In this document: positions 1 to 64,000 of the stretch, piece after piece
Layout of the letters: every line of letters begins with the position of its first letter
Position numbering within the stretch: position 1 is the first letter of the stretch
Made by a program: the position numbers and the translations under genes
Source of the DNA: an uncultured Syntrophomonas sp.
GTDB lineage: Bacteria > Bacillota > Syntrophomonadia > Syntrophomonadales > Syntrophomonadaceae
Reading direction: 5' to 3'
Assembly (NCBI GenBank): GCA_964501655.1
Contig: CAZCTN010000006.1
Coordinates: forward strand, 29,206-93,205
DNA length: 64,000 nucleotides
Notes under the pieces: generated by a model
Database searches by the model: none
Told to the model about the DNA's origin: nothing
What the model saw: the letters and a program-made list of their open reading frames with translations, nothing else

Positions 1-3000
1 TTTTTAACTCGCCATTCTCGGTAGTACGGGTTTCTCTTACGGCTTTGCGATCCGAGCTTAGATCATTGCTTTGTTTGATAATGGTATCGGCATCTTTTTT
101 ATATTCGATGGATTTGACCAAGTTGTAACTATAATCATAGCTGTATTTTGCTTCGTATTCGCTGTTGGGATAGCCGGACGCCAGGGGGCTGGTATAGGTA
201 AGTACATTCCCTTTGGAATCATATGTGTACTGCTGGCTGACTAGTTTTCCCATATTGCTATTGCTTCCATAGGTTTGAGTGGTTATTTTTTTTGGCAGTT
301 CAGTAGTAGTATACTCATACTGTATGGTTTTTCTGGTTTTGTTATTCTCGCTTACCGTCTCAGTCTTTTTTAAATGGGTTTGATAATCAAATTTATAACT
401 GCTTTTAGTCCCGAGAGCATTGGTTACGGTGGTGCTATAGTCACTGGTAGCATTCAGAAAACTGGCGCTATAGGTGTAGGTATCATTCAGGTAGATTTGT
501 TTGCCGTCTTTTTTATACATGCTTTTGATGCGGTAGTAGGTGGCGATACCGCCGTTAACGCTTTCATATTCGTTGGTGCAAACTAGTCCGGTGGGGTAGG
601 TTACTCTGATAAGGTTCTGGTAGTTCCGGGTTTGACCATCGTAGGTTCCGTTTGCGTTCTGGTAGGCATAGGTGGTCACCCGGCCCATTTGGTCTTCTTT
701 TTTTATTAAGTTCCCGCTGGTATTTAAGTTGAGGGCAATTACAGATTTATCGGGCAGGATGATGTTGTAAAAGTTGGCCGCTAGTTCGCAGTTGCATAAT
801 ATTCGGGTGGTCTGCCCGGCGCTGTCTACTATAGTTACTTCTTTATTATCGCCTATAGTTTTTTTACTGAAGGTTATGCGGTTGTCAAAGCGGTCGGTTA
901 TAGAGCTTATGTTTCCATCAGAGTCGAAGCTTTCTTTGCGCCCGTCGGCATAGGTCAGGGCGGTTACTTTGCTGGAGGATACAGTTACTTGTATATCACT
1001 TAGTTTGTAGCCTCCTAATTTGTAGATTTGATTCTCGTATACCAATGGATAGGTAGAACCATCGGTTAAGCGTATGTATTTTCCGTCTGTTCTATATAGT
1101 ATGCGGGTAAAATTTAATGACCACCCTCTCCCCAGGTATTTCTGAGGCCATTTGGCTTTTTGGTCGTTTCCGCTATAGGTTTCGGCCGAGTTGTAGACCA
1201 GCACCAGGTTAAGATCCAGGCCGTTTTTCCCAGGCATACTGGCCAGGGTTTCTTCGTATAGCAGGGCTCCGCTGTTAAGGTTTACGGTTTCATTTATGCC
1301 TGCCCGGTAGCCAAAGGGAGCACTTGGGTAGGGCTCTACCGCATCTTCATCTGTTGTCAAAGCTTTCAGTTCGTCTTCAAAATATATGTTCAGCTCTTCT
1401 TTTTTCTCTTGGATTAGCTCTTCGATTTCCTGAACCGTTTTTCCTGTGGTTTTCATGTATTTTATAATGGCTTCTTCATTCAAGTTGTAGCTTATAGCCA
1501 GGGCATGAATTAATTGCTGTTCTTGCGAACTATAATCTGCAAGATCATCGCTGCTGCTGTCTTTGGCAATTATACTGCTTATTTCCAAGCCCAAGGCCTG
1601 GGATGCTATGTAGGCATTTACAATGTTTCGAGCGGGGTAGCCTTTTTGAATGAGTTCTATGATAATGGCTTTATCTTTACTCAGGGTTTCAAATCTCAAT
1701 AAGTAGTCAGCAAGCAATTCCGCCTGCTCGGCTGCGGTTTTTTCGCTGGCAAAGACTAATCCCATTGCTTTAGCTTCTTCTAAAGTCAAGTTTAGGCTTT
1801 GCATGATTTTGGCTTTATATATGCTTTGTTTTAAGGTTAAGCCGGCCTCTTCACAAATCAGCAGGGCCGGTTCGGTTAGTTTTAAATGAAAGTAGAGCAG
1901 TTTTTTTTCATCTTCGTTTAGCTCCGAATATTTATTTTTGGTATTTAGCAGTTCTATTACTTCCTGGGGCAGGTAGGCAAAGTCTTCTTCCGGATTATCT
2001 ATTATCTCGTTATCTATGTTTTCCAATAAAGGAGTTATCGCTAATAAGCCATTTGCTATTTTGTTTACCAGGGTGTCTGCCTGGCTGGCGTTTTCTTTTA
2101 GGGCGAGGGCTATTCCTGTCGCGGTTGCATCTGGTTTTAGTCCTTTATATATTGCTGCTGAGGCTGTTGCATAGGCGGCTGCTAATGAGGTTCCGCTTCC
2201 ATAAGTATAGCTATTACCGGGACTGGTGCTGTATATGTTTTCACCGGGGGCTGCTATATGCACGTGGCTGCCGTAGCTGGATGTGGCGGCTAGTTCTCCT
2301 TGCTGGTTCATTGATGCTACCGAAATTATATTAGGCAGCTGATACGCAGCCGGATATATTTTACTGTCATCACCGGTATTCCCGGCAGCGCATATGAAGA
2401 GTATATTAGGGTTTTGCTCAATGGCGTCTTTGAGAGCCTGATTGTATTCGGGGCTTCCCCAGCTGCAGTTGATGATCGATATACCTTTGCTCCTGGCATA
2501 TTCTATAGCAGCTATGGCATCAGAGGTGTATCCGCTTCCGTTTTCTATAAATTTTAAGGGCATTATCCGGGCTTTTGTGGCTAGCCCCGCTATACCTTCG
2601 CCATCATGATTGGCACCTATTATTCCGGCTATTTGGGTTCCGTGAAACGAATCTCCTTCATCGAATACGCTGTCGTCTTCATTGTAAAAATCCCATCCGT
2701 TTACGATTCTGCCGGCTAGTTCGCTATGGCTGACATCGATTCCGGTATCTATTACCCCTACGGTTACAGGTTCCATGGCATCTATGATAGCCCACTTATC
2801 GCCTATGTTTAGGTCATAGGGCTGGTCTTCTGCTTGTTCCCCGGTACCACCTAATGCCCATTGCTGGTCAAGGTCCGGTTCCGAGGAGGGGTCCATGCTT
2901 TCCAACTGGTAATTGAACTGAACATATTCTACTTTCGGGTCTTTTTCCAGTTGTTCTTTGACTTCTGTGATATTTATATTTGAACCTACAGTTATTTCTG

Positions 3001-3355
3001 CTAGTTTTAACGCTTCATGTTCTTGTTTGACGCTTAGTCTGTTATCTAGCTTTTCCGGTTCCTTTACTGAGTGTTTCTCGGCCAGATCGCTATTTGCATT
3101 TTCTATGATTGTTTCTGCTATTTCAAGGTTTTTGTATTTTATTATTAACTGTGGTTTTTCTACCTTTGGTCGGTCACCCTCTTTATCTTGTTGGAGGTTA
3201 TCTTTGCTTTTTTGTTCTATACTATTTCCCTGGTCTACTGTTTCTACGGCGTATGTTTTAACCACATTTACTGGCAATGTGGTTAGAATCATCAATGTCA
3301 TCAATAGAACCGTTATACTTTTCCTCATTGCCCGTTTAATTCCCCGCATGTTCAT
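1..3355 (-). CDS. Secreted subtilisin-like (S8) serine peptidase fused to an RHS/YD-repeat protein; the 3' end runs off the left window edge
   Basis: Absent from the ORF track because it has no stop in the window. My manual minus-strand translation from ATG 3355 (GGAGAAGGAGA immediately upstream) stays open to position 1. Signal peptide MNMRGIKRAMRKSITVLLMTLMILTTLPVNVVKTYA. S8 triad motifs VGVIDTGID, SFHGTQIAG, GSGTSLAAAY. A helical linker follows, then an RHS-type entry LNSGALLYEETLASMPGKNGLDLNLVLVYNS and YD repeats (FDSDGNISSITDRFDNRITF, YTYDSKGNVLTYT). Confidence 0.8.
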   Translation of the reverse strand, partial: MNMRGIKRAMRKSITVLLMTLMILTTLPVNVVKTYAVETVDQGNSIEQKSKDNLQQDKEGDRPKVEKPQLIIKYKNLEIAETIIENANSDLAEKHSVKEPEKLDNRLSVKQEHEALKLAEITVGSNINITEVKEQLEKDPKVEYVQFNYQLESMDPSSEPDLDQQWALGGTGEQAEDQPYDLNIGDKWAIIDAMEPVTVGVIDTGIDVSHSELAGRIVNGWDFYNEDDSVFDEGDSFHGTQIAGIIGANHDGEGIAGLATKARIMPLKFIENGSGYTSDAIAAIEYARSKGISIINCSWGSPEYNQALKDAIEQNPNILFICAAGNTGDDSKIYPAAYQLPNIISVASMNQQGELAATSSYGSHVHIAAPGENIYSTSPGNSYTYGSGTSLAAAYATASAAIYKGLKPDATATGIALALKENASQADTLVNKIANGLLAITPLLENIDNEIIDNPEEDFAYLPQEVIELLNTKNKYSELNEDEKKLLYFHLKLTEPALLICEEAGLTLKQSIYKAKIMQSLNLTLEEAKAMGLVFASEKTAAEQAELLADYLLRFETLSKDKAIIIELIQKGYPARNIVNAYIASQALGLEISSIIAKDSSSDDLADYSSQEQQLIHALAISYNLNEEAIIKYMKTTGKTVQEIEELIQEKKEELNIYFEDELKALTTDEDAVEPYPSAPFGYRAGINETVNLNSGALLYEETLASMPGKNGLDLNLVLVYNSAETYSGNDQKAKWPQKYLGRGWSLNFTRILYRTDGKYIRLTDGSTYPLVYENQIYKLGGYKLSDIQVTVSSSKVTALTYADGRKESFDSDGNISSITDRFDNRITFSKKTIGDNKEVTIVDSAGQTTRILCNCELAANFYNIILPDKSVIALNLNTSGNLIKKEDQMGRVTTYAYQNANGTYDGQTRNYQNLIRVTYPTGLVCTNEYESVNGGIATYYRIKSMYKKDGKQIYLNDTYTYSASFLNATSDYSTTVTNALGTKSSYKFDYQTHLKKTETVSENNKTRKTIQYEYTTTELPKKITTQTYGSNSNMGKLVSQQYTYDSKGNVLTYTSPLASGYPNSEYEAKYSYDYSYNLVKSIEYKKDADTIIKQSNDLSSDRKAVRETRTTENGELK

Positions 3356-4758
3356 TCTCCTTCTCCTATGTTTTTCCGGTTATAATTCTTAGCCATCAAG
3401 TTGGACATTTGTTAAGGGTGTTAGACTTGTCATTCTATTTCAAATTGAATAATAGTAGTGCCGGTTGTTAAGGGTTTAAATTTGATGATGGTTAGAACTC
3501 CGGTCCAGGCTTTATCGGTATAACTGCTCTTATCTACTTTAAATCGTATGACTCCATTCTTATGACTGAGGATTTCTATCCCGGTTCCAGCTATTACTCC
3601 AGGTTGGGTGTCCTCTCCCCATGTCTGCGCTGCCAGGTCTGTTATTTGTATTTCTTCAGGGTTATATTTTAGGACATAGATCTTCCCCAGGTTATGGGGC
3701 ATATCACTAACATTAAGGCTCAGTATCTGGCTGTTATCTTGAACAATGGTCAGATTTTTTTCGGCTGCGCTTGCCCCCAGCAAAAATTCTTCTATAGTAC
3801 AATTGCTAACCTGCGCTTCTCCAGCCAACTGGCCTATTATTTTTCCACTTTCTGTTGTTCCGCTGATATTCTTAACGCCGGTTATGCTGCAGTTTTGTGC
3901 AGCCCCCCCATTCATATAGCCGATTAATGCTCCTACATTAGTGCTTCCGGTGATATCTACTTTATTCAGTTTTAAATCCTGGATTATTGCTTGATTGGTG
4001 TAGCCAAACAATCCTACATTGTCTGTTGTAGGCAGGTTTATCAGCAGGTTATTGATACTGTGACCATTGCCGTTAAAATTCCCTGTAAAGGGTGTTGTTG
4101 ATGTCCCTAGGGGCTGCAGGGATTGGTTTTGCAAATCTATATCCCGCTCCAAACGATAGCAGGCGCTCAGGTTTTGAGCTACAGCTAACAAATCGTTTGT
4201 GGTGTAGATCAGAATAGGATCTTCAAGGGTTCCGGCAGCTGCTGCCGGGACGCTGCTGCTAACAGTTAGTTGCGTGGACCAAGCGCTGGCAAAAGTTCCT
4301 ATTCGGCTTCTTACCCTGAAGTTATATTCTGTTTGAGGCATGAGTTGCTCTATCAGGCAGGTATGGCTATCGCTGGTAAATATCTCATTCTGAAAATCGA
4401 TCTCATAGGTTTCTGCCCCGGCTTGTGGATCCCAGGTCAGTTCTATGCAGGTTGCTGTCACCAATGATGCTGTTAGATTGCTTGGCGCCAATTGGGTATC
4501 GCTTAAGGTTGTAACGGTGATGGGCTCACTCCAGGGGCTTTTCATATTGTAGTTACGGGCTCGTATAATAAACTCATAGGTAGTATCAGGCTGCAATTCA
4601 TTGATTACAATTTCTGCTGTGTCAGAAGCAGCGATTTTGTCATTGTAACTGACTTCATATGCTTCTGCTGTTGCTTGATTATTCCAGGTTAATTTGACTG
4701 ATACCGGGGTAATATATTCTGCTGTTAACTGGATTGGCGCAACTAGATATATGGGTTG

Positions 4759-7191
4759 GCTTATCCCCTCTACATCTCTCAGATAGGGATAAGATCCGCT
4801 TTCTATGCCCCAGGTATTTATGAAGTCCCAGTTTTCATAGGTCGTTTCGGTCTTTAACTGGCTGCTGGTCTTGGCTTGTTCGACCGGGGTGCTTACTCCT
4901 GCTTTATCTAAATCAAAATAGCTGCTCACCATGCTTACCGTACTTGGTGCTATTCCATTTTTACTGCCGTTTCCACTTAGCTGACACAGGCTGTAGCTGT
5001 TAGTGATTTCCCTGCTTCCGCTGGTAGCGCTATATCCGATTATCCCACCTGCATAACTGCTTGCTAGTATTACTCCTGATGCAAAGCTGTTTTCTACTGC
5101 TAAAGCTCCGGTCGAAGAATTATACCCAATCAATCCCCCGGCTTGAGTACAACTGCTAGACCCAATTTCGCAATCGGCATAGCTGCTTTCTATTACGGTA
5201 CTTCCGGCTCCGCCTACACTTCCTACTAAACCGCCGGCATACCTCCCACTGCTTTTACCTACAGTTCCACTGGCGCAGCTGTTGCTTATCCTGCTTTCCT
5301 CGCTGGTGCTGCTGCTTATGGAGCCGATTAACCCCCCAGCATAATTACTACTGCTACTGTTTATGGTTCCCCGGGATTTACTCCCAGTTATCTCTCCTCC
5401 CAGGGTATTACGTCCTATTAAACCGCCTGCATAATTACCGCCATATACTTCCGCTGCCGCACTACTGTCTGCTATGTCTCCGCCTTTGTTAGATCCAACC
5501 AGGCCGCCTGCTGTTGATCCCGACACTATCCCGCTGCTGATATGGCAGTTTTCTACTCTCCCGCCTTCCATTTCTCCTATGAGACTGCCTATACAGCTGC
5601 CTCCCCTAACGTCTATATTCTCTACTCGTAAATTCTTTATTACCGCGTTGTTGCAACTGCCAAATAATCCTACATTGCCTGTCCCATTAACGCTTACGTT
5701 CTTTATCACATGATCTCTGCCATCAAAGCTGCCGCCGAATGGCACCGTCCCGGTTAAGGGCTCTATGGCTGCCATTTCTAAGTCTATATCGTTTATCATG
5801 GCAAAGTGTTTGCCCGGATTATTCTTTACTCCCAGCAATTGTTCTTTGTTCTCGATTATATATGGATCAGCTTCTGTTCCTGCTCCCTCATACTGTTCTT
5901 TGCCTATCTTGACTTGTTCCGGATTGTCCACTTCTCTTAAATATGAATAGGTAGCTCCTTCTTCTATATCCCAGATGTTTTCATAATCAAAGCCGTTTAC
6001 TTTCTTTATCAGCAGTTCCTTTTGGCTGGCATTATAGCAGGATGTTATATTGCTGCTGCTTAAGCTTCCTCCGCTAAGTACTCCTACGTTAAGATTCCCT
6101 TTTACTTCTCCTACGGTGTAGCTGGTCTTGAGGGTGCTGTCAATTCCTACCTGTCCTACTAAACCTCCTACATAGTTGTTTCCAGTTATGTTCCCCAGTG
6201 CAAAGCTGTTCTCTATATTTACTGTTTTGCTACTATGTCCTACTATACCCCCGGTATACTGGCTGGTTAATCCGTTGCTTTCTATATTCCCGGCAGCATA
6301 GCTCTGGGTAATCGTGGTAACTGACCCGCTTGTATCTCCTATTAGGCCCCCTGCTTTTCCTGCATCGCTTACCACCTTGCCGGTGACAAAACTTCTGGTT
6401 ATTGTGCCACTAAAATACCCGGCCAAGCCCCCGACAATATTTTCTCCTTCTACATCTATGCTGCTGCTGCTTCCTTCAATACCGTTACTCCCATATCCTA
6501 CTATTCCCCCTACATTATTCTTGCCTTTGATTAAGCCTGCCGCCGTAACTTGGCTGTTTATTACCGCGCCGCTGCTATTATATCCGACTAAACCTCCTAC
6601 ATACTGGCTGCTGCTGTTTATGTAGGCTTTGCCTTTTACTTCGCACCCTTCTATGCTTCCGCGCTATTCTCCTATCATTCCTCCTACTCTAATAGCTGAA
6701 TTAGAATTGGTCTCTATACTCAAGTCTCCGTTTACCTGGTTGTTCTTTACCGTACTGCTGTTACTGCGTCCTATCATCCCGCCTATGTATGATGTACCGC
6801 TGCTGGTATCGCTTTTTATTACTATGTTTCCTTCTACCGCGCAGTCTTCTACCTGCCCGTTGTTTATGTAGCCTATCAGTCCGCCTGCATTGCTCATTTT
6901 CCCTTCGCTGATATTCACATTCTCTATCGTTATGTTCTTTAATACGGCTCCATCTCCATAAGCAAATAATCCGGCATAGCTCTGGTTCTTTATGCTTAAA
7001 TTCTTTATCTTATGGCCATCCCCGTCCAAACTCCCTTTGAAGGCATTATTGTTTTCGCCTACCGGCTGCCAGTGCTGGTTCTCCAAGTCTATGTCGCTTC
7101 CTAATCTGTAATGGGCAGTTAAATTGTTCCTTATCCCTTGTAACTGCTCGGCGTTCTCTATTATATATGGGGCTTCTATGGTCCCCTGTCC
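4759..7191. repeat. Tandem duplication, copy 1 (2,433 bp)
   Basis: Matches 7207..9639 wherever I compared the printed lines. All ORF-track entries inside it recur at +2448 with identical translations (5474/7922, 5765/8213, 6314/8762, 6629/9077). Confidence 0.9.
6664..6666 (-). other. In-frame amber codon 2 (same position in the second repeat copy, 2,448 nt downstream)
   Basis: 9112 minus 2448 = 6664; identical context. Confidence 0.9.
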
Positions 7192-7206
7192 GGCTGGCGT
7201 CGTACC

Positions 7207-9639
7207 GCTTATCCCCTCTACATCTCTCAGATAGGGATAAGATCCGCTTTCTATGCCCCAGGTATTTATGAAGTCCCAGTTTTCATAGGTCGTTTCGGTC
7301 TTTAACTGGCTGCTGGTCTTGGCTTGTTCGACCGGGGTGCTTACTCCTGCTTTATCTAAATCAAAATAGCTGCTCACCATGCTTACCGTACTTGGTGCTA
7401 TTCCATTTTTACTGCCGTTTCCACTTAGCTGACACAGGCTGTAGCTGTTAGTGATTTCCCTGCTTCCGCTGGTAGCGCTATATCCGATTATCCCACCTGC
7501 ATAACTGCTTGCTAGTATTACTCCTGATGCAAAGCTGTTTTCTACTGCTAAAGCTCCGGTCGAAGAATTATACCCAATCAATCCCCCGGCTTGAGTACAA
7601 CTGCTAGACCCAATTTCGCAATCGGCATAGCTGCTTTCTATTACGGTACTTCCGGCTCCGCCTACACTTCCTACTAAACCGCCGGCATACCTCCCACTGC
7701 TTTTACCTACAGTTCCACTGGCGCAGCTGTTGCTTATCCTGCTTTCCTCGCTGGTGCTGCTGCTTATGGAGCCGATTAACCCCCCAGCATAATTACTACT
7801 GCTACTGTTTATGGTTCCCCGGGATTTACTCCCAGTTATCTCTCCTCCCAGGGTATTACGTCCTATTAAACCGCCTGCATAATTACCGCCATATACTTCC
7901 GCTGCCGCACTACTGTCTGCTATGTCTCCGCCTTTGTTAGATCCAACCAGGCCGCCTGCTGTTGATCCCGACACTATCCCGCTGCTGATATGGCAGTTTT
8001 CTACTCTCCCGCCTTCCATTTCTCCTATGAGACTGCCTATACAGCTGCCTCCCCTAACGTCTATATTCTCTACTCGTAAATTCTTTATTACCGCGTTGTT
8101 GCAACTGCCAAATAATCCTACATTGCCTGTCCCATTAACGCTTACGTTCTTTATCACATGATCTCTGCCATCAAAGCTGCCGCCGAATGGCACCGTCCCG
8201 GTTAAGGGCTCTATGGCTGCCATTTCTAAGTCTATATCGTTTATCATGGCAAAGTGTTTGCCCGGATTATTCTTTACTCCCAGCAATTGTTCTTTGTTCT
8301 CGATTATATATGGATCAGCTTCTGTTCCTGCTCCCTCATACTGTTCTTTGCCTATCTTGACTTGTTCCGGATTGTCCACTTCTCTTAAATATGAATAGGT
8401 AGCTCCTTCTTCTATATCCCAGATGTTTTCATAATCAAAGCCGTTTACTTTCTTTATCAGCAGTTCCTTTTGGCTGGCATTATAGCAGGATGTTATATTG
8501 CTGCTGCTTAAGCTTCCTCCGCTAAGTACTCCTACGTTAAGATTCCCTTTTACTTCTCCTACGGTGTAGCTGGTCTTGAGGGTGCTGTCAATTCCTACCT
8601 GTCCTACTAAACCTCCTACATAGTTGTTTCCAGTTATGTTCCCCAGTGCAAAGCTGTTCTCTATATTTACTGTTTTGCTACTATGTCCTACTATACCCCC
8701 GGTATACTGGCTGGTTAATCCGTTGCTTTCTATATTCCCGGCAGCATAGCTCTGGGTAATCGTGGTAACTGACCCGCTTGTATCTCCTATTAGGCCCCCT
8801 GCTTTTCCTGCATCGCTTACCACCTTGCCGGTGACAAAACTTCTGGTTATTGTGCCACTAAAATACCCGGCCAAGCCCCCGACAATATTTTCTCCTTCTA
8901 CATCTATGCTGCTGCTGCTTCCTTCAATACCGTTACTCCCATATCCTACTATTCCCCCTACATTATTCTTGCCTTTGATTAAGCCTGCCGCCGTAACTTG
9001 GCTGTTTATTACCGCGCCGCTGCTATTATATCCGACTAAACCTCCTACATACTGGCTGCTGCTGTTTATGTAGGCTTTGCCTTTTACTTCGCACCCTTCT
9101 ATGCTTCCGCGCTATTCTCCTATCATTCCTCCTACTCTAATAGCTGAATTAGAATTGGTCTCTATACTCAAGTCTCCGTTTACCTGGTTGTTCTTTACCG
9201 TACTGCTGTTACTGCGTCCTATCATCCCGCCTATGTATGATGTACCGCTGCTGGTATCGCTTTTTATTACTATGTTTCCTTCTACCGCGCAGTCTTCTAC
9301 CTGCCCGTTGTTTATGTAGCCTATCAGTCCGCCTGCATTGCTCATTTTCCCTTCGCTGATATTCACATTCTCTATCGTTATGTTCTTTAATACGGCTCCA
9401 TCTCCATAAGCAAATAATCCGGCATAGCTCTGGTTCTTTATGCTTAAATTCTTTATCTTATGGCCATCCCCGTCCAAACTCCCTTTGAAGGCATTATTGT
9501 TTTCGCCTACCGGCTGCCAGTGCTGGTTCTCCAAGTCTATGTCGCTTCCTAATCTGTAATGGGCAGTTAAATTGTTCCTTATCCCTTGTAACTGCTCGGC
9601 GTTCTCTATTATATATGGGGCTTCTATGGTCCCCTGTCC
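7207..9639. repeat. Tandem duplication, copy 2 (2,433 bp); period 2,448 bp = 816 codons
   Basis: See copy 1. The copies are joined by a unique 15-nt junction 7192..7206 (ggctggcgtcgtacc), which encodes GTTPA on the minus strand. Confidence 0.9.
9112..9114 (-). other. In-frame amber codon 1 (context GGMIGE-TAG-RGSIEGC, followed by C)
   Basis: cta at 9112..9114 on the plus strand; flanking codons read directly. Confidence 0.9.
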
Positions 9640-9732
9640 CATGCCAGGATAGGTCTGAGCATATGCCAAGCTGGCACTGCCGCTTATTATTAGTAACATA
9701 ATATTGATAATGGCCATAACTTTTTTTAGCAT
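9112..9732 (-). CDS. Only segment of the surface-protein gene with a real start: signal peptide plus first beta-helix module (206 aa), ending at the in-frame TAG
   Basis: ATG at 9732 preceded by AAAGGAAGAG; typical Sec signal ending AYA-Q; stop TAG at 9112..9114. Confidence 0.7.
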   Translation of the reverse strand: MLKKVMAIINIMLLIISGSASLAYAQTYPGMGQGTIEAPYIIENAEQLQGIRNNLTAHYRLGSDIDLENQHWQPVGENNNAFKGSLDGDGHKIKNLSIKNQSYAGLFAYGDGAVLKNITIENVNISEGKMSNAGGLIGYINNGQVEDCAVEGNIVIKSDTSSGTSYIGGMIGRSNSSTVKNNQVNGDLSIETNSNSAIRVGGMIGE

Positions 9733-9868
9733 TTCGTTCTCTTCCTTTCACTGCCAGATAAATAATAAATAAGCAATCATGTTGATATGTACCAATTTAT
9801 ATTATACTTGTTCTTTATGTTATATTTTGTTATTATATGGTAGTTTTTGACATAATAAAAATAATTTA

Positions 9869-10215
9869 TCTGGATTGGGTGAGCACTTGACTCCTTGATT
9901 GCCACCGAAATTAGGAATTCACCAGTTCAAGAAAGCCAAACAGCTGGCAGCGTATTACGGTGTTGATCCCTCCGTCAGACATTAAGGCAACTTCACCCGG
10001 AACGCTCAACAAGGTAACCAAGGGAGGGTCACCTTATCCTCGCAGAGCACTATACATAGCTGCCACTGTTGCCATTAGGAAAGCGTCAAATGGAAGTTTG
10101 GTTACCCAGTTCTCTATGATTATTATTAAGAAAAAACGAAGAGTAAGGCCAAGAAACAGGCATTAGGCGCTGCGATGAACAAATTCTTGAAATACCAGAA
10201 GCCCTTTATTCTTAA
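9869..10215 (+). mobile_element. Decayed C-terminal fragment of an IS110-family transposase (Transposase_20-like region), with frameshifts and stops and no N-terminal part
   Basis: Piecing frames together gives ...LIATEIRN..FKKAKQLAAYYGVDPSVRH*GNFTGTLNKVTKGGSPYPRRALYIAATVAIRK...PVLYDYY*EK..KAKKQALGAAMNKFLK. This matches the conserved IS110 C-terminal pattern (AKQLAAYxGLxPs..qSG....isKrGs..LRraLy.aA). Hairpins lie downstream at about 10205..10240 and 10284..10299. Confidence 0.6.
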
Positions 10216-10341
10216 AGAACAAAGGGCTCGATTCAATCAAAAATTAGCGTTTGTAGCTTAAGAACCTCGATTTACTATACGGACTTCGCTAATGCGAAGA
10301 TAGCTGTTTGCAACTATTATTCGTATTCTGGGTAGTACTAA

Positions 10342-10375
10342 AAAAAGCTTGACTTTAGCTAGCTGGTCCTTGGTT
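10342..10375. repeat. Inverted copy (31/34 identical) of 23843..23876
   Basis: The reverse complement aaccaaggaccagctagctaaagtcaagcttttt compares with aaccagagaccagctaactaaagtcaagcttttt. Confidence 0.8.
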
Positions 10376-10378
10376 CGA

Positions 10379-11797
10379 TCACATGAATATCTGGATAGCG
10401 TACCCGGCTAGTTGGGATAAGGGGCCGGGGTAGACTCCCAGGAGGATGGTAGCCAGTACGCACACCCATAGTGCGACAGTGCTGCCCCATCCCAGAGACA
10501 CTGGTGCTTGATCCGAGTTTTCCCCGATGTACATGGCTTTGGAAACTCCCAGGTAATAGTAAACCGAGACCATGCTCATCACCAGACCCAAGAGGGCCAG
10601 CCAGAGATAGCCGGCTTCTATGGCTCCGGCAAACAAGTAGAACTTGCCCGCGAAGCCTGCCATGGGCGGAATTCCGGCCAGGGACAGCATGCATATGGTC
10701 ATTATAGCGGCCAGCAGGGGCGAACGTTTGCTCAAACCGGCAAAGGCCTCGATATCAGTTCGTCCGGTATCTGCTTCCACCGCGGCAGCCACAGCAAATG
10801 CACCCACATTGGCAAAAACATATATCATGGCATAAAACAATACTCCTTTCAAACCATATGAGTTGGCGGCAGCCAGCCCTACCAGAATATATCCGGCTTG
10901 GGCAATGCTGGAGTATGCCAAGAGTCTCTTAATATCCTGCTGGGAAAGGGCTATAAGGTTTCCGATAATAATGGTCAGAGCAGCCAGGACCGCCAGGAGC
11001 AGGCTCCAGTTGAATACTGAACCCTGGTCTGCTGCGGCCATGAATACCCGCAGAAGGGCGGCAAAACCTGCCGCTTTGGAAGCCACCGAAAGATAGGTGG
11101 TAACCGGAATGGGCGCTCCCTGGTAAATGTCCGGGGTCCACATGTGGAAAGGCACTACCGAAACCTTGAAGGCGAAACCGGCGATTATCATCGCCATTCC
11201 AGCTATGACAGCCGCCGATGAAGTAAAGGACGCTCCTATGTCTATAAAATTGGTGCTTCCCAGGCTGGCATAGATCAGGCTGATGCCAAAGAGGAGGATA
11301 GCTGAAGATATGGCACCCAGGATCAGGTATTTTAATCCGGCTTCACCCGAAAGCTTATCAGTCTTCAGATAAGCGGTCAGAATATAGAAACTTATGGTCA
11401 TCAGCTCCAGACCCAAATAAAGGGTGATGAATTCCCCGGCTGAAACCATAAGCATCATGCCCAGGGTGGCAAATATCATCAGACCGTAAAATTCATTGCT
11501 TTTCTCTTCAAACCGGCTGATATACCGTCCCGCCATTAGCATGACCAGGATGCCGGCACTGAGGAATAATATCTTGAAATAATTGCCATACAAGTCAATC
11601 TGGTAAACCCCGTTGAACAAACCGGCTTCCCGGGAATAGCTCAGGGCTAAATAAAGCAGCACCAGGCTCAACCCGGATACAGACAGGCCATTGACATACT
11701 TCCCTGCCTTTTGGGGCAGGGCCAGACCCAGGATCAACACCGCCAACCCTAGCAGGGCCATCAGGATTTCAGCTGCCAGTATCGAAAAATCCATCAT
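10379..11797 (-). CDS. nuoN: NADH-quinone oxidoreductase subunit N
   Basis: Polytopic antiporter-like protein at the last position of the nuo operon. ATG 11797 lies 6 nt after GGAGG and overlaps the nuoM stop. Confidence 0.85.
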   Translation of the reverse strand: MMDFSILAAEILMALLGLAVLILGLALPQKAGKYVNGLSVSGLSLVLLYLALSYSREAGLFNGVYQIDLYGNYFKILFLSAGILVMLMAGRYISRFEEKSNEFYGLMIFATLGMMLMVSAGEFITLYLGLELMTISFYILTAYLKTDKLSGEAGLKYLILGAISSAILLFGISLIYASLGSTNFIDIGASFTSSAAVIAGMAMIIAGFAFKVSVVPFHMWTPDIYQGAPIPVTTYLSVASKAAGFAALLRVFMAAADQGSVFNWSLLLAVLAALTIIIGNLIALSQQDIKRLLAYSSIAQAGYILVGLAAANSYGLKGVLFYAMIYVFANVGAFAVAAAVEADTGRTDIEAFAGLSKRSPLLAAIMTICMLSLAGIPPMAGFAGKFYLFAGAIEAGYLWLALLGLVMSMVSVYYYLGVSKAMYIGENSDQAPVSLGWGSTVALWVCVLATILLGVYPGPLSQLAGYAIQIFM

Positions 11798-13302
11798 AAC
11801 CAACCTCCTATCTGCAGCAGTCCAATCTGCGCTGCCAGTGCTCCTACCCCATTATTGATCAGATCCATCAGGGTAAAGGGGAGGAAACCTCCCAGGAATA
11901 TTGCCGATCCCAGTACTACCAGGGGCACCATCTCCACACCTTTTAGATCCTGGAGATGATCCCACTTCTCATTACGGGGACCAAACAACATCCTGCCCAG
12001 GGCTCGCAGAACATAAAGGGCGGTGAAAACGATTCCTGATATGGCCAGGATGGTTATTACTCTATAGGTACCGAAAGCTCCTACAAATATGGTAAACTCG
12101 CCAATAAAATTCACCATGCCCGGCAAGCCCAAGGAAGCCAAACCGGCAATCATAAAGCCTGCAGTGAGTTTCGGCATCTGATGAGCCAGTCCTCCGAAAT
12201 CTTCGATATTGCGGGTGTGGCTCTTTTCATACAGGTTGCCGATCATGGCAAAGAAGAGGGCCGCCATCACCCCGTGGGCGAACATCATGATAACCGCGCC
12301 ATTCAAGCTGATTAAATTCAAGGCCGCGATTCCTACCAGCACATAGCCCATGTGGCTTACACTGGAGTAACCCACTATGTACTTCAAATCCTTCTGGCTT
12401 AAACAGATATAGGCGGCATATACAATATTTCCAACCGCAAGCACCGCGATAATAGGGGCTACAATTGCTGCCCCAACCGGCAGAATAGTAATCGCTATGC
12501 GGATTAAGCCGTATCCCCCGATTTTCTTCAGCACCCCGGCGTGGATCATGCTCACCGCAGTGGGCGCTCCGGCATAACCATCCGGCGACCAGGCGTGAAA
12601 GGGGAACATGGATAACAAGGTGCCAAAACCAAAGGCCATAAAGGCAAATACCAGAATTTGAAATTCCACCCCATAGTCCAGGGTGGCCAGGAAGGCCATA
12701 TCCATACTGGCAATGCCGCTGATCGCTTGTGCCTGCACAAAAAGAGCTATTAAGCCGGTTAGTAAAAAGGCGCTGCCTATCAACAGATAAATGGTAAGTT
12801 TCATGCCAGCGTACTCCTTGCTGACCCGTTTGGTACTGCCAAACATAATTACCAGCAGATAAATGGGTATAACTACCACCTCATAGAACAGGAAGAAAAT
12901 AAACAGATCGGTAGTAATAAAGGTTCCCATTACCCCGGCTATCAGTATTAACAGCAGAGCAAAGAATTCCTTGACCCGCTCGGCCAGGTTCCAGGAAGCA
13001 TATACGGAACTGAATCCAATCAGATTAGTCAATAGCAGCATGGGGATACTTATCCCGTCTACTCCCAGGGCATAGTTGACTCCCAGGTCTTTGATCCAGG
13101 GTATGGTTTCTACAAACTGCATACCCCCAGCTGCCCGGTCATAAGCCAGGAATACCGCTATAGACAGCAGCAAGCTGATCAGGGTGGCGAATGCTGCCGT
13201 CCACTTTATCCCTTTATGCTGTTGGGCAGGCAGGCCCATAATAAGCATGGCTCCCAGCAAAGGTATCACCAGGGTTATAGTTAATACCGGTATTTCGTTC
13301 AT
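11794..13302 (-). CDS. nuoM: NADH-quinone oxidoreductase subunit M
   Basis: 502-aa antiporter-like subunit; operon position between L and N. Confidence 0.85.
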   Translation of the reverse strand: MNEIPVLTITLVIPLLGAMLIMGLPAQQHKGIKWTAAFATLISLLLSIAVFLAYDRAAGGMQFVETIPWIKDLGVNYALGVDGISIPMLLLTNLIGFSSVYASWNLAERVKEFFALLLILIAGVMGTFITTDLFIFFLFYEVVVIPIYLLVIMFGSTKRVSKEYAGMKLTIYLLIGSAFLLTGLIALFVQAQAISGIASMDMAFLATLDYGVEFQILVFAFMAFGFGTLLSMFPFHAWSPDGYAGAPTAVSMIHAGVLKKIGGYGLIRIAITILPVGAAIVAPIIAVLAVGNIVYAAYICLSQKDLKYIVGYSSVSHMGYVLVGIAALNLISLNGAVIMMFAHGVMAALFFAMIGNLYEKSHTRNIEDFGGLAHQMPKLTAGFMIAGLASLGLPGMVNFIGEFTIFVGAFGTYRVITILAISGIVFTALYVLRALGRMLFGPRNEKWDHLQDLKGVEMVPLVVLGSAIFLGGFLPFTLMDLINNGVGALAAQIGLLQIGGWL

Positions 13303-13319
13303 TTACTACCTACCCCCTT

Positions 13320-15209
13320 TCATAATACTGCGGACTCTACGGCTATGGCTCCCAGCACTACCAGGATTAATACCCCGGCCATCATGTACATGGCATAGCT
13401 CTGAACCTGTCCATCTTCGGTGTATTTTAAGCTGTCCCCGCTTTTCCCGGTTAGATATGCAATGCCGTTAACAAACCCGTTAACTATATGGATATCGATC
13501 CAGAACATAACCCGGGCTCCCCCGTAAACCAGTATCTCACCCAGGCGGGTATATATTTCATCGATATAGTATTTATTCTGCACCAGGGTATAGAGTCCAG
13601 AAAATTTCTGGCGCAGGGCTTCATGGCTGATAACATTTTTCTGGTAGATCAACCAGGCCAGTAAGATTCCGGCCCCGGCGATAAGGGAAGATGATACCAT
13701 TATACCGATACTGGGATGAGGGTGGATGCCCAGAGGACTGTTAACATATTCCCCGAACACATGATGCATAAGGGGCGAGTTAACGAAACCAACCAGGACG
13801 GCTGCCACCGCCAGTATTACCAGCGGAACAGTAATTACTCCTCTGTTCTCGTGGGCTTTTTCCTGCCCATAGGTATTACTGCCATAGAAGGCGGTGAATA
13901 TCAGGCGGAACATGTAAAAAGCGGTCATAAAGGCCACCACTACTCCCAGCACATATAATCCTATGTGACCGCTAGAGTAGGCGGCCAGGAGGATCTCGTC
14001 CTTACTCCAAAATCCGGACAGGGGGGGTATCCCGGAGAGGGCCAGGGCTCCGATAATAAAAGTCCAGGTGGTTATCGGCATTTTCCGGGATAGATTGCCC
14101 ATTTTCCAGATGTTCTGTTCCTCGTGCATGGCATGTATCACACTGCCCGCGCCCAGGAATAACAGGCTCTTAAAGAAGGCATGGGTCATTAAATGGAACA
14201 TTCCGGCGGTCATAGCTCCTATGCCCATAGCCATCATCATATAACCCAACTGGCTCAAGGTTGAATAGGCCAGTATTCTTTTTATATCATTCTGAGTAAT
14301 AGCTATGGTGGCGGCAAACAGGGCGGTAAAGCCGCCTACTACGGCTATTACGGTCATAGCCTGGGGTACGCTGGCAAATATGAAGAAGGCCCTGGCCACC
14401 AGGTACACCCCGGCAGCTACCATGGTGGCAGCATGAATCAATGCGCTGACTGGGGTGGGTCCTTCCATGGCATCCGGCAGCCACCCGTGCAGGGGGAACT
14501 GGGCTGATTTGCCCATGGGGCCGAAGAACAACAGTATGGCAACCGGAATCAGCACTGCGACATTCTGATATCCAGGTATTACATGGGCCAGAGCGGTAAA
14601 GCTAAGAGTACCGAATATTATCTGCAAAAAGAGTATCCCCAGCAAGAACCCAAAGTCTCCTACCCGGTTGGTTATAAAGGCTTTGATGGCGGCATTCTTG
14701 GCCGAGTCCAGCCCAAACCAGAAGCCGATCAGGAAGTAGGAACAAATTCCCACCAGTTCCCAGAACACAAACATCTGTCCAAAGTTGTTGGCCATTACCA
14801 GTCCCAGCATGGAGGCGGCAAACAGGCTTTGATAGCCGTAATAACTGGCGAAACCTGGATCACCTTCCATGTAGCCCAGGGAGTAAATCTGCACCAGGGT
14901 GGCAATAGAGGTTACTACCAGCAGCATTACCGCTGTCAGCGGGTCCAGCAGCAGCCCCATATCTACCTGCAAACCAGGCATCTGCAGCCAGCGCATCGAG
15001 TACTCAAATACTGCTCCCCCGGGTTCTGCAAATACTGCCGACGCCAGTGGAATAGAAAATATACAGGCCGCAGCAATACTGAGTATGGATAAACCTGCTG
15101 ATATACCGGGCCAGCGGTGCACGAATAAGAAGATCAATGCGGCGGCCAGAAAAGGCAAGAAGGCTATCAGCCAGGCGTTGGGCAAAATAAATTCATACAT
15201 ATTCATCAC
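13320..15209 (-). CDS. nuoL: NADH-quinone oxidoreductase subunit L
   Basis: 629-aa antiporter-like subunit with the long C-terminal extension typical of NuoL. Confidence 0.85.
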   Translation of the reverse strand: MMNMYEFILPNAWLIAFLPFLAAALIFLFVHRWPGISAGLSILSIAAACIFSIPLASAVFAEPGGAVFEYSMRWLQMPGLQVDMGLLLDPLTAVMLLVVTSIATLVQIYSLGYMEGDPGFASYYGYQSLFAASMLGLVMANNFGQMFVFWELVGICSYFLIGFWFGLDSAKNAAIKAFITNRVGDFGFLLGILFLQIIFGTLSFTALAHVIPGYQNVAVLIPVAILLFFGPMGKSAQFPLHGWLPDAMEGPTPVSALIHAATMVAAGVYLVARAFFIFASVPQAMTVIAVVGGFTALFAATIAITQNDIKRILAYSTLSQLGYMMMAMGIGAMTAGMFHLMTHAFFKSLLFLGAGSVIHAMHEEQNIWKMGNLSRKMPITTWTFIIGALALSGIPPLSGFWSKDEILLAAYSSGHIGLYVLGVVVAFMTAFYMFRLIFTAFYGSNTYGQEKAHENRGVITVPLVILAVAAVLVGFVNSPLMHHVFGEYVNSPLGIHPHPSIGIMVSSSLIAGAGILLAWLIYQKNVISHEALRQKFSGLYTLVQNKYYIDEIYTRLGEILVYGGARVMFWIDIHIVNGFVNGIAYLTGKSGDSLKYTEDGQVQSYAMYMMAGVLILVVLGAIAVESAVL

Positions 15210-15210
15210 C

Positions 15211-15519
15211 TCACCACTTCAACAGATTAAAATCGTGCAGATCCACTGATCCGCGCTGCCGGTAAATGGATATGACCAGAGCCAGGCCCACGGCTATTTC
15301 GGCAGCGGCTACCACGATAACGAAAACGGAAAACAATTGACCTACTGCGCTGTCGGGGGCAATATACTTGTTGGCGGCTACAAAATTAATGTTAACCGCA
15401 TTCAGCATCAGTTCCACTGACATCAACACCGCTACCGCATTGCGCCGGGTCAAAACTCCAAAAATCCCTATGCAAAATATAATAGTACCCAATAATAAAT
15501 AATGGGGTAATCCGATCAC
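15211..15519 (-). CDS. nuoK: NADH-quinone oxidoreductase subunit K
   Basis: 102 aa, three TM helices; operon position. Confidence 0.85.
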
Positions 15520-16043
15520 TTGTTTTCAACCCCCTTAGCCAGAATAATGGCCCCTACCACTGCTACCAGCAGCAATATGGCCGCCGCCTCAAAAGCTATC
15601 ACATAGTCCCCCAGCATCAACTCGGCCAGCAGGCCCGGAGAGTTGTCCGGACCTGGCCGCCCGGTCAGCGGCCAGCTGGTAAACCCCATAACTGCCATCA
15701 AGGCGGTCAGCATCATGGCAGTTATTGTGCCGCCGATAAAAACTTCCCGGGTTCTGGGACTGCTAAGGTTGGTCTCTCCCGCCGCCCGGTTCATTACCAG
15801 CATGATGGCAAATATGATTAAAACCGATATGGCTCCGGCATATACCAGGATCTGTATTACTCCCAGGAAGCCAGCATTCAGTTGGAAGTAGACGGCTGCT
15901 GCCCCCAGAAATGCCAGGATCAGGCTCAAGGCGCTGTAAATAATATTTCTGAACAAGACCACCCCCAGGGCGGCGGTAATGGTTATTCCGGCGATAACTA
16001 TGAATACTGCATCAAATAATGTGACGGAGGCCAGATTAAGCAT
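15516..16043 (-). CDS. nuoJ: NADH-quinone oxidoreductase subunit J
   Basis: Start moved to ATG 16043 (GGAGGAA 7 nt upstream, ATGCTTAA overlap with the nuoI stop). The track start at 16106 would add a charged non-membrane leader. Confidence 0.8.
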
Positions 16044-16725
16044 CTGTGTTTCCTCCTTCCTGGTCACTCTCTTCTCTGGCCCGGTTTTTCTTTTCTTTGT
16101 TAACAAAACCGCTGGCCACCTTAACTGCTTTTTCCTTATCTTTAACCATAAGTTCAGCCATCTTTGCGGCTGTTTTCTGGTCCGACTGTATCAACTCAGC
16201 CAGAATATTGATATCCTCCTCCGCTTTCAGCAGCTTTGACAGCACTTTCTGCGGACTCTTCTCCAGCGCTTTTAACATGGCTGCAATCTGCTTCTGCTCT
16301 TTATCTTCCTGCTCAGCCGATCCTTCCTCCGCCTCATCCAGTCCTTCAGGTCTCTGGTAGATCATTTTAATGTCTTCCCGGCTAAAGCGGGATAGTTCAA
16401 ATTCATGATCAAAGTGCAGGCAGGAAGTAGGACAGCCTTCCACACACAGGTTGCAGAACATACAGTATTGGAAATCTATAGTGTAGTTTAAGAGTTTTTT
16501 CTTCTTACCTTTTTCATTCTTATCAGTTTCAAAGGACAGCACATCATTGGGGCAGTTGTTGACGCAAATCCCGCAGGCTATACATTTTTCGAACTGAAAA
16601 CGCAGGCAGCCCCTGAACCGGGGTGCCAGCCGGGGCATTACGTCGGGGTATTGCTCGGTTATCTCTTTCTGAAAAAAATGCTTAAAGGTAATACCCAGTC
16701 CTTTTATTAATCCCTGTCCATTCAT
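16036..16725 (-). CDS. nuoI: NADH-quinone oxidoreductase subunit I (2x[4Fe-4S] ferredoxin-type) with a C-terminal Lys/Glu-rich extension of about 100 aa
   Basis: Two CxxCxxCxxxCP motifs (CIACGICVNNCP, CMFCNLCVEGCP), then the tail DEAEEGSAEQEDKEQKQIAAMLKALEK...[13 protein letters not shown]. Confidence 0.85.
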   Translation of the reverse strand: MNGQGLIKGLGITFKHFFQKEITEQYPDVMPRLAPRFRGCLRFQFEKCIACGICVNNCPNDVLSFETDKNEKGKKKKLLNYTIDFQYCMFCNLCVEGCPTSCLHFDHEFELSRFSREDIKMIYQRPEGLDEAEEGSAEQEDKEQKQIAAMLKALEKSPQKVLSKLLKAEEDINILAELIQSDQKTAAKMAELMVKDKEKAVKVASGFVNKEKKNRAREESDQEGGNTDA

Positions 16726-16728
16726 TAC

Positions 16729-17769
16729 TTAACACCACCCCATCCATTGGCAAAAGTAGATCCCGGCCCCGGTAAGCAGTATATTGCCCAAGCTGACTGG
16801 AACCAGCACTTTCCAACTGAAGGACATCAGGTGGTCCATACGGATTCGGGGAAAGGTCCATTTTACCCAGAAGAATACCAGTATTATCCCGTAGGTCTTG
16901 ATAATAATCCATAGCCAGGAGGGCAGCCAGGGTCCCTGCCAGCCCCCCAGGAATACTGTGGCCATCAAGGCTGAAACGGCTACCAGATTGGTATATTCGG
17001 CCAGGAAGAACAAGGCCCAGCGCATACCGGTATATTCGGTATATGCTCCCCCGGTCAGCTCCTGCTCGGCTTCCGGCATGTCAAAGGGTCCCCGGTTCAA
17101 TTCAGCGGTTGCGGCAATAAAATAGGTTATGAAGGCTATGGGCTGCAGGATTATGAACCACAGCTTGTCCTGGGCTGCTACGATATCCTGCAGGTTTAAC
17201 GAGCCAGTGATCATAACTACTCCCAGCAGGGAAAAGGCCAGGGGTATTTCATAGCTTACCATCTGGGCTACTGATCGCACCGCCCCCATCAATGACCATT
17301 TGTTGTTTGAGCCCCAGCCCGCCATTAACAGAGCTATGGTGGCCAGAGAACCTATTGAAATAAAGAATAAAAGTCCGATGTTCAAGTTGACGACTTCCAT
17401 TCCTTCTCCCATAGGTATAACTGTATAGAGCATGACAGCTATGACGATAAATAACATGGGAGCGGTCTTGAAGATCAATTTGTCTGCTACTGAAGGAACA
17501 ATGTCCTCCTTGGTTAATAGCTTGATGGCATCGGCTATAGTCTGAAATATTCCGAACGGTCCCAGCCGATTGGGTCCCAGCCTCTCCTGGAAGAAGGCGC
17601 TGACTTTTCTTTCCAGCCAGATCAGAATAATAATATTAAGAGTGATAATAGTAATTACTATTATCCATTTAACTAGCAGCAATATGGCATCGGCCCAAGC
17701 CGGATCCAAGCCCAGACTTACTATCCAGCCGGTAAAAGCTGCCGCCAAGTTGATAAACAAAGGTTCCAT
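16729..17769 (-). CDS. nuoH: NADH-quinone oxidoreductase subunit H
   Basis: 346-aa polytopic protein with NuoH/ND1-like sequence (ERKVSAFFQERLGPNRLGPFGIFQ). Confidence 0.9.
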   Translation of the reverse strand: MEPLFINLAAAFTGWIVSLGLDPAWADAILLLVKWIIVITIITLNIIILIWLERKVSAFFQERLGPNRLGPFGIFQTIADAIKLLTKEDIVPSVADKLIFKTAPMLFIVIAVMLYTVIPMGEGMEVVNLNIGLLFFISIGSLATIALLMAGWGSNNKWSLMGAVRSVAQMVSYEIPLAFSLLGVVMITGSLNLQDIVAAQDKLWFIILQPIAFITYFIAATAELNRGPFDMPEAEQELTGGAYTEYTGMRWALFFLAEYTNLVAVSALMATVFLGGWQGPWLPSWLWIIIKTYGIILVFFWVKWTFPRIRMDHLMSFSWKVLVPVSLGNILLTGAGIYFCQWMGWC

Positions 17770-17821
17770 ATACTATTCGCTCCTCTTGAGTGAAATTGGC
17801 CAATTAGCTTGACGCTGATTA

Positions 17822-18922
17822 TTATCTATCTGATTCCCCCAGTATCGGGTCCAGGGTAGCAATATTGGTTATGAGGTCCTGGAATACCCCGCCCCGACAT
17901 ACCAGGGGCAGTACCATCAGGTTAATAAAGGACGGAGCCCTCACATGCAGGCGATAGGGTTTACTGCTCCCATCACTGACCATATAGTAGCCCAACTCGC
18001 CTTTGGCTGACTCGATCCGATGATAGACTTCCTTGCCCGGATCGGGTTTTAATACCTTGGGGACCCGGGTGCTGATCTCTCCCTCCGGCATCCCCTCCAG
18101 GGCTTGTTCGATTATCCGGCCGCTCTGCCTGATTTCTTCGATCCTAACCTGCCACCGGTCCAGGGAATCTCCCCGGTCCCCGGTGGGAATATCAAATTCA
18201 AAGCGAGGATAAATCCCATAGGGGTCAGCTTTACGCAAGTCATAGGATATTCCGCTGGCTCTCAAATTGGGTCCGGTGACTCCATAATTGATGGCGTCTT
18301 GAGGATCAAGGATGCCGACTCCCTGCATGCGGGCGGCCCATATTTCGTTCCCGGTCATAAGACCATTGTATTCGTCAATCATTAAGGGGATATCCTTAAC
18401 CAGGCTCTTAACCGCCGGGATGAATCCTTCCGGGATATCATCCGCCACTCCTCCTATCCTGATGTAGGATGACAGTAAGCGCTGTCCGCCAGTCATTTCG
18501 AAAATATTCATAATCCGCTCCCGGTCCCGCATCCCGTACATCAAGGCGGTAGTAGCCCCCAGGTCTATCCCGGTAGCGGCGATGGCGATTTGGTGGGAGG
18601 CAATCCGGGACAATTCAGCCATGATAACGCGTATATATTCAGCTCGTTCAGGCACCTGGATACTCAGGAGTTTTTCCACACTCTGGCAATAACCCAGAAC
18701 CGGCAGATTGGTAGCCAGGTAGTCCAGCCGTGCAGTATAGGGCACAAATTGCTGATAAGTTTTACCTTCAGCTATCTTCTCTACGCTTCTATGTACATAA
18801 CCCAGATGAACGATAACATCCTGGATTATCTCTCCATCCATGAAGGCTTCCGCATGCAGGCCTCCATGGGTGCTGGGATGGATGGGCCCGACGTTGACCG
18901 TATATTGATCAGTCTGAAACAC
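17822..18922 (-). CDS. nuoD: NADH-quinone oxidoreductase subunit D
   Basis: 366 aa with NuoD/49-kDa-like sequence (GPIHPSTHG..., LDPILGESDR at the C-terminus). GTG start overlaps the nuoC stop. Confidence 0.9.
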   Translation of the reverse strand: MFQTDQYTVNVGPIHPSTHGGLHAEAFMDGEIIQDVIVHLGYVHRSVEKIAEGKTYQQFVPYTARLDYLATNLPVLGYCQSVEKLLSIQVPERAEYIRVIMAELSRIASHQIAIAATGIDLGATTALMYGMRDRERIMNIFEMTGGQRLLSSYIRIGGVADDIPEGFIPAVKSLVKDIPLMIDEYNGLMTGNEIWAARMQGVGILDPQDAINYGVTGPNLRASGISYDLRKADPYGIYPRFEFDIPTGDRGDSLDRWQVRIEEIRQSGRIIEQALEGMPEGEISTRVPKVLKPDPGKEVYHRIESAKGELGYYMVSDGSSKPYRLHVRAPSFINLMVLPLVCRGGVFQDLITNIATLDPILGESDR

Positions 18923-19375
18923 TTACTTTCTCCCTCCCATCACATAGTCTTTACGCAGGGGATGCCCGTCAAAACCTTCCGGCAGCAGCACCCGAATCAA
19001 GTTGGGATGGCCTTTGAACTTAATCCCCATCAGATCATACACTTCTCTCTCCTGCCAATCGGCCGTGCTCCATATATGAATAAGAGAATCCACTTCAGCC
19101 GCATTCCGGGGAACCCGGGTCTTAACCAGCACCTGGTTGTTTTCCGGGATAGAATAAAGGTGATAGAGTATCTCAAACTCCTGGCCATAATCTACCGAAG
19201 TCAGATTGGCCAGGTGGTTAAAACCATATTCATCTCTGAGCGTCTTCATCAAGTTGAGCAGTTGGAGGCTGTCTATGCCTAAAATGGTGAAAAACTGATC
19301 ACTGCTGATTTTCAATCCATCCCCCAGCAAGCCTCCCAACTCCTGTACCATCTTCTCCATATTGAATTCCTGCAA
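18923..19375 (-). CDS. nuoC: NADH-quinone oxidoreductase subunit C
   Basis: 150-aa 30-kDa-subunit-like protein (WQEREVYDLMGIKFKGHPNL). Confidence 0.85.
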   Translation of the reverse strand: MQEFNMEKMVQELGGLLGDGLKISSDQFFTILGIDSLQLLNLMKTLRDEYGFNHLANLTSVDYGQEFEILYHLYSIPENNQVLVKTRVPRNAAEVDSLIHIWSTADWQEREVYDLMGIKFKGHPNLIRVLLPEGFDGHPLRKDYVMGGRK

Positions 19376-19379
19376 AATA

Positions 19380-19892
19380 TCAACTCCTCCGGTATTGGCC
19401 CTGCTGGACTTTCTTTTTTAATTCCAGCATGCCGTGGAACAGGGCCTCCGGCCTAACCGGGCAACCCGGGATATATACATCCACCGGTATTATGGAATCT
19501 ACTCCCGGCAGTACACTGTAGCCATCCTTAAAAGGTCCGCCGCTAATGGCACAATTACCCATGGCGATTACCCATTTGGGTTCCGGCATCTGAGCCCACA
19601 CCCGCAGTATCGCCGGCTTCATCTTAAGGGTAATAGGACCGGCTACCGTCAGCAGATCTGCTTGGCGGGGAACTGCTCTTACTACCTCATATCCGAACCG
19701 GGCTTGATCGAACCGGCCGGCCCCAGCCGCCATAACCTCGATAGGACAGCAATTACAGCCATAATTCAACGGCCAGAAGGACCAGGACCGTCCCCAGTTC
19801 CACAATTTATCAAAAGTAGTAACCAGTATATTGTTCCTGGCCAGTTCTTCCACATCATTTAGCTTATCATTGTCCTTGCTTTCTAATACCAT
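19380..19892 (-). CDS. nuoB: NADH-quinone oxidoreductase subunit B
   Basis: NuoB/PSST-like (CCPIEVMAAG..., GNCAISGGPF, IPGCPVRPEAL). The start is more likely ATG 19892 (purine-rich RBS) than 19922. Confidence 0.85.
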   Translation of the reverse strand: MVLESKDNDKLNDVEELARNNILVTTFDKLWNWGRSWSFWPLNYGCNCCPIEVMAAGAGRFDQARFGYEVVRAVPRQADLLTVAGPITLKMKPAILRVWAQMPEPKWVIAMGNCAISGGPFKDGYSVLPGVDSIIPVDVYIPGCPVRPEALFHGMLELKKKVQQGQYRRS

Positions 19893-20248
19893 TCCAAAGC
19901 CCCTTCTTTCCATGCGTACCATAAGCCGATCAAGAGAATAGCAATGAAGATTATCATTTCAATAAAAGCGAAAGGTCCTAAAACCTGGAATTTTACCGCC
20001 CAGGGATAGAGAAACAGTATTTCTACATCAAAAGCCAGAAATACCAGGGCATACAAAAAGTAGTTCACCTTAAATCTGATCCAGGTCTTCCCCCGGGTGT
20101 CTACCCCGCACTCATAAGTAAGAAACTTCTCATCATCCGGGGGCGCTTTAGGTTTGGGGCGGAAAAGCCAGGCCAGGGCCATGGCCGCGATGGGAAAGGC
20201 CAGGGTGAACAGAAAAAATAAACCCAGAGTCGGATATTCAGCCAACAA
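19883..20248 (-). CDS. nuoA: NADH-quinone oxidoreductase subunit A
   Basis: 121 aa, three TM helices, YECG motif (LTYECGVD); first gene of the operon; stop is TAG. Confidence 0.85.
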   Translation of the reverse strand: MLAEYPTLGLFFLFTLAFPIAAMALAWLFRPKPKAPPDDEKFLTYECGVDTRGKTWIRFKVNYFLYALVFLAFDVEILFLYPWAVKFQVLGPFAFIEMIIFIAILLIGLWYAWKEGALEWY

Positions 20249-20343
20249 GAATATCTCCTCCTTTCATATTATGAATTCCACCTTTATCCATATTATATCC
20301 TTAAACTCATGTTTTCCTTCTATATTATAGATGTATGATTGCG

Positions 20344-20372
20344 TTGACAGGCTGCCCAAATAGACGTAAAAT
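20344..20372 (+). promoter_or_regulatory. Sigma-A type promoter candidate (TTGACA-17 nt-TAAAAT) facing the 20560 gene
   Basis: TTGACA at 20344..20349, a 17-nt spacer, TAAAAT at 20367..20372. Confidence 0.5.
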
Positions 20373-20440
20373 TTCATTGAGTTATATAAACACATTATAC
20401 TTATTATAATAGTTTATTATCTTTATACCAGCATTCTATT

Positions 20441-20497
20441 GTTAATTCTGGGTTAATTCCTTTTCTCTCATTATTACTTGGTTAATTTTGGGTTAAT
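20441..20497. promoter_or_regulatory. Direct repeat of a 17-mer (GTTAATTYTGGGTTAAT), exactly 40 bp apart, giving four GTTAAT hexamers; operator-like array
   Basis: gttaattctgggttaat at 20441..20457 and gttaattttgggttaat at 20481..20497. Confidence 0.5.
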
Positions 20498-20559
20498 GCG
20501 TGAAACACAAAATACCGCAGCAGGTATTCTAAAATAATAAAATAGAGGAGATGATAATA

Positions 20560-21834
20560 ATGGCCGACTACCGTCAGATGTGGAGCGATCTGGGGATGGA
20601 TCTGAAAAAACATGATATCTTGTGTGAAGTCCTGCCCGATGCTTTTGGGGGGGTATACCTCTCCCAGGAGAACCGGCCCGAAGGCATGGATTATTTCAAT
20701 TTCGTGGTGGCGGAAATCCATGGAGTAAGGCCGGCGGAACTGATCGAACACCAGCAGAAGGGGGGAAAAGTATTTGGCACCTTCTGTGTTTATGTTCCAG
20801 ACGAAGTAATATTCGCTGCCGGGGCCATCGCAACCGGACTATGCGGGGGTTCACAGTTCTGGGTGCCGGGCGGGGAGAAGGTCCTGCCGGCCAACACCTG
20901 CCCCCTGATCAAGGCTTCGGTGGGAGCCCGGTTGGATGGAACCTGCCCCTTTTTCAAGATAGCTGATATGTATATCGGGGAAACTACCTGTGACGGCAAG
21001 AAAAAGGCCTGGGAGATCCTTAACCAGGAAGTTCCGGTATATGTCATGGACCTGCCCCAGATGAAACGGGATCGGGATATTCAAGCCTGGAAAGAAGAAA
21101 TAAAGTCCCTGGTGCAGAAAGTGGAAGAATTCACCGGCAATACTGTTACCGTGGAAGCCCTGGCCCAAAATATCAAACTGATAAACGACAAGAGAAAAGC
21201 CCTGGCTCGCTTGTATGCACTGCGGAAGAATTCACCGGTGCCCATCAGCGGCAAAGATGCGCTGCTGATCACCCAGATCGCTTTCTATGACGACCCGGGC
21301 CGTTTTACCGCCCAGGTTAACGCCCTGTGCGATGAACTGGATCAGAGAGTGTTACGGGGCGAAGGCGTTTTCCCGGCTGATGCTCCCCGTATCATGATCA
21401 CTGGCACCCCTATGGCAATACCCAACTGGAAACTGCATCATGTAGTGGAAAGCCTGGGGGCAGCAGTGGTAGTGGAAGAACTATGTACCGGGGTGCGCTA
21501 TTTCGAGAACCCGGTAGATGAAAACGGCAGCACCATGGATGAACAATTGCAAGCCTTGTCCGATCGCTATATGAAAACCAACTGTGCCTGCTTTACCCCC
21601 AATACCGGACGAGTGGAAGATATTTTGAGACTGGCCAAAGATTACCGGGTGGATGGTATCATAGACTGCAACCTGCAGTTCTGCGGCCTGTATTCGACTG
21701 AAAGTTATCTGGTCCAGCAGGCGGTAAAAGAAGCCGGTCTTCCCATAATGCATTTGGAAACTGATTACAGTGAACAGGATTTTGAGCAGATCAGAACCAG
21801 GGTGGAAGCCTTCCTGGAGATGCTGCAAAAGTAA
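20560..21834 (+). CDS. 2-hydroxyacyl-CoA dehydratase / double-cubane-cluster (DCCP) family protein
   Basis: About 424 aa. Family-level recognition from the overall sequence pattern (Cys-rich HGD-D-like). ATG 20560 is better spaced from AGAGGAG than 20551. Confidence 0.65.
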   Translation: MADYRQMWSDLGMDLKKHDILCEVLPDAFGGVYLSQENRPEGMDYFNFVVAEIHGVRPAELIEHQQKGGKVFGTFCVYVPDEVIFAAGAIATGLCGGSQFWVPGGEKVLPANTCPLIKASVGARLDGTCPFFKIADMYIGETTCDGKKKAWEILNQEVPVYVMDLPQMKRDRDIQAWKEEIKSLVQKVEEFTGNTVTVEALAQNIKLINDKRKALARLYALRKNSPVPISGKDALLITQIAFYDDPGRFTAQVNALCDELDQRVLRGEGVFPADAPRIMITGTPMAIPNWKLHHVVESLGAAVVVEELCTGVRYFENPVDENGSTMDEQLQALSDRYMKTNCACFTPNTGRVEDILRLAKDYRVDGIIDCNLQFCGLYSTESYLVQQAVKEAGLPIMHLETDYSEQDFEQIRTRVEAFLEMLQK

Positions 21835-21835
21835 T

Positions 21836-22111
21836 ATGGACAGGTCTGAGCAGGAAGATAAATATCAGTATTATATGTTGTTTCCCAATCATCACGAGGG
21901 ATTAAAGGCCCATAAATATATTAAGGAAGCGGGGATAAAATGCACCATATCCCCAACCCCTCGGGAAGCCAGCAAATCCTGCGGTATTTCGCTGATGCTG
22001 GAGCCGGAGAATATCGGTCCAGCTAGGAACATAATCGAACAAAACAATATAAACACCGAAGGCATTGTTAAAATCAAGAGCAAGAGCCATGATGGCTACC
22101 GTTCTTGTTAA
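21836..22111 (+). CDS. DUF3343 (putative S/Se carrier-like) small protein
   Basis: 91 aa from ATG 21836, two nt after the upstream stop. Pattern YYMLFPNHHEGLKAHKYIKEAGIKCTISPTPREASKSCGISL matches DUF3343 (xAxxAExxLkxxGIxxxxxPtPrxxsxxCGxxL). Confidence 0.65.
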   Translation: MDRSEQEDKYQYYMLFPNHHEGLKAHKYIKEAGIKCTISPTPREASKSCGISLMLEPENIGPARNIIEQNNINTEGIVKIKSKSHDGYRSC

Positions 22112-22124
22112 CCAGCCAGAGCAG

Positions 22125-22168
22125 AGCGTCCTCTCAACATCAACCAGAGGACGCTATCTTTCTTCTTC
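22125..22168 (+). terminator. Rho-independent terminator of the 20560-22111 operon
   Basis: 10-bp stem AGCGTCCTCT / AGAGGACGCT followed by a T-rich tract. Confidence 0.7.
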
Positions 22169-22527
22169 ATACCCCCTCAATGACCGTCCCCCTGGTTTCC
22201 ACCATAGACTTTCCACACTTGCCGTATTTAATTAACCAGGCGAATAGGCCCTTTTTACCGGGGCCGGTGCGAGCTAGCTTTTTAGAATTTGCTGATAGTT
22301 TATTCTAAGCTGCTACAAAAATATCCTCGGGGATTATTCCCCGGGGACCACCAACTGATAGGACCCAGTCTGATTGATCGCGTAAAGATGTTCTTTGTTT
22401 GCGTACCACAGATACAATAAATATTAAAAATGTAAAAAATTTCTTTTCGTTATATGAGTCACATGGTAATATAAACCCAATTATGCGCATGATGTTGTAA
22501 TACTAATGTAGAAAGGAAGAAACTTTG

Positions 22528-23088
22528 ATGAGAAAAAAGATAGTCAGAATAGCGTCTATTTGTATTATTATGCTATTGTGTTTTTCTTCAGTCGCACTAG
22601 GTGAGAGAAGAGTATTGCCTGTTACCGGTTATGAACAGGAGGGAATTGGATGGTGTTGGGCAGCGAGCGATAAAATGATAATAAAATACACTAAAGGCTC
22701 AGCTCCATCGCAGCAGTCTTTGGTTAACGATTATTCTACAGATCCTGACGGTGGAGCCAATTTGAGTGTAGCAAGAGACGCTTTGAACGATTATGGCGTA
22801 TCAAACTCAATCACGTACAATTGCTTAAGCTATACTGCTGTGAAGTCACAAATAAACTATGGCGATGATGGCCGACCAATATTTTGCAGATTGCAAAACG
22901 GCGATGGTTGGTTGTATAGCCATGCAGTTGTTCTTAGGGGTTATAATACTGACAATAGTCTGGTATATTATATTGATCCTTCGGATGGTTTGGGGCACGG
23001 CATTACTTATAGTAGATTTTGCGCTGGCGTAAAATATGATGGCTTCTATTCTGATTGGGATGGTACCATCTACAATAATCATGATTAG
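22528..23088 (+). CDS. Secreted papain-fold cysteine peptidase (C39-like/papain-like)
   Basis: Signal peptide. Gln is six residues before the Cys in YEQEGIGWCWAAS, the papain Q19/C25 spacing. His candidate in YSHAVVLRGY, Asp/Asn candidate in YYIDPSDG. RBS GAAAGGAAG. AT-rich relative to neighbouring genes. Confidence 0.6.
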   Translation: MRKKIVRIASICIIMLLCFSSVALGERRVLPVTGYEQEGIGWCWAASDKMIIKYTKGSAPSQQSLVNDYSTDPDGGANLSVARDALNDYGVSNSITYNCLSYTAVKSQINYGDDGRPIFCRLQNGDGWLYSHAVVLRGYNTDNSLVYYIDPSDGLGHGITYSRFCAGVKYDGFYSDWDGTIYNNHD

Positions 23089-23107
23089 CAGCGATGGAGG
23101 TTAGTAA

Positions 23108-23863
23108 ATGAAACGTACAAATATTTTATGGGTCTTATCTATTGCTTTATTAATTACTCTAATAACGTCAGGCATTGTATATGCAGTTTCACCTGATCAA
23201 CAAGCTAGAATATTTGCTGATGAATGCTTTTCTACTGGAATTGCAGAATCTGCTTTGGTTGATTGTGGTTATACTAGTGAAGAGGAGGCCACAAGGGCAC
23301 ATTTGGGTGAACCAATTAAGAATTATATGATATCTTATGATAAGCTTGATATGGGCAAAAGCTTAAAAGAGAACTCTCAGGAAATGCCATTTTACGTTTT
23401 GCCCATTATAGTTGATGGAGAAGTTGTTACTGACTTTATAATATTACTTGAGAATGGGAAATGGGAGTTCGTTAGTGTCGGCGGCAATATGAGCAAACTA
23501 GCGTATGAAATGGCAAAGGACAATAAGATTAATATAAGCCAGGTTAATATGCTTAGGTTTGGCGGACAAAGCTACTTATTTGCTGACAAAAATGGGAATG
23601 AAGTTGCGTACTCCCCCTATATATCCAGCCCCGAATTAGGAATCAATAAACAGAAGACGTATTCTTCAGAAAAAATTAAAAAACAATTGGAAATTAGACA
23701 AAAACAAATACAAGAAAAAATGAAAACCAGAGACACTGGTATAATGGGTGGAGAAAATTATGGCGCATATGGGCCGATTGATTTTCATCAGAGCAAGAGT
23801 GTTTTATCCAGGTTGCTAGGATACCTAGATTATTCAATAGTAAACCAGAGACCAGCTAACTAA
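23108..23863 (+). CDS. Hypothetical N-terminally membrane-anchored or secreted protein, partner of the peptidase
   Basis: GGAGG RBS 7 nt upstream and 19 nt after the peptidase stop. N-terminal hydrophobic helix ILWVLSIALLITLITSGIVYA. No family recognised. Confidence 0.55.
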   Translation: MKRTNILWVLSIALLITLITSGIVYAVSPDQQARIFADECFSTGIAESALVDCGYTSEEEATRAHLGEPIKNYMISYDKLDMGKSLKENSQEMPFYVLPIIVDGEVVTDFIILLENGKWEFVSVGGNMSKLAYEMAKDNKINISQVNMLRFGGQSYLFADKNGNEVAYSPYISSPELGINKQKTYSSEKIKKQLEIRQKQIQEKMKTRDTGIMGGENYGAYGPIDFHQSKSVLSRLLGYLDYSIVNQRPAN

Positions 23864-23876
23864 AGTCAAGCTTTTT
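23843..23876. repeat. 3' end of ORF 23108..23863 plus 13 nt; partner of the inverted repeat at 10342..10375
   Basis: See the partner entry. Confidence 0.8.
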
Positions 23877-24027
23877 GGCGTAAACCATGGGGACGGTTCT
23901 TGAAGGGGTCAATCGGAAGTTTTGCGCACGAAATAGGGCTCAACTATCGTTTTAGGCGATCTTTGAGTCCTTTAAACAGCCTACGCAATTTGGTATAATA
24001 TCACAAAAGATTTCGAGGATTAGTCAA

Positions 24028-24252
24028 TTGGATCGTATACATTTAGCGTGGGCTATAATTATCACCTGCTTCATAACCTGGTTAAGTATGCCTGCTATTG
24101 GACTTATTTGGATAAAAAATAACAGGCTAGACCTAAAATTCAAAATATTACTCGGAGTTGTTATTCTATTTGCCTTTGCCATTATTAGTATAGAGCTGGG
24201 GAACTACATGGATAACTATATTAATGCCAGCATACAAGCAACAGGGAAATGA
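24028..24252 (+). CDS. Hypothetical 74-aa two-TM protein (TTG start)
   Basis: Two clear hydrophobic helices. TGGTATAAT extended -10 lies about 30 nt upstream. Short length and TTG start keep confidence low. Confidence 0.35.
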   Translation: MDRIHLAWAIIITCFITWLSMPAIGLIWIKNNRLDLKFKILLGVVILFAFAIISIELGNYMDNYINASIQATGK

Positions 24253-24367
24253 ACCCCTGGGTTCCATTTAATAATTTTTTTATTGAAAATTCGGCAGAAA
24301 TTTGAGAGAATGAATGTGTAGGAATAATTCCGGCTGATGGCTGGTTTTATTGGAGATTAAGCAAATC

Positions 24368-24479
24368 AAAAAGGTAGGAAGGTAAGAACGGTAGGTATAA
24401 GAATGTGGAGTTATTCCCGTTGGGCTATTGGCCGATTGGGAATCAACGCTGTTCTTGAACTCCTGTGGGAGTTTTTTTT
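24368..24479 (+). promoter_or_regulatory. Leader element copy 1: purine-rich GGTA-repeat head, variable hairpin, intrinsic terminator
   Basis: AAAAAGGTAGGAAGGTAAGAACGGTAGGTATAAGAATGTGGAGTTA...; hairpin ATTCCC/GGGAAT; terminator AACTCC-TGTG-GGAGTT followed by T8. Confidence 0.6.
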
Positions 24480-24630
24480 ATTACCTTGATATTGTAGGCA
24501 AAGGAGGCGGAGATAACTAGTATCATCAACGGGGCTAATCACCCTTGTTATTACACTTTTACATTTGATACTGCGATTCAAAAGCCGGTCAAGGTTTTTA
24601 AAGTAGTATTGCAGGATGGTTTAACAATTT

Positions 24631-24749
24631 AAAAGGTAGGAAGGTTAGACGGTAGGTAAAAGAATGAGGTGTTAACCCGGTAATCCCAGTTGCGCTGTGC
24701 GCAAGCAGGATTCAGCACCATTCTTGGGACTCCTATGGGAGTTTTTTTT
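24631..24749 (+). promoter_or_regulatory. Leader element copy 2, homologous to copy 1; ends about 20 nt before the dctP RBS
   Basis: AAAAGGTAGGAAGGTTAGACGGTAGGTAAAAGAATGAGGTGTTA...; hairpins AATCC/GGATT and TTGCGC/GCGCAA; AAGAATG can pair with CATTCTT; terminator ACTCC-TATG-GGAGT followed by T8. Confidence 0.6.
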
Positions 24750-24783
24750 CTTGCCTGAAGCCAGTTACTTAAGGAGGAGAAAA

Positions 24784-25881
24784 ATGCGAGTATTGTTGGG
24801 TAGCAGAAAAAAGAGTTGGGGAATGAGCCAAAAATTGCTGTGTCTGATGCTGATCTTGGTGCTGAGCACAGCCGTGGGATGTTCGAATTCCAGTAATGAA
24901 TCCGGGCAGGAACAGAAGCAGGCCCCGGTTATTGAACTTAGACTGGCCCATTTTTTCCCCAGTACTCATCCCGCTGAAACTGAACTGATTCAGCCCTGGA
25001 TAGCAGCTATTGAAGAGGCCACCGCCGGTCAGGTCAAGATAGTAAGTTATCCCAATCAGACTCTGCTGAATGCTGATTCCATATATGCCGGAGTAGTAGA
25101 CGGCAGCGCTGATCTGGGTCTTTCCTGTTTTTCATATACTCGAGGACGCTTCCCGGTTTTGGAAGTCTTTGAACTCCCGGGAATAACTTATAATAATTCC
25201 AAAGTAGCCAGCAAGGTAGCCTGGGAAGGTATTCAGGAACTGAATCCCCAGGAAATCCAGGACACCAAGCTCATGATGGTACTGACTACCGGTCCTGGCG
25301 ACCTCTACACCAAGTCTGCGGTTCGCAGCCTGGATGATATTAAGGGCATGGAGATTAGAGCTACCGGATTGAGCGCTACTACCCTGCAGGCCCTGGGAGC
25401 CGTACCGGCCGCTATGCCCCAGTCAGATGCCTATGAGGCTTTGACTAAAGGTGTGGTTAAGGGTAATCTGGGCCCCATTGAAGTATTAAAGGGATGGAAG
25501 CAGGCCGAGGTCACCAGTTACATTACCCAGACCCCCTTCCTGTATAACACCTTGTTTTTTGTCACCATGAATCTTGATAAATGGAATTCATTGGAACCTG
25601 ATGTTCAACAGGCTATAGAAGCCATTAACGAAGAATATTTTGAAAAAGTTGCCATCTCCCTTTGGGATAAGCAAAATGAAGATGCATTAAAATATGCGGT
25701 GGATGAACAGGGGATGGAAGTAATCACTCTCACCCCGGAAGAAGCTGATAAATGGATCAGCCTGGTTCAGCCTATCCAGGATGATTTTGTGGCCCGGATG
25801 AACGCAGACGGCAAGCCGGGACAGGAAATACTGGATACCGTAAAACAACTGGCTGATAAATACAACGCCGAATTTAAATAA
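24784..25881 (+). CDS. dctP: TRAP transporter substrate-binding protein (DctP family), lipoprotein
   Basis: AAGGAGGAG RBS before ATG 24784; lipobox LSTAVGC; ELRLAHFFPSTHP... DctP-type pattern. Confidence 0.85.
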   Translation: MRVLLGSRKKSWGMSQKLLCLMLILVLSTAVGCSNSSNESGQEQKQAPVIELRLAHFFPSTHPAETELIQPWIAAIEEATAGQVKIVSYPNQTLLNADSIYAGVVDGSADLGLSCFSYTRGRFPVLEVFELPGITYNNSKVASKVAWEGIQELNPQEIQDTKLMMVLTTGPGDLYTKSAVRSLDDIKGMEIRATGLSATTLQALGAVPAAMPQSDAYEALTKGVVKGNLGPIEVLKGWKQAEVTSYITQTPFLYNTLFFVTMNLDKWNSLEPDVQQAIEAINEEYFEKVAISLWDKQNEDALKYAVDEQGMEVITLTPEEADKWISLVQPIQDDFVARMNADGKPGQEILDTVKQLADKYNAEFK

Positions 25882-25899
25882 ATCTGGAGGTGCAGTTAG

Positions 25900-26469
25900 A
25901 TGAACAAGGCAGCCCGGCTGGTAAAAGAAATAAGCCAGCAAATGGATTATTTGGCTGGTTTATGTATTACAGCGGTGATGCTGCTGGTGGTCAGTAATGT
26001 CCTGCTGCGGGTGTTTTTGCATCGTCCTATACTGGGGACCTACGAATATGTAAACATGCTTACGGCAGTAGGGATTGGCCTCGCTCTGGCCCACTGCGCT
26101 TATCAAAAAGGCCATATCGCGGTGGACTTTCTGCTGGAACGTTTTTCCCGGAAACTGCAGACAACAGCCCAGATTCTTACCAATATAATTGCCTTATCGT
26201 TCTGGAGTATGTCAGCATGGTACGTGGCCAAATATGCCCGTACCATGCTGGAAAGCAATACCGTATCACCTACCACCCAGTTTCCCCTGTGGCCGGTAGT
26301 CTTCCTGATAGCCTTCGGTCTTATGGCTTTAAGCCTGGTATTGACACTACAATTAACCCAATCATTGCAGATGGCTTTTGCCGCCGGTCTTCCTGATGGC
26401 TTGCGGCCAGCTGGTTTTAAGCCCAGTATGGACGCTCCGGTAAACCCTGCCATTGAAGAGGGTTTTTAG
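25900..26469 (+). CDS. dctQ: TRAP transporter small permease
   Basis: 189 aa, four TM helices, between dctP and dctM; stop is TAG. Confidence 0.8.
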   Translation: MNKAARLVKEISQQMDYLAGLCITAVMLLVVSNVLLRVFLHRPILGTYEYVNMLTAVGIGLALAHCAYQKGHIAVDFLLERFSRKLQTTAQILTNIIALSFWSMSAWYVAKYARTMLESNTVSPTTQFPLWPVVFLIAFGLMALSLVLTLQLTQSLQMAFAAGLPDGLRPAGFKPSMDAPVNPAIEEGF

Positions 26470-27780
26470 ATGAATTCACTGCTTGCGGGACTTTTAGGTC
26501 TGGCTGCTTTTATGCTTTTGTTGGTACTCAGAATGCCTATTGCCTATGCCATGGCCCTGGTGGGATTTGTAGGATTCAGTCTTCTGACCTCTTTTTCATC
26601 AGGGTTTAGCATGGTAGCCAAGGAGATTTACAATACTTTCTCATCCTATTCCTTGAGTGTTATCGTAATGTTTATCTGGATGGGCTTTCTGGCTTACTAT
26701 TCCGGTATTGGCACCCGCTTGTATGTCTTTGCTCATAAGATGATCGGGCACTGGCCGGGAGGCCTGGCTATTGCAACTCAGCTGGCCTGTGGGGTCTTTG
26801 GAGCCATCTGTGGTTCCAACACCGCTACCTCGGCCACCATGGGGGCCATTGCCCTGCCGGAAATGAAGAAATACCATTATGATATGTCTCTGGCTACCGC
26901 CAGTATTGCTGCCGGGGGAGTACTGGGAGTCTTGATTCCACCCAGTGTTATTTTTATCGTTTACGGTATGGCTACGGAACAATCGATAGGACGGCTCTTT
27001 ATGGCCGGTATCATTCCCGGCCTCCTGTTGATGGTGTTCTATATTATAACTATCTGGATATTAACCCGACGCCGGACTGACTTGGGTCCCCCGGGCCCCA
27101 GGGCAGATTGGAAGGAGCGGCTGAAAAGCCTGCGGGGAGGTCTGGCTGAAGTACTGTTTGTGTTTGCCCTGTCCATGGGTGGTCTCTTTGCCGGCTGGTT
27201 TACACCCACTGAAGCCGGAGCAATTGGAGCCGCAGGAGTATTGGCAGCAGCTTTGGCCGGCAGGCACCTGAACTGGGAGGGCTTCAAACAATCTCTCTTT
27301 GATACTACTCGCACCACTGCCATGATCATGCTCATGATTGCAGGCGCCATGATGTTCGGTCGCTTTATGGCTATCAGCCGGGTTCCCTTTGAACTGGCTT
27401 CGTGGGCAGGCTCCCTGGCCTTTCCTCCCGTGCTGGTACTGGCCATAATTCTGCTGATCTACCTGGTGCTGGGCTGCTTTATTGATGCCCTGGCACTTAT
27501 CCTGCTTACCATTCCTATCTTTTTCCCAGTGGTGGTGAATACCCTGGGGTACGATCCCATCTGGTTCGGAGTAATTATGGTTATGGTAGTTGCCATGGGT
27601 GTTATTACACCGCCGGTGGGAATGAATGTGTATGTTATTAAAGGAGTAGCACCGGAAATTCCGGTAGAATTAATATTCAAAGGTGTCTGGCCCTTTTTAA
27701 TCGCTATCATATTGTGTCTGGCAGTACTGATAGCCTTCCCGGCCCTGGCTACCTTCCTCCCTTCCCTGCTGATAAGGTAA
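26470..27780 (+). CDS. dctM: TRAP transporter large permease
   Basis: 436-aa polytopic protein; start abuts the dctQ stop. Confidence 0.85.
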   Translation: MNSLLAGLLGLAAFMLLLVLRMPIAYAMALVGFVGFSLLTSFSSGFSMVAKEIYNTFSSYSLSVIVMFIWMGFLAYYSGIGTRLYVFAHKMIGHWPGGLAIATQLACGVFGAICGSNTATSATMGAIALPEMKKYHYDMSLATASIAAGGVLGVLIPPSVIFIVYGMATEQSIGRLFMAGIIPGLLLMVFYIITIWILTRRRTDLGPPGPRADWKERLKSLRGGLAEVLFVFALSMGGLFAGWFTPTEAGAIGAAGVLAAALAGRHLNWEGFKQSLFDTTRTTAMIMLMIAGAMMFGRFMAISRVPFELASWAGSLAFPPVLVLAIILLIYLVLGCFIDALALILLTIPIFFPVVVNTLGYDPIWFGVIMVMVVAMGVITPPVGMNVYVIKGVAPEIPVELIFKGVWPFLIAIILCLAVLIAFPALATFLPSLLIR

Positions 27781-27803
27781 ACCATGCAGGTCTTGTCAGC
27801 TGT

Positions 27804-28862
27804 TCAGCGGTTGATATATCGGGGAACCTTTTCTTGAGGATTGACCCGGTCCAAATCATACAAAACCCCGTCCGGATCGATGGAATAAGGTTGAAGTTTT
27901 TCCGCTATTCGGGCTTTTTCCATTTCCAGGTTGGACTGACCCGGGATCCATATATCGATAAGAATAGGACGTTCATTGACCGGCATCTGGTCAACCTGGG
28001 CCAGGGCCCGATTGCACACTTCGCAATGGCTGGCAATAAACAGAACATATTCCCGGCTAAGATCAATCTGCACCGGGCTTCCATCGGCCCGATAGAAGGT
28101 AGTCAAAATTACTGCATCTCCTGCATCCGCGGCATCGTTCCCGACCTGCTCATCTGCCTGATGTTCATCAACAGTCTGACTTCTTTCTTCCCTGGTGTTC
28201 TTGTCAGGAAGGGTTTCAAGGTTTTCAGTATCGCTAATTTCTTCCGAGCTGCCCCGCGGTTCCATCCCTGCTTCAGACTGGGTATCAGAATCCTGGATGA
28301 AACTTTCAGAACTTGAAGGAGTATCTTGCCCGGGCTGGGACACTGCAATACTGGATGACTCTTCGATTCTGCTGTTCGCTTGATTAGCCCCATCACTGAA
28401 GTTCAGCAGTAGCAGGAACGCCCCGACTGCCAGCAGCGAGATCAGGAGCATACACCTTACCGGCCTGGATTCTCTTTGCTGATAACCCAGCAGGAGCCAT
28501 AACCCGACCATAATAACGGCCGAGATACAGCAGAAGACACAATACTGTTTAAGCACAAATATCTGTATCAGGACCATATTCATTGACACTAGGGCACCCC
28601 CAGCAGCCAGCAACAGAGCGTAATTTCTTTTTCCCCTGACCAGGCACAGAAGAATCAGCAGGTAACCCAGTATTCCGGCATAGGCAATGGGCACCCCGAA
28701 GGGCTGACCCCAAAAGGTGTTATGAACTGTGTCACACGCTTCACAGCCGTATTTGGAGAAACTGATATAAAGACTGTCGATAACCCCTATTGCCGCCAGC
28801 AATACAGGCAAACGCTGATTATTCATCCCCATGATCCTTCCACTTGGAATTTGATGCTTCAT
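27804..28862 (-). CDS. Vitamin K epoxide reductase (VKOR) domain fused via an acidic low-complexity linker to a thioredoxin-like CxxC domain
   Basis: N-terminal four or five TM helices with loop Cys pair (GCEAC) and membrane CxxC (YCVFCC). Linker of about 110 aa rich in D/E/S/Q. C-terminal domain carries HCEVC. The real start may be an internal Met (about 28826). Confidence 0.7.
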   Translation of the reverse strand: MKHQIPSGRIMGMNNQRLPVLLAAIGVIDSLYISFSKYGCEACDTVHNTFWGQPFGVPIAYAGILGYLLILLCLVRGKRNYALLLAAGGALVSMNMVLIQIFVLKQYCVFCCISAVIMVGLWLLLGYQQRESRPVRCMLLISLLAVGAFLLLLNFSDGANQANSRIEESSSIAVSQPGQDTPSSSESFIQDSDTQSEAGMEPRGSSEEISDTENLETLPDKNTREERSQTVDEHQADEQVGNDAADAGDAVILTTFYRADGSPVQIDLSREYVLFIASHCEVCNRALAQVDQMPVNERPILIDIWIPGQSNLEMEKARIAEKLQPYSIDPDGVLYDLDRVNPQEKVPRYINR

Positions 28863-29183
28863 AATTCCTTAAAAATAAACAACTACGGGCAGGGTCAACC
28901 CTCCACCGCAACGAGCTGGAGATTAACATCCACCACCGGCTTTGCTAACAGAACCGATCGTTTAAGAGGGGGAGTCATCTTTTCGCCTCGTAATAATATT
29001 ATCACAGCCGGGATTATGTGAATAGATAAGATGAACGCAGGGGGGGGGCTTGCTGCCGCCAATTGTCCTGTTCTATAAGACCAAGGAGGATTTGTTGCCT
29101 TCTCCCCGATATCCAAGAGCCCCCGCTAATGGTTCAGCAGGGGCTCTTGATCTGCTCTGGTAATTTCACTCCAGGTCTGGAGG

Positions 29184-29366
29184 CTATTTCTTGTCCGCTA
29201 ATTCTTCCAGGTAATCGTCATCTTCCCGGGCTTTGCGGAAATTATTCAGGGCTTTGCCCATGGACTCACCCACCTTGGGTAATTTCCCCGGTCCGACAAT
29301 AATCAGTATGATAGCCAGTATAAATATCATTTCCCAGGGACCAAAGTTGCCAATTAATCCAAACAT
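29184..29366 (-). CDS. tatA: Twin-arginine translocase subunit TatA/E
   Basis: 60 aa: N-terminal TM helix, then the amphipathic GPGKLPKVGESMGKALNNFRKA. Confidence 0.85.
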   Translation of the reverse strand: MFGLIGNFGPWEMIFILAIILIIVGPGKLPKVGESMGKALNNFRKAREDDDYLEELADKK

Positions 29367-29524
29367 CTTTTCATCCTCCTCTTCCTAAGACCGGACTGCT
29401 CAGAGTCTGAATCCTCTGGTTGCCGGTTGTTCTCGCCGCTGCAGATCTCAAACAAAATATACTGTGGCCATTAAGGCCATGGATATCATCGCATCTGGTA
29501 CCGGGAGCCTTTCCCCATGTTTTC

Positions 29525-30310
29525 TTAGCCATAGCTGTGCAGCCCTGCCAGGAGATAGTTTACTCCAAAGAAGGTGAAGAGCACCAGTATGAATCCCGCT
29601 ATTACCACAAGGTTGGCATTGCTGCCTTTCCAGCCTTTGCTGCGATATATATGCAGGTATATGGCATAGATTATCCAGGTTACCAATGCCCAGGTCTCTT
29701 TGGGGTCCCAGCTCCAGTAAGTTCCCCAGGCTTGTTCTGCCCATACTCCTCCCAACACTATGGAGATGGACAGCATCACGAACCCGCCTCCTACTGCTCT
29801 GTATACATTTATATCATGACTGTTATCCTTTTTCAGCAGCTGCACCAGAGCCAGGGCTGCCGCCAGGGCAAAGGCGCTGTAGGCAAATACAGCAGTCAAT
29901 ACGTGGCTGGTCAGCCAGGGACTCTTCAGGGCCGGCATCAGTGGAGTAAAGCTGCCATGCTGCTGGGGCATGAGTAAAAATACCGTTCCCAGCAACAGAG
30001 CGGTGATAACCATCAGACCGGCTCCCCCGCTGCGAGTCCGACTCGTCTTTTCATAAAGTAAATACAGCAGTACACTCACAAAAGTGAAGCAAAGCAAAAA
30101 TTCATAACCGTCAGTTAAAGGCAGCCGGCCGGTCATAATGGTTCGTGCTGTCAGGGCAGCCAGGTTGGCCAGTGCTCCGGCTATGGCGGCAATAACGGCC
30201 GCCTGGAGCAGCTTTTCACGCCTGCTCGAATATCCCAGGCCATACAGGCAACTACTAATCAAGAAAAGCAGCAAGGCCAGTCCGGTACTGGTTTTTATTA
30301 TTTCTGCCAT
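29525..30310 (-). CDS. ccsA: Cytochrome c biogenesis protein CcsA/ResC (System II heme handling)
   Basis: WWD-type motif WGTYWSWDPKETWALVTW. Confidence 0.85.
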   Translation of the reverse strand: MAEIIKTSTGLALLLFLISSCLYGLGYSSRREKLLQAAVIAAIAGALANLAALTARTIMTGRLPLTDGYEFLLCFTFVSVLLYLLYEKTSRTRSGGAGLMVITALLLGTVFLLMPQQHGSFTPLMPALKSPWLTSHVLTAVFAYSAFALAAALALVQLLKKDNSHDINVYRAVGGGFVMLSISIVLGGVWAEQAWGTYWSWDPKETWALVTWIIYAIYLHIYRSKGWKGSNANLVVIAGFILVLFTFFGVNYLLAGLHSYG

Positions 30311-30312
30311 AT

Positions 30313-31317
30313 CTATTCCTCCCGGGTTTTCCTGTCCGAGCTGTCTCCGGTCCGCCTAAAAATACCCAGCTCCGCCAAAACTACCCCTAACATGAACAAG
30401 ATCCCTCCTGCTCCAGCATAAGGCAAGCCCGGATCTTCTTTAACTTTGAACACCGAATATGATTTGAGACCGTTGAATTCAAGGGCAGCATTGGAGTCAA
30501 TTTCGATCCTTTCTCCAAAAGGAGCCGCCCCCACTCCCAGAAGCTGCTCTTCCTGGTAGATGGAATAGATAATCTTAGGGTTATTGGGCTGAAGACTCTT
30601 GCTTTCCATCCCATAGGACGGGTCGAAATCGGGGACATATTTGAAAACTTTAACCCCCCACCTGCTGCCTGGAATGTTCAGCAGCTGCCCTTCTACGGCA
30701 GCAGTATTCATCACCTTTCCCTCAGCTTCCAGCGTCACCCCCACCATGCTGCCATAACTTTGCTGATATATTTTGATTCCGTCATAGCGCAGCGGATAGT
30801 TTACCCTAATGGTTTCCTGCTGCTCCAGCTGATCCCCCTTAAATACACTTACCCGGGACAAATACTGGGAGGGCATATTATTGTCATACAGCTCAATTTC
30901 AAAGGCTTCCAGCAGCAAAGTCACCGCTTCCCCATTTCTTTCCTCAGCAATAACAGCTTTTTCTCCTTCGGCCAGCCTCACCGTACCGCTCTGTCCGGCC
31001 CAGCTGTTAATCATACCCCCGATCAGGATCAGCATCAATCCGCTGTGCAATATCAACCATCCCCATTGCCGCACCTTGCTCAAAAGGTCCTTCCCGGCCC
31101 CCAGCAGTTTTCTCAACTTAAGGCAGCGATTGATGGTACATAAACCCAGGTTGAAAAACAGCAAGATTATCAGGATATTGAACAGCAAATGATGATAAAA
31201 TCTGTCCGGCAGAATACTGCTCCCCACAGCTGAGAATAAAGCCAGCAATGCCAGCAAGACCAATCCGGTTTTCATGGAGGAAAAAGTCTTAAAGGTATAA
31301 TGAAAGATCCTGCTCAT
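30313..31317 (-). CDS. resB: Cytochrome c biogenesis protein ResB/Ccs1 (short form)
   Basis: Immediately upstream of ccsA; N-terminal TM pair plus a large extracytoplasmic domain and a C-terminal TM helix. Confidence 0.7.
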   Translation of the reverse strand: MSRIFHYTFKTFSSMKTGLVLLALLALFSAVGSSILPDRFYHHLLFNILIILLFFNLGLCTINRCLKLRKLLGAGKDLLSKVRQWGWLILHSGLMLILIGGMINSWAGQSGTVRLAEGEKAVIAEERNGEAVTLLLEAFEIELYDNNMPSQYLSRVSVFKGDQLEQQETIRVNYPLRYDGIKIYQQSYGSMVGVTLEAEGKVMNTAAVEGQLLNIPGSRWGVKVFKYVPDFDPSYGMESKSLQPNNPKIIYSIYQEEQLLGVGAAPFGERIEIDSNAALEFNGLKSYSVFKVKEDPGLPYAGAGGILFMLGVVLAELGIFRRTGDSSDRKTREE

Positions 31318-31601
31318 GCCGACTCCTCCGTCTGAAATAATAAGATCGTACCTATATTGTACAATTATCTCTGATTTTTTTTCTTTGGATGAACCAACAA
31401 TTCTTAAGATATCTTAATTGTACTAGCATCCAATCGTATTCATCATGTATACAGTTTCGTCCTGAACTCCTGCTGTTTTAACCCCAGCTTAGACCCAGAA
31501 ATGCTCCGGTTCCCACTCCAATAATAACAGCTATTCCCCCAGCAGCAAGTGTAACTTTTTTACTAAAAATAGCTTTCCATCCCTTTTTGCCTTTTACTTC
31601 A

Positions 31602-31826
31602 TTATTTTCCGTTTAATAGGTTTGCTGCTTTAACGCAGTCATTTCTCTGCTTAGAATCCTTCTGGCATTTCAGGCAGGCTGCAATCAGATGATCCAGCTC
31701 CTGGCTCAATTGCAGTATGTCTCCTTCAGTAAAGACTGTACCTCTTTCCTCGGCCAACCTGTTCAGATGCCATCGCTTATCTCCAATCCGCTCCATCAAC
31801 GGACAACCTTTGCACATCATTTCCAT
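31602..31826 (-). CDS. Spo0E-family aspartyl-phosphate phosphatase-like protein
   Basis: Signature SQELDHLI in a small helical protein; start uncertain (several Met codons). Confidence 0.5.
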   Translation of the reverse strand: MEMMCKGCPLMERIGDKRWHLNRLAEERGTVFTEGDILQLSQELDHLIAACLKCQKDSKQRNDCVKAANLLNGK

Positions 31827-32118
31827 ATCCTCCGCTTCATACCTGTATGACCTCTATACAAATTAGCAGCATATGTTTATAATCAAGTGTAGAAGTTGGC
31901 AGAAGCACCTTTTCAAGAAAACGCCTGCGAATTTCATCTCCATTATAATTCAACTATCCGCTAAGTTGTTTTAGAGCCTACCCCAAGTTTTAGTCTCGAT
32001 TTTAGTATCCGCGCCCAATCGAATATGCGAATTCTGCATGATACCATTAAACTAAACTTAATAGTTCTTTAGTTTGTCGTGTTGTTAACAGGGAATCCAA
32101 TTAGAGAGGAGAAGGATT

Positions 32119-33831
32119 ATGAGTTTAGAAGAAAACGGCAAAAAAGGCATCTCCAGAAGAACATTCATTCAGGGTACGGCCATTGGTGCTGTAGGTCTAG
32201 CCGGCGCTGGTTTGCTGACTGGCTGCAGCCCCAAAGAAACACCTTCAGATGGACAGGCTGGCAGCTCTACCGGTAAGTGGAGCTGGGAAACCAAGCCTGA
32301 CCCGATACCCGCCTCTGAGATTAAAAAGACCGTTGATACTGAAGTGTTGGTAGTAGGTGCCGGACTGGCTGGTACCTGCGCTGTATTGTCTGCTCATGAA
32401 GCAGGAGCCAAGGCCATTTTGATTGATAAAAATGATACCTGGGCAGCCCGCGGAGGTCATATAACCGCTTTTGGCAGCAAGCTTCAGCAAGAGATGGGCA
32501 TCAATGTAGATTACCGGCATGTAATTAGAAGATGGGTTTACTGGGCTCAGGGCAGATGTAAAGAAGATTTGCTCTGGCTCTTTGCGGAGAAAAGCGGAGC
32601 CTGTTTCGACTGGGTTATGGACCAGGTTGAGCCCCGCGGCTTGAAAGTTGCCATGTGGGATGGCTATTTTAAAGGACCCGATTATACCGAATATCCTGTT
32701 ACTCATTTCTTTTATCAGGACGGAACCAACTTCATTTACCAGGACGGAAATATTGAGGGAGCCGGCAACGGAGTTCTGCTTCCCATCCTGGAAGAAATCA
32801 TCAAAGAAAAGGGGATTGATATACATTATAAAACTCCGGCCGTACAGCTGGTCAGAGATGGTAATGGGCCAGTTACCGGCATAATCGCCGGAGAGGCCGG
32901 TAATTATACCCAGTATAATGCCAGCAAGGGAGTCATAATCGCTACCGGAGACTATGCATCCGATAAAGAAATGGTAGAGAGATACGATCCTTTTGCTCTC
33001 CAGGCTGATTCCCAGATATACTTCCCCAACAAGTGTAATACCGGTGATGCTCACAAAATGGCCATGTGGGTCGGCGGAGCTATGCAGAAAGTGGAACCTC
33101 ATGCCGCTGTTATTCACCTGGAATCCGGAGCCCAAAGCTATGCTTTCCTGCATGTTAATGCCTTGGGCCAGCGTTTTAAAAATGAGGACGTTAATACCCA
33201 GTCCAAGAGCTGCAGCAAGCACTACGAGCCGGACGGTATCGCCTGGACGGTATATGATGCTGATGGCCTTCAGCAGGTCAAAAAGCAAATCGATGCCGGC
33301 ATCGGCGGCGGCCTATTCTATGGTCAGACCTTCCAGCGCATAGGAACTGAATTTGACCTGGAAGCTGAGCAGCAGGTTCTGGATCTGCACCTGAGCAACG
33401 GCAAGGTAGTTACTGCCGATACCCTGGAGGGCCTGGCAGCAAAAATGGGAGTTCCCGCCGATGCTCTGGCTGAAACAGTCCAGCGTTACAATGAAATGGT
33501 CGCGTCTCAAAACGACAAGGAATACGGCAAACGATCCGAATTATTGACCCCCATAGTTAAAGCCCCGTTCTACGCCGGGAAACTCTTGAGCACCGTTCTG
33601 ACCATGGTAGGCGGACTGAGAACCAACACCAATCTGAATGTTCTGGACGAAAATGACCAGCCGATTGAAAACTTGTATGTAGCAGGATCGGCTGCCGGCG
33701 ATTTCTTTGCCAACGATTATCCCACTATTTGTCCTGGCATCGGACATGGACGCTGTATAACTTTCGGCCGCTTGGCGGGAATTATTGCAGCCGGAAAATC
33801 GGCTGACATCGTTCCGTCAATAGATGTTTAA
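32119..33831 (+). CDS. Tat-exported lipoprotein FAD-dependent oxidoreductase (fumarate reductase / flavocytochrome-c flavin-subunit-like, FAD_binding_2)
   Basis: Twin-arginine signal SRRTFIQG plus lipobox LLTGC; dinucleotide fold VVGAGLAGTCA; GAGGAGAAGG RBS. Confidence 0.8.
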   Translation: MSLEENGKKGISRRTFIQGTAIGAVGLAGAGLLTGCSPKETPSDGQAGSSTGKWSWETKPDPIPASEIKKTVDTEVLVVGAGLAGTCAVLSAHEAGAKAILIDKNDTWAARGGHITAFGSKLQQEMGINVDYRHVIRRWVYWAQGRCKEDLLWLFAEKSGACFDWVMDQVEPRGLKVAMWDGYFKGPDYTEYPVTHFFYQDGTNFIYQDGNIEGAGNGVLLPILEEIIKEKGIDIHYKTPAVQLVRDGNGPVTGIIAGEAGNYTQYNASKGVIIATGDYASDKEMVERYDPFALQADSQIYFPNKCNTGDAHKMAMWVGGAMQKVEPHAAVIHLESGAQSYAFLHVNALGQRFKNEDVNTQSKSCSKHYEPDGIAWTVYDADGLQQVKKQIDAGIGGGLFYGQTFQRIGTEFDLEAEQQVLDLHLSNGKVVTADTLEGLAAKMGVPADALAETVQRYNEMVASQNDKEYGKRSELLTPIVKAPFYAGKLLSTVLTMVGGLRTNTNLNVLDENDQPIENLYVAGSAAGDFFANDYPTICPGIGHGRCITFGRLAGIIAAGKSADIVPSIDV

Positions 33832-33867
33832 GCGTCTGTTAACTGAAGTAACTGAAATCTGAACTAT

Positions 33868-33900
33868 AAGGGGAGATCGCGGCTTTCGATTCTCCCCTTT
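33868..33900 (+). terminator. Rho-independent terminator
   Basis: AAGGGGAGA ... TCTCCCCTT stem followed by T residues. Confidence 0.65.
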
Positions 33901-34121
33901 CCATAAGGAAATGCAGCCTGAAAATACAGGGTAATAACCCTGGCAGAAATAACACAATATAATCACAGCTATATCAAACTGGCATTCCAGTCTATATGCA
34001 AGCTATAATAAAACTAGAATATGTCCCCCGCTTAAGGTGAGGTTCTTTTTAACAGAACAGGCGGCAGGTTCAAACTAGTTTCTTCCTTATTTGTTGTCGA
34101 ACCTAAATGGTGGTGTATTTT

Positions 34122-35321
34122 ATGTCAACAGACTTTAAAACTTCACATTATTTACTTGAAGGCATGCTTGATGCTGGATTACCTTTTGTGGGCATATATC
34201 TGGAAAAAAAAATAGGTAAGCCGGCAAAAATCACTGATGCGGCAGGTCGGATATTATATCCCGACCAAAGGGATAAGGTTCATCAAGCAGATGAGTTGTT
34301 TATAAATATCCCGGCAGGTATCAACCCCCGTTCTGATTATGAATTATCCAACGATTGTCTGTACTTTCAGATCCAACACAATTCCAGCTGCAGTGCCTAC
34401 GTGATAATCGATAATATTGCTGAACAGGACATTAACCGGGCTCTGAGCATACTGAAGGATAGCAGGCTGGCTTTAAAGTATCATTTTTTCATGTACAATG
34501 AAATGATCAAAAACAAGGAGGATTTTGCCCAGAGCTTGTATGAAAACTTCTTCCTGTCAGCCGATGTGAGTATCCCGGACAAGCTTAAAATGTATGAACA
34601 GAAAATGGATATCAACAACTATTATTTCGTTTCCCTTTGGGATATAGAGGAAGGTTCTTCCCAGCTGGACTGGAAGATACTTCGATCATATATATATGAA
34701 ACCATGAATCTGGAACAGTCAGAATATGTAAGTTCGATAATGGTCCCCGGACGCATCATAACCATTTTCCGGGGCAATCCCAAAGAAAGTCCCATGGATA
34801 TCGATCCTGACTGGCCGGGACGAGAGAACCTGGCATCAAGCAAAGAGGCTATAGAAAAGAAGTTCAATATAATTTATTCACAGGGATTGGGGAGAATTTA
34901 CCGGCCTTCAGGCTTGCTGCAGAGCTACCAGGAGGCCTGTATTGCCGTAGCCCTTCCTCGTTTGATGGGTCAAAAGGGCTTTATCCAGTATTTTTCCCAG
35001 CTGGGTGTATTCTCCATTATTTTCTCCCACGAACCCGAAACGGTAAGAAATTACTGCTATCAGGTTCTGGGCAGGATCATCGAACACGATCAGAAATATG
35101 GCACTGATCTGCTGGATACCCTCAGAATACTTCTGGATAATTCCTGCAGCTGGACTACTACCGCTAACCAGATGTATGTTCATGTTAATACCGTTTATTA
35201 TCGGATGTTTAAAGTACAAAAACTATTAAATGTAGACTTCTCCCTATTTGAAACCAGACTGCATCTGTATACGGCTATCAGAGCCTGGGATACTCTGAAT
35301 AACTGTAGTTTTCCAGAGTAA
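34122..35321 (+). CDS. PucR/CdaR-family transcriptional regulator
   Basis: C-terminal PucR-type HTH (TTANQMYVHVNTVYYRMFKVQKLLNVDF). ATG 34122 has better RBS spacing than 34107. Confidence 0.75.
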   Translation: MSTDFKTSHYLLEGMLDAGLPFVGIYLEKKIGKPAKITDAAGRILYPDQRDKVHQADELFINIPAGINPRSDYELSNDCLYFQIQHNSSCSAYVIIDNIAEQDINRALSILKDSRLALKYHFFMYNEMIKNKEDFAQSLYENFFLSADVSIPDKLKMYEQKMDINNYYFVSLWDIEEGSSQLDWKILRSYIYETMNLEQSEYVSSIMVPGRIITIFRGNPKESPMDIDPDWPGRENLASSKEAIEKKFNIIYSQGLGRIYRPSGLLQSYQEACIAVALPRLMGQKGFIQYFSQLGVFSIIFSHEPETVRNYCYQVLGRIIEHDQKYGTDLLDTLRILLDNSCSWTTTANQMYVHVNTVYYRMFKVQKLLNVDFSLFETRLHLYTAIRAWDTLNNCSFPE

Positions 35322-35489
35322 TACCAGGAAATATGGAGACAATATGCGAATTAATGAGGGAATGTTTAATCGGGTATGATCTGGACCGATTCTTTTGAAT
35401 TCTATTTTTTTATTACCACCTTAGAAGAATATTTCCAGTATCATTGAGAGAGGAAATTATAACAGCTACTAGTAATAGGGGATGATTTT

Positions 35490-37046
35490 ATGAACAGGAC
35501 TCCAATTACCAAATGGAGTTGGGAAAAGCGGCCATTACCTATACCAGCGGAGGAAATCAAACAAACTAGAGACGCAGATGTAGTAATAGTCGGGGCTGGA
35601 TTGGCCGGAATGGTGGCCGCGCTATCGGCCCGGGAAGCAGGAGCAAATCCCATATTAGTTGAAAAAAACTGGACTTTTTCCGCCCGCGGATTTCACAATG
35701 CAGCTTTTGGCAGCAGGGTTCAGCAGAAGATGGGGATTGAAGTTGACTATCGGCAGGTTATACGGGATTGGATAAGGTGGTCGCAGAGCAAAGCGGACGA
35801 GGTTCTGCTCTGGCACTTTGCCAGGAAGAGCGGCGCTTGCATGGACTGGCTGGTAGATATTGCCGAAGCCGGGGGGATGCAGACTGGAATTTGGGACGGC
35901 TATTACAAAGGGCCGGATTATACCGAGTATCCCGTTACCCACATGTTCTATGTTCCGGGCCAGCCTGATATTTCCTGGAATTATGGCTTGAGCATTATTT
36001 TAGACCAGAACCTCAGAACCAGCGGAGTAGAAATGCACTACAATATGCCGGCAGTTCGCTTGATCAGGGAAGATCACGGCCCGGTCACGGCAGTTATTGC
36101 CGGCCAACCCGGCAGCTATACCCAATTTAATGTCAGACGGGGAGTTATCATAGCCACCGGAGACTATGCCTCGGATATGGAGATGCTGGAGCGTTATAAT
36201 TCCTTCGCCCTGGAAGCCGATGCTCAAGTATATTTCCCCCAGGAGACCAACGCCGGTGAAGGTCATAAAATAGCCATGTGGGTAGGAGCGGCCATGCAAA
36301 AAGTGGAGCCCCATTCTACGGTTATCCACCTGGAAGCCGGGGCTATGAGTTATTTCTTTCTCCATGTTAATTCCCGGGGAAAACGTTTTAAAAACGAAGA
36401 TGTCAACACCCAGTCAAAAAGCTGCGGCAAACTGCTGGAACCCGGCGGAATTGCCTGGACCGTATACGATGCCAATGGCCTGGCCGATGTTCAGCGAACT
36501 ATTATCAGCAGTATCGGCGGCGGATTGTTCTGGGATCAAACTGAGCGATTGATGGGACAGGAATGGGATATGGATGCTGAACAGGTCTTGTTGGAGGAGC
36601 ACATCAAGACCGGCAAGGTGGTCACCGCCAATACCCTGGAAGAACTGGCTAAAAAAATGAGGGTGCCAGTGGATAGTTTTCTTGCTACGGTAGCCCGTTA
36701 CAACCAGATGGTGGAGCAAAAGGATGACGAAGACTTTGGCAAAAGACCGGAGCTGCTTACTCCCATTGTAAAACCTCCCTTTTTTGCCGGTAAACTCCTG
36801 GCCACCATACTTACTGCGTCTGGCGGCCTGCGCACCAATACCGAATGCCAGGTGCTGGATGAGGATGACGAACCGATTGCAAATCTCTATGTAGCAGGCT
36901 CTACGGCGGGTGGTTTTTTTGCCAATGACTATCCCACTATCTGCCCCGGTATAGGTCATGGGCGCTGTATTACCTTTGGGCGTATCGCCGGAATTGCAGC
37001 CGCCGGGAAAAATGTGGATGACTATATCCCTTCCCGGCGCATATAG
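35490..37046 (+). CDS. Cytoplasmic paralog of the 32119 flavoprotein (FAD_binding_2), with no signal peptide
   Basis: Alignable end to end with 32119..33831 from KWSWE onward (VVGAGLAGM, NEDVNTQSKSC, ANDYPTICPGIGHGRCITFGR). Stops tag/taa/tag immediately upstream exclude an N-terminal extension. Confidence 0.8.
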   Translation: MNRTPITKWSWEKRPLPIPAEEIKQTRDADVVIVGAGLAGMVAALSAREAGANPILVEKNWTFSARGFHNAAFGSRVQQKMGIEVDYRQVIRDWIRWSQSKADEVLLWHFARKSGACMDWLVDIAEAGGMQTGIWDGYYKGPDYTEYPVTHMFYVPGQPDISWNYGLSIILDQNLRTSGVEMHYNMPAVRLIREDHGPVTAVIAGQPGSYTQFNVRRGVIIATGDYASDMEMLERYNSFALEADAQVYFPQETNAGEGHKIAMWVGAAMQKVEPHSTVIHLEAGAMSYFFLHVNSRGKRFKNEDVNTQSKSCGKLLEPGGIAWTVYDANGLADVQRTIISSIGGGLFWDQTERLMGQEWDMDAEQVLLEEHIKTGKVVTANTLEELAKKMRVPVDSFLATVARYNQMVEQKDDEDFGKRPELLTPIVKPPFFAGKLLATILTASGGLRTNTECQVLDEDDEPIANLYVAGSTAGGFFANDYPTICPGIGHGRCITFGRIAGIAAAGKNVDDYIPSRRI

Positions 37047-37066
37047 GCAAAAGCACTACCCAGGCT

Positions 37067-37375
37067 TTAATCCTCGCTTAGTCTGGATCTGATCTGCTCA
37101 TACAGGTTGTATTCCTTGATTTTACGATATAGGGTTGATCTGCTCATCCCCAACCTGCCGGCAGCTTCAGATACATTGTAATTGTAAGCAGTTTGCAGAA
37201 AAGCTTGAATGATGGCTATTATTACCATTTTCTTAATGGAAAGATTGTTCTCCGCTGAGGCCAGGTCCATATCATAATCTGACTCCGGCCGAAGGGCTCC
37301 GATCAATCCGCTGATCTCATCAGGCAGGTTATTCGGTTTTATTACACCGTCATTGGCCGTATTTACGGCGTACAA
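37067..37375 (-). CDS. Small Fis-type HTH protein, possibly a remnant of a larger activator
   Basis: C-terminal HTH_8 pattern AAGRLGMSRSTLYRKIKEYNL. The only start is a TTG, so gene integrity is uncertain. Confidence 0.45.
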   Translation of the reverse strand: MYAVNTANDGVIKPNNLPDEISGLIGALRPESDYDMDLASAENNLSIKKMVIIAIIQAFLQTAYNYNVSEAAGRLGMSRSTLYRKIKEYNLYEQIRSRLSED

Positions 37376-37516
37376 CCTGGGATCTTTCCCAGATGCTTAC
37401 CCGGGTAAACCTTTATACAGCGAGAAAAGTCTGGGACACCCTGGAACTCAATGGATATCTGAGTTAACCCGGCTGCCAGCCGGGCAGGGATAGTGGTTTA
37501 ATTATCCAGGATAGGC

Positions 37517-38038
37517 TTAAAACAATAGTTCTATGTTGTCCCAGCCATAAGCGGCAAATAGCAATTCTTCTTCAGCAATGGCAAAAACCCTGGTGGTTAC
37601 CTGTTTTCCACCCAGCATCTCATAAAAACCACAGGCAGAGCCAGACTCCAGGGTCCAGAGCATCAGAGAAGATATTCCGGATTGAAAAAGCTGACCGGCG
37701 GCAGCCTTGACCAGCATTCTGCCTATCCCCTTATTCTGCCATGATTGTAAAACATATAAAGCATATATTTCCCCGGCATAAGGTATGATTCCCATTCTTT
37801 CCCGGCCTCCTATAACAAAACCCAGCACTTCTCCCTGCTCATCTTCCGCTACGCAGGCAAACGAAAGCTCCTCCGTTTGATCAATATAATCCCGGAAATG
37901 TTTTTCCCGGTCCTCATAAGATAGAGCATTCAAGAAATCATCAGATATTATCCCGCAGAAAGCTGATCTCCAGGTATCCACATTTACTCTGGCGATAGCA
38001 GCAGCATCCTCCCTTTGGGCCTTTCTAACCCGTATCAT
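37517..38038 (-). CDS. GNAT-family N-acetyltransferase
   Basis: Acetyl-CoA motif QNKGIGRMLV; typical size of about 170 aa. Confidence 0.8.
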   Translation of the reverse strand: MIRVRKAQREDAAAIARVNVDTWRSAFCGIISDDFLNALSYEDREKHFRDYIDQTEELSFACVAEDEQGEVLGFVIGGRERMGIIPYAGEIYALYVLQSWQNKGIGRMLVKAAAGQLFQSGISSLMLWTLESGSACGFYEMLGGKQVTTRVFAIAEEELLFAAYGWDNIELLF

Positions 38039-38149
38039 AAAGCACCTCCTTCATTTTTTAGAATTCGGGGAACCTCCCCCCCGGGGCTCTCACCTTTTTA
38101 GGATTATATGCATATTATAGATCATAACGTGTTCACGGAGGACTGATAC

Positions 38150-38473
38150 ATGAGCAGAACTTTGCATTACAAGAATGTGAACAAAAAACGGTTTGAATGT
38201 ATGAAATCCACTATGCGTTCCCGGGTGAACGAATTCGCCCGCATCCACCATTACACTATCAGCGTCTGGCAGGTACCAGACAAGGATTCGGGACGATGGC
38301 ATATAAAGCTGGAAAGCAACAAAATGAACAAACCCGGTCTGGATTTTATAGCCAACGTAAAACGCAGTCCCAACAACCAGTTGACCATCGATCTGGTCCA
38401 TATGCCCGCGTTCATATCCACATCCAGCGCCGTAAGGGAAGTCAATGCAGTCTATAATAGCTGCAGCGAATAA
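38150..38473 (+). CDS. Hypothetical protein (107 aa)
   Basis: GGAGG RBS 8 nt before the ATG and a strong hairpin after the stop; no family recognised. The overlapping minus-strand ORF 38090..38401 is rejected. Confidence 0.5.
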   Translation: MSRTLHYKNVNKKRFECMKSTMRSRVNEFARIHHYTISVWQVPDKDSGRWHIKLESNKMNKPGLDFIANVKRSPNNQLTIDLVHMPAFISTSSAVREVNAVYNSCSE

Positions 38474-38484
38474 AAATCAAGAAA

Positions 38485-38548
38485 AAACAAGGGGACGGTT
38501 CTTTTGTTTGCTGGCATACAAGCAAACAAAAGAACCGTCCCCTTGTTT
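38485..38548. terminator. Perfect 28-bp inverted repeat (8-nt loop) between convergent genes; bidirectional terminator or palindromic element
   Basis: aaacaaggggacggttcttttgtttgct (38485..38512) pairs with agcaaacaaaagaaccgtccccttgttt (38521..38548). Confidence 0.7.
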
Positions 38549-38556
38549 GGTGTATG

Positions 38557-39030
38557 CTAGGTGTCGTAAGTGGGATGTCCCTCGGGGATGATGCCCCAGG
38601 AACTGCCATTTGCATTGCGGCATATGACTTTGTATATACCGGCGTTCAGTATTATTCTTTTGCATAAAAAACATGGCTCAGCATCTATCGGTTTGCCGCT
38701 GGGCACATCATAACCAGCCAGGTATAGGATACCTCCCAGGGTTTTCCCTCTGCCGGCATTGATAATGGCGTTCATCTCTGCGTGGACACTGCGGCATAAC
38801 TCATAACGTTCTCCGCTGGGCACGCCTTTTTGTTCCCGATCACAGAAGCCTAGGTCGCAGCAGTTGGGAAGGCCCCGGGGCGCTCCGGTATAACCGGTGG
38901 AAACAATAGCGTCATTTTTAATAATAACTGCTCCGTAGTTTCTTCGCAAACAGGTGCCGCGCGAAGCTACGTCCAGGGCAATATTTAAGTAATAATCATT
39001 TTTACTAGGTCTGGGCTTCAAGGCCATCAC
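38557..39030 (-). CDS. comEB: dCMP deaminase (ComEB-type)
   Basis: Zinc motifs HAEMNAI and PCFLCKRII. Confidence 0.85.
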   Translation of the reverse strand: MMALKPRPSKNDYYLNIALDVASRGTCLRRNYGAVIIKNDAIVSTGYTGAPRGLPNCCDLGFCDREQKGVPSGERYELCRSVHAEMNAIINAGRGKTLGGILYLAGYDVPSGKPIDAEPCFLCKRIILNAGIYKVICRNANGSSWGIIPEGHPTYDT

Positions 39031-39196
39031 TCCTAAAGATCAGGTATTTTTCAGATAAAACATCTGGTATAGCATATATTCATTCTATCGGTTATTCCCG
39101 GTCAACAGTTAATAGGACTCATATGGTCGTATCTGCCTAAACCATACCTGAACAATCCGGGCACAAATCCTTTCGGAAGGCTATATCATTCTGAAA

Positions 39197-41338
39197 TCAG
39201 CTGTTCTGACGCATGGACAGCGCTACTCGGCCCCTCTCTTTTTCTATCGATATCACCCTTACGCTTACCCGGTCCCCTACATTTACAATATCCATAGGGT
39301 GTTTTACATAATTATCAGCCAGCTGGGATATATGTATCATTCCACTTTGTTTGAGTCCTATATCAACGAAGGCTCCAAAATCAACTACATTTATTACTGT
39401 ACCCTGCAGTTCCATCCCTTCCTGCAGATCATCCAGATTTAATATGTCTTCTCTGAAAACCGGAGCGGGAAGTTCCTCACGGGGATCTCGCCCCGGCTTG
39501 CCCAGATCATCGATAATGTCTTTCAGGGTCATAACACCGGCCTCCAGAGTCTCGGCGGTACTCTGCAGCGGAAGTTTGGCCAGTTGTTCTTTAAGCTCCC
39601 TGCTGCCTATGTGGCTCCAATCGGCTTCCAGCATCCTTAATATTTTTTCCGTCAGGGCATACGATTCAGGGTGAATTGCAGTCGCATCCAGGGGATGCTC
39701 TCCTCCGGGCAAACGCAAGAATCCGGCACATTGCTCAAAGGTTTTCGGACCCAGGCGGGGGACCTTGACCAGATCGTGCCGACGCCTGAACATTCCGTTG
39801 CTTTCCCGGTATTTAACTATGTTTTCGGCCACTGGCATATTAATTCCTGCCACATAGCTTAACAGTGATGCCGAGGCGGTATTCAGATCCACCCCCACGT
39901 AATTTACTACGGTTTCTACTACCGCTGCCAGTTTCTCTTCCAGTATTTTACCGTTAATATCGTGCTGATACTGTCCTACCCCGATAGCCCTTGGTTCTAT
40001 CTTGACCAGTTCTGCCAGCGGGTCCTGCAGCCGACGCGCAATGGATACTGCACTCCTCTGGGACACATCAAGTTCAGGAAATTCCCGGGCGGCCAAGGTG
40101 GAGGCTGAATATACGCTGGCCCCGGCTTCATTCACTATTATGTAAGCCAGCTGATAATTTTGATTCTCCCGGATAAAATCAGCTATAAATTTTTCTGTCT
40201 CCCGGGAGGCAGTACCATTGCCTATGGCGATTAGGCTTATATCATGCCGGTCCACCATACGGCGGAGTGTCTCTCTGGCCTCAGCTATCTGCTGGCGGGG
40301 AGGAGTGGGGTATATTACTCCCGTCTCCAGCAGCTTACCGGTCTCGTCAACCACTCCCAGCTTGCATCCGGTACGAAAGGCCGGGTCTACTCCCAGTACT
40401 CTATTTCCCTTGACCGGAGGCTGCAGCAATAATTTGCGGAGGTTCTGGGAAAAGATGTTTATGGCCTGTTTTTCAGCCTTTTCGGTGAGTTCAGCCCGAA
40501 TGTCTCTTTGTACCGCCGGCTGGATCAAGCGCTTGTAGGAATCCAGTATCGCTTCTGCGGCCGGCTGTGAAGTTATCGATGCCGGCCGGACCAATTTGTC
40601 CTCCAGAAATTTTATTATTGGGCTTTCGTCTACGTCTATCTTAACTTTTAATATTTCCTCTCTTTCACCCCGGTTTATGGCCAGGATCCTGTGAGCCGGA
40701 ATTTTTTTAACTTCTTCCTTATAATTATAGTACATGGTATATACGGATTGAACTTCAGCATCACGGGCAGCGGAACTTACCACCCCCTGACGGCGGGTAT
40801 AATCCCTTATCCATCCTCGTACCAGGGGTTCATCGGCTATACTCTCGGCGATTATATCCCGGGCTCCTTTGAGGGCCTCCTCTGCTGTTGGAACTGCTTC
40901 ACTAATAAATTCAAAGGCTTTTTCTTCCAGTGATCCCTGGGCAGGAAAAGAAAGGATATATTCAGCCAGGGGCTCCAAACCCTTTTCTCTGGCTGCCGCC
41001 CCCCTGCTTTTCTTCTTGGGCCGAAAAGGCCGGTATATGTCGTCAACAGCGGTAATTCCGGCAGCTTGCCAGATCTTTTCCTGCAATTCTGGTGTCATTT
41101 TGCCCTGTTCGTCGATGAGACGTATCACATTTTGTTTGCGTTCCTCCAGGCTGCGGTTGGAACTCAGCAGTTCTTCTATCTGCCTTATCTGTACTTCGTC
41201 CAGTCCCCCGGTCATTTCCTTTCGGTACCGGGCGATAAAAGGTATGGTATTGCCGTCATCCAACAGGGTTACAGTACTCTCTACTTTTTTGATGTCAATG
41301 CCGCTTGTTCGTGCTATGGTGTCCAGTATTCTATTAAT
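39197..41338 (-). CDS. tex: Tex-like RNA-binding transcription accessory protein (YqgF/HHH/S1 domains)
   Basis: TIPFIARYRKEMTGGLDE near the N-terminus and an S1 domain at the C-terminus. The track start is an internal TTG. The frame is open 25 codons further upstream (INRILDTIARTSGIDIKKVESTVTLL) to an ATT located 6 nt after AGGAGGAG. Confidence 0.8.
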   Translation of the reverse strand: MNRILDTIARTSGIDIKKVESTVTLLDDGNTIPFIARYRKEMTGGLDEVQIRQIEELLSSNRSLEERKQNVIRLIDEQGKMTPELQEKIWQAAGITAVDDIYRPFRPKKKSRGAAAREKGLEPLAEYILSFPAQGSLEEKAFEFISEAVPTAEEALKGARDIIAESIADEPLVRGWIRDYTRRQGVVSSAARDAEVQSVYTMYYNYKEEVKKIPAHRILAINRGEREEILKVKIDVDESPIIKFLEDKLVRPASITSQPAAEAILDSYKRLIQPAVQRDIRAELTEKAEKQAINIFSQNLRKLLLQPPVKGNRVLGVDPAFRTGCKLGVVDETGKLLETGVIYPTPPRQQIAEARETLRRMVDRHDISLIAIGNGTASRETEKFIADFIRENQNYQLAYIIVNEAGASVYSASTLAAREFPELDVSQRSAVSIARRLQDPLAELVKIEPRAIGVGQYQHDINGKILEEKLAAVVETVVNYVGVDLNTASASLLSYVAGINMPVAENIVKYRESNGMFRRRHDLVKVPRLGPKTFEQCAGFLRLPGGEHPLDATAIHPESYALTEKILRMLEADWSHIGSRELKEQLAKLPLQSTAETLEAGVMTLKDIIDDLGKPGRDPREELPAPVFREDILNLDDLQEGMELQGTVINVVDFGAFVDIGLKQSGMIHISQLADNYVKHPMDIVNVGDRVSVRVISIEKERGRVALSMRQNS

Positions 41339-41364
41339 GCCTATCTCCTCCTGTGTTCCATTAA

Positions 41365-41934
41365 TTAAAAATATTTGTCAATGATCTTTTCAGCTAATCT
41401 TTTTTCGTTTTCCGCCCGGCTGAGTAAAAGCATGGCCAGTAAGAACCACTGCTGTTGCTCGACTTCCTCCGGCTCGGTCCCTGTTATCTCCGGTATGGAT
41501 TCCAGTTCCTGAAAAACTGCTGCCTCCAGTTTGGCGTATCGATCCTGCTCAGTTTCCAAAAAGGTTTCATACATTTTCTGCACATAAGCTCCATCATCCT
41601 TTAATCCCAGAAATAGGTGGGAAAACAGCTGTCCAATGTCATTGATGGAAAGCATCTGTTTGAGATGATAGATCAAGAGCAGCAGGATCATATTGTCCCG
41701 GGAATATTTCTTGTTTCGGGGGGGAATTAATAACCCGGCTTTGGCGTAGTTATTTATCATGGCTTTGGTCAACACCTTATCCTCTTCGTTGCGTTTATAC
41801 CCGCTCAGCTTGTTATCCATGAAGGTAGTGACCTGATCCATATAGAGTTCAATATCAGGAATATCTTCCGTTCGCAGCTGGGCAGCAGATGAGATTTCCC
41901 GGATAAGTCTGCTTATATTCTCCGATGGGAGCAT
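41365..41934 (-). CDS. DUF1836-family protein
   Basis: LYMDQVTTFMD...LTKAMINNYAKAGLLIPPRNKKYSRDNMILLLLIYHLKQ matches the DUF1836 pattern. ATG 41934 follows GGAGG. Confidence 0.65.
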   Translation of the reverse strand: MLPSENISRLIREISSAAQLRTEDIPDIELYMDQVTTFMDNKLSGYKRNEEDKVLTKAMINNYAKAGLLIPPRNKKYSRDNMILLLLIYHLKQMLSINDIGQLFSHLFLGLKDDGAYVQKMYETFLETEQDRYAKLEAAVFQELESIPEITGTEPEEVEQQQWFLLAMLLLSRAENEKRLAEKIIDKYF

Positions 41935-42067
41935 AAATATTCCTCCATCTCCAAATAATATTATATACATGTTATTATTTATTGCCTATTTGCACAAGAT
42001 GTATTAATATATAGATATCTTATTACATAGTATTAAATACTACATTTTGTTACATGGAGGTTTATTT

Positions 42068-42799
42068 ATGTATTCACCTGATTGCAAAACCAATCCGGTC
42101 GGCCAGGCTGTAGCTGGCCGGCCAGGCCGACGTAAAGGCGATATCAGCCGCTTCATCCGGCCCGGGGAGGCGGTAAACGGTTTAACTCATCTTCTGGGGG
42201 CATTTCTGGCCATTCCGGCTTTGTACCTGCTGATTCACCAGGCTCCCCCTGGCAAAGGCCTGGCTTTCTATGTTTCTCTCTATGTTTTTGGCATCAGCCT
42301 TTTTTTGCTCTATGCCGCCAGCAGCAGTTATCACCTGCTAAACCTGTCCGAAAAGTGCACTTTGAACCTCAGGCGTATGGATCATATGATGATCTATATA
42401 CTAATAGCCGGTTCCTACACTCCTATATGCATAATAGCTTTGCCCGGCTGGTGGGGATGGGGCTTGTTAATTGCGGTGTGGAGCATTGCTATTGCCGGCA
42501 TATGCCTTAAAATCTGGTTTTTTAACGCTCCCCGCTGGTTTTCTACCCTTTTGTATACTCTTATGGGGTGGATGGTTATGATAGCCCTTTACCCCCTTTA
42601 CCTGCGGGTATCTTTTTCAGGCATATTCTGGCTGGCCCTGGGCGGAGTAAGCTATACTACCGGGGCAGTAATATACGCTATAAAGAAACCCAATCTCAAT
42701 ATCAAATACCTGGGGTTCCATGAAATATTTCATCTATTTGTCCTGATGGGCAGTTTCTGCCACTACTGGATGATTTACCGGTATCTGCTGCCGGTCTGA
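42068..42799 (+). CDS. Hemolysin III / PAQR-family membrane protein
   Basis: Seven TM helices; C-terminal HEIFHLFV motif; ATG 42068 follows GGAGG. Confidence 0.8.
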   Translation: MYSPDCKTNPVGQAVAGRPGRRKGDISRFIRPGEAVNGLTHLLGAFLAIPALYLLIHQAPPGKGLAFYVSLYVFGISLFLLYAASSSYHLLNLSEKCTLNLRRMDHMMIYILIAGSYTPICIIALPGWWGWGLLIAVWSIAIAGICLKIWFFNAPRWFSTLLYTLMGWMVMIALYPLYLRVSFSGIFWLALGGVSYTTGAVIYAIKKPNLNIKYLGFHEIFHLFVLMGSFCHYWMIYRYLLPV

Positions 42800-42871
42800 T
42801 AAGAAGATTGGTCCCCGGGCGCACCAAAAAAAGAGCCTCATCCAGGATGGGCTCTTTTTTTTGCGGACTAT

Positions 42872-43744
42872 TTACAGAGTCAATATTTCAACCCCATCTT
42901 CAGTAACCAATACGGTATGTTCCCACTGGGCTGATAGTGATCCGTCCTGGGTAACCGCGGTCCAGTTGTCACCCAATACCCGACAGCGGTAGTCCCCGGC
43001 ATTGATCATGGGTTCAACGGTGAGAACCATGTTGGGCACCAAAACCATGCCGGATTGCTGCTTTCCGTAGTGCTGAACAAACGGATCTTCATGAAATTTA
43101 TTTCCAGTTCCGTGCCCGCCATAATTCTGCACCACGGAGAAGCCGTATTGCTTGGCATGCTGTTCAACCACATAGCCAATATGCCCGGTACGGTTAAAGG
43201 GTTTAACTTGTTCTATCCCCAGGTTCATGCATTCATAGGCAACCCGCACCAGGTTCCTGGCTTCTGCTGAAGGGTCTCCCAGCATGAACATGCGGCTCAT
43301 ATCTCCATAATATCCTTCCAATATACAGGTGATATCAACGTTGAGTATATCTCCGTCTTTTAAAACCGTCCCATCCGGTATGCCATGGCATATAACATTA
43401 TTAAGTGAGGTGCAAACGCTTTTGGGATAGCCATTATACCCCAGGGGGGCCGGGATGGCATTATTCTGAACAGTAATATCATGTACCCAGGTATTGATAT
43501 CGTCGGTAGTAATCCCCACCTGTATCTTGTCGCTTACCAGATCCATTATTTTCTTGCTCAGTTGACTCGCCCGGCGAATACCATCAATCTGCGCCCTGGT
43601 TTTAATCAAATTACGCCCTGGGATGAGAACTCCCTGTTTTTTAAATTCTCGCAATTTCTCGTCCTGTTCCATATGGCACTTCTTGTATTTAACCCCGCTG
43701 CCGCACCAGCAAGGATCGTTGCGGGATATCCGTTCAAATAACAT
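42872..43744 (-). CDS. map: Type I methionine aminopeptidase with an N-terminal SEC-C zinc motif
   Basis: NDPCWCGSGVKYKKCH, then the pita-bread fold (VCHGIP, DITCILEGYYGD, GHGTG, EPM). Confidence 0.9.
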   Translation of the reverse strand: MLFERISRNDPCWCGSGVKYKKCHMEQDEKLREFKKQGVLIPGRNLIKTRAQIDGIRRASQLSKKIMDLVSDKIQVGITTDDINTWVHDITVQNNAIPAPLGYNGYPKSVCTSLNNVICHGIPDGTVLKDGDILNVDITCILEGYYGDMSRMFMLGDPSAEARNLVRVAYECMNLGIEQVKPFNRTGHIGYVVEQHAKQYGFSVVQNYGGHGTGNKFHEDPFVQHYGKQQSGMVLVPNMVLTVEPMINAGDYRCRVLGDNWTAVTQDGSLSAQWEHTVLVTEDGVEILTL

Positions 43745-43995
43745 TTTTATTTTGCTCAGGCTCCTTTCGTATCCTGCCCGTTATCATCATCCTTACTTAT
43801 CTTACCCTTAAACCACAGCATTTGTCACTGCGGTTAAGGGCAAGATATGATCTCGGCCCTATTCTATTATGGTGTACCTCTGCTTTTGCTGGTACTTAGT
43901 TGCACTTGGAAAACTCCGGCCTTTTCAAGGAGTAGGTTTAAATATCCCGGCCGCTGTTGGCGAAGCATGGCTCAAACACCCTCCAGGCAAGCTGA

Positions 43996-44646
43996 TTAAC
44001 CCAGCAACTGCTGGAGCTCCTTAACACTTTCCGCTATATAAGACGGCCGCGCCCGCAGCAGTTCCTCCCGGGAACCATAACCATAGGCTACTGCAGCCGA
44101 TTCAATTCCGTTCACCCGAGCGCCTTCCACATCATATTTTCTGTCCCCCACCATTATTATCTCCTGGACCGGGAGGTGCTGGTATTGCTCAATAACCAGA
44201 GCAATAAGTTCTCCTTTATCAATCAAGCTGCCGTCCAGATTGCTTCCCGCAACCTGGCTGAAATACTGCAGCAGATCAAAATGTGCCAGTATTTGCCGGG
44301 CATAAACCCCCGGTTTGGAGGTAGCTACGGCCAATATCCGTCCAGAATGATGAAGCTCATCCAGTAATACTGGTATGCCCGGGTAAACCTGGTTTTCGAA
44401 CATACCGTTTACCACAAAGTATTCCCGGTAGTATTGCACCGCCTGCCAGGCATCCCCGCTGCCCAAGCCATAGAATTCCTGGAAAGAACTGATCAGCGGC
44501 GGGCCGATAAAAGCCTGAAGTTTCAGACGGTCATTCTCCACCATACCCATTTTATCCAGGGCATACTGCACCGAGTTAACAATCCCTTGGGCGGAATCGG
44601 TCAAGGTTCCATCCAAATCAAAAATTACCAGTTGATGCTTTTTCAT
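43996..44646 (-). CDS. HAD-IA family phosphatase (phosphoglycolate phosphatase-like)
   Basis: FDLDGTLTDS motif I and VGDRKYD motif IV. Confidence 0.8.
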   Translation of the reverse strand: MKKHQLVIFDLDGTLTDSAQGIVNSVQYALDKMGMVENDRLKLQAFIGPPLISSFQEFYGLGSGDAWQAVQYYREYFVVNGMFENQVYPGIPVLLDELHHSGRILAVATSKPGVYARQILAHFDLLQYFSQVAGSNLDGSLIDKGELIALVIEQYQHLPVQEIIMVGDRKYDVEGARVNGIESAAVAYGYGSREELLRARPSYIAESVKELQQLLG

Positions 44647-44709
44647 TTCCAATTTCTCCTCATCAGGGCTACCGGTTTCCTCTCTTATTCCACTTTTTTA
44701 CCTGGGCGC

Positions 44710-45507
44710 TTATGTTTTCCATCCTCCGTCAATACACAAAACCTGGGCATTGATAGATGCTGCCTCCCGGGAGAGAAAGAATACACAGGCAGCAGCAATC
44801 TCTTCCGGCAAAACCATCCTGCCCTGGGGCATTTCAGCCAGCAGACTTTTCATATCCTCTTCACTCAGCTGGGAATAGATCATCTCGGTGGCTACCGGAC
44901 CCGGCGCAATAGCGTTGACAGTTATTCCACTGGGTCCTGCTTCACCGGCCAGTGATTTGGTGAAGGCTATCAGCCCTCCTTTGGAGGCCGCATAAACCGA
45001 CTCAAAAGAGGCTCCGGCTACTCCCTGGATGGAGGCGATATTTACTATTCGGCCATAGCGTTTCCTTATCATACCAGGCAAGGCTTCCCGACAGCATAAA
45101 AAAGCGCCTTTGAGGTTAACATTTATCACCCGGTCCCATTCTGCCATACTGGTGTCCTGCACCAGATTTCTCAAAGAGACTCCGGCATTATTTACCAGCA
45201 GGTCCACCGTCCCCAAAGCAGTTCTGATCCCTTGAAACAAACGGTGCACATCCTCCTCGCGGCTGATGTCCCCCGGCATGGCCAGAGCAGTACACCCTTG
45301 CCCCCTAAGCTCGGCGGCCAGATCCTCGGCTTCCGTCCGGGAGTGATGGTAATTTATTGCCACCCGGGCTCCCCGGAGGGCAGTCGCCCGGGCCACAGCA
45401 GCGCCTATACCCCGCCCGCCTCCGGTAATCAGGCAAACCTGACCTTTTAGGATGTTATGATATTTATCCAAGCTCGCACCTCCGGATAAATAATTCCCTT
45501 GCATCAA
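44710..45507 (-). CDS. Short-chain dehydrogenase/reductase (FabG-like)
   Basis: TGGGRGIG cofactor motif and YAASKGG catalytic motif. Confidence 0.8.
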   Translation of the reverse strand: MMQGNYLSGGASLDKYHNILKGQVCLITGGGRGIGAAVARATALRGARVAINYHHSRTEAEDLAAELRGQGCTALAMPGDISREEDVHRLFQGIRTALGTVDLLVNNAGVSLRNLVQDTSMAEWDRVINVNLKGAFLCCREALPGMIRKRYGRIVNIASIQGVAGASFESVYAASKGGLIAFTKSLAGEAGPSGITVNAIAPGPVATEMIYSQLSEEDMKSLLAEMPQGRMVLPEEIAAACVFFLSREAASINAQVLCIDGGWKT

Positions 45508-45998
45508 GATGAGGGTCTATTAGTGAGTAAAACCCTGCTTATCATTATAATACAAGCAATGGAGAAATCCATACCCCGTGTACGCAACTGCTTCCCCCGG
45601 GAAAAACAAATAAAAAACTCCGGCGGTAATAACCTGCCGAAGCCATAGCCATATAAAAATCAGGCGGCGGAGTTTGATTAAAAGACTCATGACCAAACCA
45701 AATGAACATTTGTCAACCGCTCTCAACAAGCCAACCCGAATAGATATCACAAAAGTAATTTTATTCCATGAAAAACAGTGGTACAGATTCTAGTTTACTG
45801 GTTTTATTTTTTCTCCGCCACCTGTATTTGTATTATAATTGGCCTTTAACAACCCAGTCAATATACATATTATGCCATGTAAATAATCCCCTGTATCCCG
45901 AGGCAAATATTCGCATTTTTGCTGCTCTGTTCCAGCCCGCCACATCTGCAACGGCGGCCATTACATATGAATTTCAGAAACATTCCGAATACTACATC

Positions 45999-46027
45999 TT
46001 GACAAAGATGACCTGGTCTCATACAAT
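45999..46027 (+). promoter_or_regulatory. Near-consensus sigma-A promoter (TTGACA-17 nt-TACAAT), about 500 nt upstream of the next CDS
   Basis: TTGACA at 45999..46004 and TACAAT at 46022..46027. Confidence 0.5.
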
Positions 46028-46528
46028 TAAAGCACCTTGGAGACTATTTGTTGACAGGATTTTTTAAATCTTTTAGCAAATTCGACAAATTTGACCTACT
46101 ATTTAGAATTTGACCGACCCCTAATAGCTGAAAATTTAAATAGGTTTTCTGAATAATTTTTATACCCATAGAATAATGATTAATACGTCAAAAACCCAAT
46201 TTTATAAATCAGCAGTAAGGCCGGATGAATTTTTCTAGCAAATTCTGATTATCCATTCCAGTTTATTCTTACCAAACAACAAGCCTAGCCTTGCAGACCA
46301 GTACATCAGTCCGGACATATTATGCTCATCTTGTGTTTTTTCAATTAATATTTCATATTAATGTCCTGGACTATATCTCTAACTCTTTAACTCAGATCAA
46401 GACTTTCGGATTCCAATCACGGAAAGTTGGAATTCGATACAAAATAAATGGTGAGGGGGTGTACAAAAGCAATATTATCCCTTTAGCAAAGATAGATAAG
46501 AGTTCGAACGAGAAAAGGAGGAGTTTAA

Positions 46529-47125
46529 ATGTCTGGACATGGAAGTGGTTGGGCGAATCCCGCCCCTGCAGGGTTGCTTGCTCTGGCAATAGCATGTTTT
46601 ACCTTTTACGCAATTTTAGGGGGTAAGGTAGATCATTCCTGTATACCCTTACTTGGTTGCTGGTTGCTTGGTGGTGCTATGGTACAGTACACAGTTGCCA
46701 TCATAGAACTTAAGGAAGGTGCCACAACCGGTGGTAACGTATTCCTGTTCTTCTCAGCTTTCTTTATGTTTGTTGGTGGAATTGAGATGATTCTGAAGTA
46801 TTTGATCGGTGCCAACGGATGGCCGGCAGTTGATGCTCGGATAGACGGTTATGCTTGGTGTGCTTTATGGTTCGGTCTCTGGCTGTGGACTCCCGCCTAT
46901 TTCAAATCACCGCTGGTTCTCTGTATTGCGGTACTTGCCCTCGATATAGCAGTTCCCATAGTAGCATTGCAGGACCTGCAAGCGATTGGTCATGACTATG
47001 CTGGCATTGCTGCTAACTTCTTGGGTCTGGCTGGAATTTGCGGTATTTATGTAGCATCTGCTATCATCCTGAATACTGAGTACGGGAAAACGATTCTTCC
47101 GATGCCCGGTCCGATTGTAAAATAG
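46529..47125 (+). CDS. Acetate/succinate uptake transporter (GPR1/FUN34/YaaH, SatP family)
   Basis: Signature NPAPAGLLALA; six TM helices; AAAGGAGGAG RBS. Confidence 0.8.
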   Translation: MSGHGSGWANPAPAGLLALAIACFTFYAILGGKVDHSCIPLLGCWLLGGAMVQYTVAIIELKEGATTGGNVFLFFSAFFMFVGGIEMILKYLIGANGWPAVDARIDGYAWCALWFGLWLWTPAYFKSPLVLCIAVLALDIAVPIVALQDLQAIGHDYAGIAANFLGLAGICGIYVASAIILNTEYGKTILPMPGPIVK

Positions 47126-47215
47126 CAGGGGCGTAGGGCATAATATAAATCAAGCGTTCCTTTGGAATAACGCAGGGTTATATAAGTCTTTATAACATAA
47201 GTTTATTAATAATTT

Positions 47216-47253
47216 AAAAATTGAGTGGACTTGCTGAAGCCCACTCAATTTTT
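47216..47253. terminator. Bidirectional Rho-independent terminator between convergent genes
   Basis: A5-TTGAGTGG...CCACTCAA-T5. Confidence 0.75.
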
Positions 47254-47329
47254 GTTTTCTATTCTCCAGTTTACAGTTCTTGAAGTTTGTACTCCTATAA
47301 AGAACAATAACAGGCTCTACTTAAGCTGA

Positions 47330-48478
47330 TTAGCGGCTTCCGGCAATCTCACCGACGGCCTTGATTACCATTTCCATCTCTTCCCGGGTAGTAAAATAGC
47401 CCGGGCTCAAACGGCAGGAGCCGGTTTCAAAAGTTCCTATGGTTTTATGGGCTAAAGGGGCACAGTGCAGACCCGACCGGGTGACTATGCCATATCGATA
47501 ATCCAGCTGGGTACTCACTTCCCCGCAATCCATTCCCATTATATTAAAGGATATAACCGCGGTCCTCCGGCTCATATCAGCCGGGCCATATACTCTTACC
47601 TCCGGGATATCTGCCAGCCCTTTCATAAGCATCTGCCCCATTTGCTGCTCCTGGCGGTGAATCCTATCCATACCTTCAGAATTAATAAAATTTATTCCGG
47701 CCAGCAGACCTGCTATCCCGGGAGTATTATGGGTCCCGCATTCCAGCAGATCAGGCATAAAAGCAGGATGTTCCAGGTACTCAGATAATGAACCGGTTCC
47801 TCCCTGCTTCAGGGGGACAATGTCCAACTTGGGCTTAATATATATCCCGCCGCTGCCCTGAGGGCCCAGCAGTCCCTTATGCCCTGTGAAGGTTAGCACA
47901 TCAATATATTGTTTTTCTATATCTATAGGTATTACCCCCGCGGTTTGAGCTGTATCCACCACAAATAACAACTGGTTCTCCCGGGCAATTCTGCCGACTT
48001 CTTCTATGGGCATCAGGGTGCCGGTTATATTGGAAGCATGAAGCATGCATATCATCCTGGTGTTAGGCTTAATAGCCTTTCTCACCTCATCTGAATCCAA
48101 GCTTCCATCACCGGCACAGGAAACCGCCGTCCATTCCACTCCGTTTTGCTGCATTACATACAACGGCCGGGCCACGGCATTGTGCTCCATACTGCTGCTT
48201 ATAACATGATCTCCCGGTCTCAGCAAACCTTTCAAGGCGATATTGATAGCCTCGGTTATATTAATAGTGAAGGCGATATGCGAACTGTCAGATATGTTAA
48301 ACAAAGCAGCCAGAGCGTCCCGGCATTCCATGAGTATCGATCCGGCCTCCAGGGTCGCCTGGTTGCTTCCCCGGCCTGGATTTCCGCCCATATGGCGGTT
48401 GAAATGATCAACTGCCTGGTATACCGATTCCGGTTTGGGAAAAGTAGTTGCAGCATTATCCATATATATGGCTCGCAT
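47330..48478 (-). CDS. Class V aminotransferase: cysteine desulfurase / selenocysteine lyase family
   Basis: PLP lysine in TGHKGLLGPQG; active-site Cys in RSGLHCAPLAH. Confidence 0.8.
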   Translation of the reverse strand: MRAIYMDNAATTFPKPESVYQAVDHFNRHMGGNPGRGSNQATLEAGSILMECRDALAALFNISDSSHIAFTINITEAINIALKGLLRPGDHVISSSMEHNAVARPLYVMQQNGVEWTAVSCAGDGSLDSDEVRKAIKPNTRMICMLHASNITGTLMPIEEVGRIARENQLLFVVDTAQTAGVIPIDIEKQYIDVLTFTGHKGLLGPQGSGGIYIKPKLDIVPLKQGGTGSLSEYLEHPAFMPDLLECGTHNTPGIAGLLAGINFINSEGMDRIHRQEQQMGQMLMKGLADIPEVRVYGPADMSRRTAVISFNIMGMDCGEVSTQLDYRYGIVTRSGLHCAPLAHKTIGTFETGSCRLSPGYFTTREEMEMVIKAVGEIAGSR

Positions 48479-48489
48479 ACTTTCCTCCT

Positions 48490-49083
48490 CTATATAGTAA
48501 TGGTCCTGTCGGCTCCAGCTAGGGTTTCAAGGGCCGAATACATATTGGTGATCCTTCCCGCAGCCAGCTTATCTGTTTTTTGATAATAATCCAAACAGGT
48601 TCCGCAGGATAAAACTTCAATACCCTTCTTTTCCAGGGTTTGTATATGTTCTATAACGGGTGAGTCCTCCAGGGTCAGGAAAATCCCTTTGTTCATAAAT
48701 ATAAGTGAACTCAGGCTGGTTTCCAGTTCATTCAGGGTGTATAGAAAACCTTTCATGAGTACCCGGCCCAGTTCTTCATCCCCTTCCCCGAAAAGGTCGC
48801 TCTTAATCAATATGGATATACGGCCTGAACCGGAAGTCTCATTCTCCTCCTTGTTAAGTACCCTGGTCATATGAATATGATATTCCCCGTCTTTTTCCTC
48901 CACCCGATAATCATAGCCCTGGTTTTGGGCCAGCCTTTTTATGTTCTCCCGGGCCACGTCTCTATCTACAATGGCGGTAAGTCTGCCCGCTCCTCCCCCT
49001 TCATCCATGGCTTTTTTGGTTAATATTACGGGCTGAGGACAGTCCAAACCCCTGGCATCAACAATTTTGTTCACTTGCATCAA
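48490..49083 (-). CDS. yedF: YedF-type protein: TusA/SirA-like N-domain plus DsrE-like C-domain (sulfur/selenium carrier)
   Basis: DARGLDCPQPV (CPxP motif). The C-domain is LIKSDLFGEGDEELGRVLMKGFL...VLSCGTCLDYY. Confidence 0.7.
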   Translation of the reverse strand: MMQVNKIVDARGLDCPQPVILTKKAMDEGGGAGRLTAIVDRDVARENIKRLAQNQGYDYRVEEKDGEYHIHMTRVLNKEENETSGSGRISILIKSDLFGEGDEELGRVLMKGFLYTLNELETSLSSLIFMNKGIFLTLEDSPVIEHIQTLEKKGIEVLSCGTCLDYYQKTDKLAAGRITNMYSALETLAGADRTITI

Positions 49084-49297
49084 TCCTTTCCCCTTGCTTT
49101 ATTATCCCGGGTGAATCAGCTGCAGCCTCTTCCAGTTCCTTGATCAACTGGGCCAGATCAAAATCATATCGCTTGGTCAATTCATTCAAGGTATCAAAAA
49201 TATGGCTGCACATGACACAGCCTCCCAGCCTGGAGTCATAACGTTTGAAAACTGCTTCCGTGTGGGGATACCGGTAAACTATATCAATCACTTTCAT
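49058..49297 (-). CDS. DUF1858 (hybrid-cluster-protein-associated redox disulfide) domain protein
   Basis: MKVIDIVYRYPHTEAVFKRYDSRLGGCVMC pattern; 26-nt overlap with yedF. Confidence 0.6.
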   Translation of the reverse strand: MKVIDIVYRYPHTEAVFKRYDSRLGGCVMCSHIFDTLNELTKRYDFDLAQLIKELEEAAADSPGIIKQGERIDASEQNC

Positions 49298-49482
49298 ATC
49301 TTCCCTAAGCACTCGCTTATCCCTCCTATACATATGCAGCCGGCAGGCTTATTATTATAAAACCAAATAAAAAGCATGATATTCATCATGCTTTTATATC
49401 AATATATCACTTTAAGTATTATATTAAAAATAACTTTCATTTATGCTTCAGACAACCCATTATCCCATTTGCCATTTAATAG

Positions 49483-49686
49483 TTATTTGACCAGGGTAAC
49501 ATGTATGGCCTTGGTCAACGCTGTAACCCGATCCCCTAATTTTAGGTCCATCTCCTGCAGAGATTCTTTGGTCATTACTGAAGTAATAATATAATCTCCG
49601 GCCGCAACCTTGACCTGAGCCATAACACTGCCTTCTTTAATTTCCACTACTTCACCTTCAAAATTATTTCTGACACCAGCTTTCAT
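49483..49686 (-). CDS. mop: Mop/TOBE molybdate-binding (molbindin) protein
   Basis: 67 aa; VRNNFEGEVVEIKEGSVMAQVKV...VTALTKAIHVTLVK, a typical Mop fold sequence. Confidence 0.8.
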   Translation of the reverse strand: MKAGVRNNFEGEVVEIKEGSVMAQVKVAAGDYIITSVMTKESLQEMDLKLGDRVTALTKAIHVTLVK

Positions 49687-49920
49687 TTTATCTCCTCCTG
49701 CTCAATATTTTATACGTCAGGTCTATTCTACTTTAGTTTACCATGTACTGGCAGTTTTATTCAATAAGCTCTGGTAATAGACCAGGGTCGTAAGCTGATA
49801 TAGCAGTTACAGGTATAAATATAGTTCCTACTCATTGCTGTATGGTGTTAAAATCAATATGCAGGCCATAATTTTTACTGCTCGTAAGCTGGATTACATT
49901 TGTATAAAGGGTATGGCGTT

Positions 49921-51036
49921 ATGAAAAATAAACTGAACCTTATTAAGGGTGAAATCGCAGGTTCCATCGGTGACCTGGGAACCTTTCTGCCCTACATAAT
50001 TGGAGTTATAACCGTAGGGGGAATGGATGCTACCGGTGTGCTATTCATGTTTGGGCTCATGTATGTTTTTACAGGTTACTTTTACCGGCTCCCGGTGCCG
50101 GTGCAGCCCATGAAAGTGATAGGCGCGGTGGTACTGGTCAATGGTCTGACTGCAGGAGAAATAACTGCCTCCGGCATATTGATGGGACTGAGCCTGATCT
50201 TCCTGGCTTTAACCGGTCTGGCCGATAACCTGGCACGTATCACCCCTATAAGTGTGACTTCAGGTATACAGGCTGGTCTGGGTATCAGCCTGGCTATCCT
50301 GGGAATCAAATTTATCAGCAGCGATTTGCTGATAGGCATAATAATTCTGCTGCTGATGCTGCTCTTGCTGGGAAATCCCCGGATTCCTGCAGCACTGGCT
50401 GCACTGGCGGTTGGAATCCTGCTTACTTTGCTTATTCATCCGGAAATATCCTGGCCCGCTTTGGATCCGGGCTTCTATCTGCCGCATCTGGTCCTGCCTC
50501 AGTGGCAGGATTTCTACCGCGGCTTTACCCTGGGGTTCTTGCCGCAGCTTCCCCTAACCCTTACTAATTCAGTTCTGGTAACTGCTGCACTGGCCAGAGA
50601 GCTTTTTCCCGGGCAAGCCAACAAGGTGAGTGAGAAAAATCTCTGTCTCACCCTGGGTATTGGTAATTTGATCAGTATGCCCCTGGGGGGCTTTGTAATT
50701 TGCCACGGCAGCGGCGGATTGGCTGCTCATCACCGTTTCGGTGCTCGAACCGGTCTTTCAGTGACCATAATGGGATTATTTCTCTTGTTGGCCGCCGTCG
50801 TCCTCGGTCCGTCCAGTATTAAGGTACTGCAATTCATCCCCCAAACCGTACTGGGCTGTCTGCTTTTCTATAGTGGAATAGATCTGGCCGCCAACGTCAA
50901 AGGTCTGGAGGGTAAAAACAGTATCTACACTTTTGCAGTAGTAACCGTAATCAGCATTGCCGTCAATCCGGCAGCAGGTTTCCTGGTGGGAATCCCTTTG
51001 ATTTATGTTCTTAACCAAGGGTTGATTAAACTATGA
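49921..51036 (+). CDS. MOT1-type (MFS_MOT1 / sulfate-permease-related) putative molybdate transporter
   Basis: EIAGSIGDLGTFLPYIIG...YRLPVPVQPMKVIGAVV matches the MOT1-family N-terminal signature; polytopic. Confidence 0.7.
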   Translation: MKNKLNLIKGEIAGSIGDLGTFLPYIIGVITVGGMDATGVLFMFGLMYVFTGYFYRLPVPVQPMKVIGAVVLVNGLTAGEITASGILMGLSLIFLALTGLADNLARITPISVTSGIQAGLGISLAILGIKFISSDLLIGIIILLLMLLLLGNPRIPAALAALAVGILLTLLIHPEISWPALDPGFYLPHLVLPQWQDFYRGFTLGFLPQLPLTLTNSVLVTAALARELFPGQANKVSEKNLCLTLGIGNLISMPLGGFVICHGSGGLAAHHRFGARTGLSVTIMGLFLLLAAVVLGPSSIKVLQFIPQTVLGCLLFYSGIDLAANVKGLEGKNSIYTFAVVTVISIAVNPAAGFLVGIPLIYVLNQGLIKL

Positions 51037-51137
51037 TTTCTTTTCTAAATTACCAGCCTGCTCCTCAGCCCATGGGCTAATGGATTAATAATTGTTTCCA
51101 GACAGGCAGATAATGATAATACAAAGGAGCAGGAAAG

Positions 51138-51350
51138 ATGAAAAGCACCCAACCTTTTCCCGGCAGGCAAAGTGTACCGGGAGTACTTATCTTCATAACT
51201 GCGGGTATTCTGTTATACCTGTTGGGGGGTGAGCAAAGCCCGGTTAATGCTCCGCCTTTGACTCCTGCTCTGACAGCCGCTCTGCTGGTAAGCGGATTAA
51301 TAGCAGGACTGTTTGGTTCCCCCAGATTCATCGCCTCCCCTTTTCTATAA
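51138..51350 (+). CDS. Hypothetical small two-TM protein
   Basis: AAGGAG RBS 8 nt before the ATG; two hydrophobic helices. The 3' end overlaps a convergent gene, which keeps confidence low. Confidence 0.3.
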   Translation: MKSTQPFPGRQSVPGVLIFITAGILLYLLGGEQSPVNAPPLTPALTAALLVSGLIAGLFGSPRFIASPFL

Positions 51351-52107
51351 AGCTTTTAATGGCGCCAAAATATTTGGGGATATCTCTCACTATTATGTCA
51401 TTATGCCCTGCCCGTGGTATGATCAGTATTTCCTTGTCCTGAGAACCCAGTGCATTATAAACTCTCTGTCCCTCTTCCGGCAGCACCAGAACGTCTGACT
51501 CGCCATGTATGACCAAAGCAGGTATCTTTATAGACGCTATCATTTTCAAGCATTCGTTTTCTATAGTATCCAGAGACTTATTGGGTTTGTCTATCCCCAG
51601 GTGATAGATAAGCCGGTTGATGCTGGAAAAACCGCTTTCAATTATCAATCCTCTTAAGGTTTCCTGATAATGGCAAGCCAACTCCAAAGCCGATATGCTC
51701 CCCAGGGATCGGCCCATTACGAATAGATCCGACCGATAATTTCTTTTCTCCAGCTCATTCTTGATTGCTTCGTAAAGCAGATGAGCATCAGCGATAAGGC
51801 GGGTGAAGCTGGGGGTGCCGCCGCTCAATCCGTAACCCCGGTAATCTGCTACAACCAGGTTGATGTTCTGCTCCAGGTAAAGGCAAGCCAGGTCGTCATA
51901 ATCAGCTGCTACTTCTCCATTGCCGTGAAAATACAGTATCCATGGCCACTGCTCACTCTTGGAATAAAAGCGGGCAGCCACCTTAACCTTGTCCCCTGTT
52001 TCTGCCAACAAATCGAAAGCATAGGCCGGGGGAGGAGTGAAATCAGGGCGAGGATAAAAGAGCATCTGCAGGAAATGGGGTTGATCTGCATAAGAATAAT
52101 CCGGCAT
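51328..52107 (-). CDS. Alpha/beta hydrolase
   Basis: Nucleophile elbow GRSLGS; HG oxyanion motif (YFHGNG); C-terminal GHND. Confidence 0.75.
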   Translation of the reverse strand: MPDYSYADQPHFLQMLFYPRPDFTPPPAYAFDLLAETGDKVKVAARFYSKSEQWPWILYFHGNGEVAADYDDLACLYLEQNINLVVADYRGYGLSGGTPSFTRLIADAHLLYEAIKNELEKRNYRSDLFVMGRSLGSISALELACHYQETLRGLIIESGFSSINRLIYHLGIDKPNKSLDTIENECLKMIASIKIPALVIHGESDVLVLPEEGQRVYNALGSQDKEILIIPRAGHNDIIVRDIPKYFGAIKSFIEKGRR

Positions 52108-52278
52108 AGTTACCTCCTTTTTTTCTCTTTAGTGGTATATTCAAGCTCTACTGGCAGCTTCCTCCTTTATTTAACATTTTAGCCGCAAAATTTATCTAAA
52201 CAATATAAAAAGCAGAACAGTTATAGTACACTATTCAAAGCAACAGATTAAATATATGGATAGAGGTGGCGGTTGAGT

Positions 52279-53220
52279 ATGAAAATTTTAGTCTTTGGCT
52301 TGGGAGCACTGGGTACAGTTTACTCCTGTTTATTACAAAATAAGGGGCATGAAATTACCGGGATTGACTACCCGCCGGTAGTAGAAGCTGTTCAACAAAC
52401 TGGAGTGCGGGTCACGGGCATATGGGGAGATCACCACGCCCTTCTGACACAGGCAGCAAGCAATCTGGCCCATATTCAGGAACAAGACTTTGATTTAATC
52501 ATTGTGAGTGTTAAATCCTATGAAACCGGAGAGGTGGCTCGACAACTGCGGGATTTCATATCCGATAAAACTTATATATTGCTGGCTCAGAACGGATACG
52601 GCAATTTCGAAGCTGCGGCCAGCTTCCTGCCTCCCCGGCAAATCGTACTGGGCCGGGTTATTTTTGGCTCAGAAACCATAAATCCTGGAGCGGCTCGGGT
52701 AACGGTTATCGCTGATGATGTTATACTGGGCTCACCTGCCAATTTAATTGATATGGACATACTGCAAAATATTGCGCAGATATGTTCTCAGGCCGGTATT
52801 CCCACCCGCTCTTCAGATGAAATTATGCGTTATGTATGGGGCAAAATAATTTACAATTCAGCCCTGAATCCTCTGGGAGCCATACTGGAAGTTCCTTATG
52901 GCCGGCTAGCGGAGATAGTCTACAGCCGAAATCTAATGGACGAAATTATTGAAGAAATATTTGCGGTTTTAAAAGCATCCGGTCAGTCTACCATGTGGGA
53001 TGATGCCGAATCTTATCGGAAAGTTTTTTATTCCCAGCTGCTTCCTTCCACTGCCGCCCATCATGCTTCTATGCTTCAGGATATACAGCGGGGAAGAAAG
53101 ACAGAAATCGACTCCCTGAACGGGGCGGTGGTTGAACTAGGCCGAATACATGGAACGGACACCCCGGTAAACCGCTTTATTACCATGATGCTCAAGGCTA
53201 AGGAGGCTATGAGCAAGTAG
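52279..53220 (+). CDS. panE: 2-dehydropantoate 2-reductase (ApbA/PanE family)
   Basis: N-terminal Rossmann motif ILVFGLGALG; ApbA_C pattern (WGKIIYNSALNP, SMLQDIQRGRKTEID). Confidence 0.8.
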   Translation: MKILVFGLGALGTVYSCLLQNKGHEITGIDYPPVVEAVQQTGVRVTGIWGDHHALLTQAASNLAHIQEQDFDLIIVSVKSYETGEVARQLRDFISDKTYILLAQNGYGNFEAAASFLPPRQIVLGRVIFGSETINPGAARVTVIADDVILGSPANLIDMDILQNIAQICSQAGIPTRSSDEIMRYVWGKIIYNSALNPLGAILEVPYGRLAEIVYSRNLMDEIIEEIFAVLKASGQSTMWDDAESYRKVFYSQLLPSTAAHHASMLQDIQRGRKTEIDSLNGAVVELGRIHGTDTPVNRFITMMLKAKEAMSK

Positions 53221-53581
53221 CAGAAGCGGCCCCACCCAGCCTGGCTGTTGTTCGCCAAAAAAACACCATGAACTGCCATTGGCGTTCGCGGTTGCTCACC
53301 AGGAATAAGAAAGCCCGCTGGATCAACCTGAGCAGGTTGGCATCCTTTACGGGCTTCTTTTTAGGCATCGGGGAAGCGATCCGGGAGCAGTGTTATTGGG
53401 GTTCGCAGGCTCAGGAATAAACTTTGCAGCAGTTTTCAACCCGCTGCAGCCAGGCGGAAACTCTTTTTATATGCTCAGCCGATCAATAATAATTCGGTAA
53501 ATATTGTTTTCAGTTTTAATACCTTTGTCGAATGAGACCTAATCCCCTATCCAGGGAAAGCAGCTGACAGCAGCCCGGCAT

Positions 53582-53788
53582 CTAGTGCATAAATTTCTTG
53601 ACCGGAAATATTGCATCCAGTTCATTGAGCGGGATATGAACTATGTTCTCCTGATTCACTACTGCCAGAATGGCAATTTCTTCTCCGGTATATTCTTCCA
53701 GATAAGTACCAACCACGCATACGGTTATCATTACTCCGTCCAAATAAACTGTAAACAGGTCTCCTCGATTCAAATTTACCCCCTCCAC
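53582..53788 (-). CDS. Hypothetical 68-aa protein, overlapping the upstream amidohydrolase stop by 13 nt
   Basis: ORF only, plus the overlap with the upstream stop that would allow translational coupling; no family recognised. Confidence 0.3.
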   Translation of the reverse strand: MEGVNLNRGDLFTVYLDGVMITVCVVGTYLEEYTGEEIAILAVVNQENIVHIPLNELDAIFPVKKFMH

Positions 53789-54912
53789 GTTAGTCCGTCT
53801 ACCATGGCCATTTCCACTCGGGATCTAAAATCAAGGGGATGGCCGCTGTATACTACCAGATCAGCCTTTTGGCCTCGGGAGACAGATCCCAGTTCCTGTG
53901 ATACCTTCAGTATCTCCGCCGGCCAGGAGCTAATCGCTCTTAAAGCGGCATCTTCATCCAACCCTTCTCTTACCGCCAGGGCGGCACAGACTCTCAGATG
54001 TTCGATCGGCACTACCGGATGATCGGTAATCAGACTGAATTTTACTCCCCTCTCCGCCAGCAGGGCAGCGGTCCTAAAAGACGCTTCTTTCAACTCCACT
54101 TTCGCCCGGTTGATTAAGAAGGGGCCCAGGAAAACTGCAACATTTCTCTTCCGCAGTTCATCCGCTATGGTAACCGCTTCGGTACCATGCTGGATAACCA
54201 TGTCAATATCAAATTCATCCTTTATACGCAGGGCGGTCATAATATCATCGGCCCGATGGGCATGCACCAGCAAAGGAATTTCCTTTTTTATTACTCTTCT
54301 TACAGGTTCCATCCTAAAAAGCTCAGATGCTTGGTTATCCTCCCGATCAATATTCATAGCCGCACTGTACAAAGCTTCTCTCATCAGACTGGCATTGGCC
54401 ATCCGGGTTACGGGAGATTTTTTTTGTTCAGCATATACTCGTTTGGGATTTTCACCCAGAGCGGCCTTTAATCCGCAGGACTGCTTATATACCATGTCTT
54501 GCGGAGCGGAAGCCAGGTGTTTTAAAAATACCGCCTGCCCCCCGATAAGATTAGCACTGCCGGGCATACTCAAAGAGCGAGTAACTCCGCCTTTCAGGGC
54601 ATCGGCAAAAGCCAGATCCCAGAAATTGATGCCGTCCAATGCTCTTAGCTGGGGAGCAATGGGTTCGGCTATCTCGTTAACATCGCTTCCTTCTATCCGG
54701 TATATTTCCTCTTCCAGACCTATGTGGGTATGGCTGTCGATAAAGCCGGGGAGCAGGTATTTACCGGCAGCATCATATATAGTACAACCTTCAGGTATAG
54801 TGATATTCTCTCCAACCTCGGTTATCAAATCCCCATCAACTAAAACAACAGCATTTTCCAGCAATCCTGCTTCAGCCATAGTAAGTACTCTAGCGCCCTT
54901 TATTGCTAACAC
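53776..54912 (-). CDS. Metal-dependent amidohydrolase family protein
   Basis: FIDSHTHIG metal-binding motif; GTG start after AAGGAGAA. Confidence 0.8.
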   Translation of the reverse strand: MLAIKGARVLTMAEAGLLENAVVLVDGDLITEVGENITIPEGCTIYDAAGKYLLPGFIDSHTHIGLEEEIYRIEGSDVNEIAEPIAPQLRALDGINFWDLAFADALKGGVTRSLSMPGSANLIGGQAVFLKHLASAPQDMVYKQSCGLKAALGENPKRVYAEQKKSPVTRMANASLMREALYSAAMNIDREDNQASELFRMEPVRRVIKKEIPLLVHAHRADDIMTALRIKDEFDIDMVIQHGTEAVTIADELRKRNVAVFLGPFLINRAKVELKEASFRTAALLAERGVKFSLITDHPVVPIEHLRVCAALAVREGLDEDAALRAISSWPAEILKVSQELGSVSRGQKADLVVYSGHPLDFRSRVEMAMVDGLTWRG

Positions 54913-55048
54913 TGAATTCTCCTTCCTTATCCTATGATATTCTGCCTGCGGCTGTTCAAAGATAATCCTAGTATAATCTACCTGTCTTTTTCAATTATAT
55001 TATAAACTCGGGCTTATGTCCCCTTGGCCCTTAAGGTGGTTCTGTCCC

Positions 55049-55735
55049 TCAATTGCCGGCTGCTTCCACCAGAGCTCGAAATAGACTGGCGGCATGCTCA
55101 TCCTGCATGCATTCCGGGTGCCACTGAACCCCTAGTACCAGCTGCCTTCCATCATACTCTACCGCTTCAATGGTCCCATCCGGCGCACAGGCTGAAATTT
55201 TCAAGTCATGCCCCGGTATTTTTATGGCCTGATGATGAAAGCTGTTTACTCTTATCTCCTCACAGGCCAATATCCTTCCTAATTTGCTGGAACTTTGGAT
55301 ATATACGGGATGAAAGGCATAGTTTCGGGGTGCCTTCTGCCGATGCATAAAGCTTCCTCCCAGGTCTTGCTCCAAACTCCCCCCGGCCGCCACATTTATT
55401 ATCTGACACCCTCGGCAAATTCCCAGTATTGCTTTGCCCATACCCATAATCTTCCGGGTCAGTTCTATCTCAAATATATCCCTTACTGGATTGATCTCTC
55501 CCATATTTTTTTCCGGCCATGCTTCCCAAAATACCGGGTCTGCATCTCCCCCTCCGCTTAGGAGCAAACCATCACAAATAGCGCTGTAGGACTGTATCGT
55601 CTCTTGATCTTGGACCGGCGGCAGCATTACCGGCAAACCTCCGGCCCTGAGTATAGAGCTTACATATTTTTCTCCCAGCACATAGCTTTTTCCCCCGGCA
55701 TCATAATCGGTACTTACCCCAATAACTGGCCTCAT
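55049..55735 (-). CDS. Class I glutamine amidotransferase-like / peptidase C26 (gamma-glutamyl-GABA hydrolase family)
   Basis: GICRGCQIINVAAGG nucleophile elbow, HHQA, WHPE. Confidence 0.8.
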   Translation of the reverse strand: MRPVIGVSTDYDAGGKSYVLGEKYVSSILRAGGLPVMLPPVQDQETIQSYSAICDGLLLSGGGDADPVFWEAWPEKNMGEINPVRDIFEIELTRKIMGMGKAILGICRGCQIINVAAGGSLEQDLGGSFMHRQKAPRNYAFHPVYIQSSSKLGRILACEEIRVNSFHHQAIKIPGHDLKISACAPDGTIEAVEYDGRQLVLGVQWHPECMQDEHAASLFRALVEAAGN

Positions 55736-55851
55736 TGAATTCCTCCTGATCTTTCCTCCACGGGAGCATAAAAAAACAGGTTATTGATTACAACCTGTTC
55801 TGCTCCAAAAGTCAATCATGATTATGCTTATGTATGTTGTATTGCCAAGGT

Positions 55852-56199
55852 TTACATATCATTCAGCCCCAGGCTTACCTGCAAGGCTTGATCCACATTA
55901 GCCATCATACCTTCATCCAAAATCGCTATTCTCTGTTTTAACCTGGTTTTATCTATAGTCCTGATCTGCTCGGCCAGTATTACAGAATCTCTTTCCAGCC
56001 CATATTGCTCAGCTCTAAGTTCTATGTGGGTCGGCAGCTTGGCCTTGTTTATCTGGGATGTGATAGCCAACACGATGGTTGTCGGACTGTATTGATTTCC
56101 TATATCATTCTGTATTACCAGAACCGGTCTTATACCCCCCTGTTCTGATCCTACTACCGGATTCAACTGGGCAAAATAAATTTCCCCTCGTTTTATCAT
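55852..56199 (-). CDS. mazF: MazF/PemK (EndoA/NdoA-type) endoribonuclease toxin
   Basis: [31 protein letters not shown]; position downstream of alr as in Bacillus. Confidence 0.9.
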
Positions 56200-56208
56200 A
56201 TAATTATA

Positions 56209-56487
56209 TCACTCCAACAATTTTTCTATGCAGGTGGTCAGAGCTTCATCCTCCAGTCCGGTAACTTCGCAGGCTATATTAAGATTGATCTGCGCCATTT
56301 CCAAATAGCCTTTTTTCATCTGTTCTCTCATTAGATTCCTTTTGCGCTCCCCCAGATAAAACTTGATGGCTTCTCTGATAATCTCACTGCGATTCTTGCA
56401 TTCTACGGCAGTTACACAATCCATTTCACATAAGAGACTTTCCGGTACCGTTATTATAATCCTTTTGGATACTGGCAAAGCGAACAC
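56209..56487 (-). CDS. mazE: Ribbon-helix-helix antitoxin (EndoAI/MazE-type)
   Basis: RIIITVPESLL...NRSEIIREAIKFYL RHH pattern; 9 nt upstream of mazF. Confidence 0.8.
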   Translation of the reverse strand: MFALPVSKRIIITVPESLLCEMDCVTAVECKNRSEIIREAIKFYLGERKRNLMREQMKKGYLEMAQINLNIACEVTGLEDEALTTCIEKLLE

Positions 56488-56575
56488 CCCCAGACATAGA
56501 TAGCAAACCCGATATACTAATTATATTGATAAGTAAGGCGGCTCGCAAATCCAATAATTGCATTTTTGTAGTGCT

Positions 56576-57694
56576 TTATACATAAATTCTGGGGACTCGC
56601 GAACTTACCGAGCATACTATCTCATAATTGATGGTGTTGGAAATAAACGCCAGGTCGTCTGCGGTTATGCCATCTGCTTCAGTTCCAAAGAGAACAGCTT
56701 CTTCTCCTTCAGTAATATCTTCTCTCCCGCTGATGTCAAACATACATTGATCCATACATATCGTGCCTAGAGAATTGGCTCGCTGGCCCTTGATCATAAT
56801 CCAGGACTGATTGGAAAACCTCCGGCTGTACCCATCTGCATATCCAACCGGGAGAGTGGCCACCCGAGTGTCCCTATCGCATATATAAGTACGGCCATAA
56901 CTTACTCCGTGCCCCTGCGGCAGCTTCTTGACCATACTCACCCGGCTTTTTAAGGTCATGGCTGGAACAATACCCAGATCCATACTTTTTTTCATATAAG
57001 GCGATGGATACAAGCCATAAAGAGCTATACCGGCCCTTACCATATCCAGATGGGTCTGGGGGTACCTGAAAATCGCCGCACTATTGGAGCAATGTCTGAG
57101 CGGTATCTTAATGCCCCTCCCTTCCAGCTCCTGGATAAAATCCTGGAAGGTCTTTAACTGCTCCATGGTAAAGTCATCGTCCTCGCCATCTGCTTCGGCA
57201 AAATGAGAGAAGATGCCTTCCATATTGATACCCGGCAAGGAAGCAATTTCTTGTATTGCTGCAATGGATTCTTCCCCAGGGGCGAACCCAATTCTGCCCA
57301 TGCCCGTATCAATCTTCAAATGAATATAAGCCGGTCGGCCCAGAGCCTGTGAGGCTGCTGAAAGTGCTCGTGCCATGGATACATCAAATATAGCCGCTCT
57401 CAGCGAGCAGTTAACCATAAAGTCTGCAAACTGCGGCGGTACATAGCCCAAAATCATAACCGGTACGCCGACATCCCCTAGTTCCAGAGCTTCATCCAGG
57501 GTTGCTACCGACAGAAAGTCAACCCCCTCTTCCAGGTAGATCCTGCTCACTTCCTTAACCCCATGTCCGTATGCATTAGCCTTAACTGAGGCCATGACTT
57601 TAACCCCGGGTCCTACAGCTTTCTTGACACAGCACAGGTTATTCCTTATTGCTGCTAAATTTATTTCTGCCCAGGTTGGCCTCTTATTATCCAT
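56576..57694 (-). CDS. alr: Alanine racemase
   Basis: PLP site VKANAYGHG; full length 372 aa. Confidence 0.9.
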   Translation of the reverse strand: MDNKRPTWAEINLAAIRNNLCCVKKAVGPGVKVMASVKANAYGHGVKEVSRIYLEEGVDFLSVATLDEALELGDVGVPVMILGYVPPQFADFMVNCSLRAAIFDVSMARALSAASQALGRPAYIHLKIDTGMGRIGFAPGEESIAAIQEIASLPGINMEGIFSHFAEADGEDDDFTMEQLKTFQDFIQELEGRGIKIPLRHCSNSAAIFRYPQTHLDMVRAGIALYGLYPSPYMKKSMDLGIVPAMTLKSRVSMVKKLPQGHGVSYGRTYICDRDTRVATLPVGYADGYSRRFSNQSWIMIKGQRANSLGTICMDQCMFDISGREDITEGEEAVLFGTEADGITADDLAFISNTINYEIVCSVSSRVPRIYV

Positions 57695-58142
57695 TATTGC
57701 TTACCATGGCTTTCAAAATATCGTTGCGGGTGATTATGCCAATCAGTTTGCCATGCCTTAATACCGGTACCCGGTTCACTTTTTTGTCCTGCATTATCTG
57801 CACAATATTACTGACTGTTTCATCTTCGTCCACTGCAACTACTTTAGTGGTCATAGCCTCTTTTACCCGGGAGGCGGTATACTTCTTCAGGTTGTTGTTA
57901 AACCGCATAGTATTTTCCAGAAAAATAATACTGTCAAAAAGGGTTATGTAAAAAGGCACCTTCAGTTCTCCTGCTTTGATGATCAGATCTTTCTCGCTGA
58001 TGATTCCTACCACCCTGTTTTCGGCATCCACTACCGGTATTCCACTGATTTTGTTTTCCAGCAGAATCCTGGCCGCTTTTTCCACACTGTCATCAGGTCT
58101 GGCTATCAGTACATCCTGGGTCATTATATCTCTTGCCCGCAT
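57687..58142 (-). CDS. CBS-domain pair protein
   Basis: Two CBS repeats (ISGIPVVD..., VNRVPVL...); 8-nt overlap with alr. Confidence 0.8.
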   Translation of the reverse strand: MRARDIMTQDVLIARPDDSVEKAARILLENKISGIPVVDAENRVVGIISEKDLIIKAGELKVPFYITLFDSIIFLENTMRFNNNLKKYTASRVKEAMTTKVVAVDEDETVSNIVQIMQDKKVNRVPVLRHGKLIGIITRNDILKAMVSNNG

Positions 58143-58195
58143 AATTATCCCCTCGCAATCTTTATAATAAGATTATATATGGCATTAAAATATTT

Positions 58196-59743
58196 TTACT
58201 CAAAATTTGCGATTATATCCGGAATCACGTCCATAATGTCTCCGGCTACTATTCCCCGTTCTCCCCGTTTTTCCTTGCATAAATCTCCGGCCAGTCCGTG
58301 AAAGTATACTCCGGCTACAGCAGCATCCTGGGGTTTCAGCCCCTGGGCTATCAGGCCGGCAATCATCCCGCACAGTACATCTCCGCTGCCTGCGGTTGCC
58401 ATCCCGGGATTGCCAGTTATGTTAATATATATATTCCCGGAAGGATCAGCTATTACGGTTTTGTTGCCTTTTAATATCAGGGTCACACCCCATTCCCGGG
58501 CATACCGGGCGGCAAATTCCAGTCGATTTTGCTGTATATCCTCTATACTCTCACCGGTCAATCGGGCCATCTCTCCCGGATGGGGAGTAAGTATCACCGG
58601 CACCTGCCGGTCCTTTAAGATTTCGGTATCATCCCTGAGGGCGTTGAGTCCGTCCGCATCAATAACCAGAGGAATGCCAGAGCGTTCCAGCACAAAGCGC
58701 ATCACGGCATTTCCCTCGGGATAACCGGACATGCCAGGACCAATAGCACAAACCGAAGCCGTCCCCAGCAAATTCCCAATGGCCGGAAGAGCCTCCGGGG
58801 ATATATACCCCTGTTGGTTCTCGGATAACGGTGCGGTCATTACTTCCATCAGCTGAGAATCCACAATGGGCAGCAAAGACTCAGGCAGAGCCGCGGTTAC
58901 CAGACCTGCTCCGACCCTGAGCGCTGAATAGGCCGACATAACTACGGCCCCAGTCAGACCTGGAGAGCCCCCTATAACCAGTACCTGCCCGAATGATCCC
59001 TTGTGGGATTCAGCCGGTCGGGGCCTTATCAGGGGCCTGATCATCTCATCATCAATCAAATTATTTTTCAGTTTATTGTTCTTCAGTAAGGCTTCCGGAA
59101 TGGAAATATCAGCCACCGTCAAGGTGCCGGCGTACTCGCGCCCGGGCTCAAAAACCAGCCCTAGTTTGGGCAGGGCAAAGGTTACCGTGTGAGCGGCCTT
59201 GATAGCTTCTCCGTAAACCTTGCCGGTATCTGCTTCAACTCCCGTGGGAACATCAACGGCTACCACCGGCAGATGACTCCAGTTAACCATTCTGACCACC
59301 CGAGCTTCAAAATCCTTAAGTGTGCCTTTGAATCCATTGCCATAAATAGCATCCACAACCAGATCGGCCGACAGGAGAGCCAGCATCAATTTATCCAGGT
59401 CTTCCTGTCCCTGCAGTTGAGAGATACTGGAACTGATTTTATTCAGTATCTGGTAGTTGATATAGGAATCGGCGGTTAATTCGTCGGAATACGCCATCAG
59501 AAAAGTCTCTACATTTACTCCCAAATTGACCAAGTGACGGGCTATCACCAATCCGTCTCCACCATTGTTTCCCTTTCCTGCCAGAACCACAACATTTGTT
59601 CCTCCTGCCTTCTGCAGCAAATCCTCTATTACCTCGGTGGTTCTAATTCCAGCATTTTCCATCAGCACAATGCTGGGAATACCATAGTCGTTGATGGCCT
59701 GGTAGTCTATTTCCCTCATTTCCCGGGAATTCAATAACTTCAA
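58196..59743 (-). CDS. nnr: Bifunctional NAD(P)H-hydrate epimerase / ADP-dependent dehydratase
   Basis: YjeF_N motif GKGNNGGDG plus a C-terminal carbohydrate-kinase domain (GPGMS, GSGDVL). Confidence 0.9.
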   Translation of the reverse strand: MKLLNSREMREIDYQAINDYGIPSIVLMENAGIRTTEVIEDLLQKAGGTNVVVLAGKGNNGGDGLVIARHLVNLGVNVETFLMAYSDELTADSYINYQILNKISSSISQLQGQEDLDKLMLALLSADLVVDAIYGNGFKGTLKDFEARVVRMVNWSHLPVVAVDVPTGVEADTGKVYGEAIKAAHTVTFALPKLGLVFEPGREYAGTLTVADISIPEALLKNNKLKNNLIDDEMIRPLIRPRPAESHKGSFGQVLVIGGSPGLTGAVVMSAYSALRVGAGLVTAALPESLLPIVDSQLMEVMTAPLSENQQGYISPEALPAIGNLLGTASVCAIGPGMSGYPEGNAVMRFVLERSGIPLVIDADGLNALRDDTEILKDRQVPVILTPHPGEMARLTGESIEDIQQNRLEFAARYAREWGVTLILKGNKTVIADPSGNIYINITGNPGMATAGSGDVLCGMIAGLIAQGLKPQDAAVAGVYFHGLAGDLCKEKRGERGIVAGDIMDVIPDIIANFE

Positions 59744-59746
59744 AAT

Positions 59747-60118
59747 CTATCCCCCCTTTGATGCAATTACGGCGGCCACTGCCTGTTGATCGGCATGGGA
59801 AAGACTGACTGACAGGCCGCTGATTCCAGCCAGCCCTCTCTTTTCCTCGGCCCTCCCATGCAAGCGCAAGTCTGGGCGGCCGTCAAGGTCGATTACTATT
59901 TCCACCTCATGATATTTGATCCCCGATGAGAATACGGGATCCAGCTTGCGGACTGCTTCCTTGGCAGCAAATCTCACGGCCAGTGAAGGATAAGGGTTAG
60001 CCTTATCCAGGCAGTAAGTCAGTTCTTGAGGAGTAAAAACCCGGTGCAGAAATCGGGGAGTTCTTTCAGCACTTTTCCTGATTCTGTCAATGTCAATTAT
60101 ATCTATACCAATTAGCAA
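59747..60118 (-). CDS. acpS: Holo-ACP synthase
   Basis: GIDIIDIDRI, FAAKEA, SLSH motifs. Confidence 0.9.
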   Translation of the reverse strand: MLIGIDIIDIDRIRKSAERTPRFLHRVFTPQELTYCLDKANPYPSLAVRFAAKEAVRKLDPVFSSGIKYHEVEIVIDLDGRPDLRLHGRAEEKRGLAGISGLSVSLSHADQQAVAAVIASKGG

Positions 60119-60238
60119 TGCGCACCCCCCTTATTTTTAGTCATACCTATAAACAATTTTACCACTTATCCGCCCCCATATAACAATAAACCCTGAAACC
60201 TATACGGTTTCAGGGTTTGAACCATTCCGGACCAGTAG

Positions 60239-60712
60239 CTAAGCACTCATGCTGACGGCTAGATCAGCTTTTTCTTCTTCATTCAATATCTTATTCATAT
60301 CCAGCAATATTAACAGTCGGCCGTCGTGTTTTCCTACTCCGGTAATAAACTCCTCGGAAATATTTCCGATCAAGCCCGGGGGCGGTTCGATCCCCTCTAC
60401 CGGCAAACGCAGCACCTCACTTACTTCGTCTACAATAATTCCTACCGTCTGTCCCTCCACCTCAACTACTACACTTCTGGCGTCCACATCAGAATCCGCT
60501 GCTTCCATGTTAAACTTCCTTTTCAAGTCAATAATTGGTATGATCTGCCCCCTTAGATTAATAATCCCTTCGACAAAACACGGGGTTCCAGGCACCTTGG
60601 TGGGAACACTCATAGGTATTATTTCCTGCACATTGACAATTGGCACCCCATATTCGCATATAGTCCCACCACTATTGAGAGTAAATACTACTAATTGAAT
60701 TTCTTCAGCCAT
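60239..60712 (-). CDS. cheW: Chemotaxis coupling protein CheW (stand-alone)
   Basis: CheW-like domain pattern (GVPIVNVQEI..., INLRGQIIPIIDL). Confidence 0.8.
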   Translation of the reverse strand: MAEEIQLVVFTLNSGGTICEYGVPIVNVQEIIPMSVPTKVPGTPCFVEGIINLRGQIIPIIDLKRKFNMEAADSDVDARSVVVEVEGQTVGIIVDEVSEVLRLPVEGIEPPPGLIGNISEEFITGVGKHDGRLLILLDMNKILNEEEKADLAVSMSA

Positions 60713-60880
60713 ATGCCACCTCCTCTACACGCAATTACCAACTATAGACCCATATTGTATAATAATCCTCTTCTACACAAATGGGATATTTCCTTCTTAG
60801 AAAAACAAAAAAATCGGGTTTTTTAGCCCGATTGGAATTATATGGTCTTATTTCCTGCTTAAACCGGCCAGACCTCATAT

Positions 60881-62230
60881 TCAACGCAGCAAGTGCAGTA
60901 TCCAGGTGGAAATAGCCAGGTAGATGGACAAACCGGTGGCATCGGTAATAGAAGTAATTAAAGGATTGCTGGCTACCGCAGGGTCCAGATTTAAACGGGT
61001 CAGAATAAATGGCATCATTACCCCGATTATGTTGGCAACCATAACAATAGTTATCATGGAAATACAGACTATAATTGCGATTTCCGGCCCTCCCCTAATA
61101 ATTCCCAGTACCGCTGCGGCTACCCCCATGGTTAGACCCAAGGCCGCTCCCACACTCAGTTCTTTTAACAGAGTCATTAACCACTGGCCGGGTTCAATGT
61201 CCCCAGTACCCAGAGCACGGACCATCAGGGTGGCCGATTGCGCCCCGGCATTGCCGCCGCTCCCGATCAACAAGGGTATAAAAAAGGTTAAAGCTATGGT
61301 GGAGGCCAGAATTTCCTGGTAAGCAGCCAGGATTTCCAAAGATACCAGGTTGACAAATACCAGGGCAATTAACCAGCTAATTCGCTTTTTAAACAGTTCT
61401 CTGACTCCGGTCTCATAATAACTATTCTTCAAAGGGGTCACAGCCGCCCCTTTATGAAAATCTTCCGTAGCTTCTTCTTCCGCTACGTCCATGACATCGT
61501 CAAAAGTGACGACCCCCAGCAGCACCCCTTCCGAATCCACTACCGGCAGGGCAGACAGGTCATACTTGGACATGGTATAAACAGCTTCTTCCCGGTCTTC
61601 AAAGGCCGGCAGGCTAACAAAGGTATTGTCCATCAATGCTTCTATCCTGGTGTCGGGCGGATTGAATATAAACCGCTGCAATTCCAGGGCATCAAGCAAT
61701 TTCCAGTTTGAATCAGTAACATAGATCACATTCAGAGTCTCACTGTCTTCCTTGCCTTTAGTTCTCACCTGTTCCAGTCCCTGTCCAATGGTCCAGCCCG
61801 GTCTCACTGCAACATAATTCGGAGTCATAATGCGACCGATACTCTCCTCCGGGTATCCCATTAATTCCCGGGTCTTCTCTAATTCCCCTGGGCTCAGAAA
61901 ATTCAGCAGTTTTTGGGTCACCCGGCCAGGCAGCTCTTCAAATAGGTTGGTGCGATCATCCGGTTCCATATTATGCAGGAGGGTCCGAGTTTCTTCATCG
62001 CTCAATGCTGCCAATAGAGCATTGCGCTGGTCTTTCTTGAGATAGGTGAAAACCTCCGACGATATGTCTCGGGGCAGAAGCCGGAAAACCAGGACCTGAT
62101 CAGCTTTATCCAGTTCAAATAAAAATTCGCCGATATCCACTACCGGCCAGGCCGACAGTTCCTCCCGCAGCTTGCCCCATTGCTTGTTTTCTATCAATAT
62201 TTTCAAAGCTGATGTTTCTAGATCCAGCAC
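60881..62230 (-). CDS. mgtE: Magnesium transporter MgtE
   Basis: MgtE_N, CBS pair and C-terminal five-TM channel (GGNAGAQS). Confidence 0.9.
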   Translation of the reverse strand: MLDLETSALKILIENKQWGKLREELSAWPVVDIGEFLFELDKADQVLVFRLLPRDISSEVFTYLKKDQRNALLAALSDEETRTLLHNMEPDDRTNLFEELPGRVTQKLLNFLSPGELEKTRELMGYPEESIGRIMTPNYVAVRPGWTIGQGLEQVRTKGKEDSETLNVIYVTDSNWKLLDALELQRFIFNPPDTRIEALMDNTFVSLPAFEDREEAVYTMSKYDLSALPVVDSEGVLLGVVTFDDVMDVAEEEATEDFHKGAAVTPLKNSYYETGVRELFKKRISWLIALVFVNLVSLEILAAYQEILASTIALTFFIPLLIGSGGNAGAQSATLMVRALGTGDIEPGQWLMTLLKELSVGAALGLTMGVAAAVLGIIRGGPEIAIIVCISMITIVMVANIIGVMMPFILTRLNLDPAVASNPLITSITDATGLSIYLAISTWILHLLR

Positions 62231-62255
62231 TGTGTTACCCCCGCCCGTATAAAAT

Positions 62256-62798
62256 CTAAATGCTTATAAGTCTGGCTGCTGCAAAAAGCTTTTCAGTAAT
62301 GTCGTACATGTTGGCCATGTATCCCGCCTTCATCTTATCCTGTAAATTATAATATTCCAAGCAGCTGGAACTGGAGACAATCTCAACTCCCCTCTTTTCC
62401 AAGAGCTGCAGGTGTTCAAGCACCGGCGAACCCTCACTGACCAGAAATACTCCGCTGTTTATCAGAATTATGGCAGCCGGGACGCTTTCCATGCGAGTAA
62501 TGGAATATAAGAAGCGGTTCATCAGGGTGCTGCCCTGCTGATCATCGCCCCGTCCCAGCACACTGCTTCCTATCAAGACCACCAGATTAGCATACATGCT
62601 GATACTAAGACTGATGTTGCTTACGCTTTCCTCTTTGCCGATATCAATATAGTAGCCCCCGCACAGGTTGGGTGCCTTATCCCTTAACTCAGAGGCTGCT
62701 GCATATCCGGTATCCGAATCTGAACCGGATGCTTTTTCGAACCCTTTGCCGGCTGCTTCCGGGTAAGCTTTTAAGTTTGCATCTATCGGATTTTTCAT
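62256..62798 (-). CDS. Paralog of the YedF C-terminal (DsrE-like) domain with an unrelated N-terminus and no TusA domain
   Basis: VVLIGSSVLGRGDDQQGSTLMNRFLYSI...INSGVFLVSEGSPVLEHLQLLEKRGVEIVSSSSCLEYY aligns with 48490..49083 residues of about 95-197. GGAGAG RBS. Confidence 0.65.
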   Translation of the reverse strand: MKNPIDANLKAYPEAAGKGFEKASGSDSDTGYAAASELRDKAPNLCGGYYIDIGKEESVSNISLSISMYANLVVLIGSSVLGRGDDQQGSTLMNRFLYSITRMESVPAAIILINSGVFLVSEGSPVLEHLQLLEKRGVEIVSSSSCLEYYNLQDKMKAGYMANMYDITEKLFAAARLISI

Positions 62799-63270
62799 GA
62801 TACTACTCTCCTTGAAATGTTCCTCATATTTCCTATTCTATCATACCCCGACTTACCTTAAAGTATCATATAATCAGCTATTTTAACAGTATTATAGGGT
62901 TTCCGCCCATGAAAAAACTGTTATTCTCTTTTAGAGAATGCTGGTTCAGTATCCTGCCCATGTAACTAAAATGATGGAGATATGGAGCAACTGGCTCCTG
63001 GTGCTTGGAGAGCTCATGAAGATAAGTTCTGATCAAGATCCAAAATAAACCCGAGGAAGTCCTGGATAAGATAAATACCTGGAACCCGCTTGGAAGCAGA
63101 AGCCAAGATGCTGGAGCGATGATAAAAACCAAGGCAGGAGAAAAGCCCGGGATGGAGGCGTACCCAGGCACGTCCATTGCACGGGCTTTTTAGCGCAGAT
63201 ATTTGCTTAGTTCCGCAATCGGAGAACATCGATGCTGAGTCTCTGACCAAGGGAGTGTGGCCCCTTGGCT

Positions 63271-64000
63271 TTATTCAATCATTCCCAGGGCCCGGTAAGT
63301 TTCTTCATCTACTACTCCGGTAGGTTCCATATCATGCCATACTTGAAAATATTTAACCGCCAGTTCCGTCATATTGCCAAATCTTCCGTCAGCTCCGTCA
63401 AATTCCACTCCCAATTCCTTGAGCCGGCTCTGGAGGTATACAACCTTCTGACCACTTGATTTCTTCTTCAATTCCACCGGATTTATATCTTCCGGTATCA
63501 TTTTTCCGTCGTTGACTATTTTTACCCGGCAGCCCCAGGGAACCAGCGGATAGAGCTTTTCCACATCCTGGTTAAACATCCGGATACAGCCGTGGGAAGC
63601 ATAACTGCCAATGGAACCGGGCTTATTTGTACCATGAATGCCGAATATACCCCAAGGCACATTCAAGCCCATCCAGCGAGTCCCAAAACCGTTCCCCCAT
63701 CCTACCCCTTTATGAATAACCTTCCATTCACCAATAGGAGTAGGGGTTTTGGATTTCCCCACTGCCACCGGATAGCGGCATACTTCCTGCTCGTCTTCAT
63801 ACAGGACCAGGCTGCGAGCCGACACATCTATAACTATTAACATTCGTCCCTGTTTATCCTGTTCATCACCCGAAACATGTACCGAGTCTTCCCGGGCCAA
63901 TAAGGCGGCCCACACCTGCTCATTGACGATGCCGTTAACTTCAATATTATTAGATAATTGAAACATGCTTATGGTATTGCTGGTAGTACGATCATAGATA
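63271..64000 (-). CDS. L,D-transpeptidase (YkuD) with peptidoglycan-binding domains; the 5' end runs off the right window edge
   Basis: Catalytic HGTNKPGSIGSYASHGCIRM. The frame stays open upstream of the track Met to position 64000 (IYDRTTSNTISMFQ... continues a PG_binding_1 repeat). Confidence 0.85.
   Translation of the reverse strand, partial: IYDRTTSNTISMFQLSNNIEVNGIVNEQVWAALLAREDSVHVSGDEQDKQGRMLIVIDVSARSLVLYEDEQEVCRYPVAVGKSKTPTPIGEWKVIHKGVGWGNGFGTRWMGLNVPWGIFGIHGTNKPGSIGSYASHGCIRMFNQDVEKLYPLVPWGCRVKIVNDGKMIPEDINPVELKKKSSGQKVVYLQSRLKELGVEFDGADGRFGNMTELAVKYFQVWHDMEPTGVVDEETYRALGMIE

Follow-up and report, generated by a model that had tools for sequence, protein, structure and literature searches.

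The window, a 64-kb stretch of a contig from an uncultured Syntrophomonas sp., contained a dctPQM operon encoding a TRAP transporter, preceded by two tandem homologous leader elements, each with its own terminator (Table 1). This arrangement, proposed in an earlier sequence-only reading of the DNA, was confirmed with a covariance model, a terminator scan and Pfam. The covariance model, built from 63 homologous leaders, had exactly two significant matches in the window, and there was no third copy. As had been described, the copies shared a nearly identical purine-rich head and differed in the central hairpin (85% column identity in the alignment). Shuffles of the window gave an expectation of 0 chance matches for a 29-nt pattern of the head. 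Five parts made up each copy: an A-tract, a head of three direct repeats of 8 nt (GGUAGRAN), helix P1, which covaries and closes a hypervariable hairpin, the conserved sequence AAACUCCUAY, and a short terminator hairpin with a tail of U7–8. The distance from the second T-tract to the RBS of dctP was approximately 22 nt, close to the 20 nt estimated before. A 74-aa ORF just upstream of the region (24028–24252) looked membrane-like and was without a Pfam match.

Table 1. Features of the dctPQM leader region, in window coordinates. Parts of the leader are predicted.
Feature	Position	Strand	Basis
Promoter-like site, TTGAAA, 17-nt spacer, (TG)GAGAAT	24283–24311	+	Consensus scan, 9/12 matches, upstream TG
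5' module: one GUAGGAAUAA unit at the predicted transcript 5' end, then small hairpin CCGGCUGAUGGCUGG and U-rich tail	24316–24344	+	Sequence, hairpin scan
Leader copy 1, complete attenuator (predicted)	24367–24479	+	Covariance-model match, 84.6 bits, E 4.9e-19, full model length
Copy 1 head: GGUAGGAA, GGUAAGAAC, GGUAGGUA; A-tract 24368–24372 before them	24373–24397	+	Sequence, logo
Copy 1 helix P1: AAGAAU..GGAGUU with AACGCU/GUUCUU, closing variable hairpin UAUUCCC...GGGAAUC	24399–24456	+	MFE fold, covariance-model alignment, family P1a covariation
Copy 1 terminator: AACUCC-UGUG-GGAGUU and U8	24458–24479	+	Consensus scan (hairpin 24457–24474, then T-run)
Relic RBS AAAGGAGG, without start codon or ORF	24500–24507	+	Comparison of 24480–24515 with 24750–24786
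NAG cluster upstream of copy 2: GUAGUAUUGCAGGAUGG; UAG-N5-CAG	24603–24619	+	Sequence
Leader copy 2, complete attenuator (predicted)	24629–24749	+	Covariance-model match, 92.9 bits, E 4.5e-21
Copy 2 head: GGUAGGAA, GGUUAGAC, GGUAGGUA; A-tract 24631–24634 before them	24635–24658	+	Sequence, logo
Copy 2 helix P1, closing variable hairpin: AAGAAU 24660–24665 and GGUGUU 24668–24673, partners AGCACC 24714–24719 and AUUCUU 24720–24725	24660–24725	+	MFE fold, covariance-model alignment, covariation
Copy 2 terminator: (GG)GACUCC-UAUG-GGAGU and U8	24727–24749	+	Consensus scan (hairpin 24726–24745, then T-run)
Operon dctPQM, RBS AAGGAGG 24771–24777	24771–27780	+	Pfam DctP, DctQ, DctM; NCBIfam TRAP_S1, dctM
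dctP	24784–25881	+	ATG at 24784; Pfam
dctQ	25900–26469	+	Pfam
dctM	26470–27780	+	Pfam

The putative promoter upstream of copy 1 would place the transcript start near position 24318. A −10 box was also present just 5' of the first GUAG unit in the leaders of MFS transporter genes and in the L079 leader. The arrangement of the 5' module recurred in loci L001–L007 and in L067 and L073. Between the two copies, AAGGAGGCGAAG was kept in L001–L007, and the relic RBS in the window was probably copied along when the leader duplicated.

The covariance-model search of relatives that the sequence-only reading had suggested returned 103 matches in 99 sources, and these displayed covariation in P1 (see below). 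The leader was present at every dctP-ortholog locus searched from L001–L080, L078 being left out of the count as its sequence is cut just upstream of dctP, and it lay 5' of essentially every dctPQM ortholog examined in approximately 80 species-level genomes. The leader-bearing taxa were Syntrophomonadaceae, Pelotomaculum, Desulfotomaculaceae, Desulfosporosinus and Anaerovoracaceae. Metagenome loci added a second context, in which the leader stood 5' of a gene encoding an SfMCT-like MFS monocarboxylate transporter, with an acyl-CoA ligase gene after it. Two leaders per locus occurred only in the Syntrophomonas clade (L001–L007 and the window). No conserved neighbour genes surrounded dctPQM in 80 genomes, and none except the acyl-CoA ligase gene was seen in 49 metagenome loci. 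A candidate regulator gene adjoining the leader was absent in about 126 of 129 loci. A search of Rfam 15 (cmscan of 23800–25200, both strands, permissive filters) gave 0 matches at E ≤ 10 to any family, including riboswitches, T-boxes, leaders, ANTAR targets and PyrR sites; the earlier reading had likewise not recognized the elements as a named riboswitch or T-box. A literature search found no described leader of TRAP-transporter genes and no HutP targets outside hut operons. The two elements in the window are tandem copies of one widespread leader RNA that is absent from Rfam. With over 100 instances across several families of anaerobic Bacillota, this leader forms a large family of regulatory RNAs, and it probably switches carboxylic-acid transporter genes on and off by an early stop of transcription.

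A logo of 87 distinct leaders showed the head as AAAA-(GGUAGRAN)(GGUARKAC)(GGUAGGNA)-AAARG, with a period of 8 nt. Each unit contained GGUAG, and the UAG of unit 3 was near-invariant. Four GGTA repeats had been counted before; they are better read as three direct repeats of 8–9 nt, GGUAGGAA, GGUWAGA(A)C and GGUAGGUA. In the most divergent clade (L067, L073 and L079), only the UAG was kept in each unit. The three units of the head were separated by spacers of 5–6 nt, and a second, irregular cluster of repeats was often located 10–25 nt upstream. Additional YAG triplets upstream of the head were enriched throughout the family, the excess peaking sharply at a spacing of 8 nt (73 observed, 12 expected). 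Two other explanations of the head were considered and rejected. A G-quadruplex built from the GG tracts was dismissed since the versions of Anaerovoracaceae and L046 had too few such tracts, and a CsrA site (GGA) since the heads of Syntrophomonas and of the L079 type contained a single GGA.

RNAalifold gave no structure on a plain MAFFT alignment, because the loops and P1 were misaligned, and this alignment was therefore replaced by a structure given by hand and a covariance-model realignment. The closing helix seen earlier (AAGAATG with CATTCTT or GTTCTT) was borne out by covariation across 101 distinct sequences, with double changes at all six P1a pairs. The covariation score of P1 was 0.284, compared with 0.180 in shuffles (0 of 500 as high) and 0.08–0.12 when the helix was slid. 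Cognate P1 duplexes had a mean energy of −10.1 kcal/mol, versus −7.8 kcal/mol for non-cognate ones. The interior of P1 was hypervariable, with a length of about 25–170 nt and no conservation.

The terminator hairpin was 93% paired over the 101 distinct sequences, with U5–8 directly 3' of it. With a G+C-containing hairpin followed by a U-tract, both copies in the window end in predicted intrinsic (Rho-independent) terminators. The hairpins were weak (median −4.6 kcal/mol without A/U extension). CUCC was found in all 101 sequences and the following U in 85 of 87. The loop varied (UAUG, UGCG, UAUUAG and others). Variation in the stem was confined to the 3' side (UA 61, UG 39); a further constraint thus acts on the 5' strand.

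The terminator 5' arm was complementary to the head repeats, UCCUAY pairing with GUAGGA; we refer to this alternative helix as P0. Antiterminator logic had already been suggested, and the general idea held, with a different competitor: the proposed GGAGUU (24408–24413) was specific to copy 1 and unconserved, and the conserved competitor is GUAGGA in the head. At least one pairing unit was present in 87 of 87 leaders, compared with 62 of 87 for shuffled purine-rich heads, in which such pairing was also fairly common. Of 261 units, 169 paired with the arm, versus 82 (maximum 91) after shuffling. The pairing unit differed by taxon: units 1 and 3 in 32 leaders, every unit in 20, just unit 1 in 13 and just unit 3 in 10. 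In copy 1, UCCUG (24461–24465) can pair with UAGGA (24375–24379), and the MFE structure of the RNA ending at the hairpin was the P0 form. Copy 2 has two options, CCUAU (24732–24736) with GUAGG of unit 3 (24652–24656) and UCCUAU with GUAGGA of unit 1 (24636–24641).

Folding of the whole set suggested a switch between P0 and the terminator. For transcripts ending ahead of the 3' arm, folding left the 5' arm mostly paired to a head unit in 71 of 87 leaders. When the RNA ended at the hairpin, the MFE structure had P0 in 69 of 87 and the terminator in 18 of 87; with three U's added the terminator won in 61 leaders, so that the predicted balance flips with the number of U's included. With the head blocked, the terminator formed in 85–87 of the 87 leaders. 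Covariation in P0 was thin: one compensatory case was found (UAGGA/UCCUA in L121 versus CAGGA/UCCUG in L119), and two heads, independent of each other, had CAGG only and were both accompanied by UG loops (P about 0.06). We infer the formation of P0 in vivo mainly from conservation and energy models. Judged by its sequence, the leader is a transcription attenuator, with a conserved segment that is complementary to the terminator and predicted to be mutually exclusive with it.

These observations incline us, with moderate confidence, towards an attenuator that depends on a factor, its logic resembling that of TRAP and its NAG repeats those of HutP, in which each copy adopts one of two mutually exclusive folds. 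During read-through, one GUAGGA repeat would pair with UCCUAY, that is, the terminator 5' arm and the first loop bases, and the resulting P0 would close over P1. The terminator hairpin could then not form, and RNA polymerase would continue into dctPQM. P1 probably keeps the head and the terminator arm near each other. In the opposite state, a trans-acting factor would occupy the repeats and leave the 5' arm free, whereupon the ACUCC/GGRGU hairpin with U7–8 would form and transcription would end. This TRAP-like logic is deduced from folding and from the complementarity between repeats and arm. The sensor is most likely a protein bound to the three short repeats, and we infer that binding of this protein effector turns expression off. 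The factor would most likely be an oligomeric, ligand-activated RNA-binding protein recognizing (G)GUAG units 8 nt apart. Duplication in the Syntrophomonas clade appears to have copied the entire unit together with the now-dead RBS, so polymerase would have to pass two switches in series. Since the MFS monocarboxylate transporter and the acyl-CoA ligase are predicted to be under the control of this leader too, the signal is presumably tied to the carboxylic acid that is transported.

Several observations do not sit easily with the factor-dependent attenuator, among them the 8–9-nt period, the thin covariation in P0, the dependence of the folding balance on the number of U's and the pairing of shuffled heads with the arm. 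An OFF switch operated by a bound effector is unusual for uptake and catabolic genes. The scarcity of linked regulator genes is more typical of a riboswitch than of a protein factor; the gene for TRAP, mtrB, is also unlinked from its targets.

The sequence-only reading had left a choice between a doubled riboswitch and a protein-dependent attenuator. Of these, a trans-acting factor is likelier than a riboswitch, because the repeats are single-stranded, the pairing unit varies by taxon and the only covarying helix carries a hypervariable insert. As a metabolite riboswitch, doubled in the window, the leader would have an aptamer composed of P0, P1 and the purine-rich strand between them, and a carboxylic acid, acyl-CoA or related metabolite would stabilize either P0 (ON) or a fold within the head (OFF). 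We regard this as unlikely, even though the leader is encoded in cis with few linked regulators, places two unrelated transporter families and a ligase under one element, as is typical of riboswitches, and has about 30 strongly conserved nucleotides beside a covarying helix. Tandem arrangements are also known for riboswitches. However, the conserved block is made of three direct repeats without an internal pairing partner, the extra upstream clusters vary in number and position, and the repeat that pairs with the arm is not fixed, so there is no constant junction geometry. A riboswitch would generally place its conserved nucleotides in the loops or junctions of a compact aptamer with covarying helices in fixed geometry, whereas P1, with its unconserved interior, is the sole covarying helix here and the conserved nucleotides are single-stranded. 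The retention of only UAG per unit in the most divergent clade and the lack of an Rfam match also argue against it. Leaky ordinary terminators or RNA-stability elements without any sensing, with repeats as relics of duplication and control by the promoter only, would suit the weak hairpins and the recent duplication of the region together with its dead RBS. We consider this very improbable, since conservation of the head and of the terminator 5' arm extends over several Bacillota families and to leaders before three different gene families, P1 covaries, and placing a terminator between a promoter and the sole operon that it serves is sensible only if termination is conditional. Least probable of all is ribosome-mediated attenuation by a leader peptide starting at an AUG after unit 3. 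Many leaders do have AAGAAUG or AAGGAUG 3' of the head, and copy 1 could encode a 28-aa peptide (AUG UGG...) with W2, W7 and W22. Yet the AUG was not conserved (the commonest bases at logo positions 13–15 were A in 50, U in 33 and G in 32 of the 87 leaders), many leaders had none at all (e.g., L011 and L075), the ORF of copy 2 had three codons, and ORF length, from 1 to about 28 codons, and content were unconserved.

HutP itself was examined as the regulator. With one face on the head and the other on the upstream NAG cluster, a histidine-activated hexamer would control a histidine- or urocanate-related TRAP transporter. In L067, L073 and L079 the gene immediately 5' of the leader, the classical position of hutP, encoded a homolog of HutP (44–45% identity to B. 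subtilis HutP; Pfam HutP 98.6 bits), and the gene order in L084 was hutH-hutU-ftcD-hutI-fchA-hutP-[promoter+leader]-dctPQM, with a head-like repeat of 8-nt period between ftcD and hutI. D. alcoholivorax (L081 and L020) and the MAG JAEXOR (L194 and L077) each had both HutP and the leader. The three NAG units and second cluster resemble HutP sites, and a canonical hut site (L202) tolerates a 5-nt spacer. Against this, hutP adjoined the leader in one clade only (3 of about 129 loci), and every hutP inspected belonged to a cluster of hut genes, which it usually immediately preceded; a role of hutP paralogs as dedicated regulators was rejected on the same grounds, and because such a leader was absent at the neighbouring MFS gene in L190 and at the gene after hutI in L192. 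In the 64-kb window hutP was not found, and ten small ORFs scanned there had no match to HutP or TRAP domains. None of the best 120 matches of two HutP searches was named as from Syntrophomonas, Pelotomaculum or Desulfosporosinus, most matches being nameless. In genomes with both elements, the period of the hut leader was exactly 7 nt, and its repeats abutted a different terminator (GGGGCAAAACUC); in the dctP leader the period was 8–9 nt. Among canonical clostridial hut leaders with a usable intergenic region, seven of eight had exactly 7 nt and the eighth had 8+7. The operon of MFS transporter and acyl-CoA ligase has no obvious link to histidine. Finally, binding to the head would favour termination, opposite to the known role of HutP. 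HutP is thus a weak candidate, and a genuine HutP target seems doubtful to us.

With some hesitation, we think it quite possible that the leader is the target of an unrecognized ligand-responsive attenuation protein, neither HutP nor TRAP, that binds GGUAG spaced at 8 nt, or that it is a protein-free, repeat-based RNA sensor. If so, the new protein or sensor would govern carboxylic-acid uptake and CoA activation in Bacillota that live syntrophically or reduce sulfate, among them Syntrophomonas, Pelotomaculum, Desulfotomaculaceae and Desulfosporosinus. In the proposed mechanism, the repeats would serve as both the effector-binding platform and interchangeable antiterminator strands, combining features of TRAP and HutP. 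The leader offers a defined RNA bait for the regulator, and the ligand of the regulator could in turn point to the substrate of a widespread transporter family. The genes concerned (TRAP, MFS and acyl-CoA ligase) belong to organisms central to syntrophic fatty- and aromatic-acid degradation and to sulfate reduction, anaerobes in which gene regulation is almost unexplored.

The commonest version of the terminator (ACUCCUACGGGAG) is identical to what we take to be the hairpin of 16S rRNA helix 14 with its UACG tetraloop (EUB338 target ACUCCUACGGGAGGCAGC). In contrast to the rRNA, the leader terminator has a varying loop and lies in an mRNA leader, and the identity is probably a convergence on a stable C(UACG)G hairpin combined with the need to complement UAGGAG. 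Tandem riboswitches and attenuators (TPP, glycine, T-boxes) likewise place two complete sensor-plus-terminator units before one operon. The leader differs from them in having no recognizable aptamer or Rfam match, and its tandem state is a recent clade-specific duplication (L001–L007 and the window) and not a property of the family.

The closest parallel in logic is the B. subtilis trp leader with TRAP (MtrB). TRAP bound to NAG repeats blocks the trp antiterminator, and TRAP also controls the transporter gene trpP. In both systems, NAG-type triplets lie in the 5' strand of the antiterminator, and their occupancy lets (in our leader, would let) a downstream intrinsic terminator form; the gene for the regulator lies (here, would lie) at a distance in the genome. 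A TRAP site has 9–11 (G/U)AG repeats with 2–3-nt spacers and a period of 5–6 nt. The leader instead has three (plus n) units at a period of 8–9 nt, each unit longer (GGUAG plus GA), and a structured P1 insert between repeats and terminator. A tblastn search with B. subtilis MtrB found no mtrB in the window and all loci, which cover a small part of each genome. The earlier reading had not recognized a TRAP or HutP site. The (U/C)AG direct repeats of the head, often with a second upstream cluster, are nevertheless a hallmark of both, although their spacing fits neither (8–9 nt versus 5–6 and 7 nt). HutP binds 3+3 NAG in two clusters with a 12–17-nt linker (PMC2425495). The layout of the leader site, with 3 + n NAG units in two clusters, appears closest to HutP sites by analogy: both have three NAG units per site and a second NAG cluster (linker of 10–25 nt here), hutP adjoins the leader in one clade, and both concern termination control in Bacillota. 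In canonical HutP sites, the NAG motifs recur at exactly 7 nt, with 4-nt spacers, and are located within the terminator stem or right beside it, and HutP binding therefore melts the terminator. The units of the leader lie 50–170 nt upstream of the stem, with P1 between, and are complementary to the arm without being part of the terminator; the predicted output is therefore inverted relative to HutP.

Two homologous leader stretches lie at window positions 24368–24479 and 24631–24749, upstream of the TRAP transporter operon, as the sequence-only reading had stated. The copies shared 85% column identity in alignment: their purine-rich 5′ part was almost identical, the centre differed yet could still pair, and the 3′ end was nearly the same in both (...UUCUU-N-ACUCCURUGGGAGU-U8). 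The terminator-like hairpin that had been assigned to each copy was also reported independently by a consensus scan. The 29-nt pattern of the 5′ part, here termed the head, would not be expected to arise by chance, as none of 100 shuffles contained a match. The Rfam check proposed in that reading for the leader region was run as a permissive search of window 23800–25200, which gave no match whatever to a known family. With a covariance model built from 63 leaders, only copies 1 and 2 were found in the window (84.6 and 92.9 bits).

The DctP protein of the window has many orthologs at >65% identity, the nearest (81–88%) in Syntrophomonas MAGs, which makes a Syntrophomonas genome the most likely source of the window. 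We sampled 80 dctP loci (L001–L080), one per species-level genome, from Syntrophomonas and Syntrophomonadaceae, Pelotomaculum, Desulfotomaculaceae (Desulfallas, Desulfotruncus, Desulfoscipio), Desulfosporosinus, Gracilibacter, Anaerovoracaceae-like MAGs and others. A similar leader was located 5′ of dctP in essentially all 80 loci. The covariance model matched every one of them that was searched; L078, which ends just upstream of dctP, was omitted. In all, the model gave 103 full-length matches in 99 sources. The original observation holds and reaches further than the window could show. The leader is an undescribed, widespread attenuator family. Two copies per locus occurred only in L001–L007 and the window, which marks the tandem arrangement as a recent duplication within the Syntrophomonas clade. 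The ribosome-binding site (RBS) seems to have been duplicated with it. Judging from the sequence, AAAGGAGG at window 24500–24507 (context 24480–24520), 3′ of the copy-1 terminator, is probably a dead RBS copied in this event; it is similar to the RBS region between copy 2 and dctP, but leads to neither a start codon nor an ORF. At the same place, AAGGAGGCGAAG was kept in L001–L007. The dehydratase and peptidase genes 5′ of the leader (see table) and two ORFs past the peptidase, which had no Pfam match, were not conserved beside dctPQM in other genomes.

Features of the window around the tandem leader and predicted antiterminator (P0) pairings
Feature	Window position	Strand	Remark
Nuo-like complex I subunits (30 kDa, 20 kDa, chain 3)	18923–20248	−	
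2-hydroxyglutaryl-CoA dehydratase D-component family protein	20551–21834	+	2.5 kb 5′ of leader
C39-like peptidase	22525–23088		after dehydratase D-component gene
Predicted P0, copy 1	24375–24379 with 24461–24465		UAGGA with UCCUG; folding
Predicted P0, copy 2	24652–24656 with 24732–24736		GUAGG with CCUAU; folding
dctP, dctQ, dctM	dctP ATG 24784		transporter operon downstream of leaders; AAGGAGG before ATG
VKOR, ResC, ResB-type cytochrome c maturation genes	27804–31317	−	other side of TRAP operon

In a logo of 87 distinct leaders aligned on the last repeat, the head consensus was AAAA-(GGUAGRAN)-(GGUARKAC)-(GGUAGGNA)-AAARGRA, with three direct repeats at a period of 8 nt, at times 9 nt. Unit 3 was nearly invariant (G, A and G each in 87 of 87), and the most divergent clade (L067, L073, L079) retained UAG alone in each unit. 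YAG triplets were also enriched in the 130 nt 5′ of the head (530 versus 375 expected), with a sharp peak at 8-nt spacing (73 versus 12 expected); 50 of the 87 leaders had at least one such upstream pair. Where promoters could be guessed (window 24283–24311, L079 and leaders of the MFS type described below), the predicted transcript start fell right at such a YAG unit. At the predicted start in the window, a 5′ module (24316–24344) consists of one GUAGGAAU(AA) unit, a small hairpin and a U-rich tail. The module is also present upstream of the head in L001–L007, L067 and L073, and is conserved across distant clades; it might serve as a first binding site or make polymerase pause or stop.

The head is followed by P1, a helix that encloses an insert of 25 to ~170 nt without conserved sequence; its strands in the window are AAGAAUG... 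and ...CAUUCUU. In a model-fitted alignment of 101 distinct sequences, 73% of P1 cells were paired, compared with 65% after shuffling, and the covariation score was 0.284, compared with 0.180 for shuffled (0 of 500 as high) and 0.08–0.12 for slid alignments. All six outer pairs showed changes on both sides (one pair, for example, was AU in 37, GU in 28 and GC in 25), while the inner pairs aligned poorly and were 56% paired. An alignment-free test agreed, since cognate 5′ and 3′ strands formed duplexes of −10.1 kcal/mol on average, versus −7.8 kcal/mol for non-cognate strands. P1 is followed by UUYYU-N-AAACUCCUAY, the hairpin ACUCC/GGRGU and U5–8.

The terminator stem was asymmetrically conserved: CUCC was invariant, the next base was U in 85 of 87 leaders and then came A or G, with the variation confined to the 3′ side (UA 61, UG 39). 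CUCCUAY is complementary to RUAGGAG, the repeat unit, and in transcripts ending before the 3′ arm, the 5′ arm of the terminator was mostly paired to a head unit (P0) in 71 of 87 leaders. When the RNA ended at the hairpin and the head was free, the minimum free energy structure contained the terminator in 18 and P0 in 69 of 87 leaders; with three U's added, these numbers became 61 and 26. Blocking the head, at a cost of 3.4–4.4 kcal/mol, gave the terminator in 85–87 of 87 with either 3′ end. The hairpin by itself was weak (median −4.6 kcal/mol). Every leader had at least one unit that could form at least 5 pairs at −4 kcal/mol or lower with the arm. In total, 169 of 261 units could do so, whereas shuffled heads averaged 82 such units and reached 91 at most. 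True covariation of P0 was thin: the close relatives L121 (UAGGA/UCCUA) and L119 (CAGGA/UCCUG) differ in a compensatory manner, and UG loops accompany the two independent heads whose units are all CAGG. The three 8-nt repeats are probably an effector platform and, at the same time, interchangeable antiterminator strands set against a sequence-constrained terminator, so that a factor bound to the repeats would favour termination. The direction (off upon binding), the effector and its ligand are all inferred here. The commonest terminator version, ACUCCUACGGGAG, has the sequence of 16S rRNA helix 14, the target of probe EUB338; this likeness concerns the terminators at window 24458–24473 and 24729–24742 and those of most loci, and is probably convergence on the stable C(UACG)G hairpin.

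When metagenomes were scanned for the terminator motif, 105 loci were obtained, of which ~42 were 5′ of DctP orthologs; in L182, the motif preceded a DctP paralog (41% identity). In at least nine metagenome loci, the same head, P1 and terminator preceded an MFS transporter, assigned to the NCBIfam equivalog SfMCT L-lactate/monocarboxylate transporter (407 bits, cut-off 320). The following gene encodes an acyl-CoA ligase of the AMP-forming type, which matched a long-chain fatty-acid–CoA ligase subfamily best, though below cut-off; the same ligase family adjoins several TRAP transporter loci. L141 carries a 406-aa transposase-like ORF between the MFS and ligase genes (1658–2878 in coordinates of the reverse-complemented locus, leader on +), and L114 has no transporter gene after the leader, only an opposite-strand 505-aa ORF; in each case the MFS-type operon seems to have been disrupted. 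The solved structures nearest to the DctP of the window were 4N6D, 4PGN/4PGP and 4NAP (E ~1e-51), followed by the 7NR2 group. We take 4PGN, 4PGP and 4NAP to be Desulfovibrio Dde_0634 with bound indole-pyruvate, indole-acetate and D-Trp, and the 7NR2 group to be binders of lignin-derived aromatic acids. Of this, binding of IAA by Dde_0634 is confirmed (PMC9543091). Butyrate import by a Syntrophomonas wolfei TRAP transporter, which may or may not be the ortholog, has been assumed (PMC11087674). Taken together, transporters, ligase and DctP relatives point to a regulon for uptake and CoA activation of some monocarboxylic acid.

A riboswitch, in which the leader RNA itself would bind the ligand, would suit the transporter-type regulon, the tandem arrangement and the lack of a linked regulator gene. 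We nevertheless consider it improbable, as the conserved block is a repeat without a pairing partner of its own, extra repeats vary in number and position, the interior of P1 is free to vary, and the unit closing P0 is not fixed (units 1 and 3 paired with the arm in 32 leaders, all three in 20, unit 1 only in 13 and unit 3 only in 10). Control of the operon by a leader peptide is unlikely because the AUG 3′ of the head is not conserved. The preferred reading, a factor that binds the repeats, raises the question of its identity. Direct NAG repeats in A-rich single-stranded RNA are the signature of ring-shaped attenuation proteins. One of these, HutP, binds three NAG per face in two clusters 12–17 nt apart (PMC2425495). 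With Bacillus subtilis HutP (sequence checked against PDB 1VEA) as the tblastn query, homologs with the Pfam HutP domain were detected in L067, L073 and L079, each directly 5′ of the leader; the genes on the longer contig L084 run hutH-hutU-ftcD-hutI-fchA-hutP-[own promoter and leader]-dctPQM. Desulfotruncus alcoholivorax and MAG JAEXOR likewise carry both HutP and the leader, though unlinked. The adjacency of hutP and leader is, however, restricted to one clade, hutP was found in 0 of 49 metagenome leader loci, the hutP contexts inspected were hut operons every time, and the best matches listed included no HutP named as coming from Syntrophomonas, Pelotomaculum or Desulfosporosinus.

Canonical clostridial hut leaders have a very conserved, regular motif, CCCA-UAG-N4-UAG-N4-UAG-GGGGCAAAACUC-loop-GAGUUUUGCCC-U6. 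It was located between hutP and hut genes in L084 (3160–3240), L195, L198, L200, L202, L190 and L192; L190 has two hutP paralogs in one hut cluster. The period of these leaders was exactly 7 nt in seven of eight and 8 + 7 nt in the eighth, and differed from the 8–9 nt of the dctP leader even within genomes carrying both. Moreover, the hut NAGs abut the terminator stem, so that HutP binding melts it, whereas those of the dctP leader form the antiterminator strand, so that binding should favour termination. We therefore regard HutP as a doubtful reader of the repeats. Within the hut cluster of L084, the ftcD–hutI region (7790–7830) contains a head-like repeat of 8-nt period (CAGAAGGU UAGACGGA UAGAAGGC UGGAGGGU UAGAAAAAG), which has AAGGTTAGACGG in common with copy 2 of the window and gave no match with the covariance model. 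Approximately 130 nt 3′ of it (~7950–7990), near the hutI RBS, is a ACUCCUUU...AAAGGAGU hairpin with no U-tract.

For the attenuation protein TRAP (MtrB), the logic fits the leader but the geometry does not, as TRAP needs 9–11 triplets with 2–3-nt spacers; no mtrB was found in the small amount of DNA available. Given the weaknesses of HutP and the mismatched geometry of TRAP, we leave the factor unnamed. The leader works like a TRAP system and partly looks like a HutP site, but lacks defining features of both.
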